In this document: piece after piece, positions 1-64,000 of the stretch | Position numbering within the stretch: the first letter of the stretch is position 1 | Layout of the letters: each line of letters opens with the position of its first letter | NCBI GenBank assembly: GCA_900549325.1 | Contig: UROI01000001.1 | Span: 34,213-98,212 of the forward strand | From: an uncultured Mycoplasmatota bacterium | Lineage (GTDB): Bacteria > Bacillota_I > Bacilli_A > RF39 > UBA660 | Direction: 5' to 3' | Length of the DNA stretch: 64,000 nt | The notes under the pieces: generated by a model | What the model saw: only the letters and a program-made list of their open reading frames with translations | The model's database searches: none | What the model was told of the DNA's origin: nothing | Made by a program: the position numbers and the translations under genes

Positions 1-981
1 TTGACCGGTGACGATGTAAAAGAAGGTTTAACTATGATAATTTCCTGTAAGCATCCTAATCCACAATTTGAAGGACAGACAAAGGGAAGATTAGGTAATT
101 CTGAAGTTAGAAAATTAGCTGATAGTGTTTTTTCTCAGGGATTTGAAAGATTCTTGCTGGAACATCCTGAGGATGCAAAAATAATAGTTAATAAGGCTTT
201 ACTTGCTTGTAGGGCTAGAAATGCTGCGAGAAAAGCAAGAGAAATTACTAGAAAGACTGATTTGTCTACGACTAACTTCTTTGGCAAATTATCTGATTGT
301 AAAAGTAAAGATTCTAAAGTATCAGAAATATTTATAGTCGAAGGAGATAGTGCAGGTGGATCTGCAAAAAAGGGAAGAGATTCTATGACTCAAGCTATTT
401 TGCCACTTAGAGGTAAAATTCTTAATGTTGAAAAAGCTAGATTAGATAAGGCATTATCAAATGAAGAAATTAGAACTATTATTACCGCATTTGGAACTGG
501 AATAGGTGAAGAATTTGATTTATCAAAACTTAGATATGATAAAATTATTATTATGACAGATGCTGATGTTGATGGTTCTCATATAAGAGTACTGCTTCTT
601 ACGTTATTTTATAGATTCTTTAAGCCAATTGTTGAAGCTGGTCATGTTTATGCTGCTCAACCACCTTTATTTAGGATAATGCATGGAAAAACAAGGAGAT
701 ATGTACTTGATGAAAAAGAAAAAGAGGCATATTTAGCAAGTCTTCCTGAAAATGTTAGAAATCGTGCGGAAATAGCTCGTATGAAAGGTTTAGGAGAAAT
801 GGATGCTGAGGAATTAAATGAGACTACTATGGATATTAATAAAAGAGTTTTACGTAGAATAACTGTTGATGACTGTGTATCTGCTGATGCTATCTTTGAA
901 AAACTTATGGGTGATGATGTTGAACCTAGAAGAGCATTTATTGAAGAAAATGCTAGATACGTTAAAAATCTTGATATTTAG
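1..981 (+). CDS. gyrB: DNA gyrase subunit B, C-terminal portion (5' end lies outside the window)
   Basis: GyrB C-terminal and Toprim motifs ([39 protein letters not shown]); immediately followed by gyrA. Confidence 0.95.
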
Positions 982-992
982 GAGGTTATGTT

Positions 993-3596
993 ATGGAAGA
1001 TGAAAATATTAAAAAAGAAAGCGACGATATTAATGAACTTGTTAATAGAGCAATGAATGACAATAATCAAGGTGAAAAAAATGAAGATATTGCTGTTGAA
1101 AATTCAGATATAGAAGAAACTGATAACTTTAATGGTGATTTTCATGAAAAAGATAGTAGTACTGCAAATGACATCGTTTCAGAGGTTAAAGACTCATTTA
1201 TTGACTATTCTATGAGTGTTATTACTTCAAGAGCTATTCCTGACCTTAGAGATGGCTTAAAACCTGTTCACAGGAGAATATTATGGTCTATGTATGAAGA
1301 AGGTAATACTCCCGATAAACCTCATAAAAAATCTGCAACTACTGTTGGTTACGTTATGGGACATTACCATCCTCATGGAGATAGTTCTATATATGAGGCT
1401 ATGGTTCGTTTAGCACAGGATTTTAATGAAAGATATATGTTAGTTGATGGTCATGGTAATTTTGGTAATATTGAAGGTGATGGTGCTGCAGCATATCGTT
1501 ATACTGAAGCAAGATTATCTAGAATTTCGCTTGAACTTATTAGAGATATTAATAAAAATACTGTTGATATGGATGATAATTTTGATGAAACTAGTAAAGA
1601 ACCTAGAGTATTACCAAGTAGATTTCCAAATATATTAGTAAATGGCTCAATGGGTATAGCTGTTGGTATGGCTACTAATATTCCTCCACATAATTTAGGT
1701 GAGGTAATTGATGGCTGTGTAGCATATATTGATAATCATGATATAGATACTTTAGGTCTTATGGAATACATAAAGGGGCCTGATTTTCCTACAGGTGGAA
1801 TTATACTTGGCAATTCTGGTATAAAAAAGGCCTATGAAACAGGTAGGGGATCTATTACTATTCGTAGTAGAGCGGAGATTGAAGAACATAATAATCATAA
1901 TACTATTGTTATTACTGAAGTTCCTTATGGTATAAATACTATGGAACTAAAAAATAAGGTAGCTGAACTTGTTAGAGATAAAGTTATTGATGGTATATCT
2001 GATTATCATACTGATTTAAAAGATGGTGTTAAAATCACTATTACTTTGAAAAGAGACGCTAATCCTCAGGTTGTACTTAATAATTTATATAAGCACACTA
2101 ATTTTCAAATTTCCTATGGAATTATATTTTTGATGCTTGATCAGGGTGTTCCTAAGACCTTGGGATTAAAGGATATTATTTCTAAATATATTGATCATCA
2201 AAAAGAAGTTATTATCAGACGAACTAAATTTGATTTAGATAAAGACGAGAGAAGAGTTCATATTTTGGAAGGTTATAAAATAGCTCAAGATAATATTGAT
2301 GAAGTTATCAAAATAATAAAAACTGCCGAAAGTGATATAGAAGCAAAGAAAAAGTTAATGGAACGATTTGCTTTATCTGAAATTCAAACTGATGCTATAT
2401 TAGAATTAAAATTGCGTCGTTTAACCGGAATGGAAAGAGATAAAATTGAAGCCGAACTTGCTGATTTGCTTGTTGAAATCGAAGAATTAAAGTCTATTCT
2501 TGCTTCTGAAGAAAAAGTTCTTAGTATTATTAAAAAAGAATTATTAGAAATTAAGAGTAGATATGCTGATGAAAGAAGAACACATATTGATATGACCGCT
2601 GTTGAATATATTGAAGACGAAAGCTTAATTCCTGAAGATAAAGTTGTTATTACTTTAACTAAGAAGGGATATATTAAGAGACTATCTGCTTCAACTTATA
2701 AGACACAGCATAGAGGTGGTGTTGGTATAAAAGGTATGTCTACTAATGAAGAAGACTTTGTTGAACAAATTCTTAATTGTTCTACACATGATTATGTTTT
2801 ATTCTTTACTAATATGGGTAAAGTATACAGGGTTAAAGGTTATAAAATTCCTGAGTATAGTAGACAATCAAAAGGATTACCAATTATCAATCTACTTAAC
2901 TTAGAACAAGGTGAGTATGTTACGGCTTTACTTAATGGCTCTAGTGATAGTGAAGATAAGTATTTGGTATTTGCCACTAAAAGTGGTTTAATTAAGAGAA
3001 CTGATTTGGCTGAATTCTATAATATTAGAATTAATGGTAAGAGATTTATCACTTTAAGAGATGATGATGAACTTATTTCTGTTAAGGGTACTACCGGAGA
3101 TAATGATATTTTAATGGCTTCTTCCAATGGTAGAATGGTAAGATTTAATGAAAATTCTATTAGAGTTATGGGAAGAGGTGCTTCTGGAGTTAGAGGTATT
3201 AATTTAGATGGTGGTTTTCTTGTCGGAATGGAAGTTGTTAAACCTAATGAAGATGTTCTTGTTATTAGTGAATATGGATATGGTAAAAAAACTCCTATTG
3301 ATGAATATAGAATAACAAATAGGGGTGGTAAAGGTGTTAAAACTATTAATATCACCGAAAAGAATGGTGCTATTGTTTCGTTTAAAACTGTTACAGATGA
3401 TAAGGATTTGATAATTATTACTGATACAGGTATGATTATCAGATTAGCAGTTGATAAGATTTCTAGAATGAGTAGAGTTACTCAGGGAGTTAGACTTATT
3501 AATCTTAAGGATGATACGAAAGTTAGTGGAACTGCGATTGTTGACAAAGAAAATGAAGAACAAACTTTGGAAACTAATGAAATAAAGAGTGAGTAA
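993..3596 (+). CDS. gyrA: DNA gyrase subunit A
   Basis: 867-aa ORF with the GyrA catalytic tyrosine region (AAAYRYTEARLS), the HPHGD motif and C-terminal beta-pinwheel repeats; GGAGG ribosome-binding site upstream. Confidence 0.95.
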   Translation: MEDENIKKESDDINELVNRAMNDNNQGEKNEDIAVENSDIEETDNFNGDFHEKDSSTANDIVSEVKDSFIDYSMSVITSRAIPDLRDGLKPVHRRILWSMYEEGNTPDKPHKKSATTVGYVMGHYHPHGDSSIYEAMVRLAQDFNERYMLVDGHGNFGNIEGDGAAAYRYTEARLSRISLELIRDINKNTVDMDDNFDETSKEPRVLPSRFPNILVNGSMGIAVGMATNIPPHNLGEVIDGCVAYIDNHDIDTLGLMEYIKGPDFPTGGIILGNSGIKKAYETGRGSITIRSRAEIEEHNNHNTIVITEVPYGINTMELKNKVAELVRDKVIDGISDYHTDLKDGVKITITLKRDANPQVVLNNLYKHTNFQISYGIIFLMLDQGVPKTLGLKDIISKYIDHQKEVIIRRTKFDLDKDERRVHILEGYKIAQDNIDEVIKIIKTAESDIEAKKKLMERFALSEIQTDAILELKLRRLTGMERDKIEAELADLLVEIEELKSILASEEKVLSIIKKELLEIKSRYADERRTHIDMTAVEYIEDESLIPEDKVVITLTKKGYIKRLSASTYKTQHRGGVGIKGMSTNEEDFVEQILNCSTHDYVLFFTNMGKVYRVKGYKIPEYSRQSKGLPIINLLNLEQGEYVTALLNGSSDSEDKYLVFATKSGLIKRTDLAEFYNIRINGKRFITLRDDDELISVKGTTGDNDILMASSNGRMVRFNENSIRVMGRGASGVRGINLDGGFLVGMEVVKPNEDVLVISEYGYGKKTPIDEYRITNRGGKGVKTINITEKNGAIVSFKTVTDDKDLIIITDTGMIIRLAVDKISRMSRVTQGVRLINLKDDTKVSGTAIVDKENEEQTLETNEIKSE

Positions 3597-3630
3597 TTTA
3601 AAATGCTTACTCTTTTTATTTCCCGGGAAA
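3590..3630 (+). terminator. Rho-independent terminator after gyrA
   Basis: GAGTAA / TTACTC hairpin followed by TTTTTATTT. Confidence 0.5.
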
Positions 3631-3676
3631 TAATTTTTATACTTTAAGCATACAAATGTTCGTCATTAATATATAC

Positions 3677-3705
3677 TTGTTTTTTTTGTTAAAATGTGAT
3701 ATAGT
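3677..3705 (+). promoter_or_regulatory. Sigma-A-like promoter in front of the SRP RNA candidate
   Basis: TTGTTT, then 17 bp, then TATAGT, with a TG dinucleotide at -14. Confidence 0.4.
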
Positions 3706-3711
3706 GTTGTT

Positions 3712-3792
3712 GATACAACATTAATGATGGAATCAAGTCAGGGGCGGAAGCCAGCAGCTTTAACATTTTATTAATGTGTGTATCTTTTTTTT
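3712..3792 (+). ncRNA. ffs: Small (4.5S-type) signal recognition particle RNA candidate
   Basis: Contains GUCAGGGGCGGAAGCCAGCAGC, matching the conserved SRP RNA domain IV (the E. coli 4.5S RNA has GUCAGGUCCGGAAGGAAGCAGC) including the GGAA tetraloop closed by a GC/GC stem; the 8-bp palindrome CAUUAANG occurs at both ends and could form the closing helix; ends in a T-run; has its own promoter. Confidence 0.55.
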
Positions 3793-3793
3793 A

Positions 3794-3809
3794 TGTTTCA
3801 CGTGGAACA
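3794..3809. promoter_or_regulatory. parS site 1 (TGTTTCACGTGGAACA)
   Basis: Equals the reverse complement of the B. subtilis-type parS TGTTCCACGTGAAACA; TTTTCCACA follows at 3814-3822. Confidence 0.8.
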
Positions 3810-4001
3810 TGAATTTTCCACAATTTTTTTATATTTGAATTGGACTATAGTTTTTAATTATTATATATCAAAATTGATAACGGATTTATTATATATAATA
3901 ATTAAAACTATATCGTTGATTAGTTATATAAGATTAAACAATAATGTTGTAATTAACTTAATGATATTTAATTTCTATTTTATTTTTAATTATATTATAA
4001 A

Positions 4002-4017
4002 TGTTTCACGTGAAACA
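4002..4017. promoter_or_regulatory. parS site 2 (perfect palindrome TGTTTCACGTGAAACA)
   Basis: Perfect 16-bp palindromic parS; TGAG then TTTTCCACA at 4022-4030. Confidence 0.85.
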
Positions 4018-4161
4018 TGAGTTTTCCACATGTAATCACGAAAGTAATAATTATAATATAATAATTAGATTTTTATTATAAATATTTAAAAATTAAACAT
4101 TTAAACTACATATTAATCTTAAGCTGTTTTATTTTTGTGTATTCTTTCTTTGTAAATATAA

Positions 4162-4177
4162 AGTTTCACGTGAAACG
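4162..4177. promoter_or_regulatory. parS site 3 (AGTTTCACGTGAAACG)
   Basis: 14-bp core GTTTCACGTGAAAC intact; TAAG then TTTTCCACA at 4182-4190. Confidence 0.75.
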
Positions 4178-4325
4178 TAAGTTTTCCACAATATATGTAT
4201 TAAACTTTTATATTTTCAGTACACTATCTGAAAAAAGAACATTTTCAGTGTATATTTAAAAAACTTTACTTAATTTAGCGCGTATTTAACTTAAAATGCT
4301 ACTTTATCTATTATTGAATTAACTA

Positions 4326-4341
4326 TGTTTCACGTGAAACA
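4326..4341. promoter_or_regulatory. parS site 4 (perfect TGTTTCACGTGAAACA)
   Basis: Perfect parS; TGAG then TTTTCCACA at 4346-4354. Confidence 0.85.
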
Positions 4342-4485
4342 TGAGTTTTCCACAACTAAAATCATTTTAATTATTGATATTAAATATATTTTAATTAACT
4401 GATTCAATAATGATATTAAATTTTTATAATTATATATATGATTTATTTATATTTATTAAATGTAATTATGTGATAAAAAAGTGTA

Positions 4486-4501
4486 AGTTTCACGTGAAAC
4501 T
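4486..4501. promoter_or_regulatory. parS site 5 (AGTTTCACGTGAAACT)
   Basis: Palindromic variant with intact 14-bp core; no DnaA-box-like motif follows. Confidence 0.75.
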
Positions 4502-4669
4502 TGTATATCAACATATTTTATCACTAAAATGTTGTTAATATATTAAATATATAATCAATTATAATGAATTTTTTTATTATTTAATTCAAATAAATTTATT
4601 TATACAACCATTTTTAGAAAATCATGATAAATTTTACTAAATTTTTTATCTTATACTATTAATTACAAA

Positions 4670-4685
4670 TGTTTCACGTGAAACA
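4670..4685. promoter_or_regulatory. parS site 6 (perfect TGTTTCACGTGAAACA)
   Basis: Perfect parS; TAAG then TTTTCCACA at 4690-4698. Confidence 0.85.
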
Positions 4686-4834
4686 TAAGTTTTCCACAAC
4701 ATATGTATTAAACTTTTATATTTTCAGTACACTATCTGAAAAAAGAATATTTTCTGTGTATTTTATTTTCAATTTCATTTAATTTTGCATATATTTGCTT
4801 TAAAATGGTACTTTATTTATTTTTGAATTAGCTA

Positions 4835-4850
4835 TGTTTCACGTGAAACG
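4835..4850. promoter_or_regulatory. parS site 7 (TGTTTCACGTGAAACG)
   Basis: One mismatch from consensus; lies about 90 bp upstream of the tadA start codon. Confidence 0.75.
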
Positions 4851-4937
4851 TTTTTTTACTTGTTGATGTGTATAATTAAAATAACTGGTTCTAGTTACTA
4901 TTTTTTGTTATACTTGTTGATAGAAAAGGAGTTTATA

Positions 4938-5360
4938 ATGAAAAAATATCTTGATATGGCATTTATTGAAGCAAAAAAGGCTTTTGATTTGGACGAAATT
5001 CCTGTAGGATGTGTTATTGTATACAAAAATAAGGTTATAGCCTGTGGACGCAATGAAAAAGAAAGCAAAAATTGTGCAATTAGGCATGCTGAGATGGTGG
5101 CGATTGATATAGCCTGTGGAAAACTCAATTCTTGGCGTTTGGATGAATGTGATCTTTATGTCACTTTGGAGCCCTGCATGATGTGTATGGGTGCAATTGT
5201 TGAATCTAGAATTAAAAATGTTTATTTTGGGGCAAAAAATAATGGCGAACAAATGTACGATATAAGGAGGATAAACAAGCTTGTTAACTTATATTTTCTT
5301 GATGATACAGATTGTTCAAAAATTTTATCTGATTTTTTTGCAAATAAACGAAAAAAATGA
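4938..5360 (+). CDS. tadA: tRNA-specific adenosine deaminase
   Basis: Cytidine/deoxycytidylate deaminase zinc motifs HAEMVAI and LEPCMMC; start at ATG 4938 with AAAGGAG ribosome-binding site (the ORF-track start at 4860 is upstream of the ribosome-binding site); same position relative to dnaX as B. subtilis tadA. Confidence 0.85.
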   Translation: MKKYLDMAFIEAKKAFDLDEIPVGCVIVYKNKVIACGRNEKESKNCAIRHAEMVAIDIACGKLNSWRLDECDLYVTLEPCMMCMGAIVESRIKNVYFGAKNNGEQMYDIRRINKLVNLYFLDDTDCSKILSDFFANKRKK

Positions 5361-5408
5361 TGTTTATATCTTTATTTTGTGTTATAATTGTTTGTGAGGA
5401 GGTAGTTT

Positions 5409-7085
5409 GTGAGTTATTTAGCCTTGTATAGAAAATATAGACCAATTGATTTTGATAATGTGTATGGTCAAGAAGAAGTTGTAACTGTTATTAAGAATGC
5501 AATTAATAATAATATGGTTTCACATGCTTATTTATTTTGTGGTCCAAGAGGAACTGGTAAAACTACTATTGCCAAGATAATTGCTAGAATGGTTAATTGT
5601 GAAGGACTAGTAGATGGTAAACCTTGCGGAAAATGTTATAACTGCGTTAATTTTCTTAATAGTAATGATATTGTTGAAATAGATGCTGCTTCAAATAATG
5701 GTGTTGATGAGATTAGGGAACTTAGAGATAAAGTAAATCTTGTACCTAGTAATGCTAAATATAAGGTTTATATTATAGATGAAGTTCATATGCTCACTAC
5801 GCAAGCTTTTAATGCACTTTTAAAAACACTCGAAGAACCTCCAGCACATGTCATTTTTATTTTGGCTACTACAGAACCACATAAAATACCACTTACTATA
5901 GCTTCAAGATGTCAAAAGTTTAGATTTACTAAAATTGATTCAAAAAAAATTGTTGATAGATTGAGAGAAATTTCTAAACTCGAAAATATTGTTGTTGATG
6001 AAGATGCACTTTATGAAATTGCTCGTATTTCAGATGGTGGAATGCGTGATGCTATTAATTTTCTGGATCAACTCGTTGCTTATGATAATAAAAAAATTAC
6101 TCTTGATGACATTTATAAAGTAAATGGTTCTGTTTCTTATAGTGATATTTATTTGTTACTTAAATCTATAGTAGATAACGATAAAATTGAAATAATTAAA
6201 TTTTTTGATACTTTTGATAATAGTGGTAAAGATATTAATAAATTTGTTTCTGAATTAATATTATTTTTAAAAGATGTTATACTATATCGCAACGTAAAAA
6301 TATTATCTGATATTGAAGTAAAGAATGAAAATATTGTATTGGTTAGTGAATTGTATGATTCAAAAAACATTTACGAATTAATTGAAAGACTGAATGAGGT
6401 TCAAAACGTTTTAAGAGTTTCAACACATGGTTGTATTTTGTTTATGACTACTATATTAAAATTTTCTGACAATTATTTTGAAAAAAAAATTAATGTTCTA
6501 GAGGAAAATACTAAAGTTAATTTAGTTAAAAATGACAAAAATATAGTTACTTCTAGTGAAATAAATAATAAAATCATTGACAAAGGTAATGATACTGATG
6601 CAAATAACAATGAAAAAGATAAAATAACTACTGAAAATATTAATATTAGAATTAATAATGCTTTAGCTACTGCTAATAAGGAGTCTTTAAAAAAAATTAA
6701 GGAACAATGGTCTTTGATTGATGAATATTTATATGATGATGAATATTCGGTAGTTGCAGGTTTATTAAAGGATTCTATACCTGTAGTTGCTTCAGAAAAG
6801 TATATTATCGTTTCTAATACTCTTGAATCCGTTGCTAACAGAATCAATGAAAATTTTTCTTTAGTAGATGCTTTTCTTTTAAAAATATTTAAAAATAAAG
6901 TTTTAATTGTTGGTATGTCTAACGATAACTGGAGCAAGGAAAAAAGTAAATATATTTCTAATATAAAAAATGGCATTAAGTATGTTGAAAAAAATTTTAT
7001 TAATGCTTATAAAAAAGAAAATAAAAAATCTTCTATTGATGAACTTATTGATTTAATGGGAGAAAGTATAATAGAATATAAATAA
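5409..7085 (+). CDS. dnaX: DNA polymerase III subunit tau
   Basis: AAA+ clamp-loader motifs (GPRGTGKTT, the zinc module CGKCYNC, SRC motif); GTG start with GAGGAGG ribosome-binding site; followed by ybaB and recR as in Firmicutes. Confidence 0.9.
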   Translation: MSYLALYRKYRPIDFDNVYGQEEVVTVIKNAINNNMVSHAYLFCGPRGTGKTTIAKIIARMVNCEGLVDGKPCGKCYNCVNFLNSNDIVEIDAASNNGVDEIRELRDKVNLVPSNAKYKVYIIDEVHMLTTQAFNALLKTLEEPPAHVIFILATTEPHKIPLTIASRCQKFRFTKIDSKKIVDRLREISKLENIVVDEDALYEIARISDGGMRDAINFLDQLVAYDNKKITLDDIYKVNGSVSYSDIYLLLKSIVDNDKIEIIKFFDTFDNSGKDINKFVSELILFLKDVILYRNVKILSDIEVKNENIVLVSELYDSKNIYELIERLNEVQNVLRVSTHGCILFMTTILKFSDNYFEKKINVLEENTKVNLVKNDKNIVTSSEINNKIIDKGNDTDANNNEKDKITTENINIRINNALATANKESLKKIKEQWSLIDEYLYDDEYSVVAGLLKDSIPVVASEKYIIVSNTLESVANRINENFSLVDAFLLKIFKNKVLIVGMSNDNWSKEKSKYISNIKNGIKYVEKNFINAYKKENKKSSIDELIDLMGESIIEYK

Positions 7086-7100
7086 AGGAGATTGATTTAA

Positions 7101-7397
7101 ATGAATTTACAAAATATGATGATGCAGGCTAGAAAAATGCAAAAGGATATTGAAAAAACTAAAAAAGAGCTTGAAAGTAAGACTTATGATGGTAGTTCTC
7201 AATTTGTTACCGCCACTGTTTATGGAAATGGCAAGTTAAAATCTATAAATATTAATATGGAAGAATTAGAAAATGATGATAAAGATATGTTAGAAGATAT
7301 GATATTAGTGGCTGTTAATAATGCTATTGATAGTATGGAAAAAGACAAAGAAGAAAAATTCGGCAAATATGGCCAAATGTTTAATGGTTTGATGTAA
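7101..7397 (+). CDS. ybaB: Nucleoid-associated protein YbaB/EbfC
   Basis: 98-aa protein with a typical YbaB N-terminus (MQARKMQKDIEK); conserved dnaX-ybaB-recR order. Confidence 0.85.
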   Translation: MNLQNMMMQARKMQKDIEKTKKELESKTYDGSSQFVTATVYGNGKLKSININMEELENDDKDMLEDMILVAVNNAIDSMEKDKEEKFGKYGQMFNGLM

Positions 7398-7398
7398 T

Positions 7399-7992
7399 AT
7401 GTATCCTAATAGTATTAAAAATGTTATTGAGTGTTTGAAGGATTTGCCTGGGATTGGTGAAAAAACAGCTGAAAGACTTGCTTTTTCTTTAATTAATTTT
7501 GATAAAGATAAACTTACTTTATTTTCTGAATCAATATGTGGTGTTAGGGATAAACTTACTAATTGTGAAGTGTGCGGTAATATATGTGAAGAAAGCGTGT
7601 GTCCCATTTGTTTAGATAAGGAAAGAAACAATAATATTATATTTGTTGTAGAAAAAGCTAAGGATATTTCTTTGTTTGAAAAAATTAATGTTTATAAAGG
7701 AAAGTATCATGTCCTTGGTGGTTTGATATCTCCACTTGAAGGTATTGGCCCTGAGGATATTAATATTAATAAATTAATTTCAAGAATAGATAGCGACAAA
7801 GTAAATGAAATTATACTTGCTTTAAAGCCTTCAATTGAGGGTGAAACTACAATGCAATATATTAAAAAACTTCTTGAAAATAAGAATGTTAAAGTGACTA
7901 GAATAGCTACTGGTATTCCTATAGGAACTGATATTGAATATATTGATCCTATGACATTAGAATTTGCTTTGGAAGGTAGGAAGGACATATAA
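7399..7992 (+). CDS. recR: Recombination protein RecR
   Basis: N-terminal helix-hairpin-helix, C4 zinc finger (CEVCGNIC...CPIC) and Toprim domain. Confidence 0.9.
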   Translation: MYPNSIKNVIECLKDLPGIGEKTAERLAFSLINFDKDKLTLFSESICGVRDKLTNCEVCGNICEESVCPICLDKERNNNIIFVVEKAKDISLFEKINVYKGKYHVLGGLISPLEGIGPEDININKLISRIDSDKVNEIILALKPSIEGETTMQYIKKLLENKNVKVTRIATGIPIGTDIEYIDPMTLEFALEGRKDI

Positions 7993-8033
7993 ATTTCTTT
8001 TTATCATATAATTTCTTGGGTGAAATTTATTTT

Positions 8034-8222
8034 ATGCTAAAAAATATTGCTTTTTTGATGAAAAAAATTATATTTGGTATATTATTTATTTATGCTTTTA
8101 ATGTCATTGTTTTTCCACTTAATACTGCAGTTTCAATGAATATATTTACTATTTTGATTGTTTCTGTTTTTGGATTACCAGGTATTATTGGCATTTGTTT
8201 GTTTTCTATTTTCGTTCTGTAG
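8034..8222 (+). CDS. Small integral membrane protein, possible BofA (pro-sigma-K processing inhibitor)
   Basis: 62 aa from ATG 8034 (the ORF track uses a TTG at 8016); two hydrophobic helices and a C-terminal GLPGIIG motif like BofA (ILGIPGIA); B. subtilis has bofA downstream of recR. Confidence 0.4.
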   Translation: MLKNIAFLMKKIIFGILFIYAFNVIVFPLNTAVSMNIFTILIVSVFGLPGIIGICLFSIFVL

Positions 8223-8236
8223 AGGAGTGTAATGCT

Positions 8237-9184
8237 ATGTTAGATAATTATAAGTATGATCAACCTATCTTGTATAATGTTTTAAATAATTCTATTTCTA
8301 ATAATAAGTTATCTCATGCTTATTTATTTGATTCTAATGGTAATAGTGATGTTTATAATATAGTTTTGTCATTTACCAAAATGATTATTACTACTGATAT
8401 AAATGATGAAAATGAAAAAGAAAATATTTGTATGCGAATTGATGATGAAAATTATGTTGATGTTAAGGTTATTGAACCGGATGGTATGTGGATAAAAAAA
8501 GATCAACTTTTGGATTTACAAAGTGAATTTAGTAAAAAGGCTATTGAAGGAAATAAAAAAGTCTATATTATTAAATCTGCTGATAAAATGAATGTTCAAA
8601 CTGCAAATTCTATACTTAAATTTTTGGAGGAGCCTATTGATGAGATAATAGCAATATTAATCGTTGACAATATTAATTTAATGTTACCAACAATTATATC
8701 TAGGTGTCAGGTTATAAAGTTGAATAAAAAAGCTTTGTCTTCTGATAGTATTGATAACTTTTCTTCATATTTTTATCAATCAAAGTATACTTTGCTTACT
8801 GAAATAGAAAAAAGAAAATTAATAGATGATGCAATAAATTTTATTATTTACTTTGAAAATAATGGAATTGATACAATTATCTATACTAAACAATTATGGC
8901 ACAGTAATTTTAAGGATAGAGATTTATGCGTTTTAGCAGTTAATCTTTGCATCTATTTTTATTATGATGCAATTAAGTATAAATGTAATTTAAATAATTA
9001 TTTTTATGGGGACAAGCTATCAGATATTAGTTTTGTTTCTGGAAAAAATGATTATGAAGAGTTAATTAGAAAAATTCAAACATTAGACAAAATAGAAAAT
9101 TATTTAAAAAGAAATTTGAATATAAATTTACTTATTGATAAAATGATTATAGATATGTGTGGTGATGATTATGAAAATAGCTAG
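8237..9184 (+). CDS. holB: DNA polymerase III delta-prime subunit
   Basis: Clamp-loader-like fold with SHAYLF and KFLEEP motifs; ATG 8237 preceded by AGAGGAG. Confidence 0.8.
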   Translation: MLDNYKYDQPILYNVLNNSISNNKLSHAYLFDSNGNSDVYNIVLSFTKMIITTDINDENEKENICMRIDDENYVDVKVIEPDGMWIKKDQLLDLQSEFSKKAIEGNKKVYIIKSADKMNVQTANSILKFLEEPIDEIIAILIVDNINLMLPTIISRCQVIKLNKKALSSDSIDNFSSYFYQSKYTLLTEIEKRKLIDDAINFIIYFENNGIDTIIYTKQLWHSNFKDRDLCVLAVNLCIYFYYDAIKYKCNLNNYFYGDKLSDISFVSGKNDYEELIRKIQTLDKIENYLKRNLNINLLIDKMIIDMCGDDYENS

Positions 9185-9944
9185 TGTTAAAGTTAATGAT
9201 TATGGGAAAACTAAATATTATGATTGTAATGATCTTAATTTAAAAAAAAATTTAACTGTTATTGTTAATACTGAAAGAGGAATGGAGTTTGGAACTGTTC
9301 TTGATTTCTTTGATGTAGAGGATAGTAATTATGATAAAATTGTGAGGATTGCTACAAAAAAGGATTATCTTCAGCACTTAAAAAATATAAATGAGGCTAA
9401 ATTGGCACTAGATAAATGTCGCCAATTGGCGGAGAAAAATAATTTAAAAATGGTTATTATCGATGCAACTTATAATTTTGATAGAAGTCAATTGTTATTC
9501 AGATTTTTGGCTGATGAAAGAATTGATTTTAGAAATTTAGCCAGAGAGCTTGGTTCTAGACTTAAGACAAGGATTGAATTGAGGCAAATAGGAATTCGTG
9601 ATAAAGCAAAAGAAATTGGAGGTATTGGTCCTTGTGGTAGACACTTGTGCTGTAGTACATTTCTTACTAGTTTTGATGCTGTATCTATTAGTATGGCAAA
9701 AAATCAGGGACTTGCATTAAATCCTACAAAAATTAATGGCGTTTGTGGTAGGCTTTTATGCTGTTTGAATTATGAAAATGAGTTATATACTGAATTAAAA
9801 AAGGATGTTTTAGAGGTTGGAAAAAAAACTTTTATTAATGGAAAGGAAGGTAAGGTTATTTCATCTGAACCATTACGTGGTAAATATAAGGTACTTATAG
9901 GTGATGAAATAATTGAAGTTGATGTAAATGATAGTAAAGAATAA
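9171..9944 (+). CDS. yaaT: PSP1-domain protein YaaT/RicT (stage 0 sporulation protein)
   Basis: PSP1 C-terminal cysteine cluster (GPCGRHLCCSTFL, CGRLLCCLNYE); follows holB as in B. subtilis; start codon overlaps the holB 3' end. Confidence 0.8.
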   Translation: MKIASVKVNDYGKTKYYDCNDLNLKKNLTVIVNTERGMEFGTVLDFFDVEDSNYDKIVRIATKKDYLQHLKNINEAKLALDKCRQLAEKNNLKMVIIDATYNFDRSQLLFRFLADERIDFRNLARELGSRLKTRIELRQIGIRDKAKEIGGIGPCGRHLCCSTFLTSFDAVSISMAKNQGLALNPTKINGVCGRLLCCLNYENELYTELKKDVLEVGKKTFINGKEGKVISSEPLRGKYKVLIGDEIIEVDVNDSKE

Positions 9945-10650
9945 TTTGTTAAACTATAAAAATGCGTATATATATCAAGATACTGAATATTTTAAGATGT
10001 CTCTTGATAGTCTTTTGCTTGCTAAATTTGTGACAATTAATAGGAGAGATAAGAAAATACTTGATTTGGCTACTGGTAATGCACCTATTCCAATGCTTTT
10101 GACATATAGAACTAAAGCTCACATATATGGTGTTGAGATACAAAAAGAAGTATACAATTTGGGAAGAATATCTATTAATGAAAATAAAATGACTGATCAG
10201 ATAACTTTGATAAATGATGATATTAATAATCTTCCTAATACTTTTGAATCTGATACCTTTGATGTTATTACTTGTAATCCACCTTATTTTAAAACTAACA
10301 ATATTTTGTTTGAAAATAATAATAATTTTAAGGCTTTAGCAAGACATGAAAAGACGTTGTCTTTAGAAGATGTTATGAGAGTTAGTAAATATTTACTTAA
10401 AAATAATGGAAGACTAGCTATGGTTCATAGAAGTGAAAGGTTGATGGAAATATTGTTTCTTATGAAAAAGTATAATTTTGAACCTAAAAAAATTAGATTT
10501 GTTTATCCTAACAGATTAAAGAATAGTGATTTGATTTTGATTGAAGGTACTTTAAATGGCAATGGTGGTGTTAAAGTAATGAATCCTTTATATGTTTATG
10601 ACAAAAGAAATGTTTATTCTGATGAAGTAAAAGATATGTTTGAGGAGTGA
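9928..10650 (+). CDS. N6-adenine methyltransferase, tRNA1(Val) m6A37 TrmN6/YabB-like
   Basis: NPPY catalytic motif and SAM-binding LDLATGNA; yabB position before rsmI. Confidence 0.6.
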   Translation: MIVKNNLLNYKNAYIYQDTEYFKMSLDSLLLAKFVTINRRDKKILDLATGNAPIPMLLTYRTKAHIYGVEIQKEVYNLGRISINENKMTDQITLINDDINNLPNTFESDTFDVITCNPPYFKTNNILFENNNNFKALARHEKTLSLEDVMRVSKYLLKNNGRLAMVHRSERLMEILFLMKKYNFEPKKIRFVYPNRLKNSDLILIEGTLNGNGGVKVMNPLYVYDKRNVYSDEVKDMFEE

Positions 10651-10655
10651 GTTTT

Positions 10656-11495
10656 ATGATGCAAAATAGTTATAATAATAGTCCGACTTTATATTTGATA
10701 TCTACGCCTATTGGAAACTTAGAGGATATGACTTATAGGAGTATTAGAATACTTAGTGAAGTAAATGTAGTTTTTTCAGAAGATACTAGGGTAACATTGA
10801 ACTTACTTACCCACTATAACATTAGCAAAAAATTAATTTCTCTTCATGAACATAATGAAGATACTGTTAAAGAAAAAGTTCTAGATTATCTTAAAAATGG
10901 TGATAATGTTGCTTTGGTTACTGATAGGGGAACTCCAATAATTAGTGATCCTGGATATAAAACTGTAAAATATGTTAGTGATAATGGTTATAATGTTGTT
11001 GCACTTCCTGGAGCTACTGCATTTGTTCCGGCTCTAATTACTTCTGGTATTGCACCGCAGCCATTTTTGTTTTATGGTTTTCTTGATAGTAAGGATAGCA
11101 TTAGAAAAAAAGAGTTAGAAGTTTTATCAGATGAAGAAGAAACTATGATTTTTTATGAAGCTCCTCATAGAATTATGAAAACTTTGAGTATGATGTTAGA
11201 TATATTTGGTGATAGAGATATTAGTATATCTAGGGAGATTACTAAGAAATTTGAGACTATTTATCGTGGAAAGATTAGTACTGTAATTAGTCTTGTTCCT
11301 GAAAAAGGAGAATTTGTTGTTGTTGTTAGTGGTATGAAAGAAAGAAAAATAGATGATACTATTAATGTTCATGATGCCGTAAATAATTATATTAGTGCTG
11401 GATTTGATGTAATGACTTCGATTAAGAAAGTTGCTAAAGATAGGGGACTTCCTAAAAATATTATTTATAAAGAGTATCATCAGGAGGATAGATAA
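10656..11495 (+). CDS. rsmI: 16S rRNA (cytidine1402-2'-O)-methyltransferase
   Basis: Tetrapyrrole-methylase fold with the RsmI N-terminus (LYLISTPIGNLEDMTYR); ATG 10656 with TGAGGAG ribosome-binding site. Confidence 0.85.
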   Translation: MMQNSYNNSPTLYLISTPIGNLEDMTYRSIRILSEVNVVFSEDTRVTLNLLTHYNISKKLISLHEHNEDTVKEKVLDYLKNGDNVALVTDRGTPIISDPGYKTVKYVSDNGYNVVALPGATAFVPALITSGIAPQPFLFYGFLDSKDSIRKKELEVLSDEEETMIFYEAPHRIMKTLSMMLDIFGDRDISISREITKKFETIYRGKISTVISLVPEKGEFVVVVSGMKERKIDDTINVHDAVNNYISAGFDVMTSIKKVAKDRGLPKNIIYKEYHQEDR

Positions 11496-12064
11496 TGAAG
11501 TTAATTGTGGGACTAGGTAATCCTGGAAAGGAATACGATAAGACTAGACATAACATTGGGTTTAATGTTCTTGATTTATTAGCGAATAAGTATAATATTA
11601 CATTTAGTGAAAATAAGAAATTTAATGCTCTTGAGGCTAGTTTTAATTTGCTGGGAGAAAAGGTTATTTTAGTAAAGCCACTTACATTTATGAATTTATC
11701 TGGTAATAGTGTAATTAAATACATGAATTATTATGATATTGATGTTAATGATCTTTTGGTTATTCATGATGATTTAGATATGGAACTAGGAAAAATTAGA
11801 ATTGTTTTTGATAGTTCTAGTGGCGGACATAATGGAATTAAAAGTATTATTAATAATTTGAGTAGTCAAAAATTTACTAGATTAAAAATTGGTATTTCTC
11901 ATAATAAAAATATTGATACTAAAGATTATGTGCTTGGTAAATTTAAAGATGATGATTGGAAAATTTTAACTGATTCCTATGATAAGGTACTTGATATAGT
12001 GGAAAATTTTATTAGTAAAGATACTAATACTTTAAAACAAATTTATAGTAATAAAAATAATTAG
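11495..12064 (+). CDS. pth: Peptidyl-tRNA hydrolase
   Basis: MKLIVGLGNPG N-terminus, HNGIKS motif; pth-mfd order. Confidence 0.9.
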   Translation: MKLIVGLGNPGKEYDKTRHNIGFNVLDLLANKYNITFSENKKFNALEASFNLLGEKVILVKPLTFMNLSGNSVIKYMNYYDIDVNDLLVIHDDLDMELGKIRIVFDSSSGGHNGIKSIINNLSSQKFTRLKIGISHNKNIDTKDYVLGKFKDDDWKILTDSYDKVLDIVENFISKDTNTLKQIYSNKNN

Positions 12065-12118
12065 ATATAAAATGAGATACAATATTTTTGTATCTTTTAG
12101 CATTGGAGGTGAGAATAT

Positions 12119-15100
12119 ATGAAGTTTTTTGATAATTTATTTGATGTTAATAATAGAGATGAACAACTAGTTACTGGGTTAAATAAAGAACTTAATAGTG
12201 TTTATGTTTATGATTATTTTAATAAATATAATAATAGTATTTTACTTGTTACTAATTCTTTATACGAGGCTAATGATTTATATAATAGATTATCTAATTA
12301 TACTGATAGAGTATTATTTTTTCCTATGGATGACTTTATGACTAGTGAGGCTTCAATTATTAGCCCTGAGCTTATGATTGAAAGATTAAATACATTGAAT
12401 AAACTTGTTAATAATGATAAGTATATTGTTGTAACTAATTTAATGGGTTTACTTAGATATCTTCCTAATAAGTCTTTATATAAGAGGAAAATTATTAATT
12501 TAAATGTTAATGAAGATGTAAATAGAGAAGTGTTAATTAACAATTTAATTGACTTAGGTTATGATAGGGTACCGCTTGTTACTAAGACTGGAGAGGTGGC
12601 TATTAGAGGATATGTGATTGATATATTTCCTATGGAAACTGATAGTCCTATTAGAATAGAGTTTTGGGGAGATACTATTGATAGTATTAAATATTTTGAT
12701 TTGGATAGTCAGATTTCTAATGAGAGTATTAATACTATTTCTATATATCCTTTTACGGAATTTTTACTTGATAATAGTTTAAATGTTGACAGTAAAATGT
12801 GTAAGCAAAAATATTTATCACATTATTCTAAAGATATTCAAGGTATATGGAATTATTTAGATAATTGTACTCTTATATATTATGATTATAACCAAGTTAT
12901 GTCAGCTTATAGATTACTTAGAGAGAGTATTATTAATTATGATAAAGAAATAAAAGATTCTATTAAAACTGATTATATGTTTGATATTTCTGATGTTAAA
13001 TATAATAATATTATTTATATGTTAGAGTTTGATAATATTCTTGATTTGAATATTAAATGTAAAAATAATTATTTATCTAATAGTGTTGATAATTATCATG
13101 GTGATTTTGAAAAAATTAAAACAAGTCTTTTTAAATATATTAGTGGTGGTAAGACGGTTATTATGTGTATTGATAATAAAGACGTTGCTAAGAGAGTTAT
13201 CACTTATTTAGATATTATGGATGATGTTGTATTAACTAGAGAAAATGAAATTATTAAAAATAAGATTAATATTATTAATAAATATATTATAAGTGGATTT
13301 ATATATGATAATTATGTTGTTATTTCTTCTAATGATTTATTTGGTAAAATAGAAGAAAAGAAAAAAGTTAAAAATAAATATAAAGTTGGTACTAAGATTA
13401 GTAATATTAATAACTTAGAGAAGGGTGATTATATTGTTCATATTGATCATGGTATAGGACAATATGTTGAACTATGTACTTTGTCTAAGAATGGCTTGAA
13501 AAAGGATTATATTAAACTTTTATATGCTGATGGTGATGTTTTATATTTACCAGTAGAAAAGATTGATAAAATTACTAAGTTTACTGGTAGAGAAGGGGCT
13601 ATTGTAAGACTTGATAAGTTGGGTACTGATTCTTGGAATAAGAAGAAGGCTAGAGTTAGAAGTAAACTGGAAAATATTGCGGGTGATTTGATTAGAGTGT
13701 CTGCTGAAAGAGAAAATTCTAAAGGTTTTGCTTTTAGTCCTGATGATGAAGAACAAATATTATTTGAAAGTAAATTTAAATATACTGCTACTGCTGATCA
13801 GGAGAGGGCTATAGGTATTATTAAGCATGAAATGGAAAAGGATAAACCTATGGATATGCTCTTATGTGGTGATGTTGGATATGGTAAAACGGAGGTGGCT
13901 TTTAGGGCAATATTTAAGGCTGTTAATGATGGTAAACAAGTTGCTTATTTATGTCCTACTACCATTCTTTCTAGTCAGCAATATAATTCTGCACTAGATA
14001 GATTTGCTGATTTTCCAATTAATATTGCATTACTTAATAGGTTTACTTCTGTTAAAGAGCAAAATATTATTTTTAATAATTTAAAAGAAGGTAAAATTGA
14101 TATTTTATTTGGTACTCATAAACTTCTTAATGATAAAGTGGATTTTAAAGATTTAGGATTACTTATTATTGATGAAGAACAAAGATTTGGTGTTGTACAT
14201 AAAGAAAAAGTTAAGAAATATAAGAGTAGTATTGATGTTTTAACTCTTAGTGCAACTCCTATTCCTAGAACTCTTCAAATGTCTATGTCTGGTATTAGGG
14301 GACTTGCACTTATTGAGACTCCTCCTGAAAAGCGTAGACCAATACAGACTTATGTAATGCCTGAGAGTGTAAATATTATTAAAGATGCTATTTATAAAGA
14401 ATTATCTAGAAATGGTCAAGTATTTATGCTTTATAATAGTGTTGAAAAAATAGATAATAAACTTGAAGAGATACATAAATTGGTACCAGAAGCTAATATT
14501 AGGTACGCTCATGGTAGAATGACTAAGGTTGAACTTGAGAATATTATGATTGACTTTACTAATCATAAGTTTGATATATTACTTTGTACGACAATTATTG
14601 AGACTGGTATTGATATTCCTAATGTTAATACTTTGATTGTTTTGGATGCTGATAGATTTGGTTTATCTCAGTTATATCAAATTAGAGGTAGAATTGGTCG
14701 TAGTGATAGAATTGGTTATGCTTATCTTATGTATAATGGCAGAAAAGAACTTAATGATTTGGCAGTTAAAAGACTTAATACTATAAAAGAGTTTACTGAA
14801 CTTGGTAGTGGCTTTAAGATAGCTATGAGGGATTTATCTATTAGAGGAGCTGGAGATATACTTGGTAGTGAACAGTCTGGTTTTATTGATAGTATAGGTA
14901 TTGATTTGTATTTGAAGATGTTAAAAGAAGAGGTTGATAAACTCAAGGGTATTAAGATAGTAGAAGAAAAAGAGGAAAGTTCTAAACCTCTTATTGAAGT
15001 TGAAACGCATATTTCTAATGAATATGCTCCTGATGATGAAATTAAACTTGAGGTTCATAAATTAATTAATAATATTAATTCTGAGGAAGATATTGATAAT

Positions 15101-15436
15101 TTATGTACTGTACTTAGAGATAGATTTGGTAAAGTTACTGATGAAATGATTATTTATATGCATGAGGAATGGTTTGAGAAACAGGCTAAGTTTCTTAATA
15201 TTAAAGAAACTAAACAGACTAAGAGTTATGTTGAGATAGTTCTTCCACAGTATTTGTCTAAACAAATTGATGGTGAAAAGTTGTTTTTTACGGCATATGA
15301 AATATCTAAATATTTTAGATTTTCTTATAGTAATAATCAGATTCATATTTATTTAGATACTATTAAATTAGATAAACATTTTGTTTATTATTTGAATGAT
15401 TTACTTAGTGTTATTATTAAAGATATTAAGAAATAA
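12119..15436 (+). CDS. mfd: Transcription-repair coupling factor
   Basis: 1105 aa with a UvrB-like N-terminal domain, RNAP-interacting domain and superfamily-2 helicase motifs (GDVGYGKTEVA, DEEQRFGV, TATPIPRT). Confidence 0.9.
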   Translation: MKFFDNLFDVNNRDEQLVTGLNKELNSVYVYDYFNKYNNSILLVTNSLYEANDLYNRLSNYTDRVLFFPMDDFMTSEASIISPELMIERLNTLNKLVNNDKYIVVTNLMGLLRYLPNKSLYKRKIINLNVNEDVNREVLINNLIDLGYDRVPLVTKTGEVAIRGYVIDIFPMETDSPIRIEFWGDTIDSIKYFDLDSQISNESINTISIYPFTEFLLDNSLNVDSKMCKQKYLSHYSKDIQGIWNYLDNCTLIYYDYNQVMSAYRLLRESIINYDKEIKDSIKTDYMFDISDVKYNNIIYMLEFDNILDLNIKCKNNYLSNSVDNYHGDFEKIKTSLFKYISGGKTVIMCIDNKDVAKRVITYLDIMDDVVLTRENEIIKNKINIINKYIISGFIYDNYVVISSNDLFGKIEEKKKVKNKYKVGTKISNINNLEKGDYIVHIDHGIGQYVELCTLSKNGLKKDYIKLLYADGDVLYLPVEKIDKITKFTGREGAIVRLDKLGTDSWNKKKARVRSKLENIAGDLIRVSAERENSKGFAFSPDDEEQILFESKFKYTATADQERAIGIIKHEMEKDKPMDMLLCGDVGYGKTEVAFRAIFKAVNDGKQVAYLCPTTILSSQQYNSALDRFADFPINIALLNRFTSVKEQNIIFNNLKEGKIDILFGTHKLLNDKVDFKDLGLLIIDEEQRFGVVHKEKVKKYKSSIDVLTLSATPIPRTLQMSMSGIRGLALIETPPEKRRPIQTYVMPESVNIIKDAIYKELSRNGQVFMLYNSVEKIDNKLEEIHKLVPEANIRYAHGRMTKVELENIMIDFTNHKFDILLCTTIIETGIDIPNVNTLIVLDADRFGLSQLYQIRGRIGRSDRIGYAYLMYNGRKELNDLAVKRLNTIKEFTELGSGFKIAMRDLSIRGAGDILGSEQSGFIDSIGIDLYLKMLKEEVDKLKGIKIVEEKEESSKPLIEVETHISNEYAPDDEIKLEVHKLINNINSEEDIDNLCTVLRDRFGKVTDEMIIYMHEEWFEKQAKFLNIKETKQTKSYVEIVLPQYLSKQIDGEKLFFTAYEISKYFRFSYSNNQIHIYLDTIKLDKHFVYYLNDLLSVIIKDIKK

Positions 15437-15519
15437 AGTTAAATATTTTATTTCTTTTTGTTTACTTGTATAATTATTTATTTATTTGACAAAATATTAA
15501 AGAAAGTATAGGTGAATAT

Positions 15520-16050
15520 ATGAAAACAACTGGTGTTATAAGAAGAATTGATGAACTTGGTAGAATTGTTATACCAAAAGAAATTAGAAAGAGCTTAAGA
15601 ATTAAAAATGGTGAAAGCCTCGAAGTTTATTTAGATGGCGATAGTATTATATTAAAAAAGTTTTCACAAATTGAAAGTTTAGAGAGCATTTCTGTTGACT
15701 ATGTAGAGGCATTTAATCAGATTATTAAACATAATATTATTGTTACTGATAGAGATAAAGTGGTTGCTGTTAGTGGTCCTTTAAAGAAGAAGTATTTGGG
15801 TAAAAATATTAATGAGTTTACTGAACGTTCTATTGAAAGAAGAGATTCTTTTTCTGAAAAGCAAAAGAAGGAGTTTAAAATTATTGAGGATGAAGAAGAT
15901 GTTGGTTATTATACTTTTGCTTCGATTGTTAATAATGGTGATGCTATTGGCAGCGTAATATTAATATCTTTAGATACTCCTTTATCTGATACTGAAGATA
16001 AACTGGCTATTGTTTTATCTAATTTGCTTAGTAAACAATTTATTGATTAA
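15520..16050 (+). CDS. spoVT: Stage V sporulation protein T (AbrB-type N-domain plus GAF domain)
   Basis: N-terminus MKTTGVIRRIDELGRIVIPKEIR is nearly identical to B. subtilis SpoVT; about 176 aa with a GAF-like C-terminal half; follows mfd as in Bacillus and Clostridium. Confidence 0.85.
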   Translation: MKTTGVIRRIDELGRIVIPKEIRKSLRIKNGESLEVYLDGDSIILKKFSQIESLESISVDYVEAFNQIIKHNIIVTDRDKVVAVSGPLKKKYLGKNINEFTERSIERRDSFSEKQKKEFKIIEDEEDVGYYTFASIVNNGDAIGSVILISLDTPLSDTEDKLAIVLSNLLSKQFID

Positions 16051-16062
16051 TTTATTTATGTT

Positions 16063-16105
16063 CACTAGTAAGTCTTATGTATAAGTCTTACTAGTGTTAT
16101 TTTTA
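16063..16105 (+). terminator. Rho-independent terminator after spoVT
   Basis: 10-bp stem CACTAGTAAG / CTTACTAGTG followed by TTATTTTTA. Confidence 0.55.
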
Positions 16106-16212
16106 GCCTGTAGTCTAAAAATAATGTACCAACCGTACATATTATATATAAGCATATTATATATATTAAGAAATTAATTTTAGTAGTTATACAATATGAA
16201 ATGTTTCAATAC

Positions 16213-16259
16213 TGAGACTTTAGACTCAGTATTGCTTAGAGAGACCTTAGGCTCTCTAA
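16213..16259. repeat. Paired long hairpins (apices ACTTTAGA and ACCTTAGG), member of an intergenic palindrome family
   Basis: CAATACTGAG ACTTTAGA CTCAGTATTG, then CTTAGAGAG ACCTTAGG CTCTCTAAG. Confidence 0.6.
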
Positions 16260-16279
16260 GAAAAAATAATAAATAATAC

Positions 16280-16308
16280 TTGAAAATATATCTATTGTAT
16301 GATAAAAT
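16280..16308 (+). promoter_or_regulatory. Sigma-A-type promoter for the T-box leader
   Basis: TTGAAA, 17 bp, TAAAAT. Confidence 0.45.
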
Positions 16309-16317
16309 ACTTTGTGT

Positions 16318-16530
16318 AAAGCAAAGAAGGAAAGAGTAATAGTAATATTTATAGAGAGTCTATGTTTGGTGGAAATAGATAAGAAAAGCTATTATAAATG
16401 GTTCCAGAGCAGTTATATCTAATAGGTGTAAACGGTTGTTACGTTATAACTTAATGAGTGTATATACTATAAAATAAGGTGGTACCGCGGAATATTTTTC
16501 GTCCTTTGGCCAGCCTTATTTTTTATTTTA
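16318..16530 (+). promoter_or_regulatory. T-box riboswitch leader upstream of dut-metG
   Basis: Canonical T-box sequence AAATAAGGTGGTACCGCGG at 16472-16490 (family consensus AAnnAGGGTGGNACCGCG); upstream AGAGAG stem I element; terminator-like structure plus T-run at 16500-16530. Confidence 0.6.
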
Positions 16531-16542
16531 TGGAGGCAAATA

Positions 16543-17028
16543 ATGAGAAAATTTGAAAAGATAAGTAAAGATAATTTTTTGAAGAGTGTTCCTAATGGTA
16601 ATTATGAAGATATTATATTACCGAAGAGAAGTACTAAAAATAGTGCTGGATATGATTTTTATTCTCTATATGATATAACTATTAAGCCAAATGAAAGAAT
16701 AGTTATTCCAACCGGTATTAAAGCTTGTATGAATGAAAATGAGTTTTTAGGAATATATATTCGTAGTAGTTTAGGTTTTAAGTATAATACTCGGATGTGT
16801 AATCAGGTTGGTATAATTGATGCTGATTATTATAATAATAAAGATAATGAAGGACATATTTTTGTATGTTTACAAAATGAAAGTGATAAAGAAGTAGTAA
16901 TTAAAAAAGGTGATAGATTTGTACAAGGTATATTTATGTCATATTTAATTACTGATGATGATAATGCTACTGATACAAGAAATGGTGGTATTGGTAGTAC
17001 TAATGAAGGAGAAGATAATAATGAATAA
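16543..17028 (+). CDS. dut: dUTP diphosphatase
   Basis: dUTPase motifs SAGYDFYS and GIIDADYY. Confidence 0.7.
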   Translation: MRKFEKISKDNFLKSVPNGNYEDIILPKRSTKNSAGYDFYSLYDITIKPNERIVIPTGIKACMNENEFLGIYIRSSLGFKYNTRMCNQVGIIDADYYNNKDNEGHIFVCLQNESDKEVVIKKGDRFVQGIFMSYLITDDDNATDTRNGGIGSTNEGEDNNE

Positions 17029-18556
17029 TGATAAAAAATTTTATATAACAACTCCTATATACTATCCTAGTGCTAATTTTCATATAGGACATTGTTATAC
17101 TACTATAGTAGCGGATGCTATTGCAAGATATAAAAGACTTACTGGATATGATGTATTTTATTTAACTGGTACTGATGAACATGGAGAAAAAATACAAAAG
17201 AAAGCAAGTGAAGCCGGTGTTACTCCTAAAGAGTATGTTGATAAAATTGTTGCTAATGCTAAAGATTTATGGAAAAGCTTAGATATTAGTTATGATAAAT
17301 TTATTAGAACTACTGATGAGGAACATGTTAAGTGTGTACAAAAAATATTTGAAAGACTATATAAACAAGGTGATATTTATAAAGGTGAATATAAGGGATT
17401 ATATTGTACTCCTTGTGAATCATTTTGGACTGAAACACAATTAATTAATGGTAAATGCCCTGATTGTGGAAGAGAGGTTCATGAGGTATCTGAAGAGGCT
17501 TATTTCTTTAAATTATCTAAATATCAAGATAGATTAATTAAGTATTATGAAGAAAATCCCGATTTTATTGAACCTGAGTCTAGAAAAAATGAAATGATTA
17601 ATAATTTTATTAAACCTGGACTAGCTGATTTATGTGTTTCAAGAACTAGTTTTGATTGGGGTATTCCTGTTACTTTTGACGATAAACATGTTGTATATGT
17701 TTGGCTAGACGCTTTAACTAATTATATATCTGCTTTAGGATATTTGAGTGATGATGATAGTTTATTTAAAAAGTATTGGCCTTGTGATTTGCATATTGTT
17801 GGTAAAGAAATTATAAGATTTCATACTATTGTATGGCCTATTATGTTAATGGCTCTTGATTTACCACTACCTAAAAAAGTATTTGGCCATGGATGGCTTG
17901 TTATTGATGGTGGTAAAATATCTAAGAGTCTTGGAAATTATAAAGACCCTAGAGAATACATTGATACTTATGGCGTAGATGCTGTTAGATATTTTGCTTT
18001 AAGAGAGGTTCCTTTTGGTAGTGATGGATCTTTTTCTGAAGAGGCTTTAATTAATAGAACTAATGGTGATTTAGCTAATATTTTAGGTAATTTAGTTAAT
18101 AGAACTATAGGCATGGTAAATAAATACTTCGATGGAGAAGTTTCTAATAAAGGCGTATTTGAGGAAATTGATAATAGTTTAATTAAAGAAGCTGAAGAAT
18201 TATATACAAAAGTTGAAAATTATATGAATAAACTTGAAATTCCTAAGGCAATAGATACTATTTTTGATTTATTTAGATCATGCAATAAGTATATTGATGA
18301 TACTACTCCTTGGATACTTGCTAAAGATGATAGTAAGAGTGATAGACTTGCTACTGTACTTTATAATTTGATTGAAAGTATTAGAATAGGAACTGTTTTG
18401 CTTAAACCATTTATGCCTGATACAGCCGAAAAAATATTTAAACAAATTAATACTGATAATACTTCATATGAAAGTGTAAAAGTATTTGGTGGATATAAGA
18501 GTGGTACTAAAGTTGGTACTCCAGAGGTTTTATTTCAAAGAATTGAAACTAAATAG
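17021..18556 (+). CDS. metG: Methionine--tRNA ligase (short form lacking the C-terminal tRNA-binding extension)
   Basis: HIGH motif (NFHIGH), zinc knuckle (CTPCE...CPDCG), KMSKS motif (KISKS); real start is ATG 17021, overlapping the dut stop by 8 nt, not the track start at 16955. Confidence 0.9.
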   Translation: MNNDKKFYITTPIYYPSANFHIGHCYTTIVADAIARYKRLTGYDVFYLTGTDEHGEKIQKKASEAGVTPKEYVDKIVANAKDLWKSLDISYDKFIRTTDEEHVKCVQKIFERLYKQGDIYKGEYKGLYCTPCESFWTETQLINGKCPDCGREVHEVSEEAYFFKLSKYQDRLIKYYEENPDFIEPESRKNEMINNFIKPGLADLCVSRTSFDWGIPVTFDDKHVVYVWLDALTNYISALGYLSDDDSLFKKYWPCDLHIVGKEIIRFHTIVWPIMLMALDLPLPKKVFGHGWLVIDGGKISKSLGNYKDPREYIDTYGVDAVRYFALREVPFGSDGSFSEEALINRTNGDLANILGNLVNRTIGMVNKYFDGEVSNKGVFEEIDNSLIKEAEELYTKVENYMNKLEIPKAIDTIFDLFRSCNKYIDDTTPWILAKDDSKSDRLATVLYNLIESIRIGTVLLKPFMPDTAEKIFKQINTDNTSYESVKVFGGYKSGTKVGTPEVLFQRIETK

Positions 18557-18680
18557 TTAGAGGACTTTAATGGTCCTTTTTAATTTTATATGTGTAAAAT
18601 AAGTAAAATTATGTTTACTAATTCTTTAAAATGTGTTATATTTTTAGTGTAGTACCTGCAGTGGAAAAGGAGAAAAAGGT

Positions 18681-18842
18681 ATGCTTAATGCTAAAAAATG
18701 GAACCTTATTTTTAAGATATCTTGTTGTATTTTAATAGGGGTATTGGTTTCTTTTATATTTGTAGGTAGTAATATTCTTGATTTATTATACTTTAGTATA
18801 GTAATTGTGTTATTTTTTAGATATGGTGTCTATAAGAAATAA
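18681..18842 (+). CDS. Unannotated small membrane protein (53 aa)
   Basis: ATG preceded at the right spacing by GGAAAAGGAGAAAAAGG; two predicted hydrophobic helices; below the ORF-track size cut-off. Confidence 0.3.
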   Translation: MLNAKKWNLIFKISCCILIGVLVSFIFVGSNILDLLYFSIVIVLFFRYGVYKK

Positions 18843-18886
18843 TTGTACTATATTTTTAGTATAATTTTTTTATTGGAGGTTTTTTT

Positions 18887-19642
18887 ATGTATATTGATAC
18901 ACATTGTCATGTATTTAGTGAATATTATGATAATATTGAAGGAATTGTTAAAAAATGTAAAGAAAAAGGTGTTACTAAGATTATAGTTAGTGGTTGTGAT
19001 ATGAAGTCTAATATGGAAGTATTAGAGTTAATCAATAAGTATGATATTATTTATGGTACTATAGGTTTTCATCCTACTGAATTGGATGATTTTAAGGATG
19101 AATATTTTGATTTTTTGATAAATAATATTAATAATAAAAAAATAGTTGGTATTGGTGAAATTGGACTTGATTATCATTATGAAAACACTGATAAAGAAAA
19201 GCAAAAGGAAATTTTTAATAGACAACTTGAAATAGCTGAAAAGTTTAATAAACCTGTTATTATTCATAGTAGAGATTCTATTGGAGAAACATATAATATA
19301 TTGAGCAAATATAATTTAAGAGGTAGTATTCATTGCTTTAATGGTTCATTGGAAATGGCTAAGTTATTTATTAAATTGGGATATAAGTTAGGAGTTGGAG
19401 GTATAATTACTTTTAAAAATGCTAAAAATATTAAAGAAGTAGTAAGAAATATAGATTTATCATATATTTTGTTAGAGACAGATAGTCCATATCTTAGTCC
19501 TGAACCTTATAGAGGTAATAAAAATGATCCTTCTAATATACTAGTAATTGCTGAGTGTATAGCTAGCATTAAAGATGTCACAAATGTAGATGTTGCAAGG
19601 GTTACGACTTCTAGTGCAGAGGGTATATTTGACTTTTTATAA
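18887..19642 (+). CDS. tatD: TatD-family metal-dependent DNase
   Basis: MYIDTHCH N-terminus and TatD TIM-barrel motifs; follows metG as yabD does in B. subtilis. Confidence 0.85.
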   Translation: MYIDTHCHVFSEYYDNIEGIVKKCKEKGVTKIIVSGCDMKSNMEVLELINKYDIIYGTIGFHPTELDDFKDEYFDFLINNINNKKIVGIGEIGLDYHYENTDKEKQKEIFNRQLEIAEKFNKPVIIHSRDSIGETYNILSKYNLRGSIHCFNGSLEMAKLFIKLGYKLGVGGIITFKNAKNIKEVVRNIDLSYILLETDSPYLSPEPYRGNKNDPSNILVIAECIASIKDVTNVDVARVTTSSAEGIFDFL

Positions 19643-19694
19643 AAAAAATGTTACAATTAATATGCTTTAAAATATTAATGAGGTGAGACATAAT

Positions 19695-20447
19695 ATGAAA
19701 AAAATAGCTGCCAAAGTAATAACTATTTCTTCACAGTTATTAGTGGCTAGTGTATTTTTGTTTTTGCTCTTTTCTAATGAGACAGGAAACGGTAATGATA
19801 AAAGTGTAATAGTAAATAATAATAATTTTAATAAAATGGCAGATAAAACGTTATTTCTTTTTAATAGTTTAGAAAATAAGAAGGATGATGTTGATTCTAG
19901 TGTTGTTGTTGAACTTACTTCTATTGATAAAGTAGAAGAACCTAAAGTAGAAGAAAATGTTGAACAAGAAACAGTTAAGGAAGAAGTTAAAGAAGAATCT
20001 CCTAAGAAAGAAGAAACTAATGTTACTCCTTTGAATCCAGATTTTAGTGATAGAGTAGCGTTAGAAACATTTACTGGTAGTTTGACTGGGTATGGCCCTG
20101 ACTGCTACGGATGTGGTGGTAAAACAAGTACGGGCTATGATTTAAGAGAAAATATATATTATGAGGATGCTGAATATGGAACTATTAGAATTGTCGCAGC
20201 AGATAAATATTTTCCATTTTATTCTATAATAAGAATTAGTAATGTCCCAGGAATGGAACCATTTATTGCTATAGTACTTGATAGAGGTGGAGATGTTGGT
20301 TGGTATAGAAACTCTGAGACTGGTGAGATAATGTTTAATAGTCAAAAGGGTACTTTATTTGATTTGGCATTCACAACTGAAAAGGATCCTAATATTTTAG
20401 GCAAAACAAATAATGTTAAATTTGAAGTCTTAAGAAGTGGTAAGTAA
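19695..20447 (+). CDS. 3D-domain (MltA-like) cell-wall protein, YabE-like
   Basis: N-terminal membrane anchor, Glu/Lys-rich linker, C-terminal 3D domain (GYGPDCYGCGG, IVAADK, IVLDRGGDVG); ATG 19695 with AGGTGAG ribosome-binding site. Confidence 0.6.
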   Translation: MKKIAAKVITISSQLLVASVFLFLLFSNETGNGNDKSVIVNNNNFNKMADKTLFLFNSLENKKDDVDSSVVVELTSIDKVEEPKVEENVEQETVKEEVKEESPKKEETNVTPLNPDFSDRVALETFTGSLTGYGPDCYGCGGKTSTGYDLRENIYYEDAEYGTIRIVAADKYFPFYSIIRISNVPGMEPFIAIVLDRGGDVGWYRNSETGEIMFNSQKGTLFDLAFTTEKDPNILGKTNNVKFEVLRSGK

Positions 20448-20509
20448 CACTTCTTTTTTTCGACAATTTTTTTCTTTTTTGTATCATATAATTATGTAGA
20501 GGTAAGAAT

Positions 20510-21436
20510 ATGAAAAAGATAATATTATTTACTGTTATAATTATATTTATTCCATTTGTGATAGTAACTTTTTTTAAAATTGATAAAAGAGAAGAAATAA
20601 AACTTAATTATGAGTCTAATACTATTATTAGAGTAAAGAGATTAAGTAGTGGTGAAATAGAATATTTGCCATTTGAAGAATATATAGTTGGTGTACTTGC
20701 TGGGGAAATGCCTATTTATTTTGAAAAGGAAGCTTTTAAGGCTCAGGCTGTAGCAGCGAGAAGTTATGCTTTAAAAAAAATAGAGTACAATAAAGATAGT
20801 GAATATGATGTAGTTGATTCAGTCCTTAATCAAGTATATTTGGATAGTGCTTATTTAAAAGACGCATGGGGCAATAAGTATGTTGATAATATTAATAAAT
20901 TAAGAGAGGCAGTTAATGATACTTCTTTGGAATATTTAGAATATAATGGTGAAGTTATTGATGCTTTGTTTTTTTCTACAAGTAATGGTTATACAGAAAA
21001 TTCTTCGTTGGTATTTAATATTGATCTACCTTACTTGCAGAGTGTTGCATCGATGTGGGATAGTTCCACTAGTAGTGCTTTTAAGAGTACTAAGAAGATT
21101 TCTAGTAGCGATTTTTATTCTTCTTTAGGATTAGAAAAATCTGATACGTTAAATTTTAAAGTTTTAAAAAGAAGTAGTACTAATAGAATACTAAATCTTA
21201 GTATTAATGGCACGGAGTTTACTGGTAGAGAGTTATATGACAAGCTTGGTTTAAAGTCTACTGATTTTTCTTTAAAACAAGAGAATGATAATATTATTAT
21301 TGATACTGTTGGTTATGGTCATGGTGTTGGAATGAGTCAATATGGTGCGGAAGGTATGGCACTTGAAGGTTATTCATATAAAGATATTCTTTCGCATTAC
21401 TATGTTGGAACTTCAATTAAAAAATTGTTAAATTGA
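20510..21436 (+). CDS. spoIID: Stage II sporulation protein D (SpoIID/LytB domain)
   Basis: SpoIID signature region (EMPIYFEKEAFKAQAVAARSYAL, C-terminal GYGHGVGMSQYGA). Confidence 0.75.
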   Translation: MKKIILFTVIIIFIPFVIVTFFKIDKREEIKLNYESNTIIRVKRLSSGEIEYLPFEEYIVGVLAGEMPIYFEKEAFKAQAVAARSYALKKIEYNKDSEYDVVDSVLNQVYLDSAYLKDAWGNKYVDNINKLREAVNDTSLEYLEYNGEVIDALFFSTSNGYTENSSLVFNIDLPYLQSVASMWDSSTSSAFKSTKKISSSDFYSSLGLEKSDTLNFKVLKRSSTNRILNLSINGTEFTGRELYDKLGLKSTDFSLKQENDNIIIDTVGYGHGVGMSQYGAEGMALEGYSYKDILSHYYVGTSIKKLLN

Positions 21437-21483
21437 TGTATATATTTTTTAATTTAGGAAACAATTATAGTAGAGGTGAGAAT

Positions 21484-22125
21484 ATGAAAATGAAAAGAAT
21501 TAAGCCGCTCTTAATACCGATGGTTTACGGAGTATGTGTTATTGCATTTTTGTTTTGTATGTATTTTGCAGGTAGACTATCTAATAATTTGCTATTTAAA
21601 GATAAAGAAAATACCAATTATGTTGATGGTGAAATTGTGTCTGAATATGATAAGGATATACCTGTAGTAAGTACTAGTTCTAAAATAGTGAGACCTTATT
21701 TAGATAGTAAAGTTTCTATTTATAAGACTTTTTATGACTATCAAGATGAGGCTGCTAATCAGGAAGAATCTATTATTTTTTATGAAGATACTTATATGCA
21801 AAATTCAGGGGTTGATTACACTAGTGATAGTTCATTTGATGTAATAAGTATTCTTGATGGTACAGTAATAAATGTTTATGAAAATAAAATTCTTGGTACT
21901 TCTATTGAAGTTAGGCATAGTAATGAACTTATTAGTGTGTATCAAAGTTTGTCTGAGGTTACTGTAAAAGAGGGAGATAATGTTATTCAGGGACAAATAC
22001 TTGCTAAAAGTGGGTTATCTAATATTAATAAAGAGTTAAATAATCATTTGCATTTTGAATTATATTATAAAGGCTCTATAGTTAATCCAGAAGAATATTA
22101 TAATAAATCTGTTGATGAATTATAG
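21484..22125 (+). CDS. M23/LytM peptidase, SpoIIQ-like
   Basis: N-terminal transmembrane segment plus C-terminal LytM domain with an intact HLHFE motif; lies between spoIID and spoIIID as spoIIQ does in Peptostreptococcaceae. Confidence 0.55.
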   Translation: MKMKRIKPLLIPMVYGVCVIAFLFCMYFAGRLSNNLLFKDKENTNYVDGEIVSEYDKDIPVVSTSSKIVRPYLDSKVSIYKTFYDYQDEAANQEESIIFYEDTYMQNSGVDYTSDSSFDVISILDGTVINVYENKILGTSIEVRHSNELISVYQSLSEVTVKEGDNVIQGQILAKSGLSNINKELNNHLHFELYYKGSIVNPEEYYNKSVDEL

Positions 22126-22185
22126 GCATTAATGCCTTTTTTACATAATATACTTTCTTATAAATATAATTTTATAGGTGAGTAT

Positions 22186-22473
22186 ATGAATAAAAAAGTT
22201 GTTTCTAGAGTAATAGAAGAAGCTAATTATATTATTAATACTAATAAAACAATTAGGGAAGTATCTTTTATATTTGGCGTATCTAAGAGTACTGTGCATA
22301 AGGACATGAGAGAAAAATTAGTGTTACTTGACAGTAACTTATATAAAAAAGTGTCAAGTGTTTTGGAATATCATACTTATATTAAGCATATTAGAGGAGG
22401 ACAGGCTACAAAAGATAAGTTTTTAGATAAAAAAAGGGAATCTACTCTATTAAAAAATGTTAAATTGTGGTAA
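22186..22473 (+). CDS. spoIIID: Sporulation transcriptional regulator SpoIIID
   Basis: HTH region IREVSFIFGVSKSTVHKDMREKL closely matches B. subtilis SpoIIID (VIAKEFGVSKSTVHKDLTERL); followed by mbl as in Bacillus. Confidence 0.85.
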   Translation: MNKKVVSRVIEEANYIINTNKTIREVSFIFGVSKSTVHKDMREKLVLLDSNLYKKVSSVLEYHTYIKHIRGGQATKDKFLDKKRESTLLKNVKLW

Positions 22474-22497
22474 AATGTAAATGAGGATGGTGATTTT

Positions 22498-23490
22498 ATG
22501 TTTAACAAAGATATTGGAATTGACTTAGGAACTGCTAATGTACTTATATATATTAAGGGACAAGGTATTGTATTAAATGAGCCATCTGTTGTTGCTATAG
22601 ATGCTGACACGAAAAGACCTTTAGCTGTGGGAACTGAAGCTCATGAGATGCTTGGTAGAACTCCTGGTAAAGTAAAAGCTATTAAGCCTATGAAAGATGG
22701 TGTAATTGCTGATTATGACACTACAGAAGTTATGCTTAATTACTTTATAAAAAAAGTAAATGGTAAGAGTTTTTTTTCTAGACCTAGAATATTGATATGT
22801 TGCCCTTCTAATATTACTCAGGTTGAAAAAAATGCTATTAAAGAGGCAGCTGAAAGAACTGGAGCTAAGAAAGTTTTTCTAGAAGAAGAACCTAAAGTGG
22901 CTGCAATTGGAGCTGGTATGGATATATCTAAACCAAGTGGTAATATGGTAATAGATATTGGTGGTGGTACTACTGATATTGCTATACTATCTTTGGGTGG
23001 AATTGTTAATAGTGCTTCAATTAGAATTGCTGGTAATGCTTTTGATAATGATATTGTGAAATATATTAAAGATAAATATAAATTATTGGTAGGAGAAAGA
23101 ACTGCAGAAGATATAAAAATAACTATTGGTACTGTTTTTCCTGGTTCTAGAAATGAAAAAATGGAAGTTAGAGGTAGAGATTTAGTTACCGGACTTCCTC
23201 ACACGATTACTTTGACAAGTGATGAGGTAGAAGAGGCTTTAAGAGAAAGTGTCTACATTATTATTCATGCTGTTAAGGGGATACTAGAACAAACTCCACC
23301 TGAGTTATCTGCTGATATTATTGATAAAGGAATTGTGCTTACTGGTGGTGGTGCTTTAGTAGATGGATTTGCTCAAGTACTAAGTCAAGAACTTAAAGTA
23401 CCTGTATTTATTGCAGAATCTCCACTTACTTGTGTGGCTGAGGGTACAGGAATACTTTTGGATAACTTATATATGTTGGAAAGACAGTAA
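22498..23490 (+). CDS. mbl: MreB-like rod-shape protein (Mbl)
   Basis: Actin-fold motifs (IGIDLGTAN, DIGGGTTD, VLTGGGA). Confidence 0.85.
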   Translation: MFNKDIGIDLGTANVLIYIKGQGIVLNEPSVVAIDADTKRPLAVGTEAHEMLGRTPGKVKAIKPMKDGVIADYDTTEVMLNYFIKKVNGKSFFSRPRILICCPSNITQVEKNAIKEAAERTGAKKVFLEEEPKVAAIGAGMDISKPSGNMVIDIGGGTTDIAILSLGGIVNSASIRIAGNAFDNDIVKYIKDKYKLLVGERTAEDIKITIGTVFPGSRNEKMEVRGRDLVTGLPHTITLTSDEVEEALRESVYIIIHAVKGILEQTPPELSADIIDKGIVLTGGGALVDGFAQVLSQELKVPVFIAESPLTCVAEGTGILLDNLYMLERQ

Positions 23491-23589
23491 TGTCTTTTTC
23501 TTTTGTGTAAAATATATGTCAAAAAAAATAAATTATATTTAACTTGAATGATTTTTTTAGTATAATTAGATTGAAGGAATGGTGATAAT

Positions 23590-24021
23590 ATGACAATAGG
23601 ACTTGCGAGTGATCATCGTGGTTATAAAGCAAAAAAATTTTTGAAAGATAGTTTATATAAATATGATGTTATTGATTATGGTACTGATACAGAAGATAGT
23701 GTTGATTTTCCTGTTTATGCAAAAAAATTAGGTACTGCTATTCAAAATGGTGAAGTTGATTTAGGAATTGCTATATGTGGTACTGGTATAGGAATGAGCA
23801 TTGCATTAAATAAAATGAAGGGTGTATATTGCGCTAAAGTTTCAAATGAGAGTGAAGCAATTTTATGTAAAGCACATAATAATGCTAATTGTATAGCTAT
23901 GAGTGAAGAATTGGATGAAGAAATAATGTTAAACATTGTAGATAAGTTTATTAATACTCCATTTACTAATGTAAGTAAATATATTAGAAGAAATGATATG
24001 ATTAAGGATTTAGAAAGATAA
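23590..24021 (+). CDS. rpiB: Ribose-5-phosphate isomerase B (RpiB/LacAB family)
   Basis: 143-aa RpiB fold with MTIGLASDHRG N-terminus and CGTGIGMSI motif. Confidence 0.85.
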   Translation: MTIGLASDHRGYKAKKFLKDSLYKYDVIDYGTDTEDSVDFPVYAKKLGTAIQNGEVDLGIAICGTGIGMSIALNKMKGVYCAKVSNESEAILCKAHNNANCIAMSEELDEEIMLNIVDKFINTPFTNVSKYIRRNDMIKDLER

Positions 24022-24277
24022 TGGTAAAATTTTTACTATATTTATTAGTACTTCCTTTAACCATTTATGCTATGGATAGCGTTAATTTTAATAGTATTTT
24101 TAAGAAAAATAAAATTGTGCAAGCTAAAGTTTTTTATATTCTTCTTATATTTGGAATGTCTTATTTAATATGTAGTTTTATATATGATTTTTTATATATG
24201 ATTAAGTAAATTATTACTTAATTTTTTCTTTTAATTTTATTTATTATATGGTAAAATATGTAACGTGTGGTGATATT

Positions 24278-25261
24278 ATGTTTAAAATTGGTAATATTGT
24301 TATAAAGGGCAATGTAGTTCTTGCCCCAATGGCTGGTGTATGTAATAGTGCATTTAGAAAAATTATTAAAGAAATGGGCTGTCCTTTAGTGTATGCAGAA
24401 ATGGTAAGCGATAAAGGGCTTGTTTATGATAGTAAGAAAACAAAAGATATGCTTTATTTTGAAGAATGTGAACGACCTATAGCGCAGCAGATATTTGGAA
24501 GTGACAAAGATACTTTTGTAGAGGCTGCTAAAATGGTTGAGGAAATTATGCATCCAGATATTATTGATATTAATATGGGCTGTCCTGTACCTAAAGTGGC
24601 TGTAAAATCACAAGCTGGTAGTGCTTTACTTAAGAATCCAGAAAAAATAAGAGACATAGTTAGTGCAGTAGTTGAAGCAGTAAATGTTCCAGTAACTGTT
24701 AAAATTAGAAGCGGTTGGGATACAAATAGTATTAATGCTGTAGAGGTTGCTAAGATATGTGAAGAGGCTGGTGCTAGTGCTATTACTGTTCATGGAAGAA
24801 CTAGAAGCCAAGGCTATTCTGGAAGTGTTGATTTAGATATAATAAAGAAAGTTAAAGAGGCTGTATCTATTCCAGTAATAGGTAATGGTGATATTACTAG
24901 TATTGAAACTGCTGAAAGAATGTTATCTTATACTGGATGTGATGCTATTATGATAGGTAGAGGAGTCCTTGGGAATCCTTGGTTAATGAAAGAGATTATT
25001 ACATATTTAGATACTGGCAAGATAATTGATAAACCTAGTTATGAAGATAAAATAAATATGTGTTTTCATCATTTAGAGTATTTACTTAAAATTAAAAATG
25101 AAAAAGTGGCAGTACTTGAAATGCGAAGTCATGCTGCTTGGTATTTAAAAGGACTTCCTGGGGCACAAAGTATAAAAAATGAAATATTTAAAGCAAAAAC
25201 CAGTGAAGAACTTAAAAATATTCTTAATAGCTATTTAAAAGAACTAAAAAATAATGTATAA
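24278..25261 (+). CDS. dusB: tRNA-dihydrouridine synthase
   Basis: Dus TIM-barrel motifs (LAPMAGVCNSAFR, DINMGCP); ATG 24278 matches the B. subtilis DusB N-terminus MFKIG; dusB-lysS order. Confidence 0.8.
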   Translation: MFKIGNIVIKGNVVLAPMAGVCNSAFRKIIKEMGCPLVYAEMVSDKGLVYDSKKTKDMLYFEECERPIAQQIFGSDKDTFVEAAKMVEEIMHPDIIDINMGCPVPKVAVKSQAGSALLKNPEKIRDIVSAVVEAVNVPVTVKIRSGWDTNSINAVEVAKICEEAGASAITVHGRTRSQGYSGSVDLDIIKKVKEAVSIPVIGNGDITSIETAERMLSYTGCDAIMIGRGVLGNPWLMKEIITYLDTGKIIDKPSYEDKINMCFHHLEYLLKIKNEKVAVLEMRSHAAWYLKGLPGAQSIKNEIFKAKTSEELKNILNSYLKELKNNV

Positions 25262-25282
25262 TGTTTATTAGGAGATGGAATT

Positions 25283-25876
25283 ATGAAGGCAAGTTTTTTT
25301 AAGAGATTGGGTGCATTTATATTAGATTACTTTATAATCATAGTTATTGCTTCGTTAATTACAATGGGGTTTGATAGTAATAAAACTACTGATTTAACAA
25401 ATAAAATGAGTCAATTAGCAAATGATTATCAAAGTGGCGAAATTACTATAGAAGAATATAAAGAAGAAACATATAAAATCAATTATGAACTACAGAAAAG
25501 TAATGTTACTACTAATATTGTTTCTGTAACATTATATATTGGCTACTTTATAGTATTTGCAACTTTAAATAAAGGTCAAACATTAGGTAAGAAATTGTTG
25601 AAAATTAAAGTTGTAAATAAAAATAATGAAAAACCTAGTATATGGAATATGTTACTTAGAAGTTTGTTTATATATAATATAATTAGTGCCTTATTTAGTA
25701 TAATATTTGTTAATTTGTTAAATGCTAATACATTTACTTATATTTATACAATTATAGGTTATGTTGAATTTTTTGTCATTATAGTATCATTTTTTATGGT
25801 AACTTACAAGAGTGATGGCAGAGGTTTACATGATATAATTGCAGGTACTAATGTAATAGAAGAGGTGAAAGAATAA
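25283..25876 (+). CDS. RDD-family membrane protein
   Basis: Three transmembrane helices and a C-terminal GRGLHD...GTNV RDD signature. Confidence 0.55.
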   Translation: MKASFFKRLGAFILDYFIIIVIASLITMGFDSNKTTDLTNKMSQLANDYQSGEITIEEYKEETYKINYELQKSNVTTNIVSVTLYIGYFIVFATLNKGQTLGKKLLKIKVVNKNNEKPSIWNMLLRSLFIYNIISALFSIIFVNLLNANTFTYIYTIIGYVEFFVIIVSFFMVTYKSDGRGLHDIIAGTNVIEEVKE

Positions 25877-27345
25877 TGGAAAGACAATTTAGTGAACAAG
25901 AACAAGTAAGAAGAGATAAATTAGAGGAAATAAAGAATTATTGTAATCCTTATCCTGAAAAATATGAGGTAACACATAAAATTAAAGATGCAAGATTATT
26001 AGACGATGGAACTACTGATGTATCTATCGCTGGTAGAATCGTATTTATGAGAAAGATGGGAAAACTATCTTTTGTAAGAATTCGTGATGTTGAAGGAGAC
26101 ATGCAACTTGAAATTAAAATTGATATGGTTGGTGAAGATAAATATGCTTTCTTTAAAAAATTAATTGATACTGGTGATTTTATTGGTGCAAGAGGGGAAA
26201 TATTTACTACACAAACTGGTGAAAAAACTTTAAGAGTACATAGTTTTGAATTTTTAGGAAAGGCACTTAGACCACTTCCTGAAAAATTCCATGGACTTAC
26301 TGATATGGAAATGAAATATAGACAAAGATATGTAGACTTAATTATGAATGAGGAAACTAGAAAGGTTTTTCTTGGTAGGAGTAAATTATATGCTTATATT
26401 CATAGATTTTTAGGAGAAAATGGTTTTTTGGAGGTAGAAACTCCAATATTACAAAATGCTGTATGTGGTGCTAGTGCAAAGCCATTTTATACACATCATA
26501 ATGCATTAGATATGGATTGTAATCTTAGAATAGCTCCTGAAACATATTTAAAGCAATGTGTTGCAGGTGGATTTAATAGAGTATACGAAGTTGCAAAGTG
26601 TTTTAGAAATGAAGGCATGGATACTGAACATCTTCAGGAATTTACACAAGTTGAATGGTATGCATCTTATTGGAATTTTGAAGATAATATAAGATTCTAT
26701 CAGAAGTTTATCAGAGGATTATTAACTGAACTTACTGGTGATACTAAAATTGAATATCAAGGTAATATTATTGACTTTGGTACTGAATGGAAGAAAATTA
26801 ACTATGTTGAAGAAATGAGAAAGGTATTAGGATTTGACTTTCTTGACATTGAAGATCCAGGATTACTTAAAGATAAGGTTGTTGAAGCAGGTTTATTTAC
26901 TTATGAAGAACTAGATGAAGTAAAATCCCTTAGTCAAATTATTGACTTTATATATAAAAGAAAGATTAGAACTGATGTTCTAGAACCTACAATTATATAT
27001 AATTATCCAGCAGTTCTTATACCACTTGCCAGAAGAAATGATAAGGATAAGAGAATTATTGATGTCTTCCAAGTTGTCGCTTGTGGTACTGAGCTTTGCA
27101 AAGCTTATTCTGAGTTAGTTAATCCTATTACGCAAAGAGAAACTTTTGAGGAACAATTAAAAGCTAAAGCACAAGGCGACGATGAAACTATGGAATTAGA
27201 TGAAAGTTTCTTATCTGCAATGGAACAAGGTATGCCTCCGATAAGTGGACTTGGTTTTGGTATTGATAGACTTATGATGATTATATTTAATCAACCTTCA
27301 ATTAGAGATGTAGTATTATTTCCTCAAATGAAGGATAAAAAATAG
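25876..27345 (+). CDS. lysS: Lysine--tRNA ligase (class II)
   Basis: OB-fold N-domain and class II motifs (FRNEG, GxGxDR in GFGIDRLMM). Confidence 0.9.
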   Translation: MERQFSEQEQVRRDKLEEIKNYCNPYPEKYEVTHKIKDARLLDDGTTDVSIAGRIVFMRKMGKLSFVRIRDVEGDMQLEIKIDMVGEDKYAFFKKLIDTGDFIGARGEIFTTQTGEKTLRVHSFEFLGKALRPLPEKFHGLTDMEMKYRQRYVDLIMNEETRKVFLGRSKLYAYIHRFLGENGFLEVETPILQNAVCGASAKPFYTHHNALDMDCNLRIAPETYLKQCVAGGFNRVYEVAKCFRNEGMDTEHLQEFTQVEWYASYWNFEDNIRFYQKFIRGLLTELTGDTKIEYQGNIIDFGTEWKKINYVEEMRKVLGFDFLDIEDPGLLKDKVVEAGLFTYEELDEVKSLSQIIDFIYKRKIRTDVLEPTIIYNYPAVLIPLARRNDKDKRIIDVFQVVACGTELCKAYSELVNPITQRETFEEQLKAKAQGDDETMELDESFLSAMEQGMPPISGLGFGIDRLMMIIFNQPSIRDVVLFPQMKDKK

Positions 27346-27444
27346 TCTTAAAGCATTATAAAATAAGGGAAAACACTTAAATTTTTCTCTTTTTTATTTA
27401 CTTTTAGTTCTTTTGTGTTATAATTAATGTTAGAGGAGGTTATT

Positions 27445-28896
27445 ATGAAAAAACATAGTTTATTTAAAGTAATATTGATTGTTTTTGGAGCACTTGTGCT
27501 AGTTAATGGAGGTCTTGCAATAACTGGTCAATTTGTTGAAAAACTTAACGTATTTAACATGATTCCACTTGGCGATACTCTAATTAATTTTACTCAATCA
27601 TTTTATTACTTCTTTGACACTGCTGTTTATTTATTAGTACTTGGCGCTTTTTATGGAGTATTAAAAGAAGTTCCGGCTTATAAAAAATTAGTTGATAATA
27701 TAGTCACTAAAGTTAAGGTACATAGTAATTTATTTATAATAATAGTTACTATATTATTTGCTGTTTTAACTTCAGTTACAGGTTTAATTGGTGCCATTCT
27801 TGTATTTGTACCATTTGTTGCTGCAATTATATTAGCAATGGGTCATGACAAATTAGTTGCTATTAGTTCAACAGTTGTTTCAATGCTAGTAGGTTTTATA
27901 GGAGGCATCTATATAACATTTAGAAATCCTAATAGTTACTATGGATATAGTGCTACTACTATTGAAGGATTATCTTCATTAGATTTATATTCTAATATAT
28001 GGGCTAAATTAGTTCTTCTTGTTCTTGGAGTTACTTTACTTATATTCTTCATATTAAGATATATTAAGAATGTTCAAGAAAAGAAAGTTAAGTATGAATT
28101 AAATGATAGTAATGAAGTGTTAGTTTCTGAAGTTAAAGGTGATTACAAAAACATTAGAACATGGCCTATAGTTGTTGTTCTATCAGTAATACTTGTTATT
28201 CTTATTTTGGGATATTTACCTTGGAATACATTATTTGGTATAGAATGCTTTAATAAATTTAATGAATGGTTGCTTGGAATAAAAATTGGAGATTTTGAAG
28301 TATTTTCTAATGTTATTACCGCTAATGCATCTTCATTAGGTAATTGGGCTAGTCTTGGTTCATATATGTCAATAATTATCACTTTAATTCTATTTACTTT
28401 AATTCTTAAATTTATTTATAGAGTTAAGTTTGATGATGTTGTTGACAACTTTATGAATGGTGCTAAGAAAATGGTACCAGCCGTATTCTTAGTTATGCTT
28501 GCATCTGCTATATTAGTATGTGCTTATAACTTTGGATTCATGTCTAATATAATTAGTTTGATTTCTGAGTCTAAGCTAGGATTAAATGTTTTAACAGGAA
28601 CATTAATTAGTGGTTTAGGAACTCTTCTTCATTCTGATTTATATTATACTGTTGCTGGTGTATATTCTACAATGATAGCTCAAGTAACTGATGAATCATT
28701 ATATTCTGTATATGCTTTATTATTCCAAAGTGTTTATGGTATTGTTAGTATTATAGGGCCTACTAGTTTATTAGTAATATTTGCTCTTAAATATTTTGAT
28801 GTTCCATATACTACTTGGGTAAAATATATATGGAGATTTGTATTAATGCTATTGTTATTAGTAATACTAGTAATCTTAGTAATGTCATTAATATAA
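27445..28896 (+). CDS. Polytopic membrane transporter (YfcC/AbgT-like superfamily)
   Basis: About 480 aa with 10 or more predicted transmembrane helices; GGAGG ribosome-binding site before ATG 27445. Confidence 0.4.
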   Translation: MKKHSLFKVILIVFGALVLVNGGLAITGQFVEKLNVFNMIPLGDTLINFTQSFYYFFDTAVYLLVLGAFYGVLKEVPAYKKLVDNIVTKVKVHSNLFIIIVTILFAVLTSVTGLIGAILVFVPFVAAIILAMGHDKLVAISSTVVSMLVGFIGGIYITFRNPNSYYGYSATTIEGLSSLDLYSNIWAKLVLLVLGVTLLIFFILRYIKNVQEKKVKYELNDSNEVLVSEVKGDYKNIRTWPIVVVLSVILVILILGYLPWNTLFGIECFNKFNEWLLGIKIGDFEVFSNVITANASSLGNWASLGSYMSIIITLILFTLILKFIYRVKFDDVVDNFMNGAKKMVPAVFLVMLASAILVCAYNFGFMSNIISLISESKLGLNVLTGTLISGLGTLLHSDLYYTVAGVYSTMIAQVTDESLYSVYALLFQSVYGIVSIIGPTSLLVIFALKYFDVPYTTWVKYIWRFVLMLLLLVILVILVMSLI

Positions 28897-28956
28897 CTAT
28901 TTATAATAACAAAAATGTCTAAAGTAATTTAGATGTTTTTTTATTATAGGTATGTA

Positions 28957-29018
28957 GATACACTGTTATTAGACCTTAGGCTAATAACAGCACTTTAAGA
29001 CTAAAAGAAAAGGCTTAA
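28957..29018. repeat. Paired long hairpins (apex ACCTTAGG), same family
   Basis: CTGTTATTAG ACCTTAGG CTAATAACAG, then CACTTTAAG ... CTTAAAGTG. Confidence 0.6.
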
Positions 29019-29118
29019 AGTGAATATAAATAATAAAAAAAGTCTATTTTTCTTGATTAAAATTTAGAAAGTCATCTCATTATATTCATAGAATATCTTA
29101 GAGAGGAGAAATAATAAT

Positions 29119-31425
29119 ATGATAGGAAATTTTAATGAGGAAGCACAAACTGCACTAATGAATGCAAAAAAAGAAATGTTGGATTTAGGACATCCATATA
29201 TAGGAACAGAGCACTTACTTCTTTCTATTTTGAATACTGATAGTAATATTACTGAAAGATTAAATAGTTATGGTCTCTACTATGAAAAATTTAAAGAAGA
29301 ATTATCTAAAGTAGTAGGTACTAGTAAAAAGAAAAGTGAATATTTTTTATATACACCATTACTTAGAAAAGTGATTGAATCTGCTATTATGGATAGTAAA
29401 GATAATAATGATGGTGAGGTAACTTTAGAACACTTATTTTTTTCAATGTTAGAAGAGGGCGAGGGTATTGCTATTAGAATACTAATCGGTATGGATATTG
29501 ATGTAGAATCTATGTATGATGATTTTTCTACAAGTCTCATAAAAAAGAGTAAAAAAAATAAAAAAAAGAAATTACTTATAGATGATTTGGGAATTGATCT
29601 GACTAATGAAGCTAAAAATGGTAAATTAGATCCTGTAATCGGTAGGGAAAAAGAAGTTAGAAGAGTAATGGAAATACTTTGCAGGAGAACTAAAAATAAT
29701 CCTATTTTGATTGGTGAAGCAGGAGTAGGTAAGACTGCTATTGTAGAAGAACTATCTAGATTAATTGCTAATGAAGATGTTCCATCTGGATTAATAGGTA
29801 AAAGGGTTATTTCTTTAGATATGGCTACGATGGTTGCGGGAACTAAGTATCGTGGTGAATTTGAAGAAAGAATGAAAAAAGTACTTAAAGAAATTGAGGA
29901 TAATACAGAAATTATTTTATTTATAGATGAAATTCATACTTTAGTTGGTGCAGGAGGTGCTGAGGGAGCAATAGATGCTTCAAATATATTAAAACCTTCT
30001 TTAGCTAGAGGTAAAATTAGATGTATAGGAGCCACTACTACAGAAGAATATAAAAAATTTATTGAAAAGGATTCTGCCTTAGAAAGAAGATTTCAAAAGG
30101 TATTTGTTGATGAACCAAGTATTACTGAAACTAAAAATATTTTATTTAATATAAGAAGTATATATGAAAGATATCATAATGTTGTTATTAATGATGATAT
30201 ACTTAATAGATTAGTTGATATGTCTGAAAAATATATATTTGATAGAAATAGACCTGACAAAGAAATTGATGTATTAGATGAAGTTTGTGCTAGAGTTAGT
30301 ATGAAGGAAGTTAGTACTGATAGATTAAAGAATATTAAAAAAGAAATTAATAAGTTGAGTAAAGAAAAGAATAGTTTTATTATTGATAATGATATTGATA
30401 AAGCTTTTGATATTAGGAAGAAAGAAGCTAGGTTAATGTCAGAACTTAATGAACTAGAATTATCTTGTAATATTAAAAAGAATGAAGTTATTATTTCAGA
30501 TATTGCTTTTGTTATTGGTAATAGGGTAAAAATACCTACTGAAGATATACTTAGTAGTAATATGGATAGTATTTATGAGATGGAAAGGAAACTAAAGAGT
30601 ATTATTATCGGTCATGATAATGTTATTGATAGTCTTATGAATATTACTAAAAGAATTAAATATGGTGACAATAAATGCTACTCTATGCTGTTTGTTGGTC
30701 CATCTGGAGTAGGTAAGACCTGCTTAGCTAAAGAATATGCTAAACTTTTAGTAGGCGAAAATAATTTTATTAGACTTGATATGAGTGAATATAGTGATAG
30801 TACTTCAGTTAATAAGATACTTGGCTCTTCTCCAGGATATGTTGGATACGATGATAATAAAAACATTTTGGAAGAAATTAGAAATAAACCTAATTCAGTA
30901 TTATTGCTTGATGAAATAGATAAAGCTCATCCTTCGGTTATTAATTTATTTTATCAGATATTGGAAGAAGGCAAAATAAAAAATGCTAAAGGTGTTACAG
31001 TTAGATTTAATAATATAGTAATTATTATGACCTCAAATGTTGGATTTGAAAAGAATAGTATTGGCTTTAATAAAAATATTAATGGTATAAATGATTTAAA
31101 AAATAGTTTTTCAACGGCATTTATTAATAGAATAGATGGTATAATGACTTTTGATAGATTAAATGAGAATGATATTAGAAGGATTATTACTAACAAATTA
31201 GAATCTATTAGTAAAAAATATTCGAATATTAATATAAAATATGCTGATAATGTGGTAGATAAAATTATTAAAGAAAGTAACTTTTTTGAATTTGGGGCAA
31301 GGTGTCTTGATAAAATTATTTCTAGAGGAATAGAAAATGTTATATTGGAAGCGATTATTAATAATGTGAAGGATGTATATATTGATAAGTTAAATGAATA
31401 TGAAAAAAATATCACTAAAGCCTAG
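29119..31425 (+). CDS. clpC: ATP-dependent Clp protease ATPase subunit ClpC-like
   Basis: Clp N-domain repeats and two AAA+ modules (GEAGVGKTA; GPSGVGKT) with the intervening coiled-coil region. Confidence 0.85.
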   Translation: MIGNFNEEAQTALMNAKKEMLDLGHPYIGTEHLLLSILNTDSNITERLNSYGLYYEKFKEELSKVVGTSKKKSEYFLYTPLLRKVIESAIMDSKDNNDGEVTLEHLFFSMLEEGEGIAIRILIGMDIDVESMYDDFSTSLIKKSKKNKKKKLLIDDLGIDLTNEAKNGKLDPVIGREKEVRRVMEILCRRTKNNPILIGEAGVGKTAIVEELSRLIANEDVPSGLIGKRVISLDMATMVAGTKYRGEFEERMKKVLKEIEDNTEIILFIDEIHTLVGAGGAEGAIDASNILKPSLARGKIRCIGATTTEEYKKFIEKDSALERRFQKVFVDEPSITETKNILFNIRSIYERYHNVVINDDILNRLVDMSEKYIFDRNRPDKEIDVLDEVCARVSMKEVSTDRLKNIKKEINKLSKEKNSFIIDNDIDKAFDIRKKEARLMSELNELELSCNIKKNEVIISDIAFVIGNRVKIPTEDILSSNMDSIYEMERKLKSIIIGHDNVIDSLMNITKRIKYGDNKCYSMLFVGPSGVGKTCLAKEYAKLLVGENNFIRLDMSEYSDSTSVNKILGSSPGYVGYDDNKNILEEIRNKPNSVLLLDEIDKAHPSVINLFYQILEEGKIKNAKGVTVRFNNIVIIMTSNVGFEKNSIGFNKNINGINDLKNSFSTAFINRIDGIMTFDRLNENDIRRIITNKLESISKKYSNINIKYADNVVDKIIKESNFFEFGARCLDKIISRGIENVILEAIINNVKDVYIDKLNEYEKNITKA

Positions 31426-31438
31426 TGATATTTTTTAA

Positions 31439-32467
31439 TTATTTTATTAATCCCCATCCAGTTACTACATATCTTCCGCCTTGTTTTTTTGCTGCTGCTG
31501 GAGGATTATTATATAGTTTGCCATTTATTGATAATGATGATGATTGACCACCATCTAGATTGGCAGCATTGTAAGCCCCATATCTAGTTAAGACATCTAC
31601 CATGTCTTGAAGACTAGCTCCGTTTATATAATTTTCTCCATCTACTACTAGAAACAAGATTATACCTGATTTTGTTTGACCTATGGCTACTCTTGGTGCA
31701 TAACCCCATGGATCTCCAACTATTTCAAGTGGTTTTCCATTGACTATTAGAAATGGTCCAAATACCATAGCATCATTTATATTTGCTTTTAAGGCTTCGT
31801 TGGCAGTGGCATTGGTCATTAGTTTTAATTTTCCATCTTTGGTAAGTCCAATTATATTGTCTCTAGTTGTATCCGCAGTATCGGCTCCCCAAGTTATTTC
31901 CCCATCTTGAATAACTACGCCAATTGGTATATCCGAACCATATCCAGAGTCTTGGAAGCCTCCGCCATTAATACATACTGAACCACCATATCTTTCACAC
32001 ATGGTGATTATTCTTTCGCCTTTACCACCAACATTAAACTCTTTTGTAGAAATTAATCTTACTTTTTCAGGTTTATAGATAGCTACTAGATATCCATTAG
32101 AATTTCCTACCTTTAAATCAATTACTTTGTAGTCATCATCAGGATTTTCTCTTGTATATAATTCTTCTTCATATTTGTCTTTATATTTAGTTTTTTCTTT
32201 TGTATCTATTACTATTGCATCTGTATTGGCATCTTCTTCAAATGATACAAAGTAGTTACCTGACATTATTTTGTCTATTGTTTTTTGATTATAAAAGATA
32301 TTAGCAAAATATTGGTGATGCATAGTTTTCATTGCAGTATTTACATACATATTTCGCACTTTATCCCATGGCCCATACATCATAAAGAAACACCAAGCTG
32401 CAATTAAATCTAAAATTATAAATACAATGGTTGTTTTATATATTTTTCTTTTTTTTCTTTCTCTCAT
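31439..32467 (-). CDS. Phosphodiester glycosidase family protein (DUF2233-like), membrane-anchored
   Basis: N-terminal transmembrane segment; C-terminal region with GGGFQDSGYG, AIGQTKSGIILFLVVDG and NLDGGQSS, resembling the NAGPA-like phosphodiester glycosidase fold. Confidence 0.5.
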   Translation of the reverse strand: MRERKKRKIYKTTIVFIILDLIAAWCFFMMYGPWDKVRNMYVNTAMKTMHHQYFANIFYNQKTIDKIMSGNYFVSFEEDANTDAIVIDTKEKTKYKDKYEEELYTRENPDDDYKVIDLKVGNSNGYLVAIYKPEKVRLISTKEFNVGGKGERIITMCERYGGSVCINGGGFQDSGYGSDIPIGVVIQDGEITWGADTADTTRDNIIGLTKDGKLKLMTNATANEALKANINDAMVFGPFLIVNGKPLEIVGDPWGYAPRVAIGQTKSGIILFLVVDGENYINGASLQDMVDVLTRYGAYNAANLDGGQSSSLSINGKLYNNPPAAAKKQGGRYVVTGWGLIK

Positions 32468-33801
32468 TATTCTACCTCCAAAGGACTATCTATAGTTCCT
32501 GTACCTTTGGTAAGTTTATCTTTATCTATAGATATTACTGGTACTATTTTTAAACTTGTTGAAGATGATTTTGTATATAGTTTAAAATCATTTTGGAATA
32601 CATACATATTATTACTATTTTTCTCTATTCCAGTAGACATAAAGTAATTTGTTAGTTTATTATTTAAGATTGTGTCTCCTAGTGAAAGTATTGATACTTT
32701 AGTATCTATTGTCTCGTTAAGTACTTTAGTATAGTCATAACTTGTAGTATTACTATATAGCCCATTAGCAAATTTTGTCTCTTTAATTAAATCTTTATAA
32801 CTTAATTTGTTTAGATATGTATTATTTAAGTAGTAAGCTAATGTCTTATTTTTTGTATCATTATATTGATATCCATTGGATGAATAATTATATTTTTGTT
32901 CTTCACTGTTAATTGTTAAGTAATTATTTAGTGATAATTTTACTTCTTTTTCATTAACTTCATATATTCTCCAAATATCATTGCCAAGTTTTACATAACT
33001 TCCAAATAAACTATTTTCTCCTTCAAAAATGTATGGGTTACTTTCTGTACCATCACCACCAGTTGCTTCTATTGTTGCTTTGATTGTTATTACTGGTTTG
33101 ATTCCTATTACATCAGTACCATCACTTTTACCAAGCTTTCCATCATTATCTATATACCATGATTTATTTTCTTTATTATTATTTATTAAATAAAAGTATT
33201 CTTCATTATTCATAAAACTATCATTACCGCCAGTGTTTACATAATCATTTAATGATGGTATTGTTATGTATGTATCTTCGGTTAAATCTTTACATGATAT
33301 ACTTTTAGTATCTTCAATTACATCTTTACAAGTTTTGGTAAATGTTAAGTATTTACTCATATTATTTAAATTGCTTTCAAGTATACCTGTGTATTCTTCA
33401 TTATTTTTTTTTGTTAACCATTTACTTATATAAGAAGAATTATAATCTTTATTTTCTCCTTTAGCTAGTGATGTTATACTACTATCTGATATCATAGTAA
33501 TTGTATTATCAGTATTTATCTTCATTATTCTCCATAATAGATTTGAATATGAGACATAATTGTTTACATCAGTACCACTGAAATAGTATTCACCATTTAT
33601 TACTTTGAAATTTTCATTATCTTTATTGCTTTCTTTAATATTTTTTGCCATAGAATTTGTCTCTTCTACCTTGTTATTTTCTATGTATAATTTAATAAAT
33701 CTTCCTCCATAAAAAATAACACATGCTGATAAGAACATCAGGCTTACTAAATTAAATATTTTTTGTACATTTAACTTTCTTTTACTTCTTTCTTTATTCA
33801 C
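32467..33801 (-). CDS. Secreted or membrane-anchored Asn/Tyr-rich hypothetical protein
   Basis: 444 aa with a signal anchor; start overlaps the upstream gene stop (co-operonic). Confidence 0.4.
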   Translation of the reverse strand: MNKERSKRKLNVQKIFNLVSLMFLSACVIFYGGRFIKLYIENNKVEETNSMAKNIKESNKDNENFKVINGEYYFSGTDVNNYVSYSNLLWRIMKINTDNTITMISDSSITSLAKGENKDYNSSYISKWLTKKNNEEYTGILESNLNNMSKYLTFTKTCKDVIEDTKSISCKDLTEDTYITIPSLNDYVNTGGNDSFMNNEEYFYLINNNKENKSWYIDNDGKLGKSDGTDVIGIKPVITIKATIEATGGDGTESNPYIFEGENSLFGSYVKLGNDIWRIYEVNEKEVKLSLNNYLTINSEEQKYNYSSNGYQYNDTKNKTLAYYLNNTYLNKLSYKDLIKETKFANGLYSNTTSYDYTKVLNETIDTKVSILSLGDTILNNKLTNYFMSTGIEKNSNNMYVFQNDFKLYTKSSSTSLKIVPVISIDKDKLTKGTGTIDSPLEVE

Positions 33802-33985
33802 TTCATCATCCCTCTTTTACCATTTAATTATATCAAAACTAATATATTTTTACAATAGTTCACTCATAATATTTTTCAAGTATTGAGTACGATATTTTTC
33901 TACTTTGATGTAACAATAAAATTTTAAAATAAAAATAATTTACTTAGTATAAAATAAATGTTATAATGGTACTAGGTGAATTGTA

Positions 33986-34180
33986 ATGAATTATAATTTA
34001 GGAGATAAAGTAATTATGAAAAAAGTACATCCATGTGGTTCTAGTGAATTTGAAATAATTAGATTAGGGGCAGATATAAAGATTAAATGTACTAATTGTT
34101 CTAGAGTGATAATGCTTCCTAGAGTGGATTTTAATAAAAAAATAAAAAAGGTGGTCGAAAATGAAAAAAAAGAAGGTTAA
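33986..34180 (+). CDS. DUF951-family small zinc-ribbon protein (YyzM-like)
   Basis: 64 aa; strongly resembles B. subtilis YyzM (GDKVIMKKVHPCGSSEFEIIRLGADIKIKCTNCSRVIMLPR). Confidence 0.65.
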   Translation: MNYNLGDKVIMKKVHPCGSSEFEIIRLGADIKIKCTNCSRVIMLPRVDFNKKIKKVVENEKKEG

Positions 34181-35696
34181 GCTACATCCAGCTTTAGTAT
34201 TTTTAATTCTTACTTTAGTTGTTATGATACTTAGTAGTTTGGGTAGCATATTTAATTTAGAGGCTAGTTATTATGTAGTTAATGATGTTACAGGGGATTT
34301 GACAACACAAACTGTTAATATACATAATTTATTTAATAGAACAGGTCTACAGTATTTGATTAGCAATATGTTAAATAATTTTATTAGTTTTGCTCCTCTT
34401 GGTAATTTAATTATTGGATTACTTGGAGTTGGCGTAGGATATAAGAGTGGTTTTCTTAATTCAATGTTTAAAGTTATTGGTGAAAAGGTACCAAGAAAAG
34501 TTCTTACTTTTTTAGTTGTACTTCTTGGCGTTATCTTTTCAATGTTTTATGAAGTTGGATATGTTATATTAATTCCGCTAGCGGCAATACTATTTATGAA
34601 CTTAGGTAGACATCCATCTGCAGGTATCTGTGCTGCTTTTGCTGGTATTACTTTTGGATATGGTGGCAATGTAATTGTTAACAGACTAGATAGTATGTTA
34701 ACTACTTACTCAAATAAAGCTGCACTTATACTTGATTCTTCATATAATGTTAATTTATTTGGTAATATTATTTTTACTATAGTTAGTACAATACTTGTTG
34801 TTTATGTTGGTATGATAGTTACAGAAAGATTCATTATACCAAAACTTGGTAAATATTCTTTTGATGAAGAGGAGCCATCACAAGTTGGTGAAGTTTCTAA
34901 GAAGGAGAGAAAAGGTATTGCTATAGCACTCCTTGCTACAATGGTAGTTGGTCTTTTACTTATATATTGCATTATTAAAGGTCTTCCTTTCTCAGGACTA
35001 TTCCTAGATCTTAGTCAAAGTAAATATGTTGATATGTTATTTGGAGAAGGTTCGTATTTTTATCAAGGCTCTGTTACTATATTCTCATTCTTACTTATAT
35101 TTAGTTCATTAATATATGGAATGAGAGTAAAAACAATAAATAATAATAGAGATTTAGTTGATGGAATGAGTTATTATTTAAAGGATGTTGCTTCTTTATT
35201 AGTACTTATATTCTTTGCTTCACAATTCTGTATGATATTTAGAGAAACTAACATAGGTTTATTTATTGTTGCTTCCTTATCTGAATTACTTAATGGTATG
35301 CAGCTATCAGGACTTGCTCTTGTCGTTATTACATTCTTAATAGTAGCTTTATCAACGTTCTTTGTTCCTATGGCTTCGACTAAATGGGCTATGATTTCAC
35401 CAGTAATTGTTCCAATGTTTATGCAAAGCTCTATGACTCCTGAATTTGCTGAAGTTGTCTTTAGAGCTGGGGATTCTTGTATCAAAGGTATTACCCCAGT
35501 ATTTAGTTATTTTGTTATACTAATTGGGTTCTTACATATTTATGATAAGAGAAAGAATGATGTTATTACTATTACTGATGCTATGTCATTAATGGTACCT
35601 TATACTATTGCTTTTGTAATATTATACTTTGTTATAATGTTAGCATTCTATATTATGGGAATACCTATAGGATTTGGAACTAATGTTATGTTATAA
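34161..35696 (+). CDS. AbgT/MtrF-family-like membrane transporter
   Basis: 511 aa, polytopic, N-terminus KLHPALVFLILTLVVMILSSLGS typical of AbgT-family proteins. Confidence 0.45.
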   Translation: MKKKKVKLHPALVFLILTLVVMILSSLGSIFNLEASYYVVNDVTGDLTTQTVNIHNLFNRTGLQYLISNMLNNFISFAPLGNLIIGLLGVGVGYKSGFLNSMFKVIGEKVPRKVLTFLVVLLGVIFSMFYEVGYVILIPLAAILFMNLGRHPSAGICAAFAGITFGYGGNVIVNRLDSMLTTYSNKAALILDSSYNVNLFGNIIFTIVSTILVVYVGMIVTERFIIPKLGKYSFDEEEPSQVGEVSKKERKGIAIALLATMVVGLLLIYCIIKGLPFSGLFLDLSQSKYVDMLFGEGSYFYQGSVTIFSFLLIFSSLIYGMRVKTINNNRDLVDGMSYYLKDVASLLVLIFFASQFCMIFRETNIGLFIVASLSELLNGMQLSGLALVVITFLIVALSTFFVPMASTKWAMISPVIVPMFMQSSMTPEFAEVVFRAGDSCIKGITPVFSYFVILIGFLHIYDKRKNDVITITDAMSLMVPYTIAFVILYFVIMLAFYIMGIPIGFGTNVML

Positions 35697-35744
35697 ATAA
35701 AAAGTTGTACTTCGGTATAACTTTTTTAAATCTTATATCCTATG

Positions 35745-35830
35745 CTTATATATAATAGATATGGTTGATATATTTATTTGAGACAATACTTTGGCTCAAA
35801 TAAACACTTTAAGACCTAGGCTTAAAGTGA
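35745..35830. repeat. Intergenic repeat: ~45-bp module ATAGATATGGTTGATATATTTATTTGAGAC plus hairpins (apex ACCTAGG)
   Basis: TTTGAG ACAATACTTTGG CTCAAA and CACTTTAAG ACCTAGG CTTAAAGTG; the 5' module recurs at 63949-64000. Confidence 0.6.
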
Positions 35831-35925
35831 AACAAATAAAAAAATATTTATAATTACTTGTATAAAAATGTTTATTTTATAGTTATTTTTTGTTATAATA
35901 TTTAGGTAAGAAAGAAGTGATATAA

Positions 35926-37023
35926 ATGAGTTTAACTGCTGGTATTGTAGGCCTTCCTAATGTAGGAAAGAGTACATTATTTAATGCTATAACTAAAAAG
36001 AATATACTAGCTGCAAATTATCCATTTGCTACAATTGATCCTAATGTTGGCGTAGTTACTGTTCCAGATAAGAGAGTAGAAGTATTGGAAAATATGTATG
36101 TTCCAGAGAGAACTATTCCTACTACTTATGAATTTACAGATATTGCAGGACTGGTAAAGGGGGCTAGTACTGGTGAAGGACTTGGTAATAAGTTTTTATC
36201 ACATATAAGACAAGTAGATGCTATCGTTGAGGTTGTTAGATGTTTTGATGATGAAAATATTATTCATGTTGATGGTAGTGTTGACCCAATAAGAGATATT
36301 GAAGTTATTAATGTAGAACTAGTTCTTTCGGATTTAGAAATTATTACTACAAGAATTGGTAAAATTGGTAAAAAAGCTATGACTACTAAAAACAAGGATG
36401 ATGTTAAAGAAATAGAATTATTAGAAAAAATAAAAGATGCCTTAGAAAAGAATATTCCTGTTAGAAAACTTGGCTTAGATGATGAAGAAAAGAAAATTAT
36501 TAGTTCATTTAATTTAATTACTTTAAAACCGATTATATATGCTCTTAATGTTAGTGAAGAAGATATTGTTAATGGTAATGAGTATACAAATGGAGTATGT
36601 GAGTATGCTAAAAAAGAAGGGAGTGAAGTAGTTATTATTTCTGCGAAGATAGAGAGTGAACTTGCTGAACTTGATGATGATGAAAAAATGCTATTCTTAA
36701 ATGAACTTGGTATTACTTCAAGTGGTCTTGATAAGTTAATTGATAAAACTTATAAATTACTTGGACTTGCTACATTCTTTACTGTTGGATCTGATGAAGT
36801 TAGAGCTTGGACATTTAAAAAAGGTATGAAGGCTCCTGAATGTGCTGGTATTATTCATTCGGATTTTGAAAGAGGCTTTATTAAAGCAGAAGTTATGTCT
36901 TATGATGATTTAGTAGCTGCTGGTAGTGAACTAAAAGTTAGAGAAGCTGGTAGAGCAAGAATTGAAGGAAAAGAATATGTAATGCAGGACGGAGATATTT
37001 GTCATTTTAGATTTAATGTATAG
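35926..37023 (+). CDS. ychF: Ribosome-binding ATPase YchF
   Basis: Obg-family G-domain (GIVGLPNVGKSTLFNA) and C-terminal TGS domain. Confidence 0.9.
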   Translation: MSLTAGIVGLPNVGKSTLFNAITKKNILAANYPFATIDPNVGVVTVPDKRVEVLENMYVPERTIPTTYEFTDIAGLVKGASTGEGLGNKFLSHIRQVDAIVEVVRCFDDENIIHVDGSVDPIRDIEVINVELVLSDLEIITTRIGKIGKKAMTTKNKDDVKEIELLEKIKDALEKNIPVRKLGLDDEEKKIISSFNLITLKPIIYALNVSEEDIVNGNEYTNGVCEYAKKEGSEVVIISAKIESELAELDDDEKMLFLNELGITSSGLDKLIDKTYKLLGLATFFTVGSDEVRAWTFKKGMKAPECAGIIHSDFERGFIKAEVMSYDDLVAAGSELKVREAGRARIEGKEYVMQDGDICHFRFNV

Positions 37024-37034
37024 AAAGGGTAAAT

Positions 37035-38819
37035 ATGAAAGATAGAAAAGATATTGATAAGAAGTATACTTGGAATTTAGATGTTATTTATAGTAATACT
37101 ACAGAATTTGATAAAGACTATGACTTGGTGATAGATAAAATTAATTCTTTAAAGAAATATGAAAATACTATGATGGATAATAGTGATAATTTCTATAATT
37201 CTATTAAACTATCATTTGAAATAGAAAGATTAATTGATAAGTTATATTGTTATGCTAATTTATCTTTTGATTTAGATACTTCAAATAATGATAAACAAGA
37301 ATTATGTGAGAAAATATCTAATTTAAGAAGTAAGTATAGTCAGAGTAGTTATTTTATAGTACCTAGTATTTTAAAGAATGATTATAGTGTTATAGAAAAT
37401 TATATGAAAGAGAATCCTTTAATTAAAGATTATGAAATTTCTATTAAGGAAATATATAGATATAAAGAACATACTCTTTCTGATGCTGAAGAAAAACTTT
37501 TATCAAGCATTAGTAAAATGGTAGGAAACTCTTATGATACATATGAACTATTTAAAGATTGTGATATGTCTTTTGATAGTATTGAAGATGAGAATGGTAA
37601 GAAAGTAGAACTTAATAATAGTAATTATAGTCTATATATTGAAAGTAAGGATAGAAGAGTAAGAAAAGATACTTTTAATACTTTATATAAAGAGTATAAA
37701 AAATATACTAATACTTTTGCTTCTTTAATATCTTCAAATATGAAAGAACTATCTACGATGGCTAAGATTAATAAGTATAATAGTGCTATTGAAATGAGTT
37801 TATATGCTGATGATGTTGATATTAAAGTATATAATAATTTAATAGATAGTGTTCATAAACATATTGATTATATTTATGATTATTATAAGTTAAAGAAGGA
37901 TATTCTTAATTTAGATGATATTCATTTATATGATGTATATGTACCTATTGGTAATAGTCTTGATAAGAAATATAGTTATGAAGAAGCAAAAGAAGTTATA
38001 CTTAAGGTATTAGAAGTATTTGGAGATGAATACATAAATAAAGTAAAAGAGGCTCTTGATAATAGATGGATAGATGTATATCCCACTAAAAACAAGAGGA
38101 CTGGTGGATATTCTGGTGGTAGTTATGATACTTATCCATATATTTTACTAAATTATCAAGATAAGTATAATGATATGTCTACTTTAATTCATGAAATGGG
38201 CCACTCTATGCATAGTTATTATTCTAGAAATTATAATGATTATCAAAATAGTGAGTATAGAATATTTGTCGCTGAGGTTGCTTCTACTGTTAATGAGTTG
38301 TTACTTAGTCATTATTTACTTGAGCATAGTAGTGATGTAGAAGAGAAAAAATATATTTTAAATAATTTGATGGAATTATATAGGGCTACTATATACAGAC
38401 AGACTATGTTTGCTGAATTTGAAAGAGATATATCTAGTATTATTGATAATGATGGAGCTCTTACTGCGAATAAATTATCTAATATGTATTATGATTTGAA
38501 TAAATTTTACTTTGGTGATGGAGTAGTAGTTGATGATGAAATCAGATACGAATGGGAGAGAATACCACACTTCTACTACGACTTCTACGTATATAAGTAT
38601 GCTACAGGGTTAAGTGCTGCGACCGCTATTGTGAAGGGTATATTAGATAAGAAAGAAAATGCTGTGAAAAACTATATTGATTTTCTAAAGTGTGGTTCTA
38701 GATTATCGCCAATTAAATCTTTAAAAGTGGCTGGTGTTGATTTAACTAATAGTAGTGTTGTAGATACTGCTCTTGATGAGTTTAAAAATATACTTGATAT
38801 GTATAAAAATATGATATAA
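37035..38819 (+). CDS. pepF: Oligoendopeptidase F (M3B family)
   Basis: HEMGH zinc motif (LIHEMGHSMHSY) and M3 architecture. Confidence 0.85.
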   Translation: MKDRKDIDKKYTWNLDVIYSNTTEFDKDYDLVIDKINSLKKYENTMMDNSDNFYNSIKLSFEIERLIDKLYCYANLSFDLDTSNNDKQELCEKISNLRSKYSQSSYFIVPSILKNDYSVIENYMKENPLIKDYEISIKEIYRYKEHTLSDAEEKLLSSISKMVGNSYDTYELFKDCDMSFDSIEDENGKKVELNNSNYSLYIESKDRRVRKDTFNTLYKEYKKYTNTFASLISSNMKELSTMAKINKYNSAIEMSLYADDVDIKVYNNLIDSVHKHIDYIYDYYKLKKDILNLDDIHLYDVYVPIGNSLDKKYSYEEAKEVILKVLEVFGDEYINKVKEALDNRWIDVYPTKNKRTGGYSGGSYDTYPYILLNYQDKYNDMSTLIHEMGHSMHSYYSRNYNDYQNSEYRIFVAEVASTVNELLLSHYLLEHSSDVEEKKYILNNLMELYRATIYRQTMFAEFERDISSIIDNDGALTANKLSNMYYDLNKFYFGDGVVVDDEIRYEWERIPHFYYDFYVYKYATGLSAATAIVKGILDKKENAVKNYIDFLKCGSRLSPIKSLKVAGVDLTNSSVVDTALDEFKNILDMYKNMI

Positions 38820-38824
38820 GAAAG

Positions 38825-38852
38825 AGACAATTTAGTTGTCTCTCTTTTTGTA
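38825..38852 (+). terminator. Rho-independent terminator after pepF
   Basis: AGAGACAA tttag TTGTCTCT followed by CTTTTTG. Confidence 0.6.
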
Positions 38853-38979
38853 GTTATGACTTTTGCCTAAAACAAATTATTATGCCATTAATTTACTAGT
38901 TCTGTTTATTACTTTAAAAAAATATATAAAAACGAATGTAACCATACTATAAATTTAGTACGATGACATTCATAATTTT

Positions 38980-39387
38980 TTATTTAACACTTCTTAAATA
39001 AGTAACTAGATTGTTAGCATGATTATAGTAGGTATTACCATTACTTGCTTTTAATACTACACTATCATTATCTATTATTTGTAAGTCTATTTTTTGTACT
39101 ACATTATTATTATCATATCTTATAGTAAAAGTATCATAGCATTTATCATTACTACCTGTCCAAGGACCATTATTAGATAATTCTTTCCAGTATGTATCTA
39201 TTTTATTTAATACTTCTTTATCTAGTTTATTTTCAGTATTTTCACAATCTATATAGTATACATCGTAGTTAGTATTTAATATATCTTTAGTCCAATTGCT
39301 GCTTTGTTTATTTATTAGAATAATTATTATTACTCCTAGTAAAATGACTGCAGTTACTCCTAATACAATATAATTTTTCTTAGTCAT
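38980..39387 (-). CDS. Membrane-anchored hypothetical protein
   Basis: 135 aa with one N-terminal transmembrane helix; divergent from prfB. Confidence 0.4.
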   Translation of the reverse strand: MTKKNYIVLGVTAVILLGVIIIILINKQSSNWTKDILNTNYDVYYIDCENTENKLDKEVLNKIDTYWKELSNNGPWTGSNDKCYDTFTIRYDNNNVVQKIDLQIIDNDSVVLKASNGNTYYNHANNLVTYLRSVK

Positions 39388-39502
39388 ATATCCTCCTTAT
39401 ATTCTAAGTTAATATTATCATTAAGAAAAAATTGTGTCAATATTTTTGCGTTAGATATTTCTTTTTGTGTCAAATTAATGTATACTAATAATAGGTGATT
39501 AG

Positions 39503-40592
39503 ATGGAACTTTATGAATTAAAAAAAGAGTATAAAATATTAGAAAATAAAATTATTGATCTTAGGAGGTCTCTTTGACTTAGATAGTAAAATTAAAAGAG
39601 TAGAAGAAATTAATAATTTAATGCTTGATAGTTCGTTTTGGGATGATAGATCTTCTTCTGAAAAGATAGTTAGTGAACTTAAGCATGATAAGATTATTAT
39701 AGATAATATTAATAACTTAGATAGTAAGATTAATAGTAATATTGATATGCTTAATGATGTTAAAGATAGTGATATTGAAATGTTATTACTAATTGAAGAG
39801 GAATATCATGATATTAATAAATTAATAGACAAGGCTACTTTAGATACTTATTTAAATGGTGAATATGATAATTCTAATGCTATTATGGAAATACATGCTG
39901 GCGCAGGTGGTACTGAATCATGTGACTGGGCATTAATGTTATATAGAATGTATACTAGATATGCTAGTGGTAATGGCTATACTATTACAGAACTTGATAA
40001 GCAGGATGGTGAAGAGGCTGGGATTAAGTCGGTATTATTTCAAGTTAATGGACCTTTAGCCTATGGCTACTTAAAACACGAAAAAGGAGTACATAGGTTA
40101 GTTAGAATTAGTCCATTTGATGCAAATAAGAGGAGACATACATCTTTTGCTGCGGTTGATGTACTGCCTGAGATAGATAATAATATAGATGTAGAAATTA
40201 ATGATAGTGACATTAGAGTAGATATTTATCGTAGTAGTGGCCCTGGAGGACAAGGAGTAAATACTACTGATAGTGCAGTTAGAATTACACATATTCCTAC
40301 GGGTATTGTTGTTACTTGTCAAAACGAAAGAAGTCAAATTAGAAACAAAGAAAAAGCACTTGAAGTACTTAAAGGTAAACTATTATTACTAGAAAAAGAA
40401 AAACAAGATGAAAAGATTAATGGTATCAAAGGTGAACAGCTATCTAATGGCTGGGGTAGTGCTAAAAGAAGCTATGTACTATGTCCTTATACTTTGGTTA
40501 AAGATAACAATAGTGGATATGAAAGTAGCAATGTAAATGGTATATTAGATGGTGAAATAGAAGAAATGTTAGAATTTGGAATAAAAGAATAA
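39503..40592 (+). CDS. prfB: Peptide chain release factor 2, with programmed +1 ribosomal frameshift
   Basis: Frame-0 ORF from ATG 39503 (MELYELKKEYKILENKIIDLRRSL) ends at an in-frame TGA within AGGAGG TCT CTT TGA C (39563-39578); the +1 frame continues DLDSKIKRVEE through the RF2 GGQ (SGPGGQ) and SPF motifs. Confidence 0.85.
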
Positions 40593-40604
40593 AGGGTGAT
40601 TTAT

Positions 40605-41507
40605 ATGGGAATATTTGATTATTTTAGAAAGAAAAAGGTAGATAGTATTATAACTAAGGTTAATAAGAAAAATATCGGTAAAAGATATTGTATGCTTGTA
40701 CTTGGTACTTTAATTGTAGCCTTTTCTTTTAATTTATTCTTTTTAAGATATAATTTAGCTTGCTTTGGAGTAAGTGGTATATCAATAGTGCTTAGTAAGT
40801 TTGGTGTTAATCCTTCAATATTTATTTTAGGATGTAATATTTTATTAATGATACTTGCTTACTTTACATTAGGTCTTGAAAATACTAAGAATCAATTAGT
40901 TGGAGCTTTAATATATCCTGTATTGGTACAACTTACTAGTTATATTACTAAATACATAGATTTAGGAGACACTGAAATGATAGTTATTGCTGTAGTAGGT
41001 GGCGTACTTGCAGGTATCGGCTACGGACTAATATATAAGAGTAATTTCTCTACTGGTGGCACTGATGTTATCGTAGGTATTATTCATAAGTATTTAAAAA
41101 TGTCTATGGGAACTGCTGGTCTCATAGTTAATGGATGCATTATACTACTTGGTAAACTTGTATTTGGATGGGATATAGTACTTTATGCTATATTAGTATC
41201 ATATTTAATATCAGTATTTACTGATAAGATATTACTTGGTATATCTAAGAGTAAAGCATTTTATATAGTTGTTAATAAAGAAAAAGATGATATGGTAAGA
41301 GATTTTCTTATATCACTTCCTGATGTTGGGACAACAGTTATAGATGCTGAAGGCGGTTATTCTAGTGAAGATAAAACACTTTTATTAGCGGTTGTTCCTA
41401 CGAGAAGTTATTTTATAGTAAAGGAAGGTTTAAAAGAGATAGATAATAATATATTCTTCTTAGTTTGTGACTCCTACGAAGTAAGTGATAATGGTGATTT
41501 ATCATGA
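40605..41507 (+). CDS. YitT-family membrane protein (DUF161/DUF2179), paralog 1
   Basis: Polytopic N-terminal region and C-terminal DUF2179-like domain. Confidence 0.55.
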   Translation: MGIFDYFRKKKVDSIITKVNKKNIGKRYCMLVLGTLIVAFSFNLFFLRYNLACFGVSGISIVLSKFGVNPSIFILGCNILLMILAYFTLGLENTKNQLVGALIYPVLVQLTSYITKYIDLGDTEMIVIAVVGGVLAGIGYGLIYKSNFSTGGTDVIVGIIHKYLKMSMGTAGLIVNGCIILLGKLVFGWDIVLYAILVSYLISVFTDKILLGISKSKAFYIVVNKEKDDMVRDFLISLPDVGTTVIDAEGGYSSEDKTLLLAVVPTRSYFIVKEGLKEIDNNIFFLVCDSYEVSDNGDLS

Positions 41508-42385
41508 AGATAAGTAAGAATGAAAAGTTTGATATTAAAAAACTAGAGAAAATTATTAAAGATAAAAATACTTATTATAATTTTTTTCTCTTTATAATGG
41601 GGATGGCTCTTAGTGCTATTTCTGTTAGTGTATTTTATTCTCCTAATGAAGTAGTTACTACTGGTAGTACAGGACTTGCAATTATACTAAACAAATATTT
41701 AAATATAGATTTATCATTATTAGTATTATGTTTATCGTCAATGTTACTTGTTTTATCTTTTTTAGTATTTGGCGTTAATTATGGATCAAAACATATTCTT
41801 GGTACATTATTATTTCCAGTATTTTTAAAGAGTGCTACTTTAATTAATAGAGTTGTTAATTTTGAAGGAGTATCTTTATTTCTACTTATAGTTATTGGCG
41901 GAGTACTTTCTGGTATTGGCTTTGGACTAGTTAAAAGAAGTAACTATAGTCTTGGGGGATTTTACGTATTATATGATATTATTAATAAAAGATTTAAAAT
42001 ATCTATAGGTAAGGCTAGTTTGGTATGTAATAGTATAATTATAATACTTAGTATATTTACTTTTGGCATAGATAAATGTATATATGCTATTATTGGATTA
42101 TATATGACTAGTTATTTTGGTGATAAGATAATGCTTGGTATATCTAGTAATAAGGCTTTTTATATTATTACTAGAAAACCTTTAGAAGTTAAAGAGTATA
42201 TTATTAATAATTTAAATCATACTGTTACTGTGGTTAAGGCTAGAGGAGGTTATAGTGATAAAAAGAAAACTATGCTTCTTTGTGTAATACCTACTGTAGA
42301 ATATGTAAAAATGAAAGAAGTTATTAAAACAATAGATGAAAGAGCTTTCTTCTTAGTTACTGATAGTTATACAGTGTCTAAGTAG
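41504..42385 (+). CDS. YitT-family membrane protein (DUF161/DUF2179), paralog 2
   Basis: Same architecture as its upstream neighbour; start overlaps the neighbour's stop. Confidence 0.55.
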   Translation: MKISKNEKFDIKKLEKIIKDKNTYYNFFLFIMGMALSAISVSVFYSPNEVVTTGSTGLAIILNKYLNIDLSLLVLCLSSMLLVLSFLVFGVNYGSKHILGTLLFPVFLKSATLINRVVNFEGVSLFLLIVIGGVLSGIGFGLVKRSNYSLGGFYVLYDIINKRFKISIGKASLVCNSIIIILSIFTFGIDKCIYAIIGLYMTSYFGDKIMLGISSNKAFYIITRKPLEVKEYIINNLNHTVTVVKARGGYSDKKKTMLLCVIPTVEYVKMKEVIKTIDERAFFLVTDSYTVSK

Positions 42386-42455
42386 GAAAATTATGTAAAA
42401 TAATAGATAGATATTTAAAAAATATTGAAATAATGGTATAATTAATTATACAGAT

Positions 42456-43166
42456 ATGGAGGTAGTAAAAGTGGAGTTAATTAGAATTAGTGATGTTCAA
42501 AAGACTTATAAAACTGGTACTGTAGCGCTATATGATTTTAATCTTAGTATTAAAAAGGGTGAATTTGTATTTGTAATAGGTGCTTCAGGTAGTGGTAAGT
42601 CTACTTTGATAAAGATGTTATATAGAGAAGAAAAACCTGATAAAGGTTCCATAATAATAGGTGGTATTAATGTAGCAAAACTTAGAAATAGAAAAGTATA
42701 TGCTTTAAGAAGAAAATTAGGAGTAGTCTTTCAAGATTTTAAACTATTACCTAAACTTACAGTATATGAAAATGTGGCTTTTGCTATGGAAGTACTAGGA
42801 TATGATAAAAAAGAAATACATAAAAGAGTAATGGATGTTCTTGATTTAGTAGGATTAAAAAATAAAGTAAGACAGTTTCCAGACCAATTATCTGGTGGTG
42901 AACAACAAAGAGTTGTTATAGCAAGAGCGATTGTTAATAAACCTAAACTTCTTATATGTGATGAACCTACGGGTAACTTAGATCCTGATACTTCAATGGA
43001 AATTATGAAAGTGCTTGACGAAATTAATGCTATGGGTACTACAATTATAATGGCTACTCATGATAGAGATATTGTTGATAGAATGAAAAAAAGAGTTATA
43101 GTACTTGATAGAGGAAGACTTGCTAAAGACATAGAGAAAGGAAGTTACTGCAATGAAAAGTTTTAG
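42456..43166 (+). CDS. ftsE: Cell-division ABC transporter ATP-binding protein FtsE
   Basis: Walker A (GASGSGKST), ABC signature (LSGGEQQRV), Walker B; followed by ftsX. Confidence 0.9.
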   Translation: MEVVKVELIRISDVQKTYKTGTVALYDFNLSIKKGEFVFVIGASGSGKSTLIKMLYREEKPDKGSIIIGGINVAKLRNRKVYALRRKLGVVFQDFKLLPKLTVYENVAFAMEVLGYDKKEIHKRVMDVLDLVGLKNKVRQFPDQLSGGEQQRVVIARAIVNKPKLLICDEPTGNLDPDTSMEIMKVLDEINAMGTTIIMATHDRDIVDRMKKRVIVLDRGRLAKDIEKGSYCNEKF

Positions 43167-44073
43167 AAGTATAAGAAGATATTTTAGAGATGCTATTCAT
43201 GGAGTATTTAGAAACTTTTCTTTATCACTTGCATCAATTTCATGTATAACTATTACTTTAATAGTAGTGGCTGTATCATTAATTTTATCTTATAATGTTG
43301 AACACTTTTCTGACTCAATTAGAAAAGATGTAACTGTAGTTATGTTTTTAAAGAAAGAAACTACAAAAGAAGATTTAACTAAAATAAAAAAAGAACTTGA
43401 AAGTATTGAAAATATCGAAAATAGTAGTATTGAACTTAAAACTAAAGAAGAATCTGCTAATGAATTAAAAAAAGGTAATGAGATATTTGCCACTACTGTT
43501 GATAGATGGACTGAGGAGACAAATCCTTTACTTGATAGTTATATGTTTAAAGTAAAAGATATTGTTCAAATAGATGATACAGTAAAAGAAGTAAAAAACT
43601 TATCTTTTTCTAAAGATAAGATAAATAATATTAATTATGGAGAAGATATTGTACATCAATTGATTGAAGTATTTAATGTAGTAAGAAAAATATGCATAGT
43701 GGCAGTTTTATCGTTAGTTCTAGTTACGGCATTCTTAATTGCTAATACTATTAAACTTGCTATATACTCTAGAAAAAGAGAAATAGAGATAATGAGACTA
43801 GTAGGAGCTTCAAATATATCTATTAAGATACCATTCATTATTGAAGGATTATTTATAGGACTTATTGGTTCTATAGTACCAATACTTATTACAATATTTG
43901 GTTATACTTCTTTATATGATTACTTTGGTGGTAAATTATTTGGCTCTGGCCTTGCCGAACTAGTTAACCCAATGCCATTTATATATCAAGTATCTGGTGT
44001 ACTTGTAGCTATTGGTATTGTTGTTGGTATGATAGGTAGTTATCAAGCAGTAAGAAAATACTTGAAAATATAG
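43153..44073 (+). CDS. ftsX: Cell-division ABC transporter permease FtsX
   Basis: FtsX topology with an N-terminal transmembrane helix, extracellular domain and three C-terminal transmembrane helices. Confidence 0.85.
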   Translation: MKSFRSIRRYFRDAIHGVFRNFSLSLASISCITITLIVVAVSLILSYNVEHFSDSIRKDVTVVMFLKKETTKEDLTKIKKELESIENIENSSIELKTKEESANELKKGNEIFATTVDRWTEETNPLLDSYMFKVKDIVQIDDTVKEVKNLSFSKDKINNINYGEDIVHQLIEVFNVVRKICIVAVLSLVLVTAFLIANTIKLAIYSRKREIEIMRLVGASNISIKIPFIIEGLFIGLIGSIVPILITIFGYTSLYDYFGGKLFGSGLAELVNPMPFIYQVSGVLVAIGIVVGMIGSYQAVRKYLKI

Positions 44074-44115
44074 TATTTTCTTTTTTTATTCACATTTGGT
44101 GTTGATAGATAAAAT

Positions 44116-44667
44116 TTATCTATATTTTGTTATTTTCTTATATTCATTAATACCATATTTTTCATTTAATGTATCATAAAAGATAAATTTATGCGGTGGA
44201 TTATAAGTTAAATAAATAAAACCTAGATATATTATAATTATTATAGGAACTGAAAGTGCATTTAATACTTTTAGTTCTTTTTCTTTTAATATATTATAAC
44301 TTACTATTTGACCTATAATATATACTATTATCATGAGAGTTATTGATATAAACATAGATTCTCCTAATAACTTGTATAGAGGTATATATATTACTAAGTA
44401 TAATGGTATTTGCATTAATGGAATGAAATATGTATTAAATGGTAAATTATTATATGTAATGTTATATTTCTTTAAAAGAATATATTCTATTAAACTATAT
44501 ATTAGTGTTGAAGTAAATAATATTTTCATATGTTCCCAAATGCTTTCATTTACTGGAAAGATAAAAGAAAAGATAATATTAGGAAAAATATCATAAGCAA
44601 AATGTGATATAAAAGATAATATAGTTATAATAACTACTCCAAGTATTTTTATTTTCTTTAAATTCAT
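44116..44667 (-). CDS. Polytopic membrane protein of unknown function
   Basis: 183 aa with five or six hydrophobic helices. Confidence 0.4.
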   Translation of the reverse strand: MNLKKIKILGVVIITILSFISHFAYDIFPNIIFSFIFPVNESIWEHMKILFTSTLIYSLIEYILLKKYNITYNNLPFNTYFIPLMQIPLYLVIYIPLYKLLGESMFISITLMIIVYIIGQIVSYNILKEKELKVLNALSVPIIIIIYLGFIYLTYNPPHKFIFYDTLNEKYGINEYKKITKYR

Positions 44668-44868
44668 ATATTTATACTCCTTTATTTATTATATTATTAT
44701 TATGACTAAATAATTAAAAAATATTAATTTTAGAGATTATAAGCTCTAAAATTCTTTATGAAGACTTAATGGCTTCATAAAACATCGAACAACAAAGTGT
44801 GAGATGAAAAAACTAATAAATACCTTTATTTTTATATACTTTTTTAGTATAATATATATTGTGATAGT

Positions 44869-46116
44869 ATGAAAAAAAGTTATATATTTATAGGTATATT
44901 TTTAATATTTATTATAATTATTACAGTGGTAGGTAGTATCATAGTTACAGGTAATATTAAAGTAAGTGAAGATAAAGATATTCTGTTAGTACAAAGTAAT
45001 AAAGAAGTATATTTTAAACCTTATGGTTACAGTATAGATAATCCTAATATAGTAGTTAATCCTTATGGTAATAGTCCTTTAACAGCACTAGTAATGTTTG
45101 AAACAGATAACTATAGTGAAGTATCTATTAAAATATTAAGTAAAGATGGTAATAGCGATATAAATTATACATTTAGTAAAAATAAGTATCATTTAATACC
45201 AATATATGGATTATATGCTGATTATGATAATACAGTTATATTATCAAGTGAAGGTAAAAGTAAAACTATTAATATTAAGACTGATAGTTTACCTGAAGAC
45301 TTTACTTATGTAGATAATATGACTTATGATAATTTTATATTTTATAATAGTAATTATCCTTATGCTATTGATAGTAATGGCGAAGTAAGATGGTATTTAA
45401 ATAGTAATTATTATGGTAATATAAGTATGACTAATGAATCTTCAATTGTTATTGGTAGTGATAGATATAATGAGAATGGTAATGTAATATCTTTATATCA
45501 AATGAACTTATTAGGTAAAATTTATAATGAATATATAGTTAATAATTATTATGGTGTTAATATTGTTTATGAAGAAGTAGTTAGTGTACTTTCTAATGAT
45601 GTTATTTCTATTGATTTACAAACTGGTAATACAATAAAGAAATATTTTAAGAATGATGGTTATGATTATATTGATAGTGTAGAAGGTAATATTATTTTAA
45701 AAAAGGATAATGCTTTTTATAAGGTGGGGGATAATAATAAGCTAGAAGATACTACTTATGAATATAAAGAAAAAGTAATAAGTTTTTATAATAATACTTC
45801 TAATTATAGTATTGTACCTTCGGTTAGATATGGTAAATTAAATGAGACTACTGAAAGTAAAGAGAAAATATCTTTAATTAACTATGATAAAAGTAATGAT
45901 GTAGATGTTTCTTTTGAGAAAGAAGTAGATAGGACAATGATTAAAAATAATAATAATGATAAAGTTTATGTTATTCTTGATAAATTTTTAGATAAAAGAG
46001 TGTATGAAGTATCTGATACTTTTTATATTAATGATACGGGGCTTAATGGTAAGTATACAGTTTATGTTAAAGTAAAAGATAAACTATATAGGACAGATTA
46101 TTATATCGAGGTGTAA
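44869..46116 (+). CDS. Membrane-anchored extracellular protein of unknown function
   Basis: 415 aa, N-terminal transmembrane anchor, Asn/Tyr-rich and probably beta-rich ectodomain; stop is 1 nt before the Y-family polymerase start. Confidence 0.4.
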   Translation: MKKSYIFIGIFLIFIIIITVVGSIIVTGNIKVSEDKDILLVQSNKEVYFKPYGYSIDNPNIVVNPYGNSPLTALVMFETDNYSEVSIKILSKDGNSDINYTFSKNKYHLIPIYGLYADYDNTVILSSEGKSKTINIKTDSLPEDFTYVDNMTYDNFIFYNSNYPYAIDSNGEVRWYLNSNYYGNISMTNESSIVIGSDRYNENGNVISLYQMNLLGKIYNEYIVNNYYGVNIVYEEVVSVLSNDVISIDLQTGNTIKKYFKNDGYDYIDSVEGNIILKKDNAFYKVGDNNKLEDTTYEYKEKVISFYNNTSNYSIVPSVRYGKLNETTESKEKISLINYDKSNDVDVSFEKEVDRTMIKNNNNDKVYVILDKFLDKRVYEVSDTFYINDTGLNGKYTVYVKVKDKLYRTDYYIEV

Positions 46117-46117
46117 A

Positions 46118-47314
46118 ATGGAAAGAATTATTTTACATGTTGATGTTAATAATGCATTTCTTAGTTGGTCTGCGGTGTGGCTGCTAAAGAATGGTTATGG
46201 AAAAGATATTAGAAATAGGTATGCTGTTATTGCGGGTGATGAGACTCAAAGGAGAGGTATTGTTTTGGCAAAGAGTAATTTGTGTAAAAAAAATGGTGTT
46301 AAGACTGCTGAAGCAATTTATTTAGCTAGAAAGAAGTGTCCTTATTTAGAAATTTATCCTCCTAAATATGATGTATATAAAAAGTTTTCAGATATGATGT
46401 ATAAATATTTATGTAATTATACTAATATTATTGAAAGATATTCTATTGATGAGTGCTTTCTTGATTACACTGGTAGTGTTAAGCTGTTTGGTGATCCGGT
46501 GAAAGTTGCTTATAAAATTAAAGATGATATTTATAAGAAGTTTGGATTTACAGTTAATGTTGGTGTTGGTAATAATAAATTACTTGCTAAAATGGCTTCT
46601 GATTTTGAAAAGCCTAATAAAGTACATACACTATTTAGTAATGAGATCGAAACTAAGATGTTTCCTCTTCCTATCGAGGATTTATTTATGACTGGTAGAG
46701 CAAGTGCAAAAAAACTTAGAGAGATGGGAATTACTACGATTGGAGAACTTGCTAGAACACCAGTGGAAGAACTTACTAAGAAGTTTAAATCTATGGGTAA
46801 GATGTTACATGATTATGCAAATGGTATTGATAATAGCGAAGTTATGTATGAAAGAGAACAGGCTAAGAGTATTTCAAACTCAACAGTTCTTCCATATAAT
46901 TATAGAGATTCTGGTATGATAAAGAATGTTATATTTGATTTATCTAAAGAGATTGGTAAGAAATTAAGAGACAATAAATTATATGCTGATACTATTGGCG
47001 TTTGGTTTAAGTATACTTATTTTGATAAGATTAGTAAACAAGTTAAGTTGGATAATAGTATCGCAAATGATGAAGAAATAGCAGGAAAGGCTTTTAATAT
47101 TTTTAATGAACTATGGAATGGTGAAGATGGTATTAGAAGCGTATGTGTATTTGTAAGCGGTCTATCTAATGAAAGAAAGGTGCAACTATCTTTATTTGAT
47201 GAAAAGGTAGTGGAAGAGGAAAAAGAGGACAAATTACAAGAAGTAATTGATGACATTAGAAGTAAGTTTGGTGATGGAGTTATTGGCTTTGCAAATGAGA
47301 AAAATAACAAATAG
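46118..47314 (+). CDS. Y-family translesion DNA polymerase (UmuC/UvrX-like)
   Basis: N-terminus ILHVDVNNAFLS (UmuC has DVNAFYAS), catalytic SIDECFLDYTG (family consensus SIDEAFLD), NKLLAKMASDFEKPN, helix-hairpin-helix and little-finger region. Confidence 0.8.
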   Translation: MERIILHVDVNNAFLSWSAVWLLKNGYGKDIRNRYAVIAGDETQRRGIVLAKSNLCKKNGVKTAEAIYLARKKCPYLEIYPPKYDVYKKFSDMMYKYLCNYTNIIERYSIDECFLDYTGSVKLFGDPVKVAYKIKDDIYKKFGFTVNVGVGNNKLLAKMASDFEKPNKVHTLFSNEIETKMFPLPIEDLFMTGRASAKKLREMGITTIGELARTPVEELTKKFKSMGKMLHDYANGIDNSEVMYEREQAKSISNSTVLPYNYRDSGMIKNVIFDLSKEIGKKLRDNKLYADTIGVWFKYTYFDKISKQVKLDNSIANDEEIAGKAFNIFNELWNGEDGIRSVCVFVSGLSNERKVQLSLFDEKVVEEEKEDKLQEVIDDIRSKFGDGVIGFANEKNNK

Positions 47315-47323
47315 GGAGGTATT

Positions 47324-50320
47324 ATGGAATTATTGAATAAATTAAAAAGAAGCAATACTGAAATAAATACTAATAAAAATGAAGATAATATAGAGTTATT
47401 AGAAAAAAGAACACTTATTAATAAAATAGGGGTAAATAGAATAAATTTATTTTGCAATAGATATTCTTTAAAATATGAGGATTTATCTATAGATTTTTTA
47501 AGAAAACTAATTAGTTCTGAAGAATTATTAAATTATTTAAATTCAGTCTTTTTAACTATCAACGATATAAAAAAAATGAATGATGGTACTTTTTCTTTAA
47601 ATGATGTAGAAGGACAGTATGATATCCTAGAGTTTCCTATTTTATTTTCGGGTTTTGAAAGAGAAAAGGTATTATTACTTAATAAAGATATAAGTGTTTT
47701 GCCTAGTAATTATGTATCAGTTCAGATGGATAATTTAGATTTAAATAATTTATCTCCTGGTGAAAATTATGATATAATCATTCCATCATATTTTGGGGAT
47801 GTCAATATAAAAAAGCAAACTAAAAAAATTTTACCTGTTGAATTAAATGATATGTATTCTATTTCAAAAATAAATATTCTATACCCATGTGATAATATTT
47901 TTTATTGCGTAGATAGATTTTCTTATTGTATAACTGAGAAAATCAACTTGAATTCTAATACTATTATTATTATTAGTTTAGATAAGTTTAAGGAACTAAC
48001 CAAGTTACAAGTTGAAAACTTAAATGGATGTATGATATTATTGGCAGAAGATATTGTTAAAAATGATATACTATATAATAGCTTTGCTAATAAAAGTGTA
48101 GATAATAACTTTCCTACCTTAAATAGTGATAGTTTTGATGATGAGATAGTTAAGATTAATCATCTCCTATTTATTGTTGATAATTCTGATCTTGAAAATA
48201 ATAGAAAAAAATATTTTAAATATTGGATAAAAAAATATAGTAGAAATAATCAATTATCTTATCATATTTATGAAATAACAGATAAATTAACGAAAGAGAT
48301 TGGAATCGATAAAATAAAAATGTTATCAAATAAATTTGATGATTTGGAGTATAGTGATAAAATAAAAGACTTTGAATTTGAGAATTATGATATTTCAACA
48401 TTCTTAGGTGAATTTAAAAACATAGATACTGCTTATTTATCATTCTTAATAAATACAATAGCAAAATTAAATACTGAAGAACGTAAGGTTGTACTTAGTG
48501 ATCCGAAAATTAAAAATAGACTTGGTAATCAAATTCTCAGTGAGTGTGGTAATAATATATATAGTTATTTTGAAAAAATAAAATTAAAGCTATCTGTTAC
48601 TGAAATTCTGTCTTTATTTGATGTAGAGATGATTAGAAATAATTTTACTGGCGATAGAAAATCTTTAGAATATAGAGTATTTGCCAGTTTATGTGAAAGC
48701 GATGATGAAGTTATTGAAGTAATTAAGTATTTACTTAATAATAACGAAATGTTTATAGAATTTTTTAATCAGTGTGATAATTTCTGTAGTTCATTTGACT
48801 GTTTAAGTGGTGGTATGTTAAAAAAAGTTTTATATAGACTTAAAGAAAATAAAATGACCGCTGACTGCTACAACTTTGTATTTGGTCTTTCTTTGAAAAC
48901 TCAAAAATATCTTATTGATGAAAAACTTGATGATGATATTATTGCTATTATTGTACCAAGATTTAAAATGCAGGCAATTACTTATTTTTTTGAATCTGAT
49001 AGTAGGTCTAATTATTTATTTAAAAAGATGTGCATTGCTTCTCTTATTGGTAGCGATGTAATATTTAATAATGATGTTTTAAGGAGCAAAGATTTTTTTG
49101 ATATGCTTAAAAATAAGAGTTTTGTTGATTTTAGAACTAATATAAACAATGTTGAGGTAAATAATTTACCAGAATTTATTGAAAAGCATTTGAAAGAGTA
49201 TTACGAAGAATTATTTAATGATTACGATGAAGAAAGTAAAATGTTTAAAGAATATACGGAAATAATTAATAATTCGGAAGCTTATATTAACTACTCTAAA
49301 TTTAATAATTATATATTAGATGATGAGGCATTTCAAATTCTAAATTCTCTTGAAAACACTAATAAAAGTATACGTCTTGAGAAATTTAAAAACTTGACTA
49401 ATAAGAAAATTAGCGAAATTACTGTTGATGCTTTGTTTGCAGATAATATATATAATGTGTGGATTAATATTAAAGAGATGCTTAGATTTAATGATAAGTT
49501 ACCTGAAAATAAAAAAATATTAGATAATGATAAAATCAAGTTTTATGAAATGATTTTAAATATCGATAATGTTTCTTGCACTGATAAAATAAAATTATAC
49601 CATGGTTTAAAGGAAAAGAATATCAGTACGATGTTTTATGAAGATGTCAGGAAGCTAAAGGATGCATCTTATAATCTTATTAAAAGTAAGATGTTTACTT
49701 TAAAGGGTAATTTCTGCGATAGTGAGTTAAGTAATGAGTATGGAGTGCCAATTTACGATATGCGTGATAAGAGTTTCTTTATGCTTGTCAGATCGGAGAG
49801 TAAACATAAGGATAAAGATATGTGGAGGAGAAATTGTTACTCAATTATATCAAATGACAATACTAGTGTTTATTCACATGGTACTATAACTATTTACGGA
49901 TATAATTCTTTTGAAAATGATAGAGTTCTTCATATGTTTGAAGGTGATGCTTATAGCGAAGATGAGAGCAAATACTTTGGTAATAGAGAAAAAATTAATA
50001 GAATAATGACTCCTGAAGAACTAGTTAATAGTAGTAGATGGTATAGTGAGGTACAACTTGTTAATTTAAAGGATGAATGTGCCAATAAGTTATATATTGC
50101 TAAAAAACCTGATTTTATTGTAGTTTATGATGCTCCTGATAAGGAAAGCATAGAGGAAAGTATGAAACGAAATATACCGATTGTTATTATTAAAAGGCAA
50201 GTACTTGAGAAAAATAATAAAATAAATATCGGTAATAGTGATTATTTTTTAGATGGTGATGAAGATATTTATATAAATAGTTCTTATGATGAAAAAGATA
50301 TAAGTAAAAAAATTAGATAG
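47324..50320 (+). CDS. Large (998 aa) cytoplasmic protein of unknown function, co-operonic with the Y-family polymerase
   Basis: Long ORF with AGGGAGG ribosome-binding site starting 10 nt after the polymerase stop; no motif I can recognise. Confidence 0.45.
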   Translation: MELLNKLKRSNTEINTNKNEDNIELLEKRTLINKIGVNRINLFCNRYSLKYEDLSIDFLRKLISSEELLNYLNSVFLTINDIKKMNDGTFSLNDVEGQYDILEFPILFSGFEREKVLLLNKDISVLPSNYVSVQMDNLDLNNLSPGENYDIIIPSYFGDVNIKKQTKKILPVELNDMYSISKINILYPCDNIFYCVDRFSYCITEKINLNSNTIIIISLDKFKELTKLQVENLNGCMILLAEDIVKNDILYNSFANKSVDNNFPTLNSDSFDDEIVKINHLLFIVDNSDLENNRKKYFKYWIKKYSRNNQLSYHIYEITDKLTKEIGIDKIKMLSNKFDDLEYSDKIKDFEFENYDISTFLGEFKNIDTAYLSFLINTIAKLNTEERKVVLSDPKIKNRLGNQILSECGNNIYSYFEKIKLKLSVTEILSLFDVEMIRNNFTGDRKSLEYRVFASLCESDDEVIEVIKYLLNNNEMFIEFFNQCDNFCSSFDCLSGGMLKKVLYRLKENKMTADCYNFVFGLSLKTQKYLIDEKLDDDIIAIIVPRFKMQAITYFFESDSRSNYLFKKMCIASLIGSDVIFNNDVLRSKDFFDMLKNKSFVDFRTNINNVEVNNLPEFIEKHLKEYYEELFNDYDEESKMFKEYTEIINNSEAYINYSKFNNYILDDEAFQILNSLENTNKSIRLEKFKNLTNKKISEITVDALFADNIYNVWINIKEMLRFNDKLPENKKILDNDKIKFYEMILNIDNVSCTDKIKLYHGLKEKNISTMFYEDVRKLKDASYNLIKSKMFTLKGNFCDSELSNEYGVPIYDMRDKSFFMLVRSESKHKDKDMWRRNCYSIISNDNTSVYSHGTITIYGYNSFENDRVLHMFEGDAYSEDESKYFGNREKINRIMTPEELVNSSRWYSEVQLVNLKDECANKLYIAKKPDFIVVYDAPDKESIEESMKRNIPIVIIKRQVLEKNNKINIGNSDYFLDGDEDIYINSSYDEKDISKKIR

Positions 50321-50332
50321 GAGATGTAATGG

Positions 50333-52498
50333 ATGAATAATGAAATAATAAATGAAATTAGTGAAAATTTAAATATAAAAAAAGAGGGAATAGAGGCAGT
50401 ACTTAAATTACTTGAAGATGGTAATACGGTACCATTTATTGCCAGATATAGAAAAGAGGCTACAGGGGCCTTAGATGAAGAGCAAATTAGAAGTATTAAT
50501 GAGTATTATGAATATCAAGTTAATTTACTGAAAAGAAAAGAAGATGTTATTAGATTAATTGATGAAAAGGGCTTGCTTACAGAAGAACTTAGGGATAGTA
50601 TTATGAAGGCTTCTAAACTGGTTGAAGTTGAAGATATATATAGACCTTATAAAGAAAAAAAGAAAACTAAAGCTACAGAGGCTATTAAAAATGGTTTGGA
50701 ACCTTTGGCTAAGATTATTATGTCATTTAAGAAGGTGAATATTGAAAAAATAGCGGAGTCATATCTTAATGATAATGTTAAAAGTGTTGAAGAGGCAATT
50801 ACTGGGGCTAGTTATATTATTGCTGAATGGATTAGTGATAATGCTAGTTATCGTAAATATATTAGAAATAATATGAGTAATTATGGAGTAATTCATAGTA
50901 AACTCAAAAAAGGCGCTACTGATGAGAATAAAACTTACGAGATGTACTATAATTACGAAGAGAGAGTTAAATATATTAAACCTCATAGAGTATTAGCTTT
51001 AAATAGAGGCGAGAATGAAGGTATTTTATCTGTTAGTATATCAGTTGACGATGATTATATTATTTCGTTTTTAGAAAAAAAACTTGTTAAGGATGAGAAT
51101 GTAGAAAGTGCCGCTATTGTAAAATCTGCAATTAGAGATAGTTATAAGAGACTTATTATTCCAAGTATCGAAAGGGAAGTAAGAGCTGATTTAAAAGAAG
51201 TGGCAGAGGCTGCGGCGATTGAAGTATTTGGTGACAATTTGGAGAATTTAATTTTAACTCCTCCGATGAAAGATATAACAGTGCTTGGCTTTGATCCGGC
51301 ATATAGGACTGGATGTAAGCTTGCTGTTGTTAGTCCTACATCTAGTGTACTTAATATTTCAGTTATTTATCCACATGAGCCACATAATAAGTGGGAAGAG
51401 TCAAAAAAGGTTCTTAAGGATTTATTTAAAAAGTATGATATTGATGTTGTGTCTATTGGCAATGGTACTGCTTCAAGAGAAAGTGAAAAGTTAGTTGCGG
51501 AGGCTATTAGTGAATATAAGGATAAAGATGTTAAGTATGTTATAGTTAGTGAAGCTGGAGCAAGTGTTTATTCCGCTAGTGAACTTGCTATTAAAGAATT
51601 TCCTGATTTAACAGTCGAAAAGAGAAGTGCAATTAGTATAGCAAGGAGACTTCAGGATCCTTTATCTGAACTTGTTAAAATTGATAGTAAAAGTATTGGC
51701 GTAGGACAGTATCAACATGATGTAAATGAAAAGAAACTTGATGAATCTCTTGATTTTGTTGTTAGTAAATGTGTTAATAATGTTGGTGTTAATATTAATA
51801 CTGCAAGTACATCTATACTTAAGTATGTTTCGGGTTTAACTAAGACTTCAATAGATAAAATTATTGGTTATAGAGAAAAAAATGGTAGAATTAATTCTAG
51901 AGATGAACTTGTAAAAGGTAATGTGCTAACTCCTAAGGTTTATGAACAGTCAATAGGTTTTATGAGAGTTATTGATGGAAATAATATTATGGATGAAACA
52001 TCTATTCATCCTGAAAGTTACATGGCTGCAAGTAAGTTGCTTGAAGAGATTGGGTATACCGTTAAAGATGTTGGTAAAGTTGAATTGGTTAAGAAACTTG
52101 ATAGTATTAATCTTGAAGAGTATGCTCAAAGACTTGGTATTGATAAGTATACACTCGAAGATATTATTAAGTGCTTGAAGCAGCCTAATAGAGACTTTAG
52201 AGATGACTTTGAAAAACCAATATTAAAGAGTGACATTCTTAAAATAGAAGATTTAAAAGAGGGTATGGAGCTTTTTGGAACAGTTAGAAATGTAGTTGAC
52301 TTTGGTGCTTTTGTAGATATTGGTCTTCATGATGATGCACTTGTTCATATATCTAAACTTACTGATAAGTATATAAAACATCCTAGTGAAGTAGTTGCAG
52401 TTGGTGATATTGTTACTTGTTACGTAGAAAAGATAGATTTAACTAAAAATAGGGTTAGTTTATCATTAATTAATCCGAATAATAGTAAGAAAATGTAA
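50333..52498 (+). CDS. tex: Transcription accessory protein Tex (S1 RNA-binding domain protein)
   Basis: Tex N-terminal helix-turn-helix, YqgF/RNase H-like domain, tandem helix-hairpin-helix and C-terminal S1 domain. Confidence 0.9.
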   Translation: MNNEIINEISENLNIKKEGIEAVLKLLEDGNTVPFIARYRKEATGALDEEQIRSINEYYEYQVNLLKRKEDVIRLIDEKGLLTEELRDSIMKASKLVEVEDIYRPYKEKKKTKATEAIKNGLEPLAKIIMSFKKVNIEKIAESYLNDNVKSVEEAITGASYIIAEWISDNASYRKYIRNNMSNYGVIHSKLKKGATDENKTYEMYYNYEERVKYIKPHRVLALNRGENEGILSVSISVDDDYIISFLEKKLVKDENVESAAIVKSAIRDSYKRLIIPSIEREVRADLKEVAEAAAIEVFGDNLENLILTPPMKDITVLGFDPAYRTGCKLAVVSPTSSVLNISVIYPHEPHNKWEESKKVLKDLFKKYDIDVVSIGNGTASRESEKLVAEAISEYKDKDVKYVIVSEAGASVYSASELAIKEFPDLTVEKRSAISIARRLQDPLSELVKIDSKSIGVGQYQHDVNEKKLDESLDFVVSKCVNNVGVNINTASTSILKYVSGLTKTSIDKIIGYREKNGRINSRDELVKGNVLTPKVYEQSIGFMRVIDGNNIMDETSIHPESYMAASKLLEEIGYTVKDVGKVELVKKLDSINLEEYAQRLGIDKYTLEDIIKCLKQPNRDFRDDFEKPILKSDILKIEDLKEGMELFGTVRNVVDFGAFVDIGLHDDALVHISKLTDKYIKHPSEVVAVGDIVTCYVEKIDLTKNRVSLSLINPNNSKKM

Positions 52499-52536
52499 AA
52501 AAATATGCAAATTTTATAAAAAAATGCATAAAATAA

Positions 52537-52565
52537 TTGACAGATAGGCAATTTTATAGTATTAT
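52537..52565 (+). promoter_or_regulatory. Consensus sigma-A promoter for the tRNA-Gly gene
   Basis: TTGACA, 17 bp, TATTAT; ends 18 nt before the tRNA 5' end. Confidence 0.6.
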
Positions 52566-52582
52566 TATTATTGCCTACTGAT

Positions 52583-52656
52583 GCAGATGTAGTTTAATGG
52601 TAGAACCTCAGCCTTCCAAGCTGACTGCGTGAGTTCGATTCTCATCATCTGCTCCA
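52583..52656 (+). tRNA. tRNA-Gly (anticodon UCC)
   Basis: 74-nt cloverleaf: acceptor stem GCAGATG/CATCTGC, D-arm, anticodon stem TCAGC/GCTGA with loop CTTCCAA (anticodon TCC), T-arm GTGAG TTCGATT CTCAT, encoded CCA. Confidence 0.85.
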
Positions 52657-52700
52657 GATTGATAGGAAACTCGGAAATTAACTTCTGAGAGTAATAAATG

Positions 52701-52725
52701 CTAACTAGAAATAGTTAGTTTTTTT
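52701..52725 (+). terminator. Rho-independent terminator after the tRNA-Gly gene
   Basis: CTAACT agaaat AGTTAG followed by TTTTTTT. Confidence 0.65.
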
Positions 52726-52747
52726 GTTATGTAAAGGAGTTGATTAT

Positions 52748-53020
52748 ATGTTAAATATAGAAACAAAAGAATTAAAAATAAGTGATAAATTAAAAAGAAA
52801 AATTGATATAATTGGTAGATTTACAAATACTACTCCAATTATAAATAATGGTTCAATTAAAAATATAACGGGGACAAATGTTGCTTATGTTATGCCACAT
52901 ATTATAGTTATTAAGAATAATAAATACCTAATGTTTGATGAATGTGATAATGTTTATGTAAATACATTTAAAAACAAAATAGTATTTAAAGATTTAGAAG
53001 ATTATATAAATAGTCATTAA
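52748..53020 (+). CDS. Hypothetical protein (90 aa)
   Basis: ATG 52748 preceded by AAAGGAG; no recognisable domain. Confidence 0.35.
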   Translation: MLNIETKELKISDKLKRKIDIIGRFTNTTPIINNGSIKNITGTNVAYVMPHIIVIKNNKYLMFDECDNVYVNTFKNKIVFKDLEDYINSH

Positions 53021-53033
53021 AAATCTTTTTAAA

Positions 53034-55063
<2,030 letters not shown>

Positions 55064-55297
55064 TACTTGTTTTTTAATATAAATATTTATACTAATTTAT
55101 ATTATTATTTATATTCTTGTTATATTAATTCTTTATATTATATTATTATATTATGTTAGACAAAAAATATAAATCTTATTCAAAATAAAAAGACTAGTTA
55201 TATTTCAAACTAATCTCACAAATAAATTGTAATTTGTCTTTTACAATAATAGCATAAAAAAGAAAAGTAGTTATTGTTAATCAACTATTGCATTTTT

Positions 55298-55864
55298 CTA
55301 ATTCTCATAAATACTTTTAAATCTTTCTCTGTCTACATTCTCTTGATTATTAATATAGTCCAAGTATTTTTCTTTATTTTCTTCTGTATATGGAGTATCA
55401 GAATATAAATCTTGTAATAATATTGTTCCGTTTGGCTGTCCAATACCCACAAATATATAATTTTCACCTATCTTTGGTAATTCCTCATCCGTTATATAAT
55501 CACCTTTATGCAATATAAGAGTTCCATCTTTATCATATCCACCAGGATAAGTTACTTTAATTATATTTTGTAGATCACCCTTCAAATTTTCTGTTACCTC
55601 GATTTCATATATAGTTCTAGCTGAGCCATAATCTGAGAATGTCCTTTCAATTTCCTTATCTACCTTTCCTATAAACACATAATCAGCAAATCCAACTTGA
55701 TAATATGGATTTGTTTCTTCATTCACAAGTACTGTATCATAATTTAATTTGCCATTTGGCTTATAATTTGAATTTCTATTGTTAAAGTACCAAATTACAC
55801 CACAAATCATAGCAATTATAAAGATAACTAAAATAGATAAAATAATAATTTTTTTCTTTTTCAT
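55298..55864 (-). CDS. Membrane-anchored or secreted protein of unknown function
   Basis: 188 aa with an N-terminal signal anchor (MKKKKIIILSILVIFIIAMICGV). Confidence 0.4.
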   Translation of the reverse strand: MKKKKIIILSILVIFIIAMICGVIWYFNNRNSNYKPNGKLNYDTVLVNEETNPYYQVGFADYVFIGKVDKEIERTFSDYGSARTIYEIEVTENLKGDLQNIIKVTYPGGYDKDGTLILHKGDYITDEELPKIGENYIFVGIGQPNGTILLQDLYSDTPYTEENKEKYLDYINNQENVDRERFKSIYEN

Positions 55865-56033
55865 AACAATACCTCCTTTATTTTGTTCTTATTTTAATAA
55901 AAATAAGCTTTAATTCTACTAATAATCAACTACATAGTAACATATTTTAAAAAAGTTACAACTTTTGTTCAAAAAATGATTATCGGCAAATTACTATTTA
56001 TTTAACAAATCACTAAATTGTAATTTGTAATTA

Positions 56034-56597
56034 TTATTCTGATGGGCAATTATAATTTGTATTTTTAAATGTTGGAATTACCGTTATTACATCATCGCTA
56101 ACACAATAATAAGTATCAATTAAAATACCTTTGTCTACATAACTATCACTATCATTAGCATCTTCAATTCTCCAACTTATTATTGGGCTATTTTTAAATA
56201 CTATTGCTTGAATTGTGTCTAATATTACAATTGACAAAATAGTAATAACTATTGTTAATAATATTATTATAAACTTATTCTTTTTTACCTTTTTTATTTC
56301 TTTTGCAGAATAATCAAGTGTATCAATTAAAGTTTCCTCACTTTTTGAATCGATTTCTTCTTTAGTAAATCTCTCACCATTTAATATTTCCGTAACCGAG
56401 ACTTCTAAAATGTGACTTAATGGTTTTAACAATGACAAATCCATTAAGCCCAATCCTCTTTCCCACTTGCTTACAGCATTTTTGGTTATCCCTAATTTTT
56501 CTGCTAACTGTTCTTGAGTTAATTTTTTTTGCTTTCTTAATTTAGCAATAAATTTTCCTATTTTTTCTTGATTCATTTTATCACCATCCAAGAACAA
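56034..56597 (-). CDS. XRE-family helix-turn-helix regulator with a C-terminal transmembrane segment and small extracytoplasmic domain
   Basis: Cro/C1-type HTH (LTQEQLAEKLGITKNAVSKWERG), then a hydrophobic helix (FIIILLTIVITILSIVIL); probable start at the internal Met (MNQEKIGKF). Confidence 0.7.
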   Translation of the reverse strand: MFLDGDKMNQEKIGKFIAKLRKQKKLTQEQLAEKLGITKNAVSKWERGLGLMDLSLLKPLSHILEVSVTEILNGERFTKEEIDSKSEETLIDTLDYSAKEIKKVKKNKFIIILLTIVITILSIVILDTIQAIVFKNSPIISWRIEDANDSDSYVDKGILIDTYYCVSDDVITVIPTFKNTNYNCPSE

Positions 56598-57164
56598 TAT
56601 ATCAATTTTTTATCTAATATTAAACATACTATTAGTTCACTTTCAAATTACTATTTATCTGTCGTTCTATATATAATTGTACCATAATTTCAACATATTT
56701 TGAAACTAAATTTAAACATCCAAGATTTATCCAACATTTCCAGTATATATCCAACAGTTGGAAGTAAAATAAAACCTCGCAAACCTTTTAATTAATTGAT
56801 TTAAATAAAAAGTATGGTAGAATTCTTCCATATTTTTAACACAATTTTGCAAGTGCAAAATAAGAAATGATAGCACAACTATTCCTATATTTATATAGAA
56901 TGAATTAGGGCAGTGCTATCATTCCCTTTATCCTGCTTAATAATTATTAGTAATTTTTTATTAAATTTTAGTATTTTCATGGTATACTTATATTAGTTAG
57001 TAGTTTATTACTACCTATAATTTAGATAATTAGAGGTTGTCCGACTTCAACCTTTATGGCTTCAATTGTGGTTTTTAAGAACTTGATTTATATTGAGTTC
57101 TTTTTGTTTTTACATTATAAATATAAATAAAAAACTCTTTCTAATTATTACTATAATTATGAAA

Positions 57165-57192
57165 TATAAAAACGGGCAATTACCCGTTTTAT
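57165..57192 (-). terminator. Bidirectional Rho-independent terminator after the Fic operon
   Basis: AAACGGGCAATTACCCGTTT hairpin flanked by A- and T-runs. Confidence 0.55.
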
Positions 57193-57345
57193 TTAAGTAC
57201 TATTTATTAATATCTTCTGTTTCAATACTAGTTTCATTTTGATATTGTTCTAATAAAGATATTAATTTTTCTTGTTTTTCTAATATTTCTAATTTTAAAG
57301 TCTTAATTGTTTCTTTTGATTCAGTAATTAAATTTTCGCTCATTT

Positions 57346-58071
57346 TTATTTCACTCTTTTTTCAATCGTAGTTAATGTTTTTATTCGTTGTTCCAAATTA
57401 CTTATTTTAATATTTAGACTTTCTCTTGTTTCAACTAGACTGGCTAATTGTCCTTTTAAATATTCAAGATTTTCTTTAGTTTCACTAGTTGATTGTATAT
57501 TTTTTTGATATGCTTCAACATATGTTCTAGAATATGGTAGTGCTTTATTAAGACTTTTTATACCTGATTGTAATGTCCATTTAATGAAATCAATAACTTT
57601 AATATCAATTTTAGATATGTCTTGATTTCCTTGGAATGAATTTACAATTGTCTTTTTAAATTCATTCCAAACATTAAAATCTGAGTACCCAAATAGTTCA
57701 TCGTAGTTTATAAATCTTCTTTGTTTTTCGTCAGTACATATTAGATAAATGCCTGGAATATTATAATTTTCTCCTAATTTTTTTGAAATGTCTTCCATTT
57801 TCTTTAAGTCAATTTTTTTATCAAATAATGCATCTATGTATAGTGGTTTGTTAAGATATTTGTATTCTAATATTGAAATTAAGGCTTTTATTTGATGAAT
57901 TGTTCCAACATGATAGCCTTTCAAAAATGTAATAGGGTCATTGTTATAGTAAGTTAATAGATGTTCGACTGTAAAGATGTTTTTCTTTCTTAATAGTCCA
58001 TTATAAAGAGCATGAGAATTATAGTATTCAGAATCTGTAATTAACAAATTTATTAAGTCTTTATTTTCCAT
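57346..58071 (-). CDS. Hypothetical protein, co-operonic with the Fic protein (coiled-coil C-terminus)
   Basis: 241 aa; starts 4 nt after the Fic stop; C-terminal 50 aa have a heptad-like L/I/E pattern. Confidence 0.4.
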   Translation of the reverse strand: MENKDLINLLITDSEYYNSHALYNGLLRKKNIFTVEHLLTYYNNDPITFLKGYHVGTIHQIKALISILEYKYLNKPLYIDALFDKKIDLKKMEDISKKLGENYNIPGIYLICTDEKQRRFINYDELFGYSDFNVWNEFKKTIVNSFQGNQDISKIDIKVIDFIKWTLQSGIKSLNKALPYSRTYVEAYQKNIQSTSETKENLEYLKGQLASLVETRESLNIKISNLEQRIKTLTTIEKRVK

Positions 58072-58075
58072 ATAT

Positions 58076-58984
58076 TTAATCTCCTAAATTAGTTGTATTT
58101 TTTAACTTTAATTCTTTTAGTTTTTTCTTTTCATTATCTTGTTTTCTAATTCTATCATTAATATCTAGTTCTATTATAGAATCGCAAACTTTATATCTAT
58201 AAAATCCTTTGATATAATTATAATTTTCTTCGTTGTTTGCTTTATTCATGGCTAAATGATACTCAGTTCTTTCGTTTGCTTTTATATATATTGGCGGTAA
58301 GCCAACATCTTCGAATAATTTATTAATAAACCCTCTTATCGTTCTTCCGTTACCATCACCAAAAGGATGGACTTTAATTAATTTACAACCAATTACTACA
58401 CAATTGTCTAGGTATTCAAGTAATCTATCAGTTGAAAAGTTTTCATTTATTTCTTGCGCATCTTTTAATAGTTTTTGTATTTCTATATCTAGTTTATTTA
58501 ATTCAGGTCGTATCATAGACCATTCTGCTAGTTCTGTACCTGTTCCAGGAAGGTATACATCAAATCTTCTAAAGTCACCAGCGTATTCTGGATGTTCTGT
58601 AAATGAAAACAATTTTGCATTTAGATCTTTAAGCGTATACACATCAAATAAATAGTTTATATCTTCGGAGTGTATATACTCATACATAGCTCTAAGCCCA
58701 TTAATTTCTATACTATCATGAGTACCTTCAAGTTCACTTTCGTTATTAATATATTTTGTTATAAATGCTTTCTTCATTTTGTCAAATTCAATTTTATTTG
58801 GCGCTAAACTATAATACATTTTAATTAGATTTGTTGGAGTTTCGGCCTTTTCTTCATATAACTTGTTAACTTTTTTTCTATATTTATATCCTAAAAATGA
58901 TTCTTGTATTATAAAGTTTATATCAATTCCTTCCTTGTATAAATTTTCTATTAACTTAGCTTTTTCTTCACTCATTTTTGTCAC
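58076..58984 (-). CDS. Fic/DOC-family protein (putative AMPylator)
   Basis: Canonical Fic motif HPFGDGNGRTIRG (family consensus HxFx(D/E)GNGRxxR). Confidence 0.8.
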   Translation of the reverse strand: MTKMSEEKAKLIENLYKEGIDINFIIQESFLGYKYRKKVNKLYEEKAETPTNLIKMYYSLAPNKIEFDKMKKAFITKYINNESELEGTHDSIEINGLRAMYEYIHSEDINYLFDVYTLKDLNAKLFSFTEHPEYAGDFRRFDVYLPGTGTELAEWSMIRPELNKLDIEIQKLLKDAQEINENFSTDRLLEYLDNCVVIGCKLIKVHPFGDGNGRTIRGFINKLFEDVGLPPIYIKANERTEYHLAMNKANNEENYNYIKGFYRYKVCDSIIELDINDRIRKQDNEKKKLKELKLKNTTNLGD

Positions 58985-59072
58985 CTCTCAAAAATCGGTA
59001 GTATTATAGCACAAGATTTTAATAAATGCAAATATGTATTTATTTTTTTGTTTGTGTAAAGATTAATACTGG

Positions 59073-60002
59073 GTGATTAAATGTATGTTAGTTAGACTTG
59101 GATATGTTGCTATTAGTACTGCTTTAAATGTTACGAGTTCTACACCTTATACGTATAGTGAATATTTAAATAAACATAATATAGATAAACTTGATAATGT
59201 CATTAGGTCTAATTTGTTAGCATTAGAAGAAATATTAAAATATAATGTTAAAAATAATATTCATTTTTACCGAATGTCCTCTAAAATAATTCCACTTGCT
59301 ACTAAAGATGATGTTAAATTTAATTATACTACTAAGTATAAGGAATATTATGATAGAATTAGTAAAATTATTAAAGATAACAATTTAAGGGTTGATTTTC
59401 ATCCAGATCAATTTTGTGTACTAAATAGTACTAATAATGATGTTGTTAAAAATTCTATTAAAATTTTAGAGTATCATTATTATTTGTTAAATATGATGAT
59501 GGTAAAAGATAAAGTTTTAATATTACATGTAGGTAGTAATGTATTTGGAAAAGATAACTCTATTAAGAGGTTTATTAATAACTTTAATAAGTTACCTGAA
59601 TATTTAAAAAAATGTATTGTTATTGAAAACGATGATAAAATATTTAATGTTAATGATGTTTTAAAAATATCTGAAGTTATTAATGTTCCTGTTGTTCTTG
59701 ATTACCATCATTATAACTGTAATAAAAGTACTATTGATATTGAAAAGATATTTAATACTTGGAATATTACTCCTAAAATTCATTTTTCTTCACCTAAAAA
59801 TAAAAAAGAATTTAGGAGTCATAACGATTATATAAATAGTGATGATTTTATAAATTTTATTGAGTCTATTAAAAAGTATAATACAGATGTTGATATTATG
59901 TTAGAGGCTAAAATGAAAGATGATGCGTTATTTAGACTTGTTAGAGAACTTAAATACAAAACAAACTATAGATTTATTGACGATACTAGTTTTGAAGTAT
60001 AA
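59073..60002 (+). CDS. uvdE: UV-damage endonuclease (UvdE/UVDE family)
   Basis: TIM-barrel UvdE family features (LGYVAIS N-terminus, FHPDQF, H-rich motifs). Confidence 0.75.
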   Translation: MIKCMLVRLGYVAISTALNVTSSTPYTYSEYLNKHNIDKLDNVIRSNLLALEEILKYNVKNNIHFYRMSSKIIPLATKDDVKFNYTTKYKEYYDRISKIIKDNNLRVDFHPDQFCVLNSTNNDVVKNSIKILEYHYYLLNMMMVKDKVLILHVGSNVFGKDNSIKRFINNFNKLPEYLKKCIVIENDDKIFNVNDVLKISEVINVPVVLDYHHYNCNKSTIDIEKIFNTWNITPKIHFSSPKNKKEFRSHNDYINSDDFINFIESIKKYNTDVDIMLEAKMKDDALFRLVRELKYKTNYRFIDDTSFEV

Positions 60003-60027
60003 AAAAATGTAACTATTATGCTACATT

Positions 60028-60894
60028 TTATATTACTATATTTATTATTTCTAAAATTAATCCTGATATTACTCCAAGTGAATATAATAGAAATACTATG
60101 AATATATTTTCTTTTATATTTTTGTTTTCTTTAAATAGTACTATTATGGCAGTTCCGCTACCAGTTAATAATCCTGCTATTAGAGATGGCAAACTTATGG
60201 CATTATTAAGATATAATTGTGTTAATATTACACTTGCACCACAATTTGGAATTAATCCTATAAGGCTGGTTATGAATGAGCCAAGTATAGAATTCTTTAG
60301 TAAAATTTTTGATAAATAATCTTGTCCAACATAGTTAAATATTATATTTATTATAAGTGATGTTATAAATAAAAATATTATTATATTTAGTGTATGCTTG
60401 ATTGCTGATAGTAGTATTCCTTTTTCGCAATGACAATGGTCTTTATCACATATTTCATAATTTGTTTTTTCTTGTTTTGTATTTTTCTTTCTTAAAACTA
60501 AATCTATCAACATACCATATATCATACCAAATAATATTTTTATTAGTATTATTTGTAATATAATTTTAATATCTGCTTTTTCTGATATAAGTATAGGAAG
60601 CATTTCGTCACTAGTAGATAAGTATATTGAAAATAATGTTCCTAAAGATATTATTCTTGTTACATATAAATTTGTTCCCATTACTGAAAAGCCACATTGC
60701 GGTATAACTCCTACAATGGCTCCTAATATTGGACCAATTTTTTTCGATTTTGTTATTATGTTTTTGTTTTTGACTGTTAATTTATGTTCTAAGACTTCAA
60801 TTAATAAAAAAGCAATAAAAAGAAATGGTATTAATTTCAATGCATCTATTGTAGTATCAATTAGTATATCTATCATAATATTATTCCTCCGCAT
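60028..60894 (-). CDS. Polytopic membrane permease with an internal two-fold repeat and a Cys/His cluster
   Basis: Two homologous halves (IGPILGAIVGVIPQCGFSV and LIGLIPNCGASV) separated by a cytoplasmic CDKDHCHCEKG motif; reminiscent of DUF318/ArsP-type permeases. Confidence 0.4.
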   Translation of the reverse strand: MRRNNIMIDILIDTTIDALKLIPFLFIAFLLIEVLEHKLTVKNKNIITKSKKIGPILGAIVGVIPQCGFSVMGTNLYVTRIISLGTLFSIYLSTSDEMLPILISEKADIKIILQIILIKILFGMIYGMLIDLVLRKKNTKQEKTNYEICDKDHCHCEKGILLSAIKHTLNIIIFLFITSLIINIIFNYVGQDYLSKILLKNSILGSFITSLIGLIPNCGASVILTQLYLNNAISLPSLIAGLLTGSGTAIIVLFKENKNIKENIFIVFLLYSLGVISGLILEIINIVI

Positions 60895-60928
60895 AAAGAT
60901 TATATCATTTAAATTTTATTAGAGCAAG

Positions 60929-61852
60929 TTAAAACTCATATATTTTTCTTTGTCTTATCATTGATTTTGGCAATTCTTTTATTAAATCTTTATTTATTTT
61001 TAAATACTCTGATAGATAGTTTAAAATAATATTATAAATGACAATTTCTTTTTGGCTATTATTGAATATTGGAATCTCTTCGTTTGCTAATATTTTAAAT
61101 AAATATTCAATTTCATTTTTTTTCTCGTTCATCATTAATAGTTTACATTTTTTTATAATTTCTGTTATCATTTCAAGGTATTTATCATAATCAACTATGT
61201 TTGAATAATGTACTAAAGATTCATTAAATATGTTTTTTACATACTCATATAAATATAGGTATGTTTCACTTGGCATATTTATTATTTTATTATCACTGAT
61301 GCTAACTATTTTGGGTAGATCTTCACTATCGTATGGGTTATGTGGGGCTATATTGATGCTTTGATAGTTATCAATACAATTGATGTTGAATAAAAGAAGG
61401 GTATTTACGCTCCAATCTTTAAATGTTTGTATTTTCCCTGAAAAATTTATTTTATAATAGTTAACATATATGCCATCATATTCTTTTGATAGTTCTTCAT
61501 AATCAAAAATTTTATTATTTTCATTTGCTTGCTCGTATAGTCCTAATATATGGTGATATGATGGATATTTTTTTGATAGTTCATTAATTTGCTCACATGA
61601 ATCTATTGTCAATATCTTAGCAGTATCTTTGAGAGAAAAAATAGCGGCTTCTTTAATGTTTTTGATTGCCTGTAAGTATGAACCTTCATAGATCATGTAT
61701 TCATACCAATCACTAATCATATATTTATTAAAGGTTGATGCCCAAAGTCCGCCTGTTGGTTTAAAAGAATAATTGTTTAATGGTCTTAGTATGTTTCTAA
61801 AAACATTACTAGATATTGTTTTTGTACCTATTGTTACATATTGTTTTTTCAT
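60929..61852 (-). CDS. Hypothetical cytoplasmic protein
   Basis: 307-aa ORF, no recognisable motif. Confidence 0.35.
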   Translation of the reverse strand: MKKQYVTIGTKTISSNVFRNILRPLNNYSFKPTGGLWASTFNKYMISDWYEYMIYEGSYLQAIKNIKEAAIFSLKDTAKILTIDSCEQINELSKKYPSYHHILGLYEQANENNKIFDYEELSKEYDGIYVNYYKINFSGKIQTFKDWSVNTLLLFNINCIDNYQSINIAPHNPYDSEDLPKIVSISDNKIINMPSETYLYLYEYVKNIFNESLVHYSNIVDYDKYLEMITEIIKKCKLLMMNEKKNEIEYLFKILANEEIPIFNNSQKEIVIYNIILNYLSEYLKINKDLIKELPKSMIRQRKIYEF

Positions 61853-61941
61853 GTTTTTACTCCTTGCATTTATATATGATACTTTAAATATATTATTATG
61901 TCAATATTGTAATTTTTAACATTTAATGGTATCATATTGTT

Positions 61942-62685
61942 ATGAGAAGTGAAGTTATGAATAAAAAAAGAATTTTAATTTTAATTATTTTTGTTTGTAT
62001 ATTGTTTATTACAATACTAAGTTTTTTTCTTATTAAGAATAAATCTGATAAAATGGAAAAATTTGAAATTAACGATAGTGAGAAAAGCGAGAATAATAAT
62101 TCGGAAAATGTTAATGATGGTACGGAAAGTAGTTCAGATGGTAATTCAAATGTTAATAAAGAAAACAATAATAAAAATACGGACTTAGATAGTGACAATA
62201 GTGATAATAATGTTTCTTCAGAAGAAGATGTTGTTAGCTATTTTGAGAAAAATTATAATGAAATTGATAGTACTAATTGGGATAATATTAAAGATAAGGC
62301 CAAAGGCTATTTTATTACTATTGTTGATTTTATTTTTTATAATGGTGAAATTAAAGGACATACTTTTAATGAACTAAGTACTAGTGCTAAACTTAAAATT
62401 ATTAGTATTGCATTAAAAATTGATAGTAAGATAGAGGAATATGTTCCCTGTTATAAGGAAACTCTTTCAGATAAATATAATAATGTAAAAGAAAAACTTG
62501 TTACTTTATATTTAGATCTTTCTGTGGATATATGTAAAAAGCATGAAGATGGGTGTAATACTGCGAAAGAAATATTTAAAGATATTAAAGACAGCTGTAA
62601 GATAGGATGGAATTTTATTAAAGGGCTTCTTTCTGCTGGTACTAGTAAATTAAAGGATTGGTATGAAATTTATAGTGGAAAATAA
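61942..62685 (+). CDS. Secreted acidic Ser/Asn/Asp-rich protein
   Basis: Signal anchor (ILILIIFVCILFITILSFFLI), then an about 90-aa low-complexity acidic region (NDSEKSENNNSENVNDGTESSSDGNSN). Confidence 0.4.
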   Translation: MRSEVMNKKRILILIIFVCILFITILSFFLIKNKSDKMEKFEINDSEKSENNNSENVNDGTESSSDGNSNVNKENNNKNTDLDSDNSDNNVSSEEDVVSYFEKNYNEIDSTNWDNIKDKAKGYFITIVDFIFYNGEIKGHTFNELSTSAKLKIISIALKIDSKIEEYVPCYKETLSDKYNNVKEKLVTLYLDLSVDICKKHEDGCNTAKEIFKDIKDSCKIGWNFIKGLLSAGTSKLKDWYEIYSGK

Positions 62686-63931
62686 AATTATTAAATATTT
62701 TTGGATAATTGTTTCTTTACTATGCTGTGGATGTTCTATTACTAATGATAATAAGAATGATATTATTCAGAATATTGTCTCTTATAATACGAACTTGAAT
62801 AGTGATTTTTTAGAGTATGTATATGATAACTATGGTATAAATACATTGAATAGTATATTAGACGCTTATGTTAATAATAGTTATACTGATGAAGTGTGGC
62901 ATAATGTTACTTATAAATCCTATAAAGTTTTGCTTGACGAATATAATGGCGTATATGATAATAATAACAAAGTAAAGATAATTGATAATAAAGATAAAAC
63001 TGTTATTAGTTTTGTTGGTGATATTTCTTTGGCAGATAATTTTGATATAATGCCTTATTATGATTCGAGAGGTAATGGTGTTTATGGTATACTAGATGAT
63101 AAAGTTGTTAGTATTATGAAATCTAGTGATATAATGGTTGCTAATAACGAGTTTACTGTAAGTAATAGAGGAACTAAACTGAATAAATTATATAATTTTA
63201 GAGCAAAACCTGAGAGACTAAAAATATATAATGAAATGGGTGTAGATGTTGTGTCTATTGCTAATAATCATGCATATGATTATGGAGAAGATGCTTTCCT
63301 TGATACTATTAAATATTTAAATGAGTACGGTATTAGTTCTGTAGGTGGTGGTTCTAATATAGAAGAAGCAAGTTCGGCTTTTTATTATATTGCCAATGGC
63401 TATAAGATATCATTTCTATCTTCAAGTAGAGCTGAAAAGAATATTGTTACTCCTGGTGCTACTGAAACTTCTAGTGGAATATTTAGATGTTATGATAATG
63501 AATTATTGCTTAGAAGGATAAAAGAAGAAAAAGAAAAAAGTGATTTTGTTATACTACTAATTCATTGGGGAAAAGAAGACTCACATGAACTTGAAGAGGT
63601 TCAAGTTACTACTGGCAGACAATATATTGATGTTGGAGCTGATTTGGTTATTGGAAGTCATGCTCATGTACTTCAAGGAATGGAAATATATAATAATAAG
63701 TTAATTGCTTATAATTTGGGTGATTTTATATTTAATAGAGAAACTAAAGATACGGGAATATTATCTGTGACTATTAATAATAATGGTGATATGAACTATA
63801 GTTTTATTCCTTGCATGCAGAGTAATTATAAAACATCTTTACTTAATGGTGATGGCAAACAAAGAGTTATAGATAAACTTAAAAATTATTCTTGGAATGT
63901 TACATTTGATGCTGATGGTAATTTTCATTAA
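62663..63931 (+). CDS. CapA/PgsA-family metallophosphatase (poly-gamma-glutamate synthesis-like), probable lipoprotein
   Basis: Lipobox-like LLCCGCS; MPP_CapA motifs (VGDISLADN, ANNHAYDYG, GSHAHVLQG). Confidence 0.7.
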   Translation: MKFIVENKIIKYFWIIVSLLCCGCSITNDNKNDIIQNIVSYNTNLNSDFLEYVYDNYGINTLNSILDAYVNNSYTDEVWHNVTYKSYKVLLDEYNGVYDNNNKVKIIDNKDKTVISFVGDISLADNFDIMPYYDSRGNGVYGILDDKVVSIMKSSDIMVANNEFTVSNRGTKLNKLYNFRAKPERLKIYNEMGVDVVSIANNHAYDYGEDAFLDTIKYLNEYGISSVGGGSNIEEASSAFYYIANGYKISFLSSSRAEKNIVTPGATETSSGIFRCYDNELLLRRIKEEKEKSDFVILLIHWGKEDSHELEEVQVTTGRQYIDVGADLVIGSHAHVLQGMEIYNNKLIAYNLGDFIFNRETKDTGILSVTINNNGDMNYSFIPCMQSNYKTSLLNGDGKQRVIDKLKNYSWNVTFDADGNFH

Positions 63932-63948
63932 TTGATATATTTAAAATA

Positions 63949-64000
63949 TATAGTTATGGCTTCTATATGATAGATATGGTTGATATATTATTTTGAGACT
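63949..64000. repeat. Second copy (cut by the window end) of the ~45-bp intergenic module
   Basis: TATGATAGATATGGTTGATATATTATTTTGAGACT matches 35750-35790 with about two differences. Confidence 0.6.

What the first reader, a model, noticed from the sequence alone, without database searches (positions are those of the whole stretch)
3794..4850. Dense, regularly spaced array of seven parS centromere sites in a 1.06-kb ORF-free region between gyrA and tadA
Seven 16-bp elements match the ParB/Spo0J parS consensus tGTTtCACGTGAAAca. Three are perfect palindromes (TGTTTCACGTGAAACA), one is the exact B. subtilis parS in reverse (TGTTTCACGTGGAACA), and three are end-position variants with the 14-bp core intact. 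They sit at 3794, 4002, 4162, 4326, 4486, 4670 and 4835. Start-to-start spacings are 208, 160, 164, 160, 184 and 165 bp. Known chromosomal parS sites in Firmicutes are usually scattered over hundreds of kb and often lie inside genes. A compact, periodic, non-coding array is unusual. The intervening 135- to 190-bp AT-rich spacers have diverged while the parS cores stay nearly perfect, which argues for selection on ParB binding. The region occupies the position where B. subtilis has the rrnO operon. I propose it is a dedicated ParB nucleation and SMC-loading platform, or a segregation locus of an unusual kind.
Basis: partly seen in the sequence, partly recalled or inferred. Interest (0 to 1): 0.85.

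Follow-up and report, generated by a model that had tools for sequence, protein, structure and literature searches.

The report
Centromere array pairing parS with DnaA boxes
About 9 kb from the replication origin of an uncultured low-GC gut bacterium lies a conserved 1-kb non-coding array of seven chromosome-segregation (parS) sites, five of them followed 4 bp later by a binding site for the replication initiator DnaA, so the two processes may be physically coupled here.

Summary
Seven parS sites (at most 2 mismatches) lie at the stated coordinates. There are no others in about 86 kb around oriC.

- Five of the seven parS are followed, after exactly 4 nt and always on the same side and strand, by TTTTCCACA. 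This is a 1-mismatch DnaA box, and the same variant occurs in this genome's own oriC.
- A perfect Noc-binding site sits at 3618-3631.
- The SRP RNA gene (3702-3799) lies inside the gyrA-tadA gap.

The array sits downstream of gyrA in every relative examined: 13 species genomes, 5 relatives chosen only by GyrA similarity, and 30 metagenome contigs. Across 14 arrays, 50 of 79 parS carry a DnaA box with at most 1 mismatch on the dnaX side, against 0 of 79 in three control configurations. Polarity is uniform within every array. One subclade has the array without boxes, and some relatives interleave Noc sites as well.

Dense parS clusters as such are not rare; they also occur in Treponema, Lachnospiraceae and Parcubacteria loci.

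Best reading: an origin-proximal centromere built of composite parS + DnaA-box units.

Main gap: no canonical ParB gene was found in the sequence I could reach. Relatives encode only a Noc-like paralogue near oriC, with no ParA beside it. All protein binding is inferred.

The parts
3584..3615 (+). Terminator-like hairpin plus T-run after the gyrA stop (gyrA is 993-3596). It marks the left boundary of the non-coding region.
   Evidence: 12-bp stem; 0 such sites expected in shuffles.
3618..3631 (.). Perfect Noc-binding site ATTTCCCGGGAAAT (extended palindrome TTATTTCCCGGGAAATAA). It is the only one in the window.
   Evidence: 0 mismatches; 0.08 expected at up to 2 mismatches; the same site lies between gyrA and the array in L012, L023, L027, L030, L034, L040, L046 and L048 (0 mismatches) and in L039, L045 and L047 (1 mismatch).
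3702..3799 (+). Small SRP RNA gene (ffs/scr). Its T-run ends at 3792 and its annotated 3' end overlaps parS1 by 6 nt.
   Evidence: RF00169, 58 bits against a gathering score of 40; an SRP RNA gene lies next to the array in 12 of 13 related loci.
3794..3822 (+). Unit 1: parS TGTTTCACGTGGAACA (3794-3809), TGAA, then DnaA box TTTTCCACA (3814-3822). The right parS half and the box can pair as a hairpin (3802-3821) followed by a T-run.
4002..4030 (+). Unit 2: perfect parS (4002-4017), TGAG, then DnaA box TTTTCCACA (4022-4030).
4162..4190 (+). Unit 3: parS AGTTTCACGTGAAACG (4162-4177), TAAG, then DnaA box TTTTCCACA (4182-4190).
4326..4354 (+). Unit 4: perfect parS (4326-4341), TGAG, then DnaA box TTTTCCACA (4346-4354).
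4486..4513 (+). Unit 5: parS AGTTTCACGTGAAACT (4486-4501), TGT, then a weak box ATATCAACA (4505-4513; 2 mismatches to TTATCCACA).
4670..4698 (+). Unit 6: perfect parS (4670-4685), TAAG, then DnaA box TTTTCCACA (4690-4698). It is a recent duplicate of unit 3.
4835..4850 (.). Unit 7: parS TGTTTCACGTGAAACG with no box. It is the last site before the tadA promoter region. A TTATACACA lies on the minus strand at 4867-4875.
4938..5360 (+). tadA (tRNA adenosine deaminase), the right boundary, followed by dnaX, ybaB and recR.
   Evidence: gene called at L001 13946-14368, which equals window 4938-5360; Pfam dCMP_cyt_deam_1 and MafB19-deam.

Best explanation
The 3.6-4.9 kb stretch is the origin-proximal centromere region of this chromosome. 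It is built by tandem duplication of a composite unit: an 18-bp ParB site (aTGTTNCACGTGNAACAt) followed 2-8 bp later (4 bp here), on the origin-distal side and always on the same strand, by a DnaA box (TTWTCMACA).

Inferred mechanism, not tested here:
- ParB dimers load at the seven parS as CTP-dependent clamps. Seven loading sites in 1 kb would give a compact, very dense partition and SMC-loading complex 8-9.5 kb from oriC.
- DnaA occupies the adjacent boxes. The initiator is then held directly beside each ParB loading site.
- DnaA could act there in one of three ways. It could be a sequestered pool, as in datA or DnaA-box-cluster titration modulated by ParB occupancy. It could be a licensing factor for the centromere, as reported for Caulobacter. 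Or it could be a one-sided roadblock that confines sliding ParB clamps within the array.
- A single Noc site at the left edge adds the ParB paralogue Noc to the same hub.

Shown: the sites, their non-random pairing and polarity, their conservation and position, and their absence elsewhere. Inferred: every protein-DNA interaction and the functional coupling.
For: 1. The parS sites are real and exclusive to this spot: 7 sites against 0.1 expected, and none elsewhere in the window or in the 22 kb to the left.
2. The array lies 8-9.5 kb from normal DnaA-box clusters that flank dnaA, and from the GC-skew switch.
3. Position is conserved.
   - All 13 low-GC species loci have the array directly after gyrA and beside ffs.
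   - All 5 relatives picked only by GyrA identity (80-91%) have 3-7 parS in the same 1.1-1.3-kb gyrA-tadA gap.
   - 30 of 37 low-GC metagenome loci show the same synteny.
4. Pairing with DnaA boxes.
   - In the window, 5 of 7 parS have TTTTCCACA at a fixed 4-nt offset.
   - Across 14 arrays, 50 of 79 parS have a box with at most 1 mismatch within 20 nt on the dnaX side. None of 79 does on the other side or in the other orientation.
   - After excluding sites that matched the search pattern, 33 of 85 still have a box, against about 0.3 expected from the spacer background of 2.9e-4 per position.
   - L046, chosen without regard to the motif, has 5 of 7 parS with TTATCAACA, a variant the search pattern could not have selected.
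5. The motif behaves as a DnaA box and not as a parS half-site.
   - The matrix of 71 boxes reads T/a-T-T/A-T-C-C/a-A-C-A.
   - Positions 2 and 9 are never G, although a parS half TGTTNCACG would require G there.
   - The perfect consensus TTATCCACA occurs 6 times.
   - The same variants (TTTTCCACA, ATATCCACA) make up this genome's own oriC.
6. Polarity is uniform within every array. In 28 metagenome arrays, 23 have all boxes on the dnaX side, 4 have all on the gyrA side, and none is mixed.
7. Spacers have diverged (51% column identity) while parS and box are kept. No coding potential is conserved.
8. There is precedent for DnaA binding boxes within a centromere region: Caulobacter (Mera 2014, as reviewed in PMC6399470) and the D. 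radiodurans cisII/cisMP arrays (PMC7671480).
Against: - No canonical ParB gene (R173/G201-type HTH) was found in any sequence I could reach for this clade. That covers the 64-kb window, about 22 kb left of gyrA (L001 and L050) and all low-GC array loci.
- The only ParB-family gene seen near oriC in relatives (L051, L052) has Noc-like specificity residues Q173 and K179, with N or F at 184 and H at 201. No ParA gene lies beside it.
- Four of five relatives at 80-83% GyrA identity keep the array but have no DnaA boxes. The box is therefore dispensable for whatever the array minimally does.
- Units arise by duplication, so the copies within one genome are not independent.
- DnaA boxes are short and AT-rich in a 27% GC genome. 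In the window as a whole, 1-mismatch boxes are not enriched (29 found, 24.6 expected).
- No binding, ChIP or phenotype data exist.
Confidence: 0.6

Rival explanations
1. It is an ordinary multi-site parS centromere cluster. The TTTTCCACA next to parS has no function of its own and is carried along because the array grows by duplicating whole units.
For: - Units 3 and 6, and units 4 and 7, are recent duplicates.
- Four relatives keep the array with no boxes.
- Dense parS clusters without boxes occur in other phyla.
Against: - The box is retained while the rest of each spacer has decayed to background identity.
- It recurs in lineages with only 63-69% GyrA identity, with different box variants and offsets of 2-8 nt. 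That is not what a passively copied flank would show.
- After excluding sites that matched the search pattern, 33 of 85 parS still have a box, against about 0.3 expected.
- Polarity is uniform in all arrays.
Confidence: 0.15
2. The parS-like sites are bound not by a classical ParB but by the clade's unusual Noc-like ParB-family protein (Q173/K179/H201, with a long disordered tail). This protein might recognise both NBS and parS. The array would then be a membrane-tethering or nucleoid-occlusion hub and not a ParABS centromere.
For: - It is the only ParB-family gene found near oriC in relatives, and it has no ParA partner.
- NBS and parS are interleaved within about 10 bp of each other in some relatives.
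- A perfect NBS flanks the window's array.
Against: - Both site types are kept at their exact, distinct consensus. They differ precisely at the two bases that discriminate ParB from Noc.
- In the mutational scan of Jalal et al., parS-specific variants always have R173, and Q173 variants prefer adenine at that base (PMC7383237).
- Two site types therefore imply two readers.
- Only a small part of the genome could be searched for ParB.
Confidence: 0.1
3. The extra motif is a third ParB half-site or an extended ParB contact. TTTTCCAC resembles TGTTCCAC and is an inverted repeat of the right parS half.
For: - The box differs from a parS half-site at only 1-2 positions.
- It pairs with GTGGAA of the right half-site (hairpin 3802-3821).
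Against: - Across 71 boxes, position 2 is never G and position 9 is never G.
- Frequent variants such as TTATCAACA, CTATCAACA and ATATCCACA move toward the DnaA consensus and away from parS.
- The offset varies from 2 to 8 nt.
Confidence: 0.05
4. The array is part of the replication origin itself, either an extra DnaA-assembly module or a second origin.
For: - Five or six co-oriented DnaA boxes lie in the most AT-rich DNA of the region (16-20% GC).
- D. radiodurans secondary replicons combine ori and centromere functions in a single repeat array.
Against: - Standard DnaA-box clusters flank dnaA 8-9.5 kb away.
- The GC-skew and gene-orientation switch lies upstream of dnaA.
- The boxes are about 160 bp apart, too far for a contiguous DnaA oligomer.
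- Related arrays without boxes exist.
Confidence: 0.04
5. It is a mobile or dispersed repeat family (a MITE-like element, or a plasmid or phage centromere remnant) unrelated to chromosome partitioning.
For: It has a repetitive, AT-rich, palindrome-containing structure.
Against: - No copy occurs elsewhere in about 86 kb.
- The location is fixed across dozens of species.
- There are no matches to the composite in 2.9 million viral contigs.
- There are no terminal repeats or transposase.
Confidence: 0.02

Closest known systems
Caulobacter crescentus parS cluster with DnaA boxes (Toro 2008; Tran 2018, PMC5815017; Mera 2014 as reviewed in PMC6399470)
   Same: - There are several parS (parS1-7, with the five strongest within 5 kb), about 8 kb from the origin.
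- DnaA binds DnaA boxes within the centromere region through domain IV and is needed to start segregation.
   Different: - Here the sites are far denser: 7 in 1.06 kb.
- All are non-coding.
- The box is part of the repeated unit itself, in a 1:1 ratio with fixed offset and polarity.
- The host is a low-GC Firmicute lineage with no ParA seen next to its ParB-family gene.
- Nothing has been tested experimentally.
Bacillus subtilis Spo0J parS sites and non-oriC DnaA-box clusters (my own knowledge for the clusters; parS spacing from PMC5815017)
   Same: - The 16-bp parS consensus is identical.
- DnaA boxes use the same consensus.
- Both systems lie close to the origin and influence initiation through Soj and DnaA.
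   Different: - B. subtilis parS sites are single, mostly inside genes, and 5-39 kb apart.
- In B. subtilis the DnaA-box clusters are separate loci and are not paired with parS.
Plasmid tandem-repeat centromeres, for example F sopC (12 x 43-bp repeats, each with a SopB site; my own knowledge)
   Same: - The centromere is made of head-to-tail repeats.
- Each repeat carries one palindromic site for a ParB-family protein.
   Different: - This array is chromosomal.
- Units are 160-208 bp with diverged spacers.
- It uses the canonical chromosomal parS.
- Each unit carries a second protein's site.
- It is not adjacent to parAB.
Deinococcus radiodurans cisII/cisMP (PMC7671480)
   Same: - A repeat array has DnaA boxes and ParB-binding iterons overlapping or adjoining.
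- It binds both DnaA and ParB in vitro.
   Different: - Those arrays lie on secondary replicons, upstream of parAB.
- They use non-canonical 18-bp iterons.
- They serve as the replication origin. Here the true oriC is elsewhere.
Noc/NBS system of Firmicutes (Wu 2009, my own knowledge; Jalal 2020, PMC7383237)
   Same: - There is a perfect 14-bp NBS at 3618-3631.
- Relatives encode a Noc-like protein directly after rsmG, as in B. subtilis.
   Different: - In this clade NBS sites are placed beside, and in some relatives interleaved with, parS within the same array.
- The Noc-like protein has H at position 201 and a 200-300-aa low-complexity tail.

Membership tests
Chromosomal parS (ParB/Spo0J centromere site) | 16-bp palindrome matching TGTTNCACGTGAAACA | tested here: met
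   Seven sites with 0-2 mismatches; four have 0 mismatches on at least one strand.
Chromosomal parS (ParB/Spo0J centromere site) | Origin-proximal location | tested here: met
   8.0-9.5 kb from the DnaA-box clusters that flank dnaA, and on the same side as the GC-skew rise.
Chromosomal parS (ParB/Spo0J centromere site) | Sites conserved under selection in related genomes | tested here: met
   Arrays of 3-9 parS lie downstream of gyrA in 13 species loci, 5 unbiased relatives and 30 metagenome loci, while the spacers are unconserved.
Chromosomal parS (ParB/Spo0J centromere site) | Cognate ParB with parS-type HTH (R173, small residue at 201) encoded in the genome | tested here: inconclusive
   None found in the window, in L001, in L050 or in any low-GC array locus. 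Only about 96 kb of this genome could be reached. Relatives have a Noc-like paralogue (QKNH or QKFH) after rsmG.
Chromosomal parS (ParB/Spo0J centromere site) | ParB binding and spreading, and SMC loading, at the site | not testable with these tools
   Requires ChIP-seq or in vitro assays.
DnaA box / DnaA-box cluster (datA-like or DBC-like) | 9-mer matching TTATCCACA with at most 1 mismatch, of the kind used at the organism's own oriC | tested here: met
   Five copies of TTTTCCACA. The same variant occurs in the dnaA-flanking clusters of the same genome. The matrix over 71 boxes reads TTWTCMACA.
DnaA box / DnaA-box cluster (datA-like or DBC-like) | Non-random clustering | tested here: met
   Association with parS: 50 of 79 against 0 of 79 in controls. 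After excluding pattern-matched sites, 33 of 85 against about 0.3 expected.
DnaA box / DnaA-box cluster (datA-like or DBC-like) | DnaA binding and an effect on initiation | not testable with these tools
   No experimental data.
Replication origin (oriC) | DnaA-box cluster at the strand-skew and gene-orientation switch, next to dnaA, with an unwinding element | tested here: not met
   The skew minimum and orientation switch lie upstream of dnaA, at about L001 1100-1400. Dense boxes lie at L001 3181-3313 and 4772-4811. The array lies 8-9.5 kb away and its boxes are about 160 bp apart.
Noc-binding site (NBS) | 14-bp palindrome ATTTCCCGGGAAAT | tested here: met
   Perfect match at 3618-3631, conserved at the same position in 11 relatives.
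Noc-binding site (NBS) | Noc-type protein (Q173, K179/K184, R201) encoded | tested here: inconclusive
   Relatives L051 and L052 encode Q173/K179 but H201. The NCBIfam nucleoid_noc score is 262 bits, below the 315 cutoff. The gene was not located in the window's own genome.
Dispersed repeat or mobile element | Many copies at unrelated loci; mobility genes or terminal repeats | tested here: not met
   No other copy in about 86 kb. Synteny is fixed. There are no matches in viral contigs.

The most novel reading that the evidence does not exclude
In a broad clade of uncultured low-GC gut Bacilli, the centromere is a modular array. Its repeated unit hard-wires a ParB loading site to a DnaA box of fixed polarity, and in some lineages also to a Noc site. 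This implies direct physical interplay at every unit between the replication initiator and ParB-family CTP clamps. One possibility is that DnaA acts as a one-sided barrier or gatekeeper for ParB sliding. Another is that ParB occupancy controls a sequestered DnaA pool. The lineage appears to lack ParA next to its ParB-family gene.
Probability: 0.3. Interest if true: 0.8.

Novelty: new variant of a known kind. Interest (0 to 1): 0.62.

Why it matters
How bacteria couple replication initiation to chromosome segregation is an old open question. The known links are indirect (Soj/ParA acting on DnaA in B. subtilis) or rest on one organism (DnaA at the Caulobacter centromere).

A centromere whose every repeat places a DnaA box 4 bp from a ParB loading site is a natural, sequence-defined substrate for testing DnaA-ParB interplay. 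The pairing is conserved over dozens of species and has strict polarity. Sister lineages that lost the boxes provide natural controls. The questions it opens are whether the two proteins co-occupy a unit, compete, or whether DnaA blocks CTP-clamp sliding. These can be tested with purified proteins or by transplanting the 1-kb array into B. subtilis.

The arrays also show that parS, NBS and DnaA boxes can be combined in one hub. This bears on how the ParB and Noc paralogues divide labour.

For annotation, the array is a better marker of the segregation origin in these metagenome-assembled genomes than dnaA alone.

Tried and rejected
- ParB in the window: motif and HMM scans of all six frames found nothing.
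- ParB to the left of oriC: I walked out with an LtaS homologue to reach 10 kb beyond the dnaA-upstream gene in the window's species. That stretch holds LtaS, a glycosyltransferase, fpg, polA, a TraG-like gene and polC, but no ParB.
- ParB in relatives: I walked from yidC and found only a Noc-like ParB-family gene after rsmG and no ParA. All three protein-search credits were used, so the rest of the genome could not be reached.
- Array as oriC: rejected on GC skew, gene orientation and the dnaA-flanking boxes.
- Box as a ParB half-site: rejected on the position matrix.
- CodY or Spo0A boxes: considered by eye. Only unit 1 resembles a CodY box, so I dropped this.
- Small ORFs (3778-4020, 4137-4259, 4410-4538): they are not conserved beyond the translated parS/box.
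- Promoter scan of the region: not above shuffled expectation (22 found, 17.4 expected), so I make no claim about transcription units.
- Window against L030 (96% identical): too close for footprinting.
- Viral contigs: no composite matches.
- Papers: Livny 2007 and Mera 2014 are not held in the paper library. I cite them only through papers that discuss them, or from my own knowledge.
- Palindrome extension beyond 16 bp: real in relatives but minimal in the window, so I report it only as a side observation.
Full report
**Observation**

At up to 2 mismatches to TGTTNCACGTGAAACA the window has these seven sites and no others, against 0.10 expected from dinucleotide shuffles.

An alignment of the seven units shows invariant columns almost only in the parS and just after it. 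The spacers have a mean column identity of 51%. The three mechanical ORFs in the region (40-80 aa) resemble relatives only through the translated parS, so the region is non-coding.

The spacing of 160-208 bp is regular only loosely. Part of the regularity reflects a recent duplication: 4160-4256 matches 4668-4764 at 94%, and 4262-4340 matches 4771-4849 at 82%.

**What else is in the region**

The gap is more structured than 'between gyrA and tadA'.
- gyrA (993-3596) ends with a terminator-like hairpin at 3584-3615.
- A perfect Noc-binding site, ATTTCCCGGGAAAT, follows at 3618-3631. It is the only one in 64 kb.
- The small SRP RNA gene occupies 3702-3799 (Rfam, 58 bits). Its end abuts parS1.
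- Five of the seven parS are followed, after exactly 4 nt and on the same strand, by TTTTCCACA, a 1-mismatch DnaA box.
- A sixth parS (4486) is followed by ATATCAACA at 4505-4513.

**Genomic setting**

The window matches NCBI assembly GCA_902477185.1, contig CABSGF010000001.1. Public records of relatives are labelled 'Bacilli bacterium', 'Tenericutes bacterium' or 'Clostridium sp. CAG:302'.

The gene order is DUF87/HerA-like ATPase, dnaA, dnaN, comK, recF, gyrB, gyrA, [NBS, ffs, array], tadA, dnaX, ybaB, recR. Ordinary DnaA-box clusters flank dnaA at L001 3181-3313 and 4772-4811. They use TTATCCACA, TTTTCCACA and ATATCCACA. The GC-skew and gene-orientation switch lies just upstream of the HerA-like gene.

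The array is therefore 8-9.5 kb to the right of oriC and is not oriC itself. No parS occurs in the 22 kb to the left.

**Comparative evidence: position**

A scan of 185,579 species genomes for parS + N5 + TTWTCCACA returned 38 loci. Thirteen are low-GC (25-28%) Bacilli-like genomes with 3-8 parS within about 1 kb.
- In all 13 the array lies directly after gyrA. GyrA identity to the window ranges from 63% to 99%, and DnaX identity goes down to 46%.
- In 12 of the 13 the array lies beside the SRP RNA gene, either 3' or 5' of it.

That sample was selected by the motif. I therefore also took five relatives chosen only by GyrA similarity (80-91% identity). All five have a 1.1-1.3-kb gyrA-tadA gap holding 3-7 parS.

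A metagenome scan added 37 low-GC array loci, and 30 of them show the same gyrA/tadA/dnaX synteny. The array's place downstream of gyrA is thus conserved across a deep clade while its spacers are not.

**Comparative evidence: the DnaA box**

I oriented 14 arrays (79 parS) in the gyrA-to-dnaX direction.
- 50 parS have a box with at most 1 mismatch, and 65 with at most 2, within 20 nt on the dnaX side, reading TTATCCACA on the top strand.
- None of the 79 has a box with at most 1 mismatch on the other side or in the other orientation.
- Offsets are 2-9 nt, with a mode of 4.
- Across all 19 oriented arrays (107 parS), after excluding the sites that matched the search pattern, 33 of 85 parS still have a box. 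About 0.3 would be expected from the background rate in the same spacers (2.9e-4 per position and strand).
- L046, an unbiased relative, has 5 of 7 parS followed by TTATCAACA, a variant the search pattern could not have selected.
- In 28 orientable metagenome arrays polarity is uniform within each array: 23 have boxes only on the dnaX side, 4 only on the gyrA side, and none is mixed.

The position matrix of 71 boxes reads T/a, T, T/A, T, C, C/a, A, C, A. G never occurs at position 2 or position 9, although a parS half-site (TGTTNCACG) would require it there. The perfect DnaA consensus occurs six times. The motif therefore behaves as a DnaA box and not as a third ParB half-site.

The box is not universal. 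L045, L047, L048 and L049 (GyrA 80-83%) keep the array without boxes. Whatever the box adds is dispensable in that subclade.

**ParB-family proteins**

I could not find a canonical ParB.
- Six-frame motif and HMM scans were negative for the window, L001, L050 and every low-GC array locus.
- Walking 10 kb beyond the gene upstream of dnaA in the window's species found no ParB.
- In two relatives the classical rpmH-rnpA-yidC-jag-trmE-mnmG-rsmG block is followed by a lone ParB-family gene of 426-509 aa, with no ParA beside it.

The N-terminal 200 residues of that protein align with Noc and Spo0J structures. It passes the generic parB_part model but not the Noc equivalog (262 bits against a 315 cutoff). 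At the four specificity positions defined by Jalal et al. (PMC7383237) it reads Q173, K179, N or F at 184, and H201. That is Noc-like at 173 and 179. Bona fide ParBs in the Clostridia loci read R..G, and their Noc paralogues read QK(K/R)R.

By that study, Q173 favours adenine at the discriminating base (the NBS type), and parS-specific variants always have R173. This protein is therefore the likely reader of the conserved NBS sites and not of parS.

Both site types are kept at their exact, distinct consensus. That argues for a second, canonical ParB elsewhere in the genome, but I have not shown it. This is the main weakness of the ParB interpretation.

**A wider hub**

NBS sites are conserved at several places:
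- between gyrA and the array, in 11 relatives;
- at the end of recF;
- inside dnaX;
- between the HerA-like gene and dnaA.

In some more distant relatives (L159, L148, L077, L171) NBS sites are interleaved with parS and DnaA boxes in the same array. An example is DnaA box, parS, 8-9 nt, NBS. The gyrA-dnaX intergenic space in this clade thus collects sites for three chromosome-maintenance proteins.

**How unusual is it?**

Dense parS clusters are not unique to this clade.
- Treponema loci have 3-7 sites within 0.2-0.6 kb, sometimes abutting oriC-like DnaA-box runs.
- Lachnospiraceae and Butyricicoccaceae have 4-5 sites in about 0.8 kb directly upstream of parA-parB.
- A Parcubacteria locus has 5.

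Clustering near ori is also documented in the literature.
- In Caulobacter the five strongest sites lie within 5 kb, about 8 kb from ori.
- B. subtilis sites are 5-39 kb apart.
- C. glutamicum has ten sites in 35 kb.
- Gut bacteria have 'several parS in the same 5 kb window'.

I found no paper describing parS paired one-to-one with DnaA boxes. The nearest precedents are DnaA binding at the Caulobacter centromere (reviewed in PMC6399470) and the D. radiodurans cisII/cisMP arrays, which bind both DnaA and ParB.

**Mechanism**

This is inferred and not tested. ParB would load at seven sites within 1 kb and form a compact, dense partition and SMC-loading complex next to oriC. DnaA would bind the adjacent boxes. 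The centre-to-centre distance from parS to box is about 16 bp, so the two proteins would be immediate neighbours.

Three non-exclusive consequences are possible:
- a DnaA sink whose occupancy depends on ParB (datA-like or DBC-like titration);
- DnaA licensing of the centromere, as in Caulobacter;
- DnaA as a one-sided roadblock that confines sliding ParB clamps to the array.

I cannot distinguish these.

**Verdict**

The feature is best described as a new variant of a known kind: a parS centromere cluster whose repeated unit includes a DnaA box, flanked by a Noc site. Confidence in that description is about 0.6. The limits are the missing ParB gene and the absence of any binding data.

Noticed in passing
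window 3618-3631; also L001 8026, L046 8026/12690/15550, L050 3134/13685/16251, L048 2741, L052 7459: Perfect Noc-binding sites (ATTTCCCGGGAAAT, usually within TTATTTCCCGGGAAATAAT) recur at conserved spots around the origin. These are after gyrA, at the end of recF, inside dnaX, and between the HerA-like gene and dnaA. In a 27% GC genome, CCCGGG is rare.
   Followed up: partly
L159 2560-3060; L148 1210-2020; L077 1-1113; L171 405-905: In more distant relatives the post-gyrA array interleaves three site types (DnaA box, parS and NBS) in repeated units. An example is TTATCCACA-parS-8/9 nt-NBS.
   Followed up: partly
L051 15938-17218; L052 15999-17528: This is the lone ParB-family gene after rsmG in relatives. 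It has a Noc-like HTH (Q173, K179, N/F184, H201) and a 200-300-aa Q/N/P-rich low-complexity region. Its conserved C-terminus reads ...YSNETGHCIIIEL. No ParA gene is adjacent.
   Followed up: partly
L045 12757-13686, L047, L048, L049; also L015, L029, L036: Many parS in relatives sit inside longer perfect palindromes (up to 13 extra bp per arm) whose arm sequences differ from site to site. At least 4 extra complementary pairs occur at 31-38% of sites, against 2% at control positions. This could reflect hairpin or cruciform selection, or quasipalindrome template-switch mutation. The extension is minimal in the window itself.
   Followed up: partly
L001 1388-3148 (upstream of the window); same position in L045-L053: A conserved 586-aa DUF87/HerA-like ATPase gene sits directly upstream of dnaA throughout the clade, between rpmH (or LtaS) and dnaA. 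Its NCBIfam HerA matches are far below the cutoffs.
   Followed up: no
L001/L046/L050 compared with L045/L047/L048/L049/L052: The window's species and its closest relatives have an LtaS-family gene where other clade members have rpmH-rnpA-yidC-jag-trmE-mnmG-rsmG-noc-like. The origin-left flank has therefore been rearranged in this lineage.
   Followed up: no
window 52583-52653 and 53228-55063: A tRNA gene is followed by a large serine recombinase and several small HTH genes. Another strain (L044) carries a tyrosine integrase and different genes at the same point, so this looks like an integration hotspot for mobile elements.
   Followed up: no
window 3802-3821: The right half of parS1 (GTGGAA) pairs with the adjacent DnaA box (TTCCAC) to form a terminator-like hairpin followed by a T-run. 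It lies just after the SRP RNA's own T-run.
   Followed up: no
L007, L008, L014, L024 (Lachnospiraceae, Butyricicoccaceae); L006, L018, L019, L022, L031, L033 (Treponema, Spirochaetia); L032 (Parcubacteria): Dense parS clusters (3-7 sites in under 1 kb) exist in unrelated phyla. In the Clostridia loci they lie immediately upstream of parA-parB. In Treponema they lie next to runs of DnaA boxes. In L032 two overlapping parS abut a tRNA-like sequence.
   Followed up: partly
window 16315-16509; L001 6341-6802: A T-box leader lies upstream of the dUTPase and Met-tRNA-synthetase genes. A comK homologue is inserted between dnaN and recF. Sporulation genes (spoIID, spoIIID, spoVT) are present in the window.
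   Followed up: no

What the first reader, a model, noticed from the sequence alone, without database searches (positions are those of the whole stretch)
3814..4698. DnaA-box-like 9-mer (TTTTCCACA) fused at a fixed 4-nt offset to five of the seven parS sites
In copies 1, 2, 3, 4 and 6 the parS is followed by (T/A)(G/A)A(G/A/T) and then TTTTCCACA. That 9-mer differs from the DnaA-box consensus TTATCCACA at one position, and this change is a commonly tolerated variant. The composite 29-bp unit TGTTTCACGTGAAACATGAGTTTTCCACA is conserved while the flanks are not. Copies 5 and 7 keep parS but have lost the 9-mer. A fixed juxtaposition of a ParB site and a DnaA site is not a described module. It could be a DnaA-box cluster or titration locus coupled to ParB/Soj control of initiation, or a site where ParB and DnaA compete or cooperate.
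Basis: partly seen in the sequence, partly recalled or inferred. Interest (0 to 1): 0.7.

Follow-up and report, generated by a model that had tools for sequence, protein, structure and literature searches.

The report
DnaA boxes fused to centromere sites
In an uncultured gut bacterium, the chromosome's centromere is an array of seven ParB-binding sites, and six of them sit 3-4 bp from a binding site for the replication initiator DnaA, which suggests a hard-wired link between starting replication and segregating the chromosome.

Summary
The gyrA-tadA spacer holds the only seven parS sites in the 64-kb window. Five are followed after 4 nt by TTTTCCACA.

Both 9-mers also occur in this genome's own oriC box clusters, about 10 kb upstream. 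Ten loci chosen without reference to the motif, from seven related lineages, hold 65 parS. Of these, 51 (78%) carry a 9-mer matching TTATCCACA at 7 or more of 9 positions, 2-4 nt away and always on the tadA side. Control windows in the same spacers reach that score 1-3% of the time. Only positions 1, 3 and 6 of the box vary, while the surrounding spacer is near mutational saturation. The 9-mer is therefore under selection and is best read as a DnaA box.

The "fixed 4-nt offset" reflects shared descent of one unit type: other box types sit at 2, 3 or 5 nt. Three other relatives lack the box.

The idea is not wholly undescribed. DnaA binds the Caulobacter centromere, and Deinococcus repeats bind both DnaA and ParB. 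I call it a new variant of a known kind. Its function (DnaA gating ParB loading, or ParB-linked DnaA titration) is inferred, not shown.

The parts
3618..3631 (.). ATTTCCCGGGAAAT palindrome, matching the core of the Noc-binding site (NBS). It lies just after the gyrA terminator hairpin (3584-3615).
   Evidence: Only match in 64 kb. It is kept at this place in nearly all relatives, including distant ones. parS and NBS half-sites differ at two positions (PMC7383237).
3702..3799 (+). SRP RNA gene (ffs). Its 3' T-run abuts parS copy 1.
   Evidence: Rfam RF00169, 58 bits. Highly conserved in the spacer alignment.
3794..3822 (+). Composite 1: parS TGTTTCACGTGGAACA + TGAA + TTTTCCACA.
   Evidence: It can also form a GTGGAA/TTCCAC hairpin followed by a T-run.
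4002..4030 (+). Composite 2: consensus parS + TGAG + TTTTCCACA.
   Evidence: The corresponding unit in L249 has the same box and in L123 has TTATCAACA.
4162..4190 (+). Composite 3: AGTTTCACGTGAAACG + TAAG + TTTTCCACA.
   Evidence: The box is kept in sister strain L252, although the parS there has 3 mismatches.
4326..4354 (+). Composite 4: consensus parS + TGAG + TTTTCCACA.
4486..4513 (+). Composite 5: AGTTTCACGTGAAACT + TGT + ATATCAACA, a weaker box variant with 2 mismatches to TTATCCACA.
   Evidence: The same 9-mer occurs in tandem in the dnaA-dnaN spacer (L001 4844-4861). The corresponding 9-mer in L252 has decayed to ATATTAACA.
4670..4698 (+). Composite 6: consensus parS + TAAG + TTTTCCACA, a recent duplicate of composite 3.
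   Evidence: 97 nt at 94% identity to 4160-4256.
4835..4850 (.). parS copy 7, with no box in direct orientation. An inverted TTATACACA lies at 4867-4875 (- strand).
   Evidence: The last parS before tadA lacks a box in every relative. L249 and L256 retain remnants (TGAG + T-rich).
4160..4850 (+). Segmental duplication: 4160-4341 copied to 4668-4850 (or the reverse). Its right-hand end is at parS 4/7; both copies start just before parS 3/6.
   Evidence: Repeat families D5 (94%) and D2 (82%).
4938..5360 (+). tadA, the first gene of the tadA-dnaX-ybaB-recR block and the right border of the array.
   Evidence: Pfam families on the called genes of L001; ORF list.

Best explanation
The 1.34-kb gyrA-tadA spacer is this bacterium's origin-proximal centromere: an array of seven ParB loading sites (parS) about 9.4-10.5 kb to the right of the dnaA-flanking oriC.

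Six of the seven parS carry a 9-mer of the same types as the organism's own oriC DnaA boxes. It lies on the tadA side, 3-4 bp from the 16-mer. These 9-mers are functional DnaA boxes, so one DnaA molecule is placed directly beside each ParB nucleation site.

The spacing drifts between 0 and 5 bp among relatives while the close adjacency persists. The most likely interaction is therefore steric rather than a face-specific contact. Box-bound DnaA would hinder ParB nucleation, or block ParB-CTP clamps from sliding out on one side; conversely, ParB clamps could evict DnaA. Either way, assembly of the partition complex would be tied to DnaA occupancy, as when DnaA bound at the Caulobacter centromere controls the onset of segregation.

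The array evolves by unequal crossing-over or conversion between units. That explains why one unit type (TGAG+TTTTCCACA, offset 4) dominates in this genome.

Shown: the sites, their non-random association, their conservation, and their identity with the oriC boxes. Inferred: binding by DnaA and ParB, and the gating mechanism.
For: Sites and chance.
- Seven parS against 0 expected, and 5 TTTTCCACA at a fixed offset against 0.9 expected in the whole window.

Link to oriC.
- TTTTCCACA occurs in all three oriC-region box clusters of the same contig: upstream of dnaA, between dnaA and dnaN, and downstream of dnaN. ATATCCACA and ATATCAACA occur there too.
- In relatives whose parS-adjacent box is TTATCAACA, that 9-mer is also an oriC box.

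Loci anchored on GyrA or TadA, so chosen without reference to the motif.
- 65 parS in 10 loci from 7 lineages: 51 have a box matching 7/9 or better at offset 2-4 on one side, and none on the other side. Control windows of the same spacers reach 7/9 in 1.3-2.7% of cases.
- In 36 unique units, box positions 4, 5, 7, 8 and 9 are invariant and position 2 is T in 35 of 36. Only positions 1, 3 and 6 vary. These units were selected for 7/9 or better, so part of this is by construction.
- Other spacer sites differ by 35-45% between these species, and flanks within the window are at background identity.
- The sister strain keeps all five TTTTCCACA at 5.6% spacer divergence.

Wider clade.
- Members with GyrA 61-72% identical show parS+box arrays in the same gyrA-tadA(-dnaX) spacer.

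Precedent.
- DnaA at the Caulobacter centromere (PMC6399470; PMC11151105).
Against: - No binding data exist, and the organism is uncultured.
- Three relatives (L125, L127, L128) keep the parS array with no adjacent box, so the box is dispensable.
- The side of parS that carries the box, relative to gyrA/oriC, is not universal in the wider clade. L024, L057 and L120 are opposite, and L014 has the box inverted. This argues against a direction-specific mechanism.
- Strain-level data alone do not prove constraint on the box: 1/53 differences against 53/950 is not significant.
- Units within a genome are not independent, because of duplication.
- In an unbiased sample of 379 parS flanks from metagenomes, only 2 had a box within 7 nt, both at one locus. 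The arrangement is rare overall.
Confidence: 0.55

Rival explanations
1. DnaA sink. The boxes are real DnaA boxes, but the array works as an origin-proximal titration or inactivation locus, like E. coli datA or the B. subtilis DnaA-box clusters. Adjacency to parS is only a by-product of the repeat-unit structure, or serves to gather the boxes in three dimensions inside the ParB condensate.
For: - Five to six boxes lie in 885 bp, about 10 kb from oriC.
- WTWTCCACA is otherwise concentrated in the oriC spacers.
- From my knowledge of Okumura 2012, box clusters outside oriC restrain initiation in B. subtilis.
Against: - The boxes are single and 160-340 bp apart, which is too sparse for the cooperative DnaA oligomers typical of datA or DnaA-box clusters.
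- A sink needs no base-pair-level adjacency to parS, yet adjacency of 0-5 bp is what persists across lineages while everything else changes.
Confidence: 0.2
2. Passenger sequence. The 9-mer has no function. It was part of one ancestral repeat unit and is repeated only because units are copied by unequal crossing-over or conversion between parS sites.
For: - Copies 3/6 and 4/7 are a recent 182-bp duplication.
- L250 against L249 and L260 against L256 differ by whole units.
- Each genome is dominated by one or two unit types, and the offset is tied to unit type.
- The linker differs more than the rest of the spacer between strains (6/23 against 53/950), which suggests exchange between units.
Against: - Flanks of independent units are at background identity while the 9-mer is identical.
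- TGAG+TTTTCCACA is identical in three species whose other spacer sites differ by 35-45%.
- Across species the box changes only at positions 1, 3 and 6, and it always matches an oriC box type of the clade.
- The box is never found on the other side of the palindrome.
Confidence: 0.08
3. Auxiliary ParB (or Noc) half-site. TTTTCCAC resembles the parS arm TGTTTCAC (6 of 8 positions) and would bind a third ParB-family monomer, as Pseudomonas ParB binds half-parS heptamers.
For: - Sequence resemblance in the window's variant.
- Half-parS binding is documented in P. aeruginosa (PMC5961200 and PMC10419367, listed).
- An NBS-like site shows that a second ParB-family protein probably acts in this spacer.
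Against: - The variants in relatives move away from a parS arm but stay within 1-2 mismatches of TTATCCACA (ATATCCACA, TTATCAACA; canonical TTATCCACA in L011, L107, L024).
- The variable positions are 1, 3 and 6 of the DnaA box, not those that distinguish parS from NBS.
Confidence: 0.07
4. Transcriptional or structural element. The 9-mer pairs with the right arm of parS to form a hairpin or terminator, or DnaA bound there regulates the tadA-dnaX operon.
For: - Copy 1 can form GTGGAA/TTCCAC plus a T-run directly after the SRP RNA gene.
- The array lies upstream of tadA-dnaX.
Against: - Folding of seven composites pairs only the parS palindrome and leaves the 9-mer unpaired.
- Only copy 1 has the T-run.
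- The parS nearest the tadA promoter is the one that lacks a box in every species.
- Boxes lie up to 1.1 kb upstream of tadA.
Confidence: 0.04
5. Second or extended replication origin. The AT-rich array with DnaA boxes and parS-like repeats is itself an origin, as proposed for Deinococcus cisII/cisMP.
For: - An AT-rich spacer (about 22-24% G+C) holds 5-6 DnaA boxes.
- Precedent in PMC7671480.
Against: - A canonical bipartite oriC with tightly clustered boxes flanks dnaA, 10 kb away.
- GC skew is positive on both sides of the array, with no switch.
- The boxes are widely spaced and all point in one direction.
Confidence: 0.03

Closest known systems
DnaA boxes within the Caulobacter crescentus parS centromere (Mera, Kalogeraki and Shapiro 2014; reviewed in PMC6399470)
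   Same: The replication initiator has binding sites inside the ParB centromere region close to the origin. DnaA bound there affects the onset of segregation.
   Different: - Here the box is fused at 2-5 bp to each of many parS sites in a tandem array.
- The organism is a low-GC member of the Bacilli.
- The arrangement is kept across at least 7 lineages.
- Binding and phenotype are untested.
- I could not read the Caulobacter paper itself, so the geometry of its boxes relative to parS was not compared.
Deinococcus radiodurans cisII/cisMP repeats (PMC7671480)
   Same: Arrays of direct repeats in which putative DnaA boxes overlap parS-like iterons. They bind both DnaA and the cognate ParB in vitro.
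   Different: - Those are on secondary replicons and confer origin function.
- Their boxes are non-canonical and their iterons are not the universal parS.
- Here the universal parS and oriC-type boxes lie on the main chromosome, away from oriC.
DnaA-box clusters outside oriC (E. coli datA; the six B. subtilis clusters)
   Same: A handful of DnaA boxes within 1 kb or less, outside oriC, with a possible role in buffering DnaA.
   Different: - The known clusters have closely spaced boxes and no parS (from my own knowledge, not tested here).
- Here each box is solitary and tied to a parS.
Soj/Spo0J (ParA/ParB) control of DnaA in B. subtilis, and Noc control of initiation in S. aureus (PMC5540599)
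   Same: ParB-family systems regulate DnaA-dependent initiation in Bacilli. The spacer also carries conserved NBS-like sites.
   Different: - Those links act through protein-protein contacts (Soj-DnaA) or unknown routes, not through juxtaposed DNA sites.
- In B. subtilis, regulation of initiation by ParA is reported to be independent of where parS lies (title of PMC7614844).
Vibrio cholerae chromosome 2 rctA/parS2 (PMC3688505; PMC6399470)
   Same: A centromere site overlaps a binding site of the replicon's initiator, with competition between ParB2 and the initiator.
   Different: The initiator there is RctB, not DnaA. It is one site, not an array, and the replicon is plasmid-derived.

Membership tests
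parS (chromosomal ParB centromere site) | 16-bp palindrome tGTTTCACGTGAAACa | tested here: met
   Seven sites with 0-2 mismatches, 0 expected.
parS (chromosomal ParB centromere site) | Clustered near the replication origin | tested here: met
   The array lies 9.4-10.5 kb from the box cluster upstream of dnaA on the same contig. GC skew is positive throughout.
parS (chromosomal ParB centromere site) | A ParB (and ParA) gene in the genome, and ParB binding | not testable with these tools
   No ParB signature in the 64-kb window. The rest of the genome could not be fetched.
DnaA box | 9-mer fitting TT(A/T)TNCACA, or within 1 mismatch of TTATCCACA | tested here: met
   TTTTCCACA five times. Copy 5's ATATCAACA has 2 mismatches, so the test is not met for that copy.
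DnaA box | Same sequence types used in the organism's own oriC, and a dnaA gene present | tested here: met
   TTTTCCACA three times, plus ATATCCACA and ATATCAACA, in the spacers flanking dnaA and dnaN. dnaA is at L001 3412-4773. TTATCAACA is the oriC box of relatives.
DnaA box | Conserved beyond neutral expectation | tested here: met
   78% of 65 parS in 7 lineages have the box against 1-3% of controls. Core positions are invariant while the spacer is 35-45% diverged. The strain-level test alone is not significant.
DnaA box | Bound by DnaA | not testable with these tools
   Needs EMSA, footprinting or ChIP.
DnaA-box cluster / datA-like titration locus | Several boxes within about 1 kb outside oriC | tested here: met
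   Five to six boxes in 885 bp.
DnaA-box cluster / datA-like titration locus | Closely spaced boxes that allow cooperative DnaA assembly | tested here: not met
   Box-to-box spacing is 160-344 bp, with one box per unit.
Replication origin (oriC) | Dense box cluster next to dnaA with a switch of GC skew | tested here: not met
   The canonical clusters are at dnaA. There is no skew switch at the array.
half-parS ParB sites (P. aeruginosa type) | Heptamer GTTCCAC or GTTTCAC | tested here: not met
   The window's TTTCCAC matches 6 of 7. The variants in relatives match 4-5 of 7 but stay DnaA-box-like.
Caulobacter-type DnaA-bound centromere | DnaA boxes inside the parS region | tested here: met
   By sequence only.
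Caulobacter-type DnaA-bound centromere | DnaA binding at parS controls segregation | not testable with these tools
   Needs genetics and imaging.

The most novel reading that the evidence does not exclude
The parS-DnaA-box composite is a modular device that has arisen or been kept in several phyla. It forms whole arrays in an order-level clade of uncultured gut Bacilli. It occurs as four dispersed copies of parS+TA+TTTTCCACAG in a MAG labelled Terriglobus (its record title), and as directly abutting composites in Alphaproteobacteria. In this reading, initiator occupancy directly gates where, when or in which direction ParB-CTP clamps load and slide. That would be a DNA-encoded switch licensing segregation from replication status, and it has not been described mechanistically.
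Probability: 0.2. Interest if true: 0.8.

Novelty: new variant of a known kind. Interest (0 to 1): 0.6.

Why it matters
How bacteria couple initiation of replication to chromosome segregation is still open. The known links are protein-protein (Soj-DnaA) or single loci (Caulobacter parS, Vibrio rctA).

Here the coupling appears to be written into the DNA as a compact, repeated 28-29-bp unit. That unit can be synthesised and tested directly with purified DnaA and ParB: binding, competition, and roadblocking of CTP-dependent ParB sliding. Natural variants in spacing (0-5 bp) and in box type come ready-made from relatives.

The result also locates the centromere of a large, uncultured clade of gut Bacilli in the gyrA-tadA spacer. 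It shows that this spacer gathers three kinds of sites: parS, Noc-type palindromes and DnaA boxes.

Tried and rejected
- Hairpin or terminator reading. RNA folds of seven composites pair only the parS palindrome. Only copy 1 has an alternative hairpin with a T-run. Rejected as a general explanation.
- Known RNA families. None in the array at gathering thresholds; only SRP RNA at its left edge.
- ParB, ParA or Noc genes. A motif search of the six-frame translation of the window found nothing. The part of the contig upstream of L001 could not be fetched, because look-ups are restricted to window proteins or search hits.
- L123 against L124 'indel polymorphism'. I first noted this as array turnover and then withdrew it: L123 contains a run of N (a scaffold gap) in the array.
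- First de-duplication of the offset histogram. Collapsing identical composite strings penalises short gaps, so I replaced it with one count per locus and gap.
Frequencies from it are therefore not estimates of prevalence. It was also specific to one box orientation.
- The plain-parS metagenome scan shows that the composite is rare among parS sites in general: 2 of 379 flanks at 7 nt or less, both at one locus. The idea that it is a universal feature of parS is rejected.
- The Mera 2014 paper (PMC4234595) is not held in the library, so the exact Caulobacter geometry was not compared.
- Promoter scan of the array: 22 promoter-like sites against 17.4 +/- 4.6 in shuffles, which is uninformative.
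Full report
**1. What is there**

Gene order around the finding is gyrB (1-981), gyrA (993-3596), a terminator-like hairpin (3584-3615), an ATTTCCCGGGAAAT palindrome (3618-3631), the SRP RNA gene (3702-3799), a 1.1-kb AT-rich array, and then tadA (4938-5360), dnaX, ybaB and recR.

The array holds the only seven parS sites of the 64-kb window. They have 0-2 mismatches to TGTTTCACGTGAAACA, and none are expected by chance. They start at 3794, 4002, 4162, 4326, 4486, 4670 and 4835, giving spacings of 208, 160, 164, 160, 184 and 165 bp.

TTTTCCACA occurs six times in the window against 0.9 expected. Five copies lie exactly 4 nt after a parS, all on the + strand.

I add three corrections:
- Copy 5 is followed after 3 nt by ATATCAACA (4505-4513).
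- Copies 3 and 6 are recent duplicates (97 nt at 94% identity). They belong to a roughly 182-bp duplication, 4160-4341 -> 4668-4850, whose right-hand end is at parS 4/7.
- Independent assemblies carry the same units, so the array is not an assembly artefact.

**2. Is the 9-mer a DnaA box?**

The window starts inside gyrB. I fetched the same contig (L001, GCA_902477185.1), which extends 9 kb upstream to dnaA and dnaN. Three spacers there hold clusters of boxes: upstream of dnaA, between dnaA and dnaN, and downstream of dnaN.
- TTTTCCACA occurs once in each cluster.
- In two clusters it is paired head-to-head with ATATCCACA, and downstream of dnaN with TTATTCACA.
- ATATCAACA occurs twice in tandem in the dnaA-dnaN spacer.

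So both 9-mers found next to parS are box types of this organism's own origin. GC skew is positive from dnaA through the array with no switch, so the array is not itself the origin.

**3. Relatives chosen without reference to the motif**

I used GyrA and TadA homologues to fetch the same spacer from relatives. All have a 1.1-1.3-kb gyrA-tadA spacer with the SRP RNA gene and a parS array.

| Lineage | Loci | Boxes next to parS |
|---|---|---|
| Window species | L001, L002 | TTTTCCACA at offset 4 (five times); ATATCAACA at 3 |
| Sister strain | L252, L254, L255 | All five TTTTCCACA kept, plus a TGT+ATATCCACA unit; spacer 5.6% diverged |
| — | L249, L250 | TTTTCCACA at 4 and ATATCCACA at 2-3 |
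| — | L256, L258-L260 | 7 of 8 parS: TTTTCCACA at 4 alternating with ATATCCACA or ATGTCCACA at 2-3 |
| — | L123, L124 | TTATCAACA at 3 |
| — | L261 | TTATCAACA at 3 |
| — | L251 | ATATCCACA at 5 |
| Three further lineages | L125/L126, L127, L128 | Four parS each, no adjacent box |

TTATCAACA is the only box type within 1 mismatch of TTATCCACA in the oriC spacers of L125, L127 and L128, and it also occurs in the oriC of L123. It is therefore a genuine box variant of this clade.

Over 65 parS in 10 loci:
- 51 (78%) have a 9-mer matching TTATCCACA at 7 or more of 9 positions, at offset 2-4 on the tadA side.
- None has one on the other side.
- Control windows in the same spacers reach 7/9 in 1.3-2.7% of cases and 8/9 in 0-0.5%.

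In 36 unique units, box positions 4, 5, 7, 8 and 9 never vary, position 2 is T in 35 of 36, and only positions 1, 3 and 6 vary. Because the units were selected for 7/9 or better, part of this pattern is by construction.

Other spacer sites differ by 35-45% between these species. Flanks of independent units in the window are at background identity: 30-62% against 38 +/- 8%. The unit TGAG+TTTTCCACA is identical in three species at that divergence. I take this as purifying selection on the 9-mer. The strain-level comparison alone is not significant (1/53 against 53/950).

**4. The 'fixed 4-nt offset'**

The offset is tied to the unit type: TTTTCCACA is always at 4, TTATCAACA at 3, and ATATCCACA at 2, 3 or 5. 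Whole units are gained and lost: the duplication in the window, L250 against L249, and L260 against L256.

The linker differs more between sister strains than the rest of the spacer (6/23 against 53/950). This suggests exchange between units.

So the fixed offset in this genome is shared descent of one unit family. What is maintained is close adjacency, not an exact distance. The first base of the linker (T in 35 of 36 units) mirrors an invariant A before parS, which extends the palindrome to 18 bp.

**5. Wider distribution**

I scanned one genome per species for parS followed within 24 nt by TTWTCCACA. Counting one per locus and gap, offsets of 0-5 nt from the 16-mer are over-represented: 53 against 35 expected, p = 4e-4. 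The mode is direct abutment.

Eleven genomes among the hits (12 loci: L005, L009, L010, L011, L014, L024, L055, L057, L067/L120, L104, L107) are from low-GC MAGs labelled Tenericutes, Mollicutes, Bacilli or Candidatus Coprovivens (class Bacilli). tblastn shows that every one is the gyrA-tadA(-dnaX) spacer of the same broad clade, with GyrA 61-72% identical to the window. Most parS in those arrays have box-like neighbours, including sites that did not match the search pattern.

The side of parS that carries the box is not universal. It is opposite in L024, L057 and L120, and the box is inverted in L014.

Outside the clade, a 60%-GC MAG labelled Terriglobus has four dispersed copies of parS+TA+TTTTCCACAG with unrelated flanks. 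Several Alphaproteobacteria have parS directly followed by TTATCCACA.

An unbiased sample of 379 parS flanks from metagenomes contains only two boxes within 7 nt, both at one locus. Within 60 nt there are four in the same orientation and none inverted. The composite is therefore rare among parS sites in general, but systematic in some lineages.

**6. Rivals**
- Hairpin or terminator: rejected by folding.
- Half-parS site for ParB: the window's variant resembles a parS arm, but the variants in relatives do not, while all stay DnaA-box-like.
- Second origin: no skew switch, sparse boxes, and a canonical oriC at dnaA.
- Promoter control of tadA: the parS nearest tadA is the one that never has a box.
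- Pure passenger: contradicted by conservation across species (sections 3 and 4).
- DnaA sink: not excluded, but it does not explain adjacency at the level of base pairs.

**7. Mechanism**

Shown:
- an origin-proximal parS array;
- oriC-type DnaA boxes 0-5 bp from most parS;
- one-sided placement within each array;
- conservation of the box core.

Inferred:
- DnaA and ParB bind side by side.
- Because the distance drifts over half a helical turn, a steric relation is more likely than a docking contact. This could be competition for loading, or a one-sided roadblock for ParB-CTP clamps.
- This would tie assembly of the partition complex to DnaA occupancy.

This works like the DnaA-bound Caulobacter centromere (PMC6399470; PMC11151105). 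It recalls the Deinococcus repeats that bind both DnaA and ParB (PMC7671480). I put 0.7 on 'functional DnaA boxes' and about 0.55 on the coupled-site explanation as a whole.

**8. Novelty and verdict**

DnaA at a centromere and DnaA-box clusters are both known. A tandem array in which nearly every universal parS is fused to an oriC-type DnaA box, kept across at least seven lineages of an uncultured clade of Bacilli and recurring elsewhere, is to my knowledge and searches not described.

I rate it a new variant of a known kind, with interest 0.6.

Noticed in passing
window 3618-3631; also L001 8026, L249 4257, L123 12690, L251 3789/3896, L128 12821, L011 6998/7337, L107 6336/6767/7076, L120 7167-7460: The palindrome ATTTCCCGGGAAAT (core of the Noc-binding site) is kept in the gyrA-tadA spacer of nearly every member of the clade. 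It is interleaved with parS in some arrays and occurs six times at 58-60-bp spacing in L120. A second conserved copy lies at the 3' end of recF. The spacer thus gathers parS, NBS-like and DnaA-box sites. Noc is known to restrain DnaA-dependent initiation in S. aureus (PMC5540599).
   Followed up: partly
window 3802-3821: In copy 1 the right arm of parS (GTGGAA) and the box (TTCCAC) form a 6-bp hairpin followed by AATTTTTTTA, directly after the SRP RNA gene. It may add to termination of ffs. Only copy 1 has the T-run.
   Followed up: partly
L001 3181-3211, 4789-4811, 6074-6096: The oriC-region spacers each contain the same head-to-head pair: (A/T)TAT(C/T)CACA, then 4-5 nt, then TGTGGAAAA. In oriC, TTTTCCACA is always the right-hand partner of an inverted pair.
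   Followed up: no
L125, L127, L128 (oriC spacers and gyrA-tadA spacer): Relatives that lack the parS-adjacent box use only TTATCAACA among oriC 9-mers within 1 mismatch of TTATCCACA, and mostly the parS variant TGTTCCACGTGGAACA. Box type and parS type seem to shift together across the clade.
   Followed up: partly
window 4835-4937; L249 5402, L256 2392: The last parS before tadA never has a box. L249 and L256 keep a remnant (TGAG + T-rich). A conserved TTTTTTGTTATACTTGTTGATAG (an extended -10-like TGTTATACT) lies just upstream of tadA, so a box there may clash with the tadA promoter.
   Followed up: no
L001 12790-13945 against L252 1265-2500: Between sister strains the 2-4-nt linker between parS and box differs at 6 of 23 positions, against 53 of 950 for the rest of the spacer and 1 of 53 for the boxes. 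This may be a sign of conversion between units.
   Followed up: partly
L055 2086-2917: In this member of the clade, parS sites come in pairs 62-63 bp apart with a TGTGGA(A/T)AA box midway, about 21 nt from each. This is a different way of mixing DnaA boxes with parS.
   Followed up: no
L033 3129, L044 415, L052 5049, L053 6973: A MAG labelled Terriglobus (60% G+C) has four dispersed copies of parS+TA+TTTTCCACAG. The flanks are otherwise unrelated, but a motif GAAAACACGACAG (or its complement) recurs 10-45 nt away. In three of the four loci (L033, L052, L053) the site lies within a stop-free stretch of 200 aa or more; in L044 the longest is 154 aa.
   Followed up: partly
L001 1388-3148 and 6341-6802 (and the same positions in L123, L125, L127, L128): A DUF87 (HerA/FtsK-like) ATPase gene lies directly upstream of dnaA, and a ComK-family gene lies between dnaN and recF. 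Both are conserved across the clade.
   Followed up: no
L123 about 13290-13390: L123 has a run of N (a scaffold gap) inside the array. Repeat arrays like this are prone to assembly breaks, so unit counts in MAGs should be treated with care.
   Followed up: yes
window 16315-16509 and 52583-52656: A T-box leader (Rfam, 105 bits) and a single tRNA-Gly(TCC) gene. Both are unrelated to the finding.
   Followed up: no
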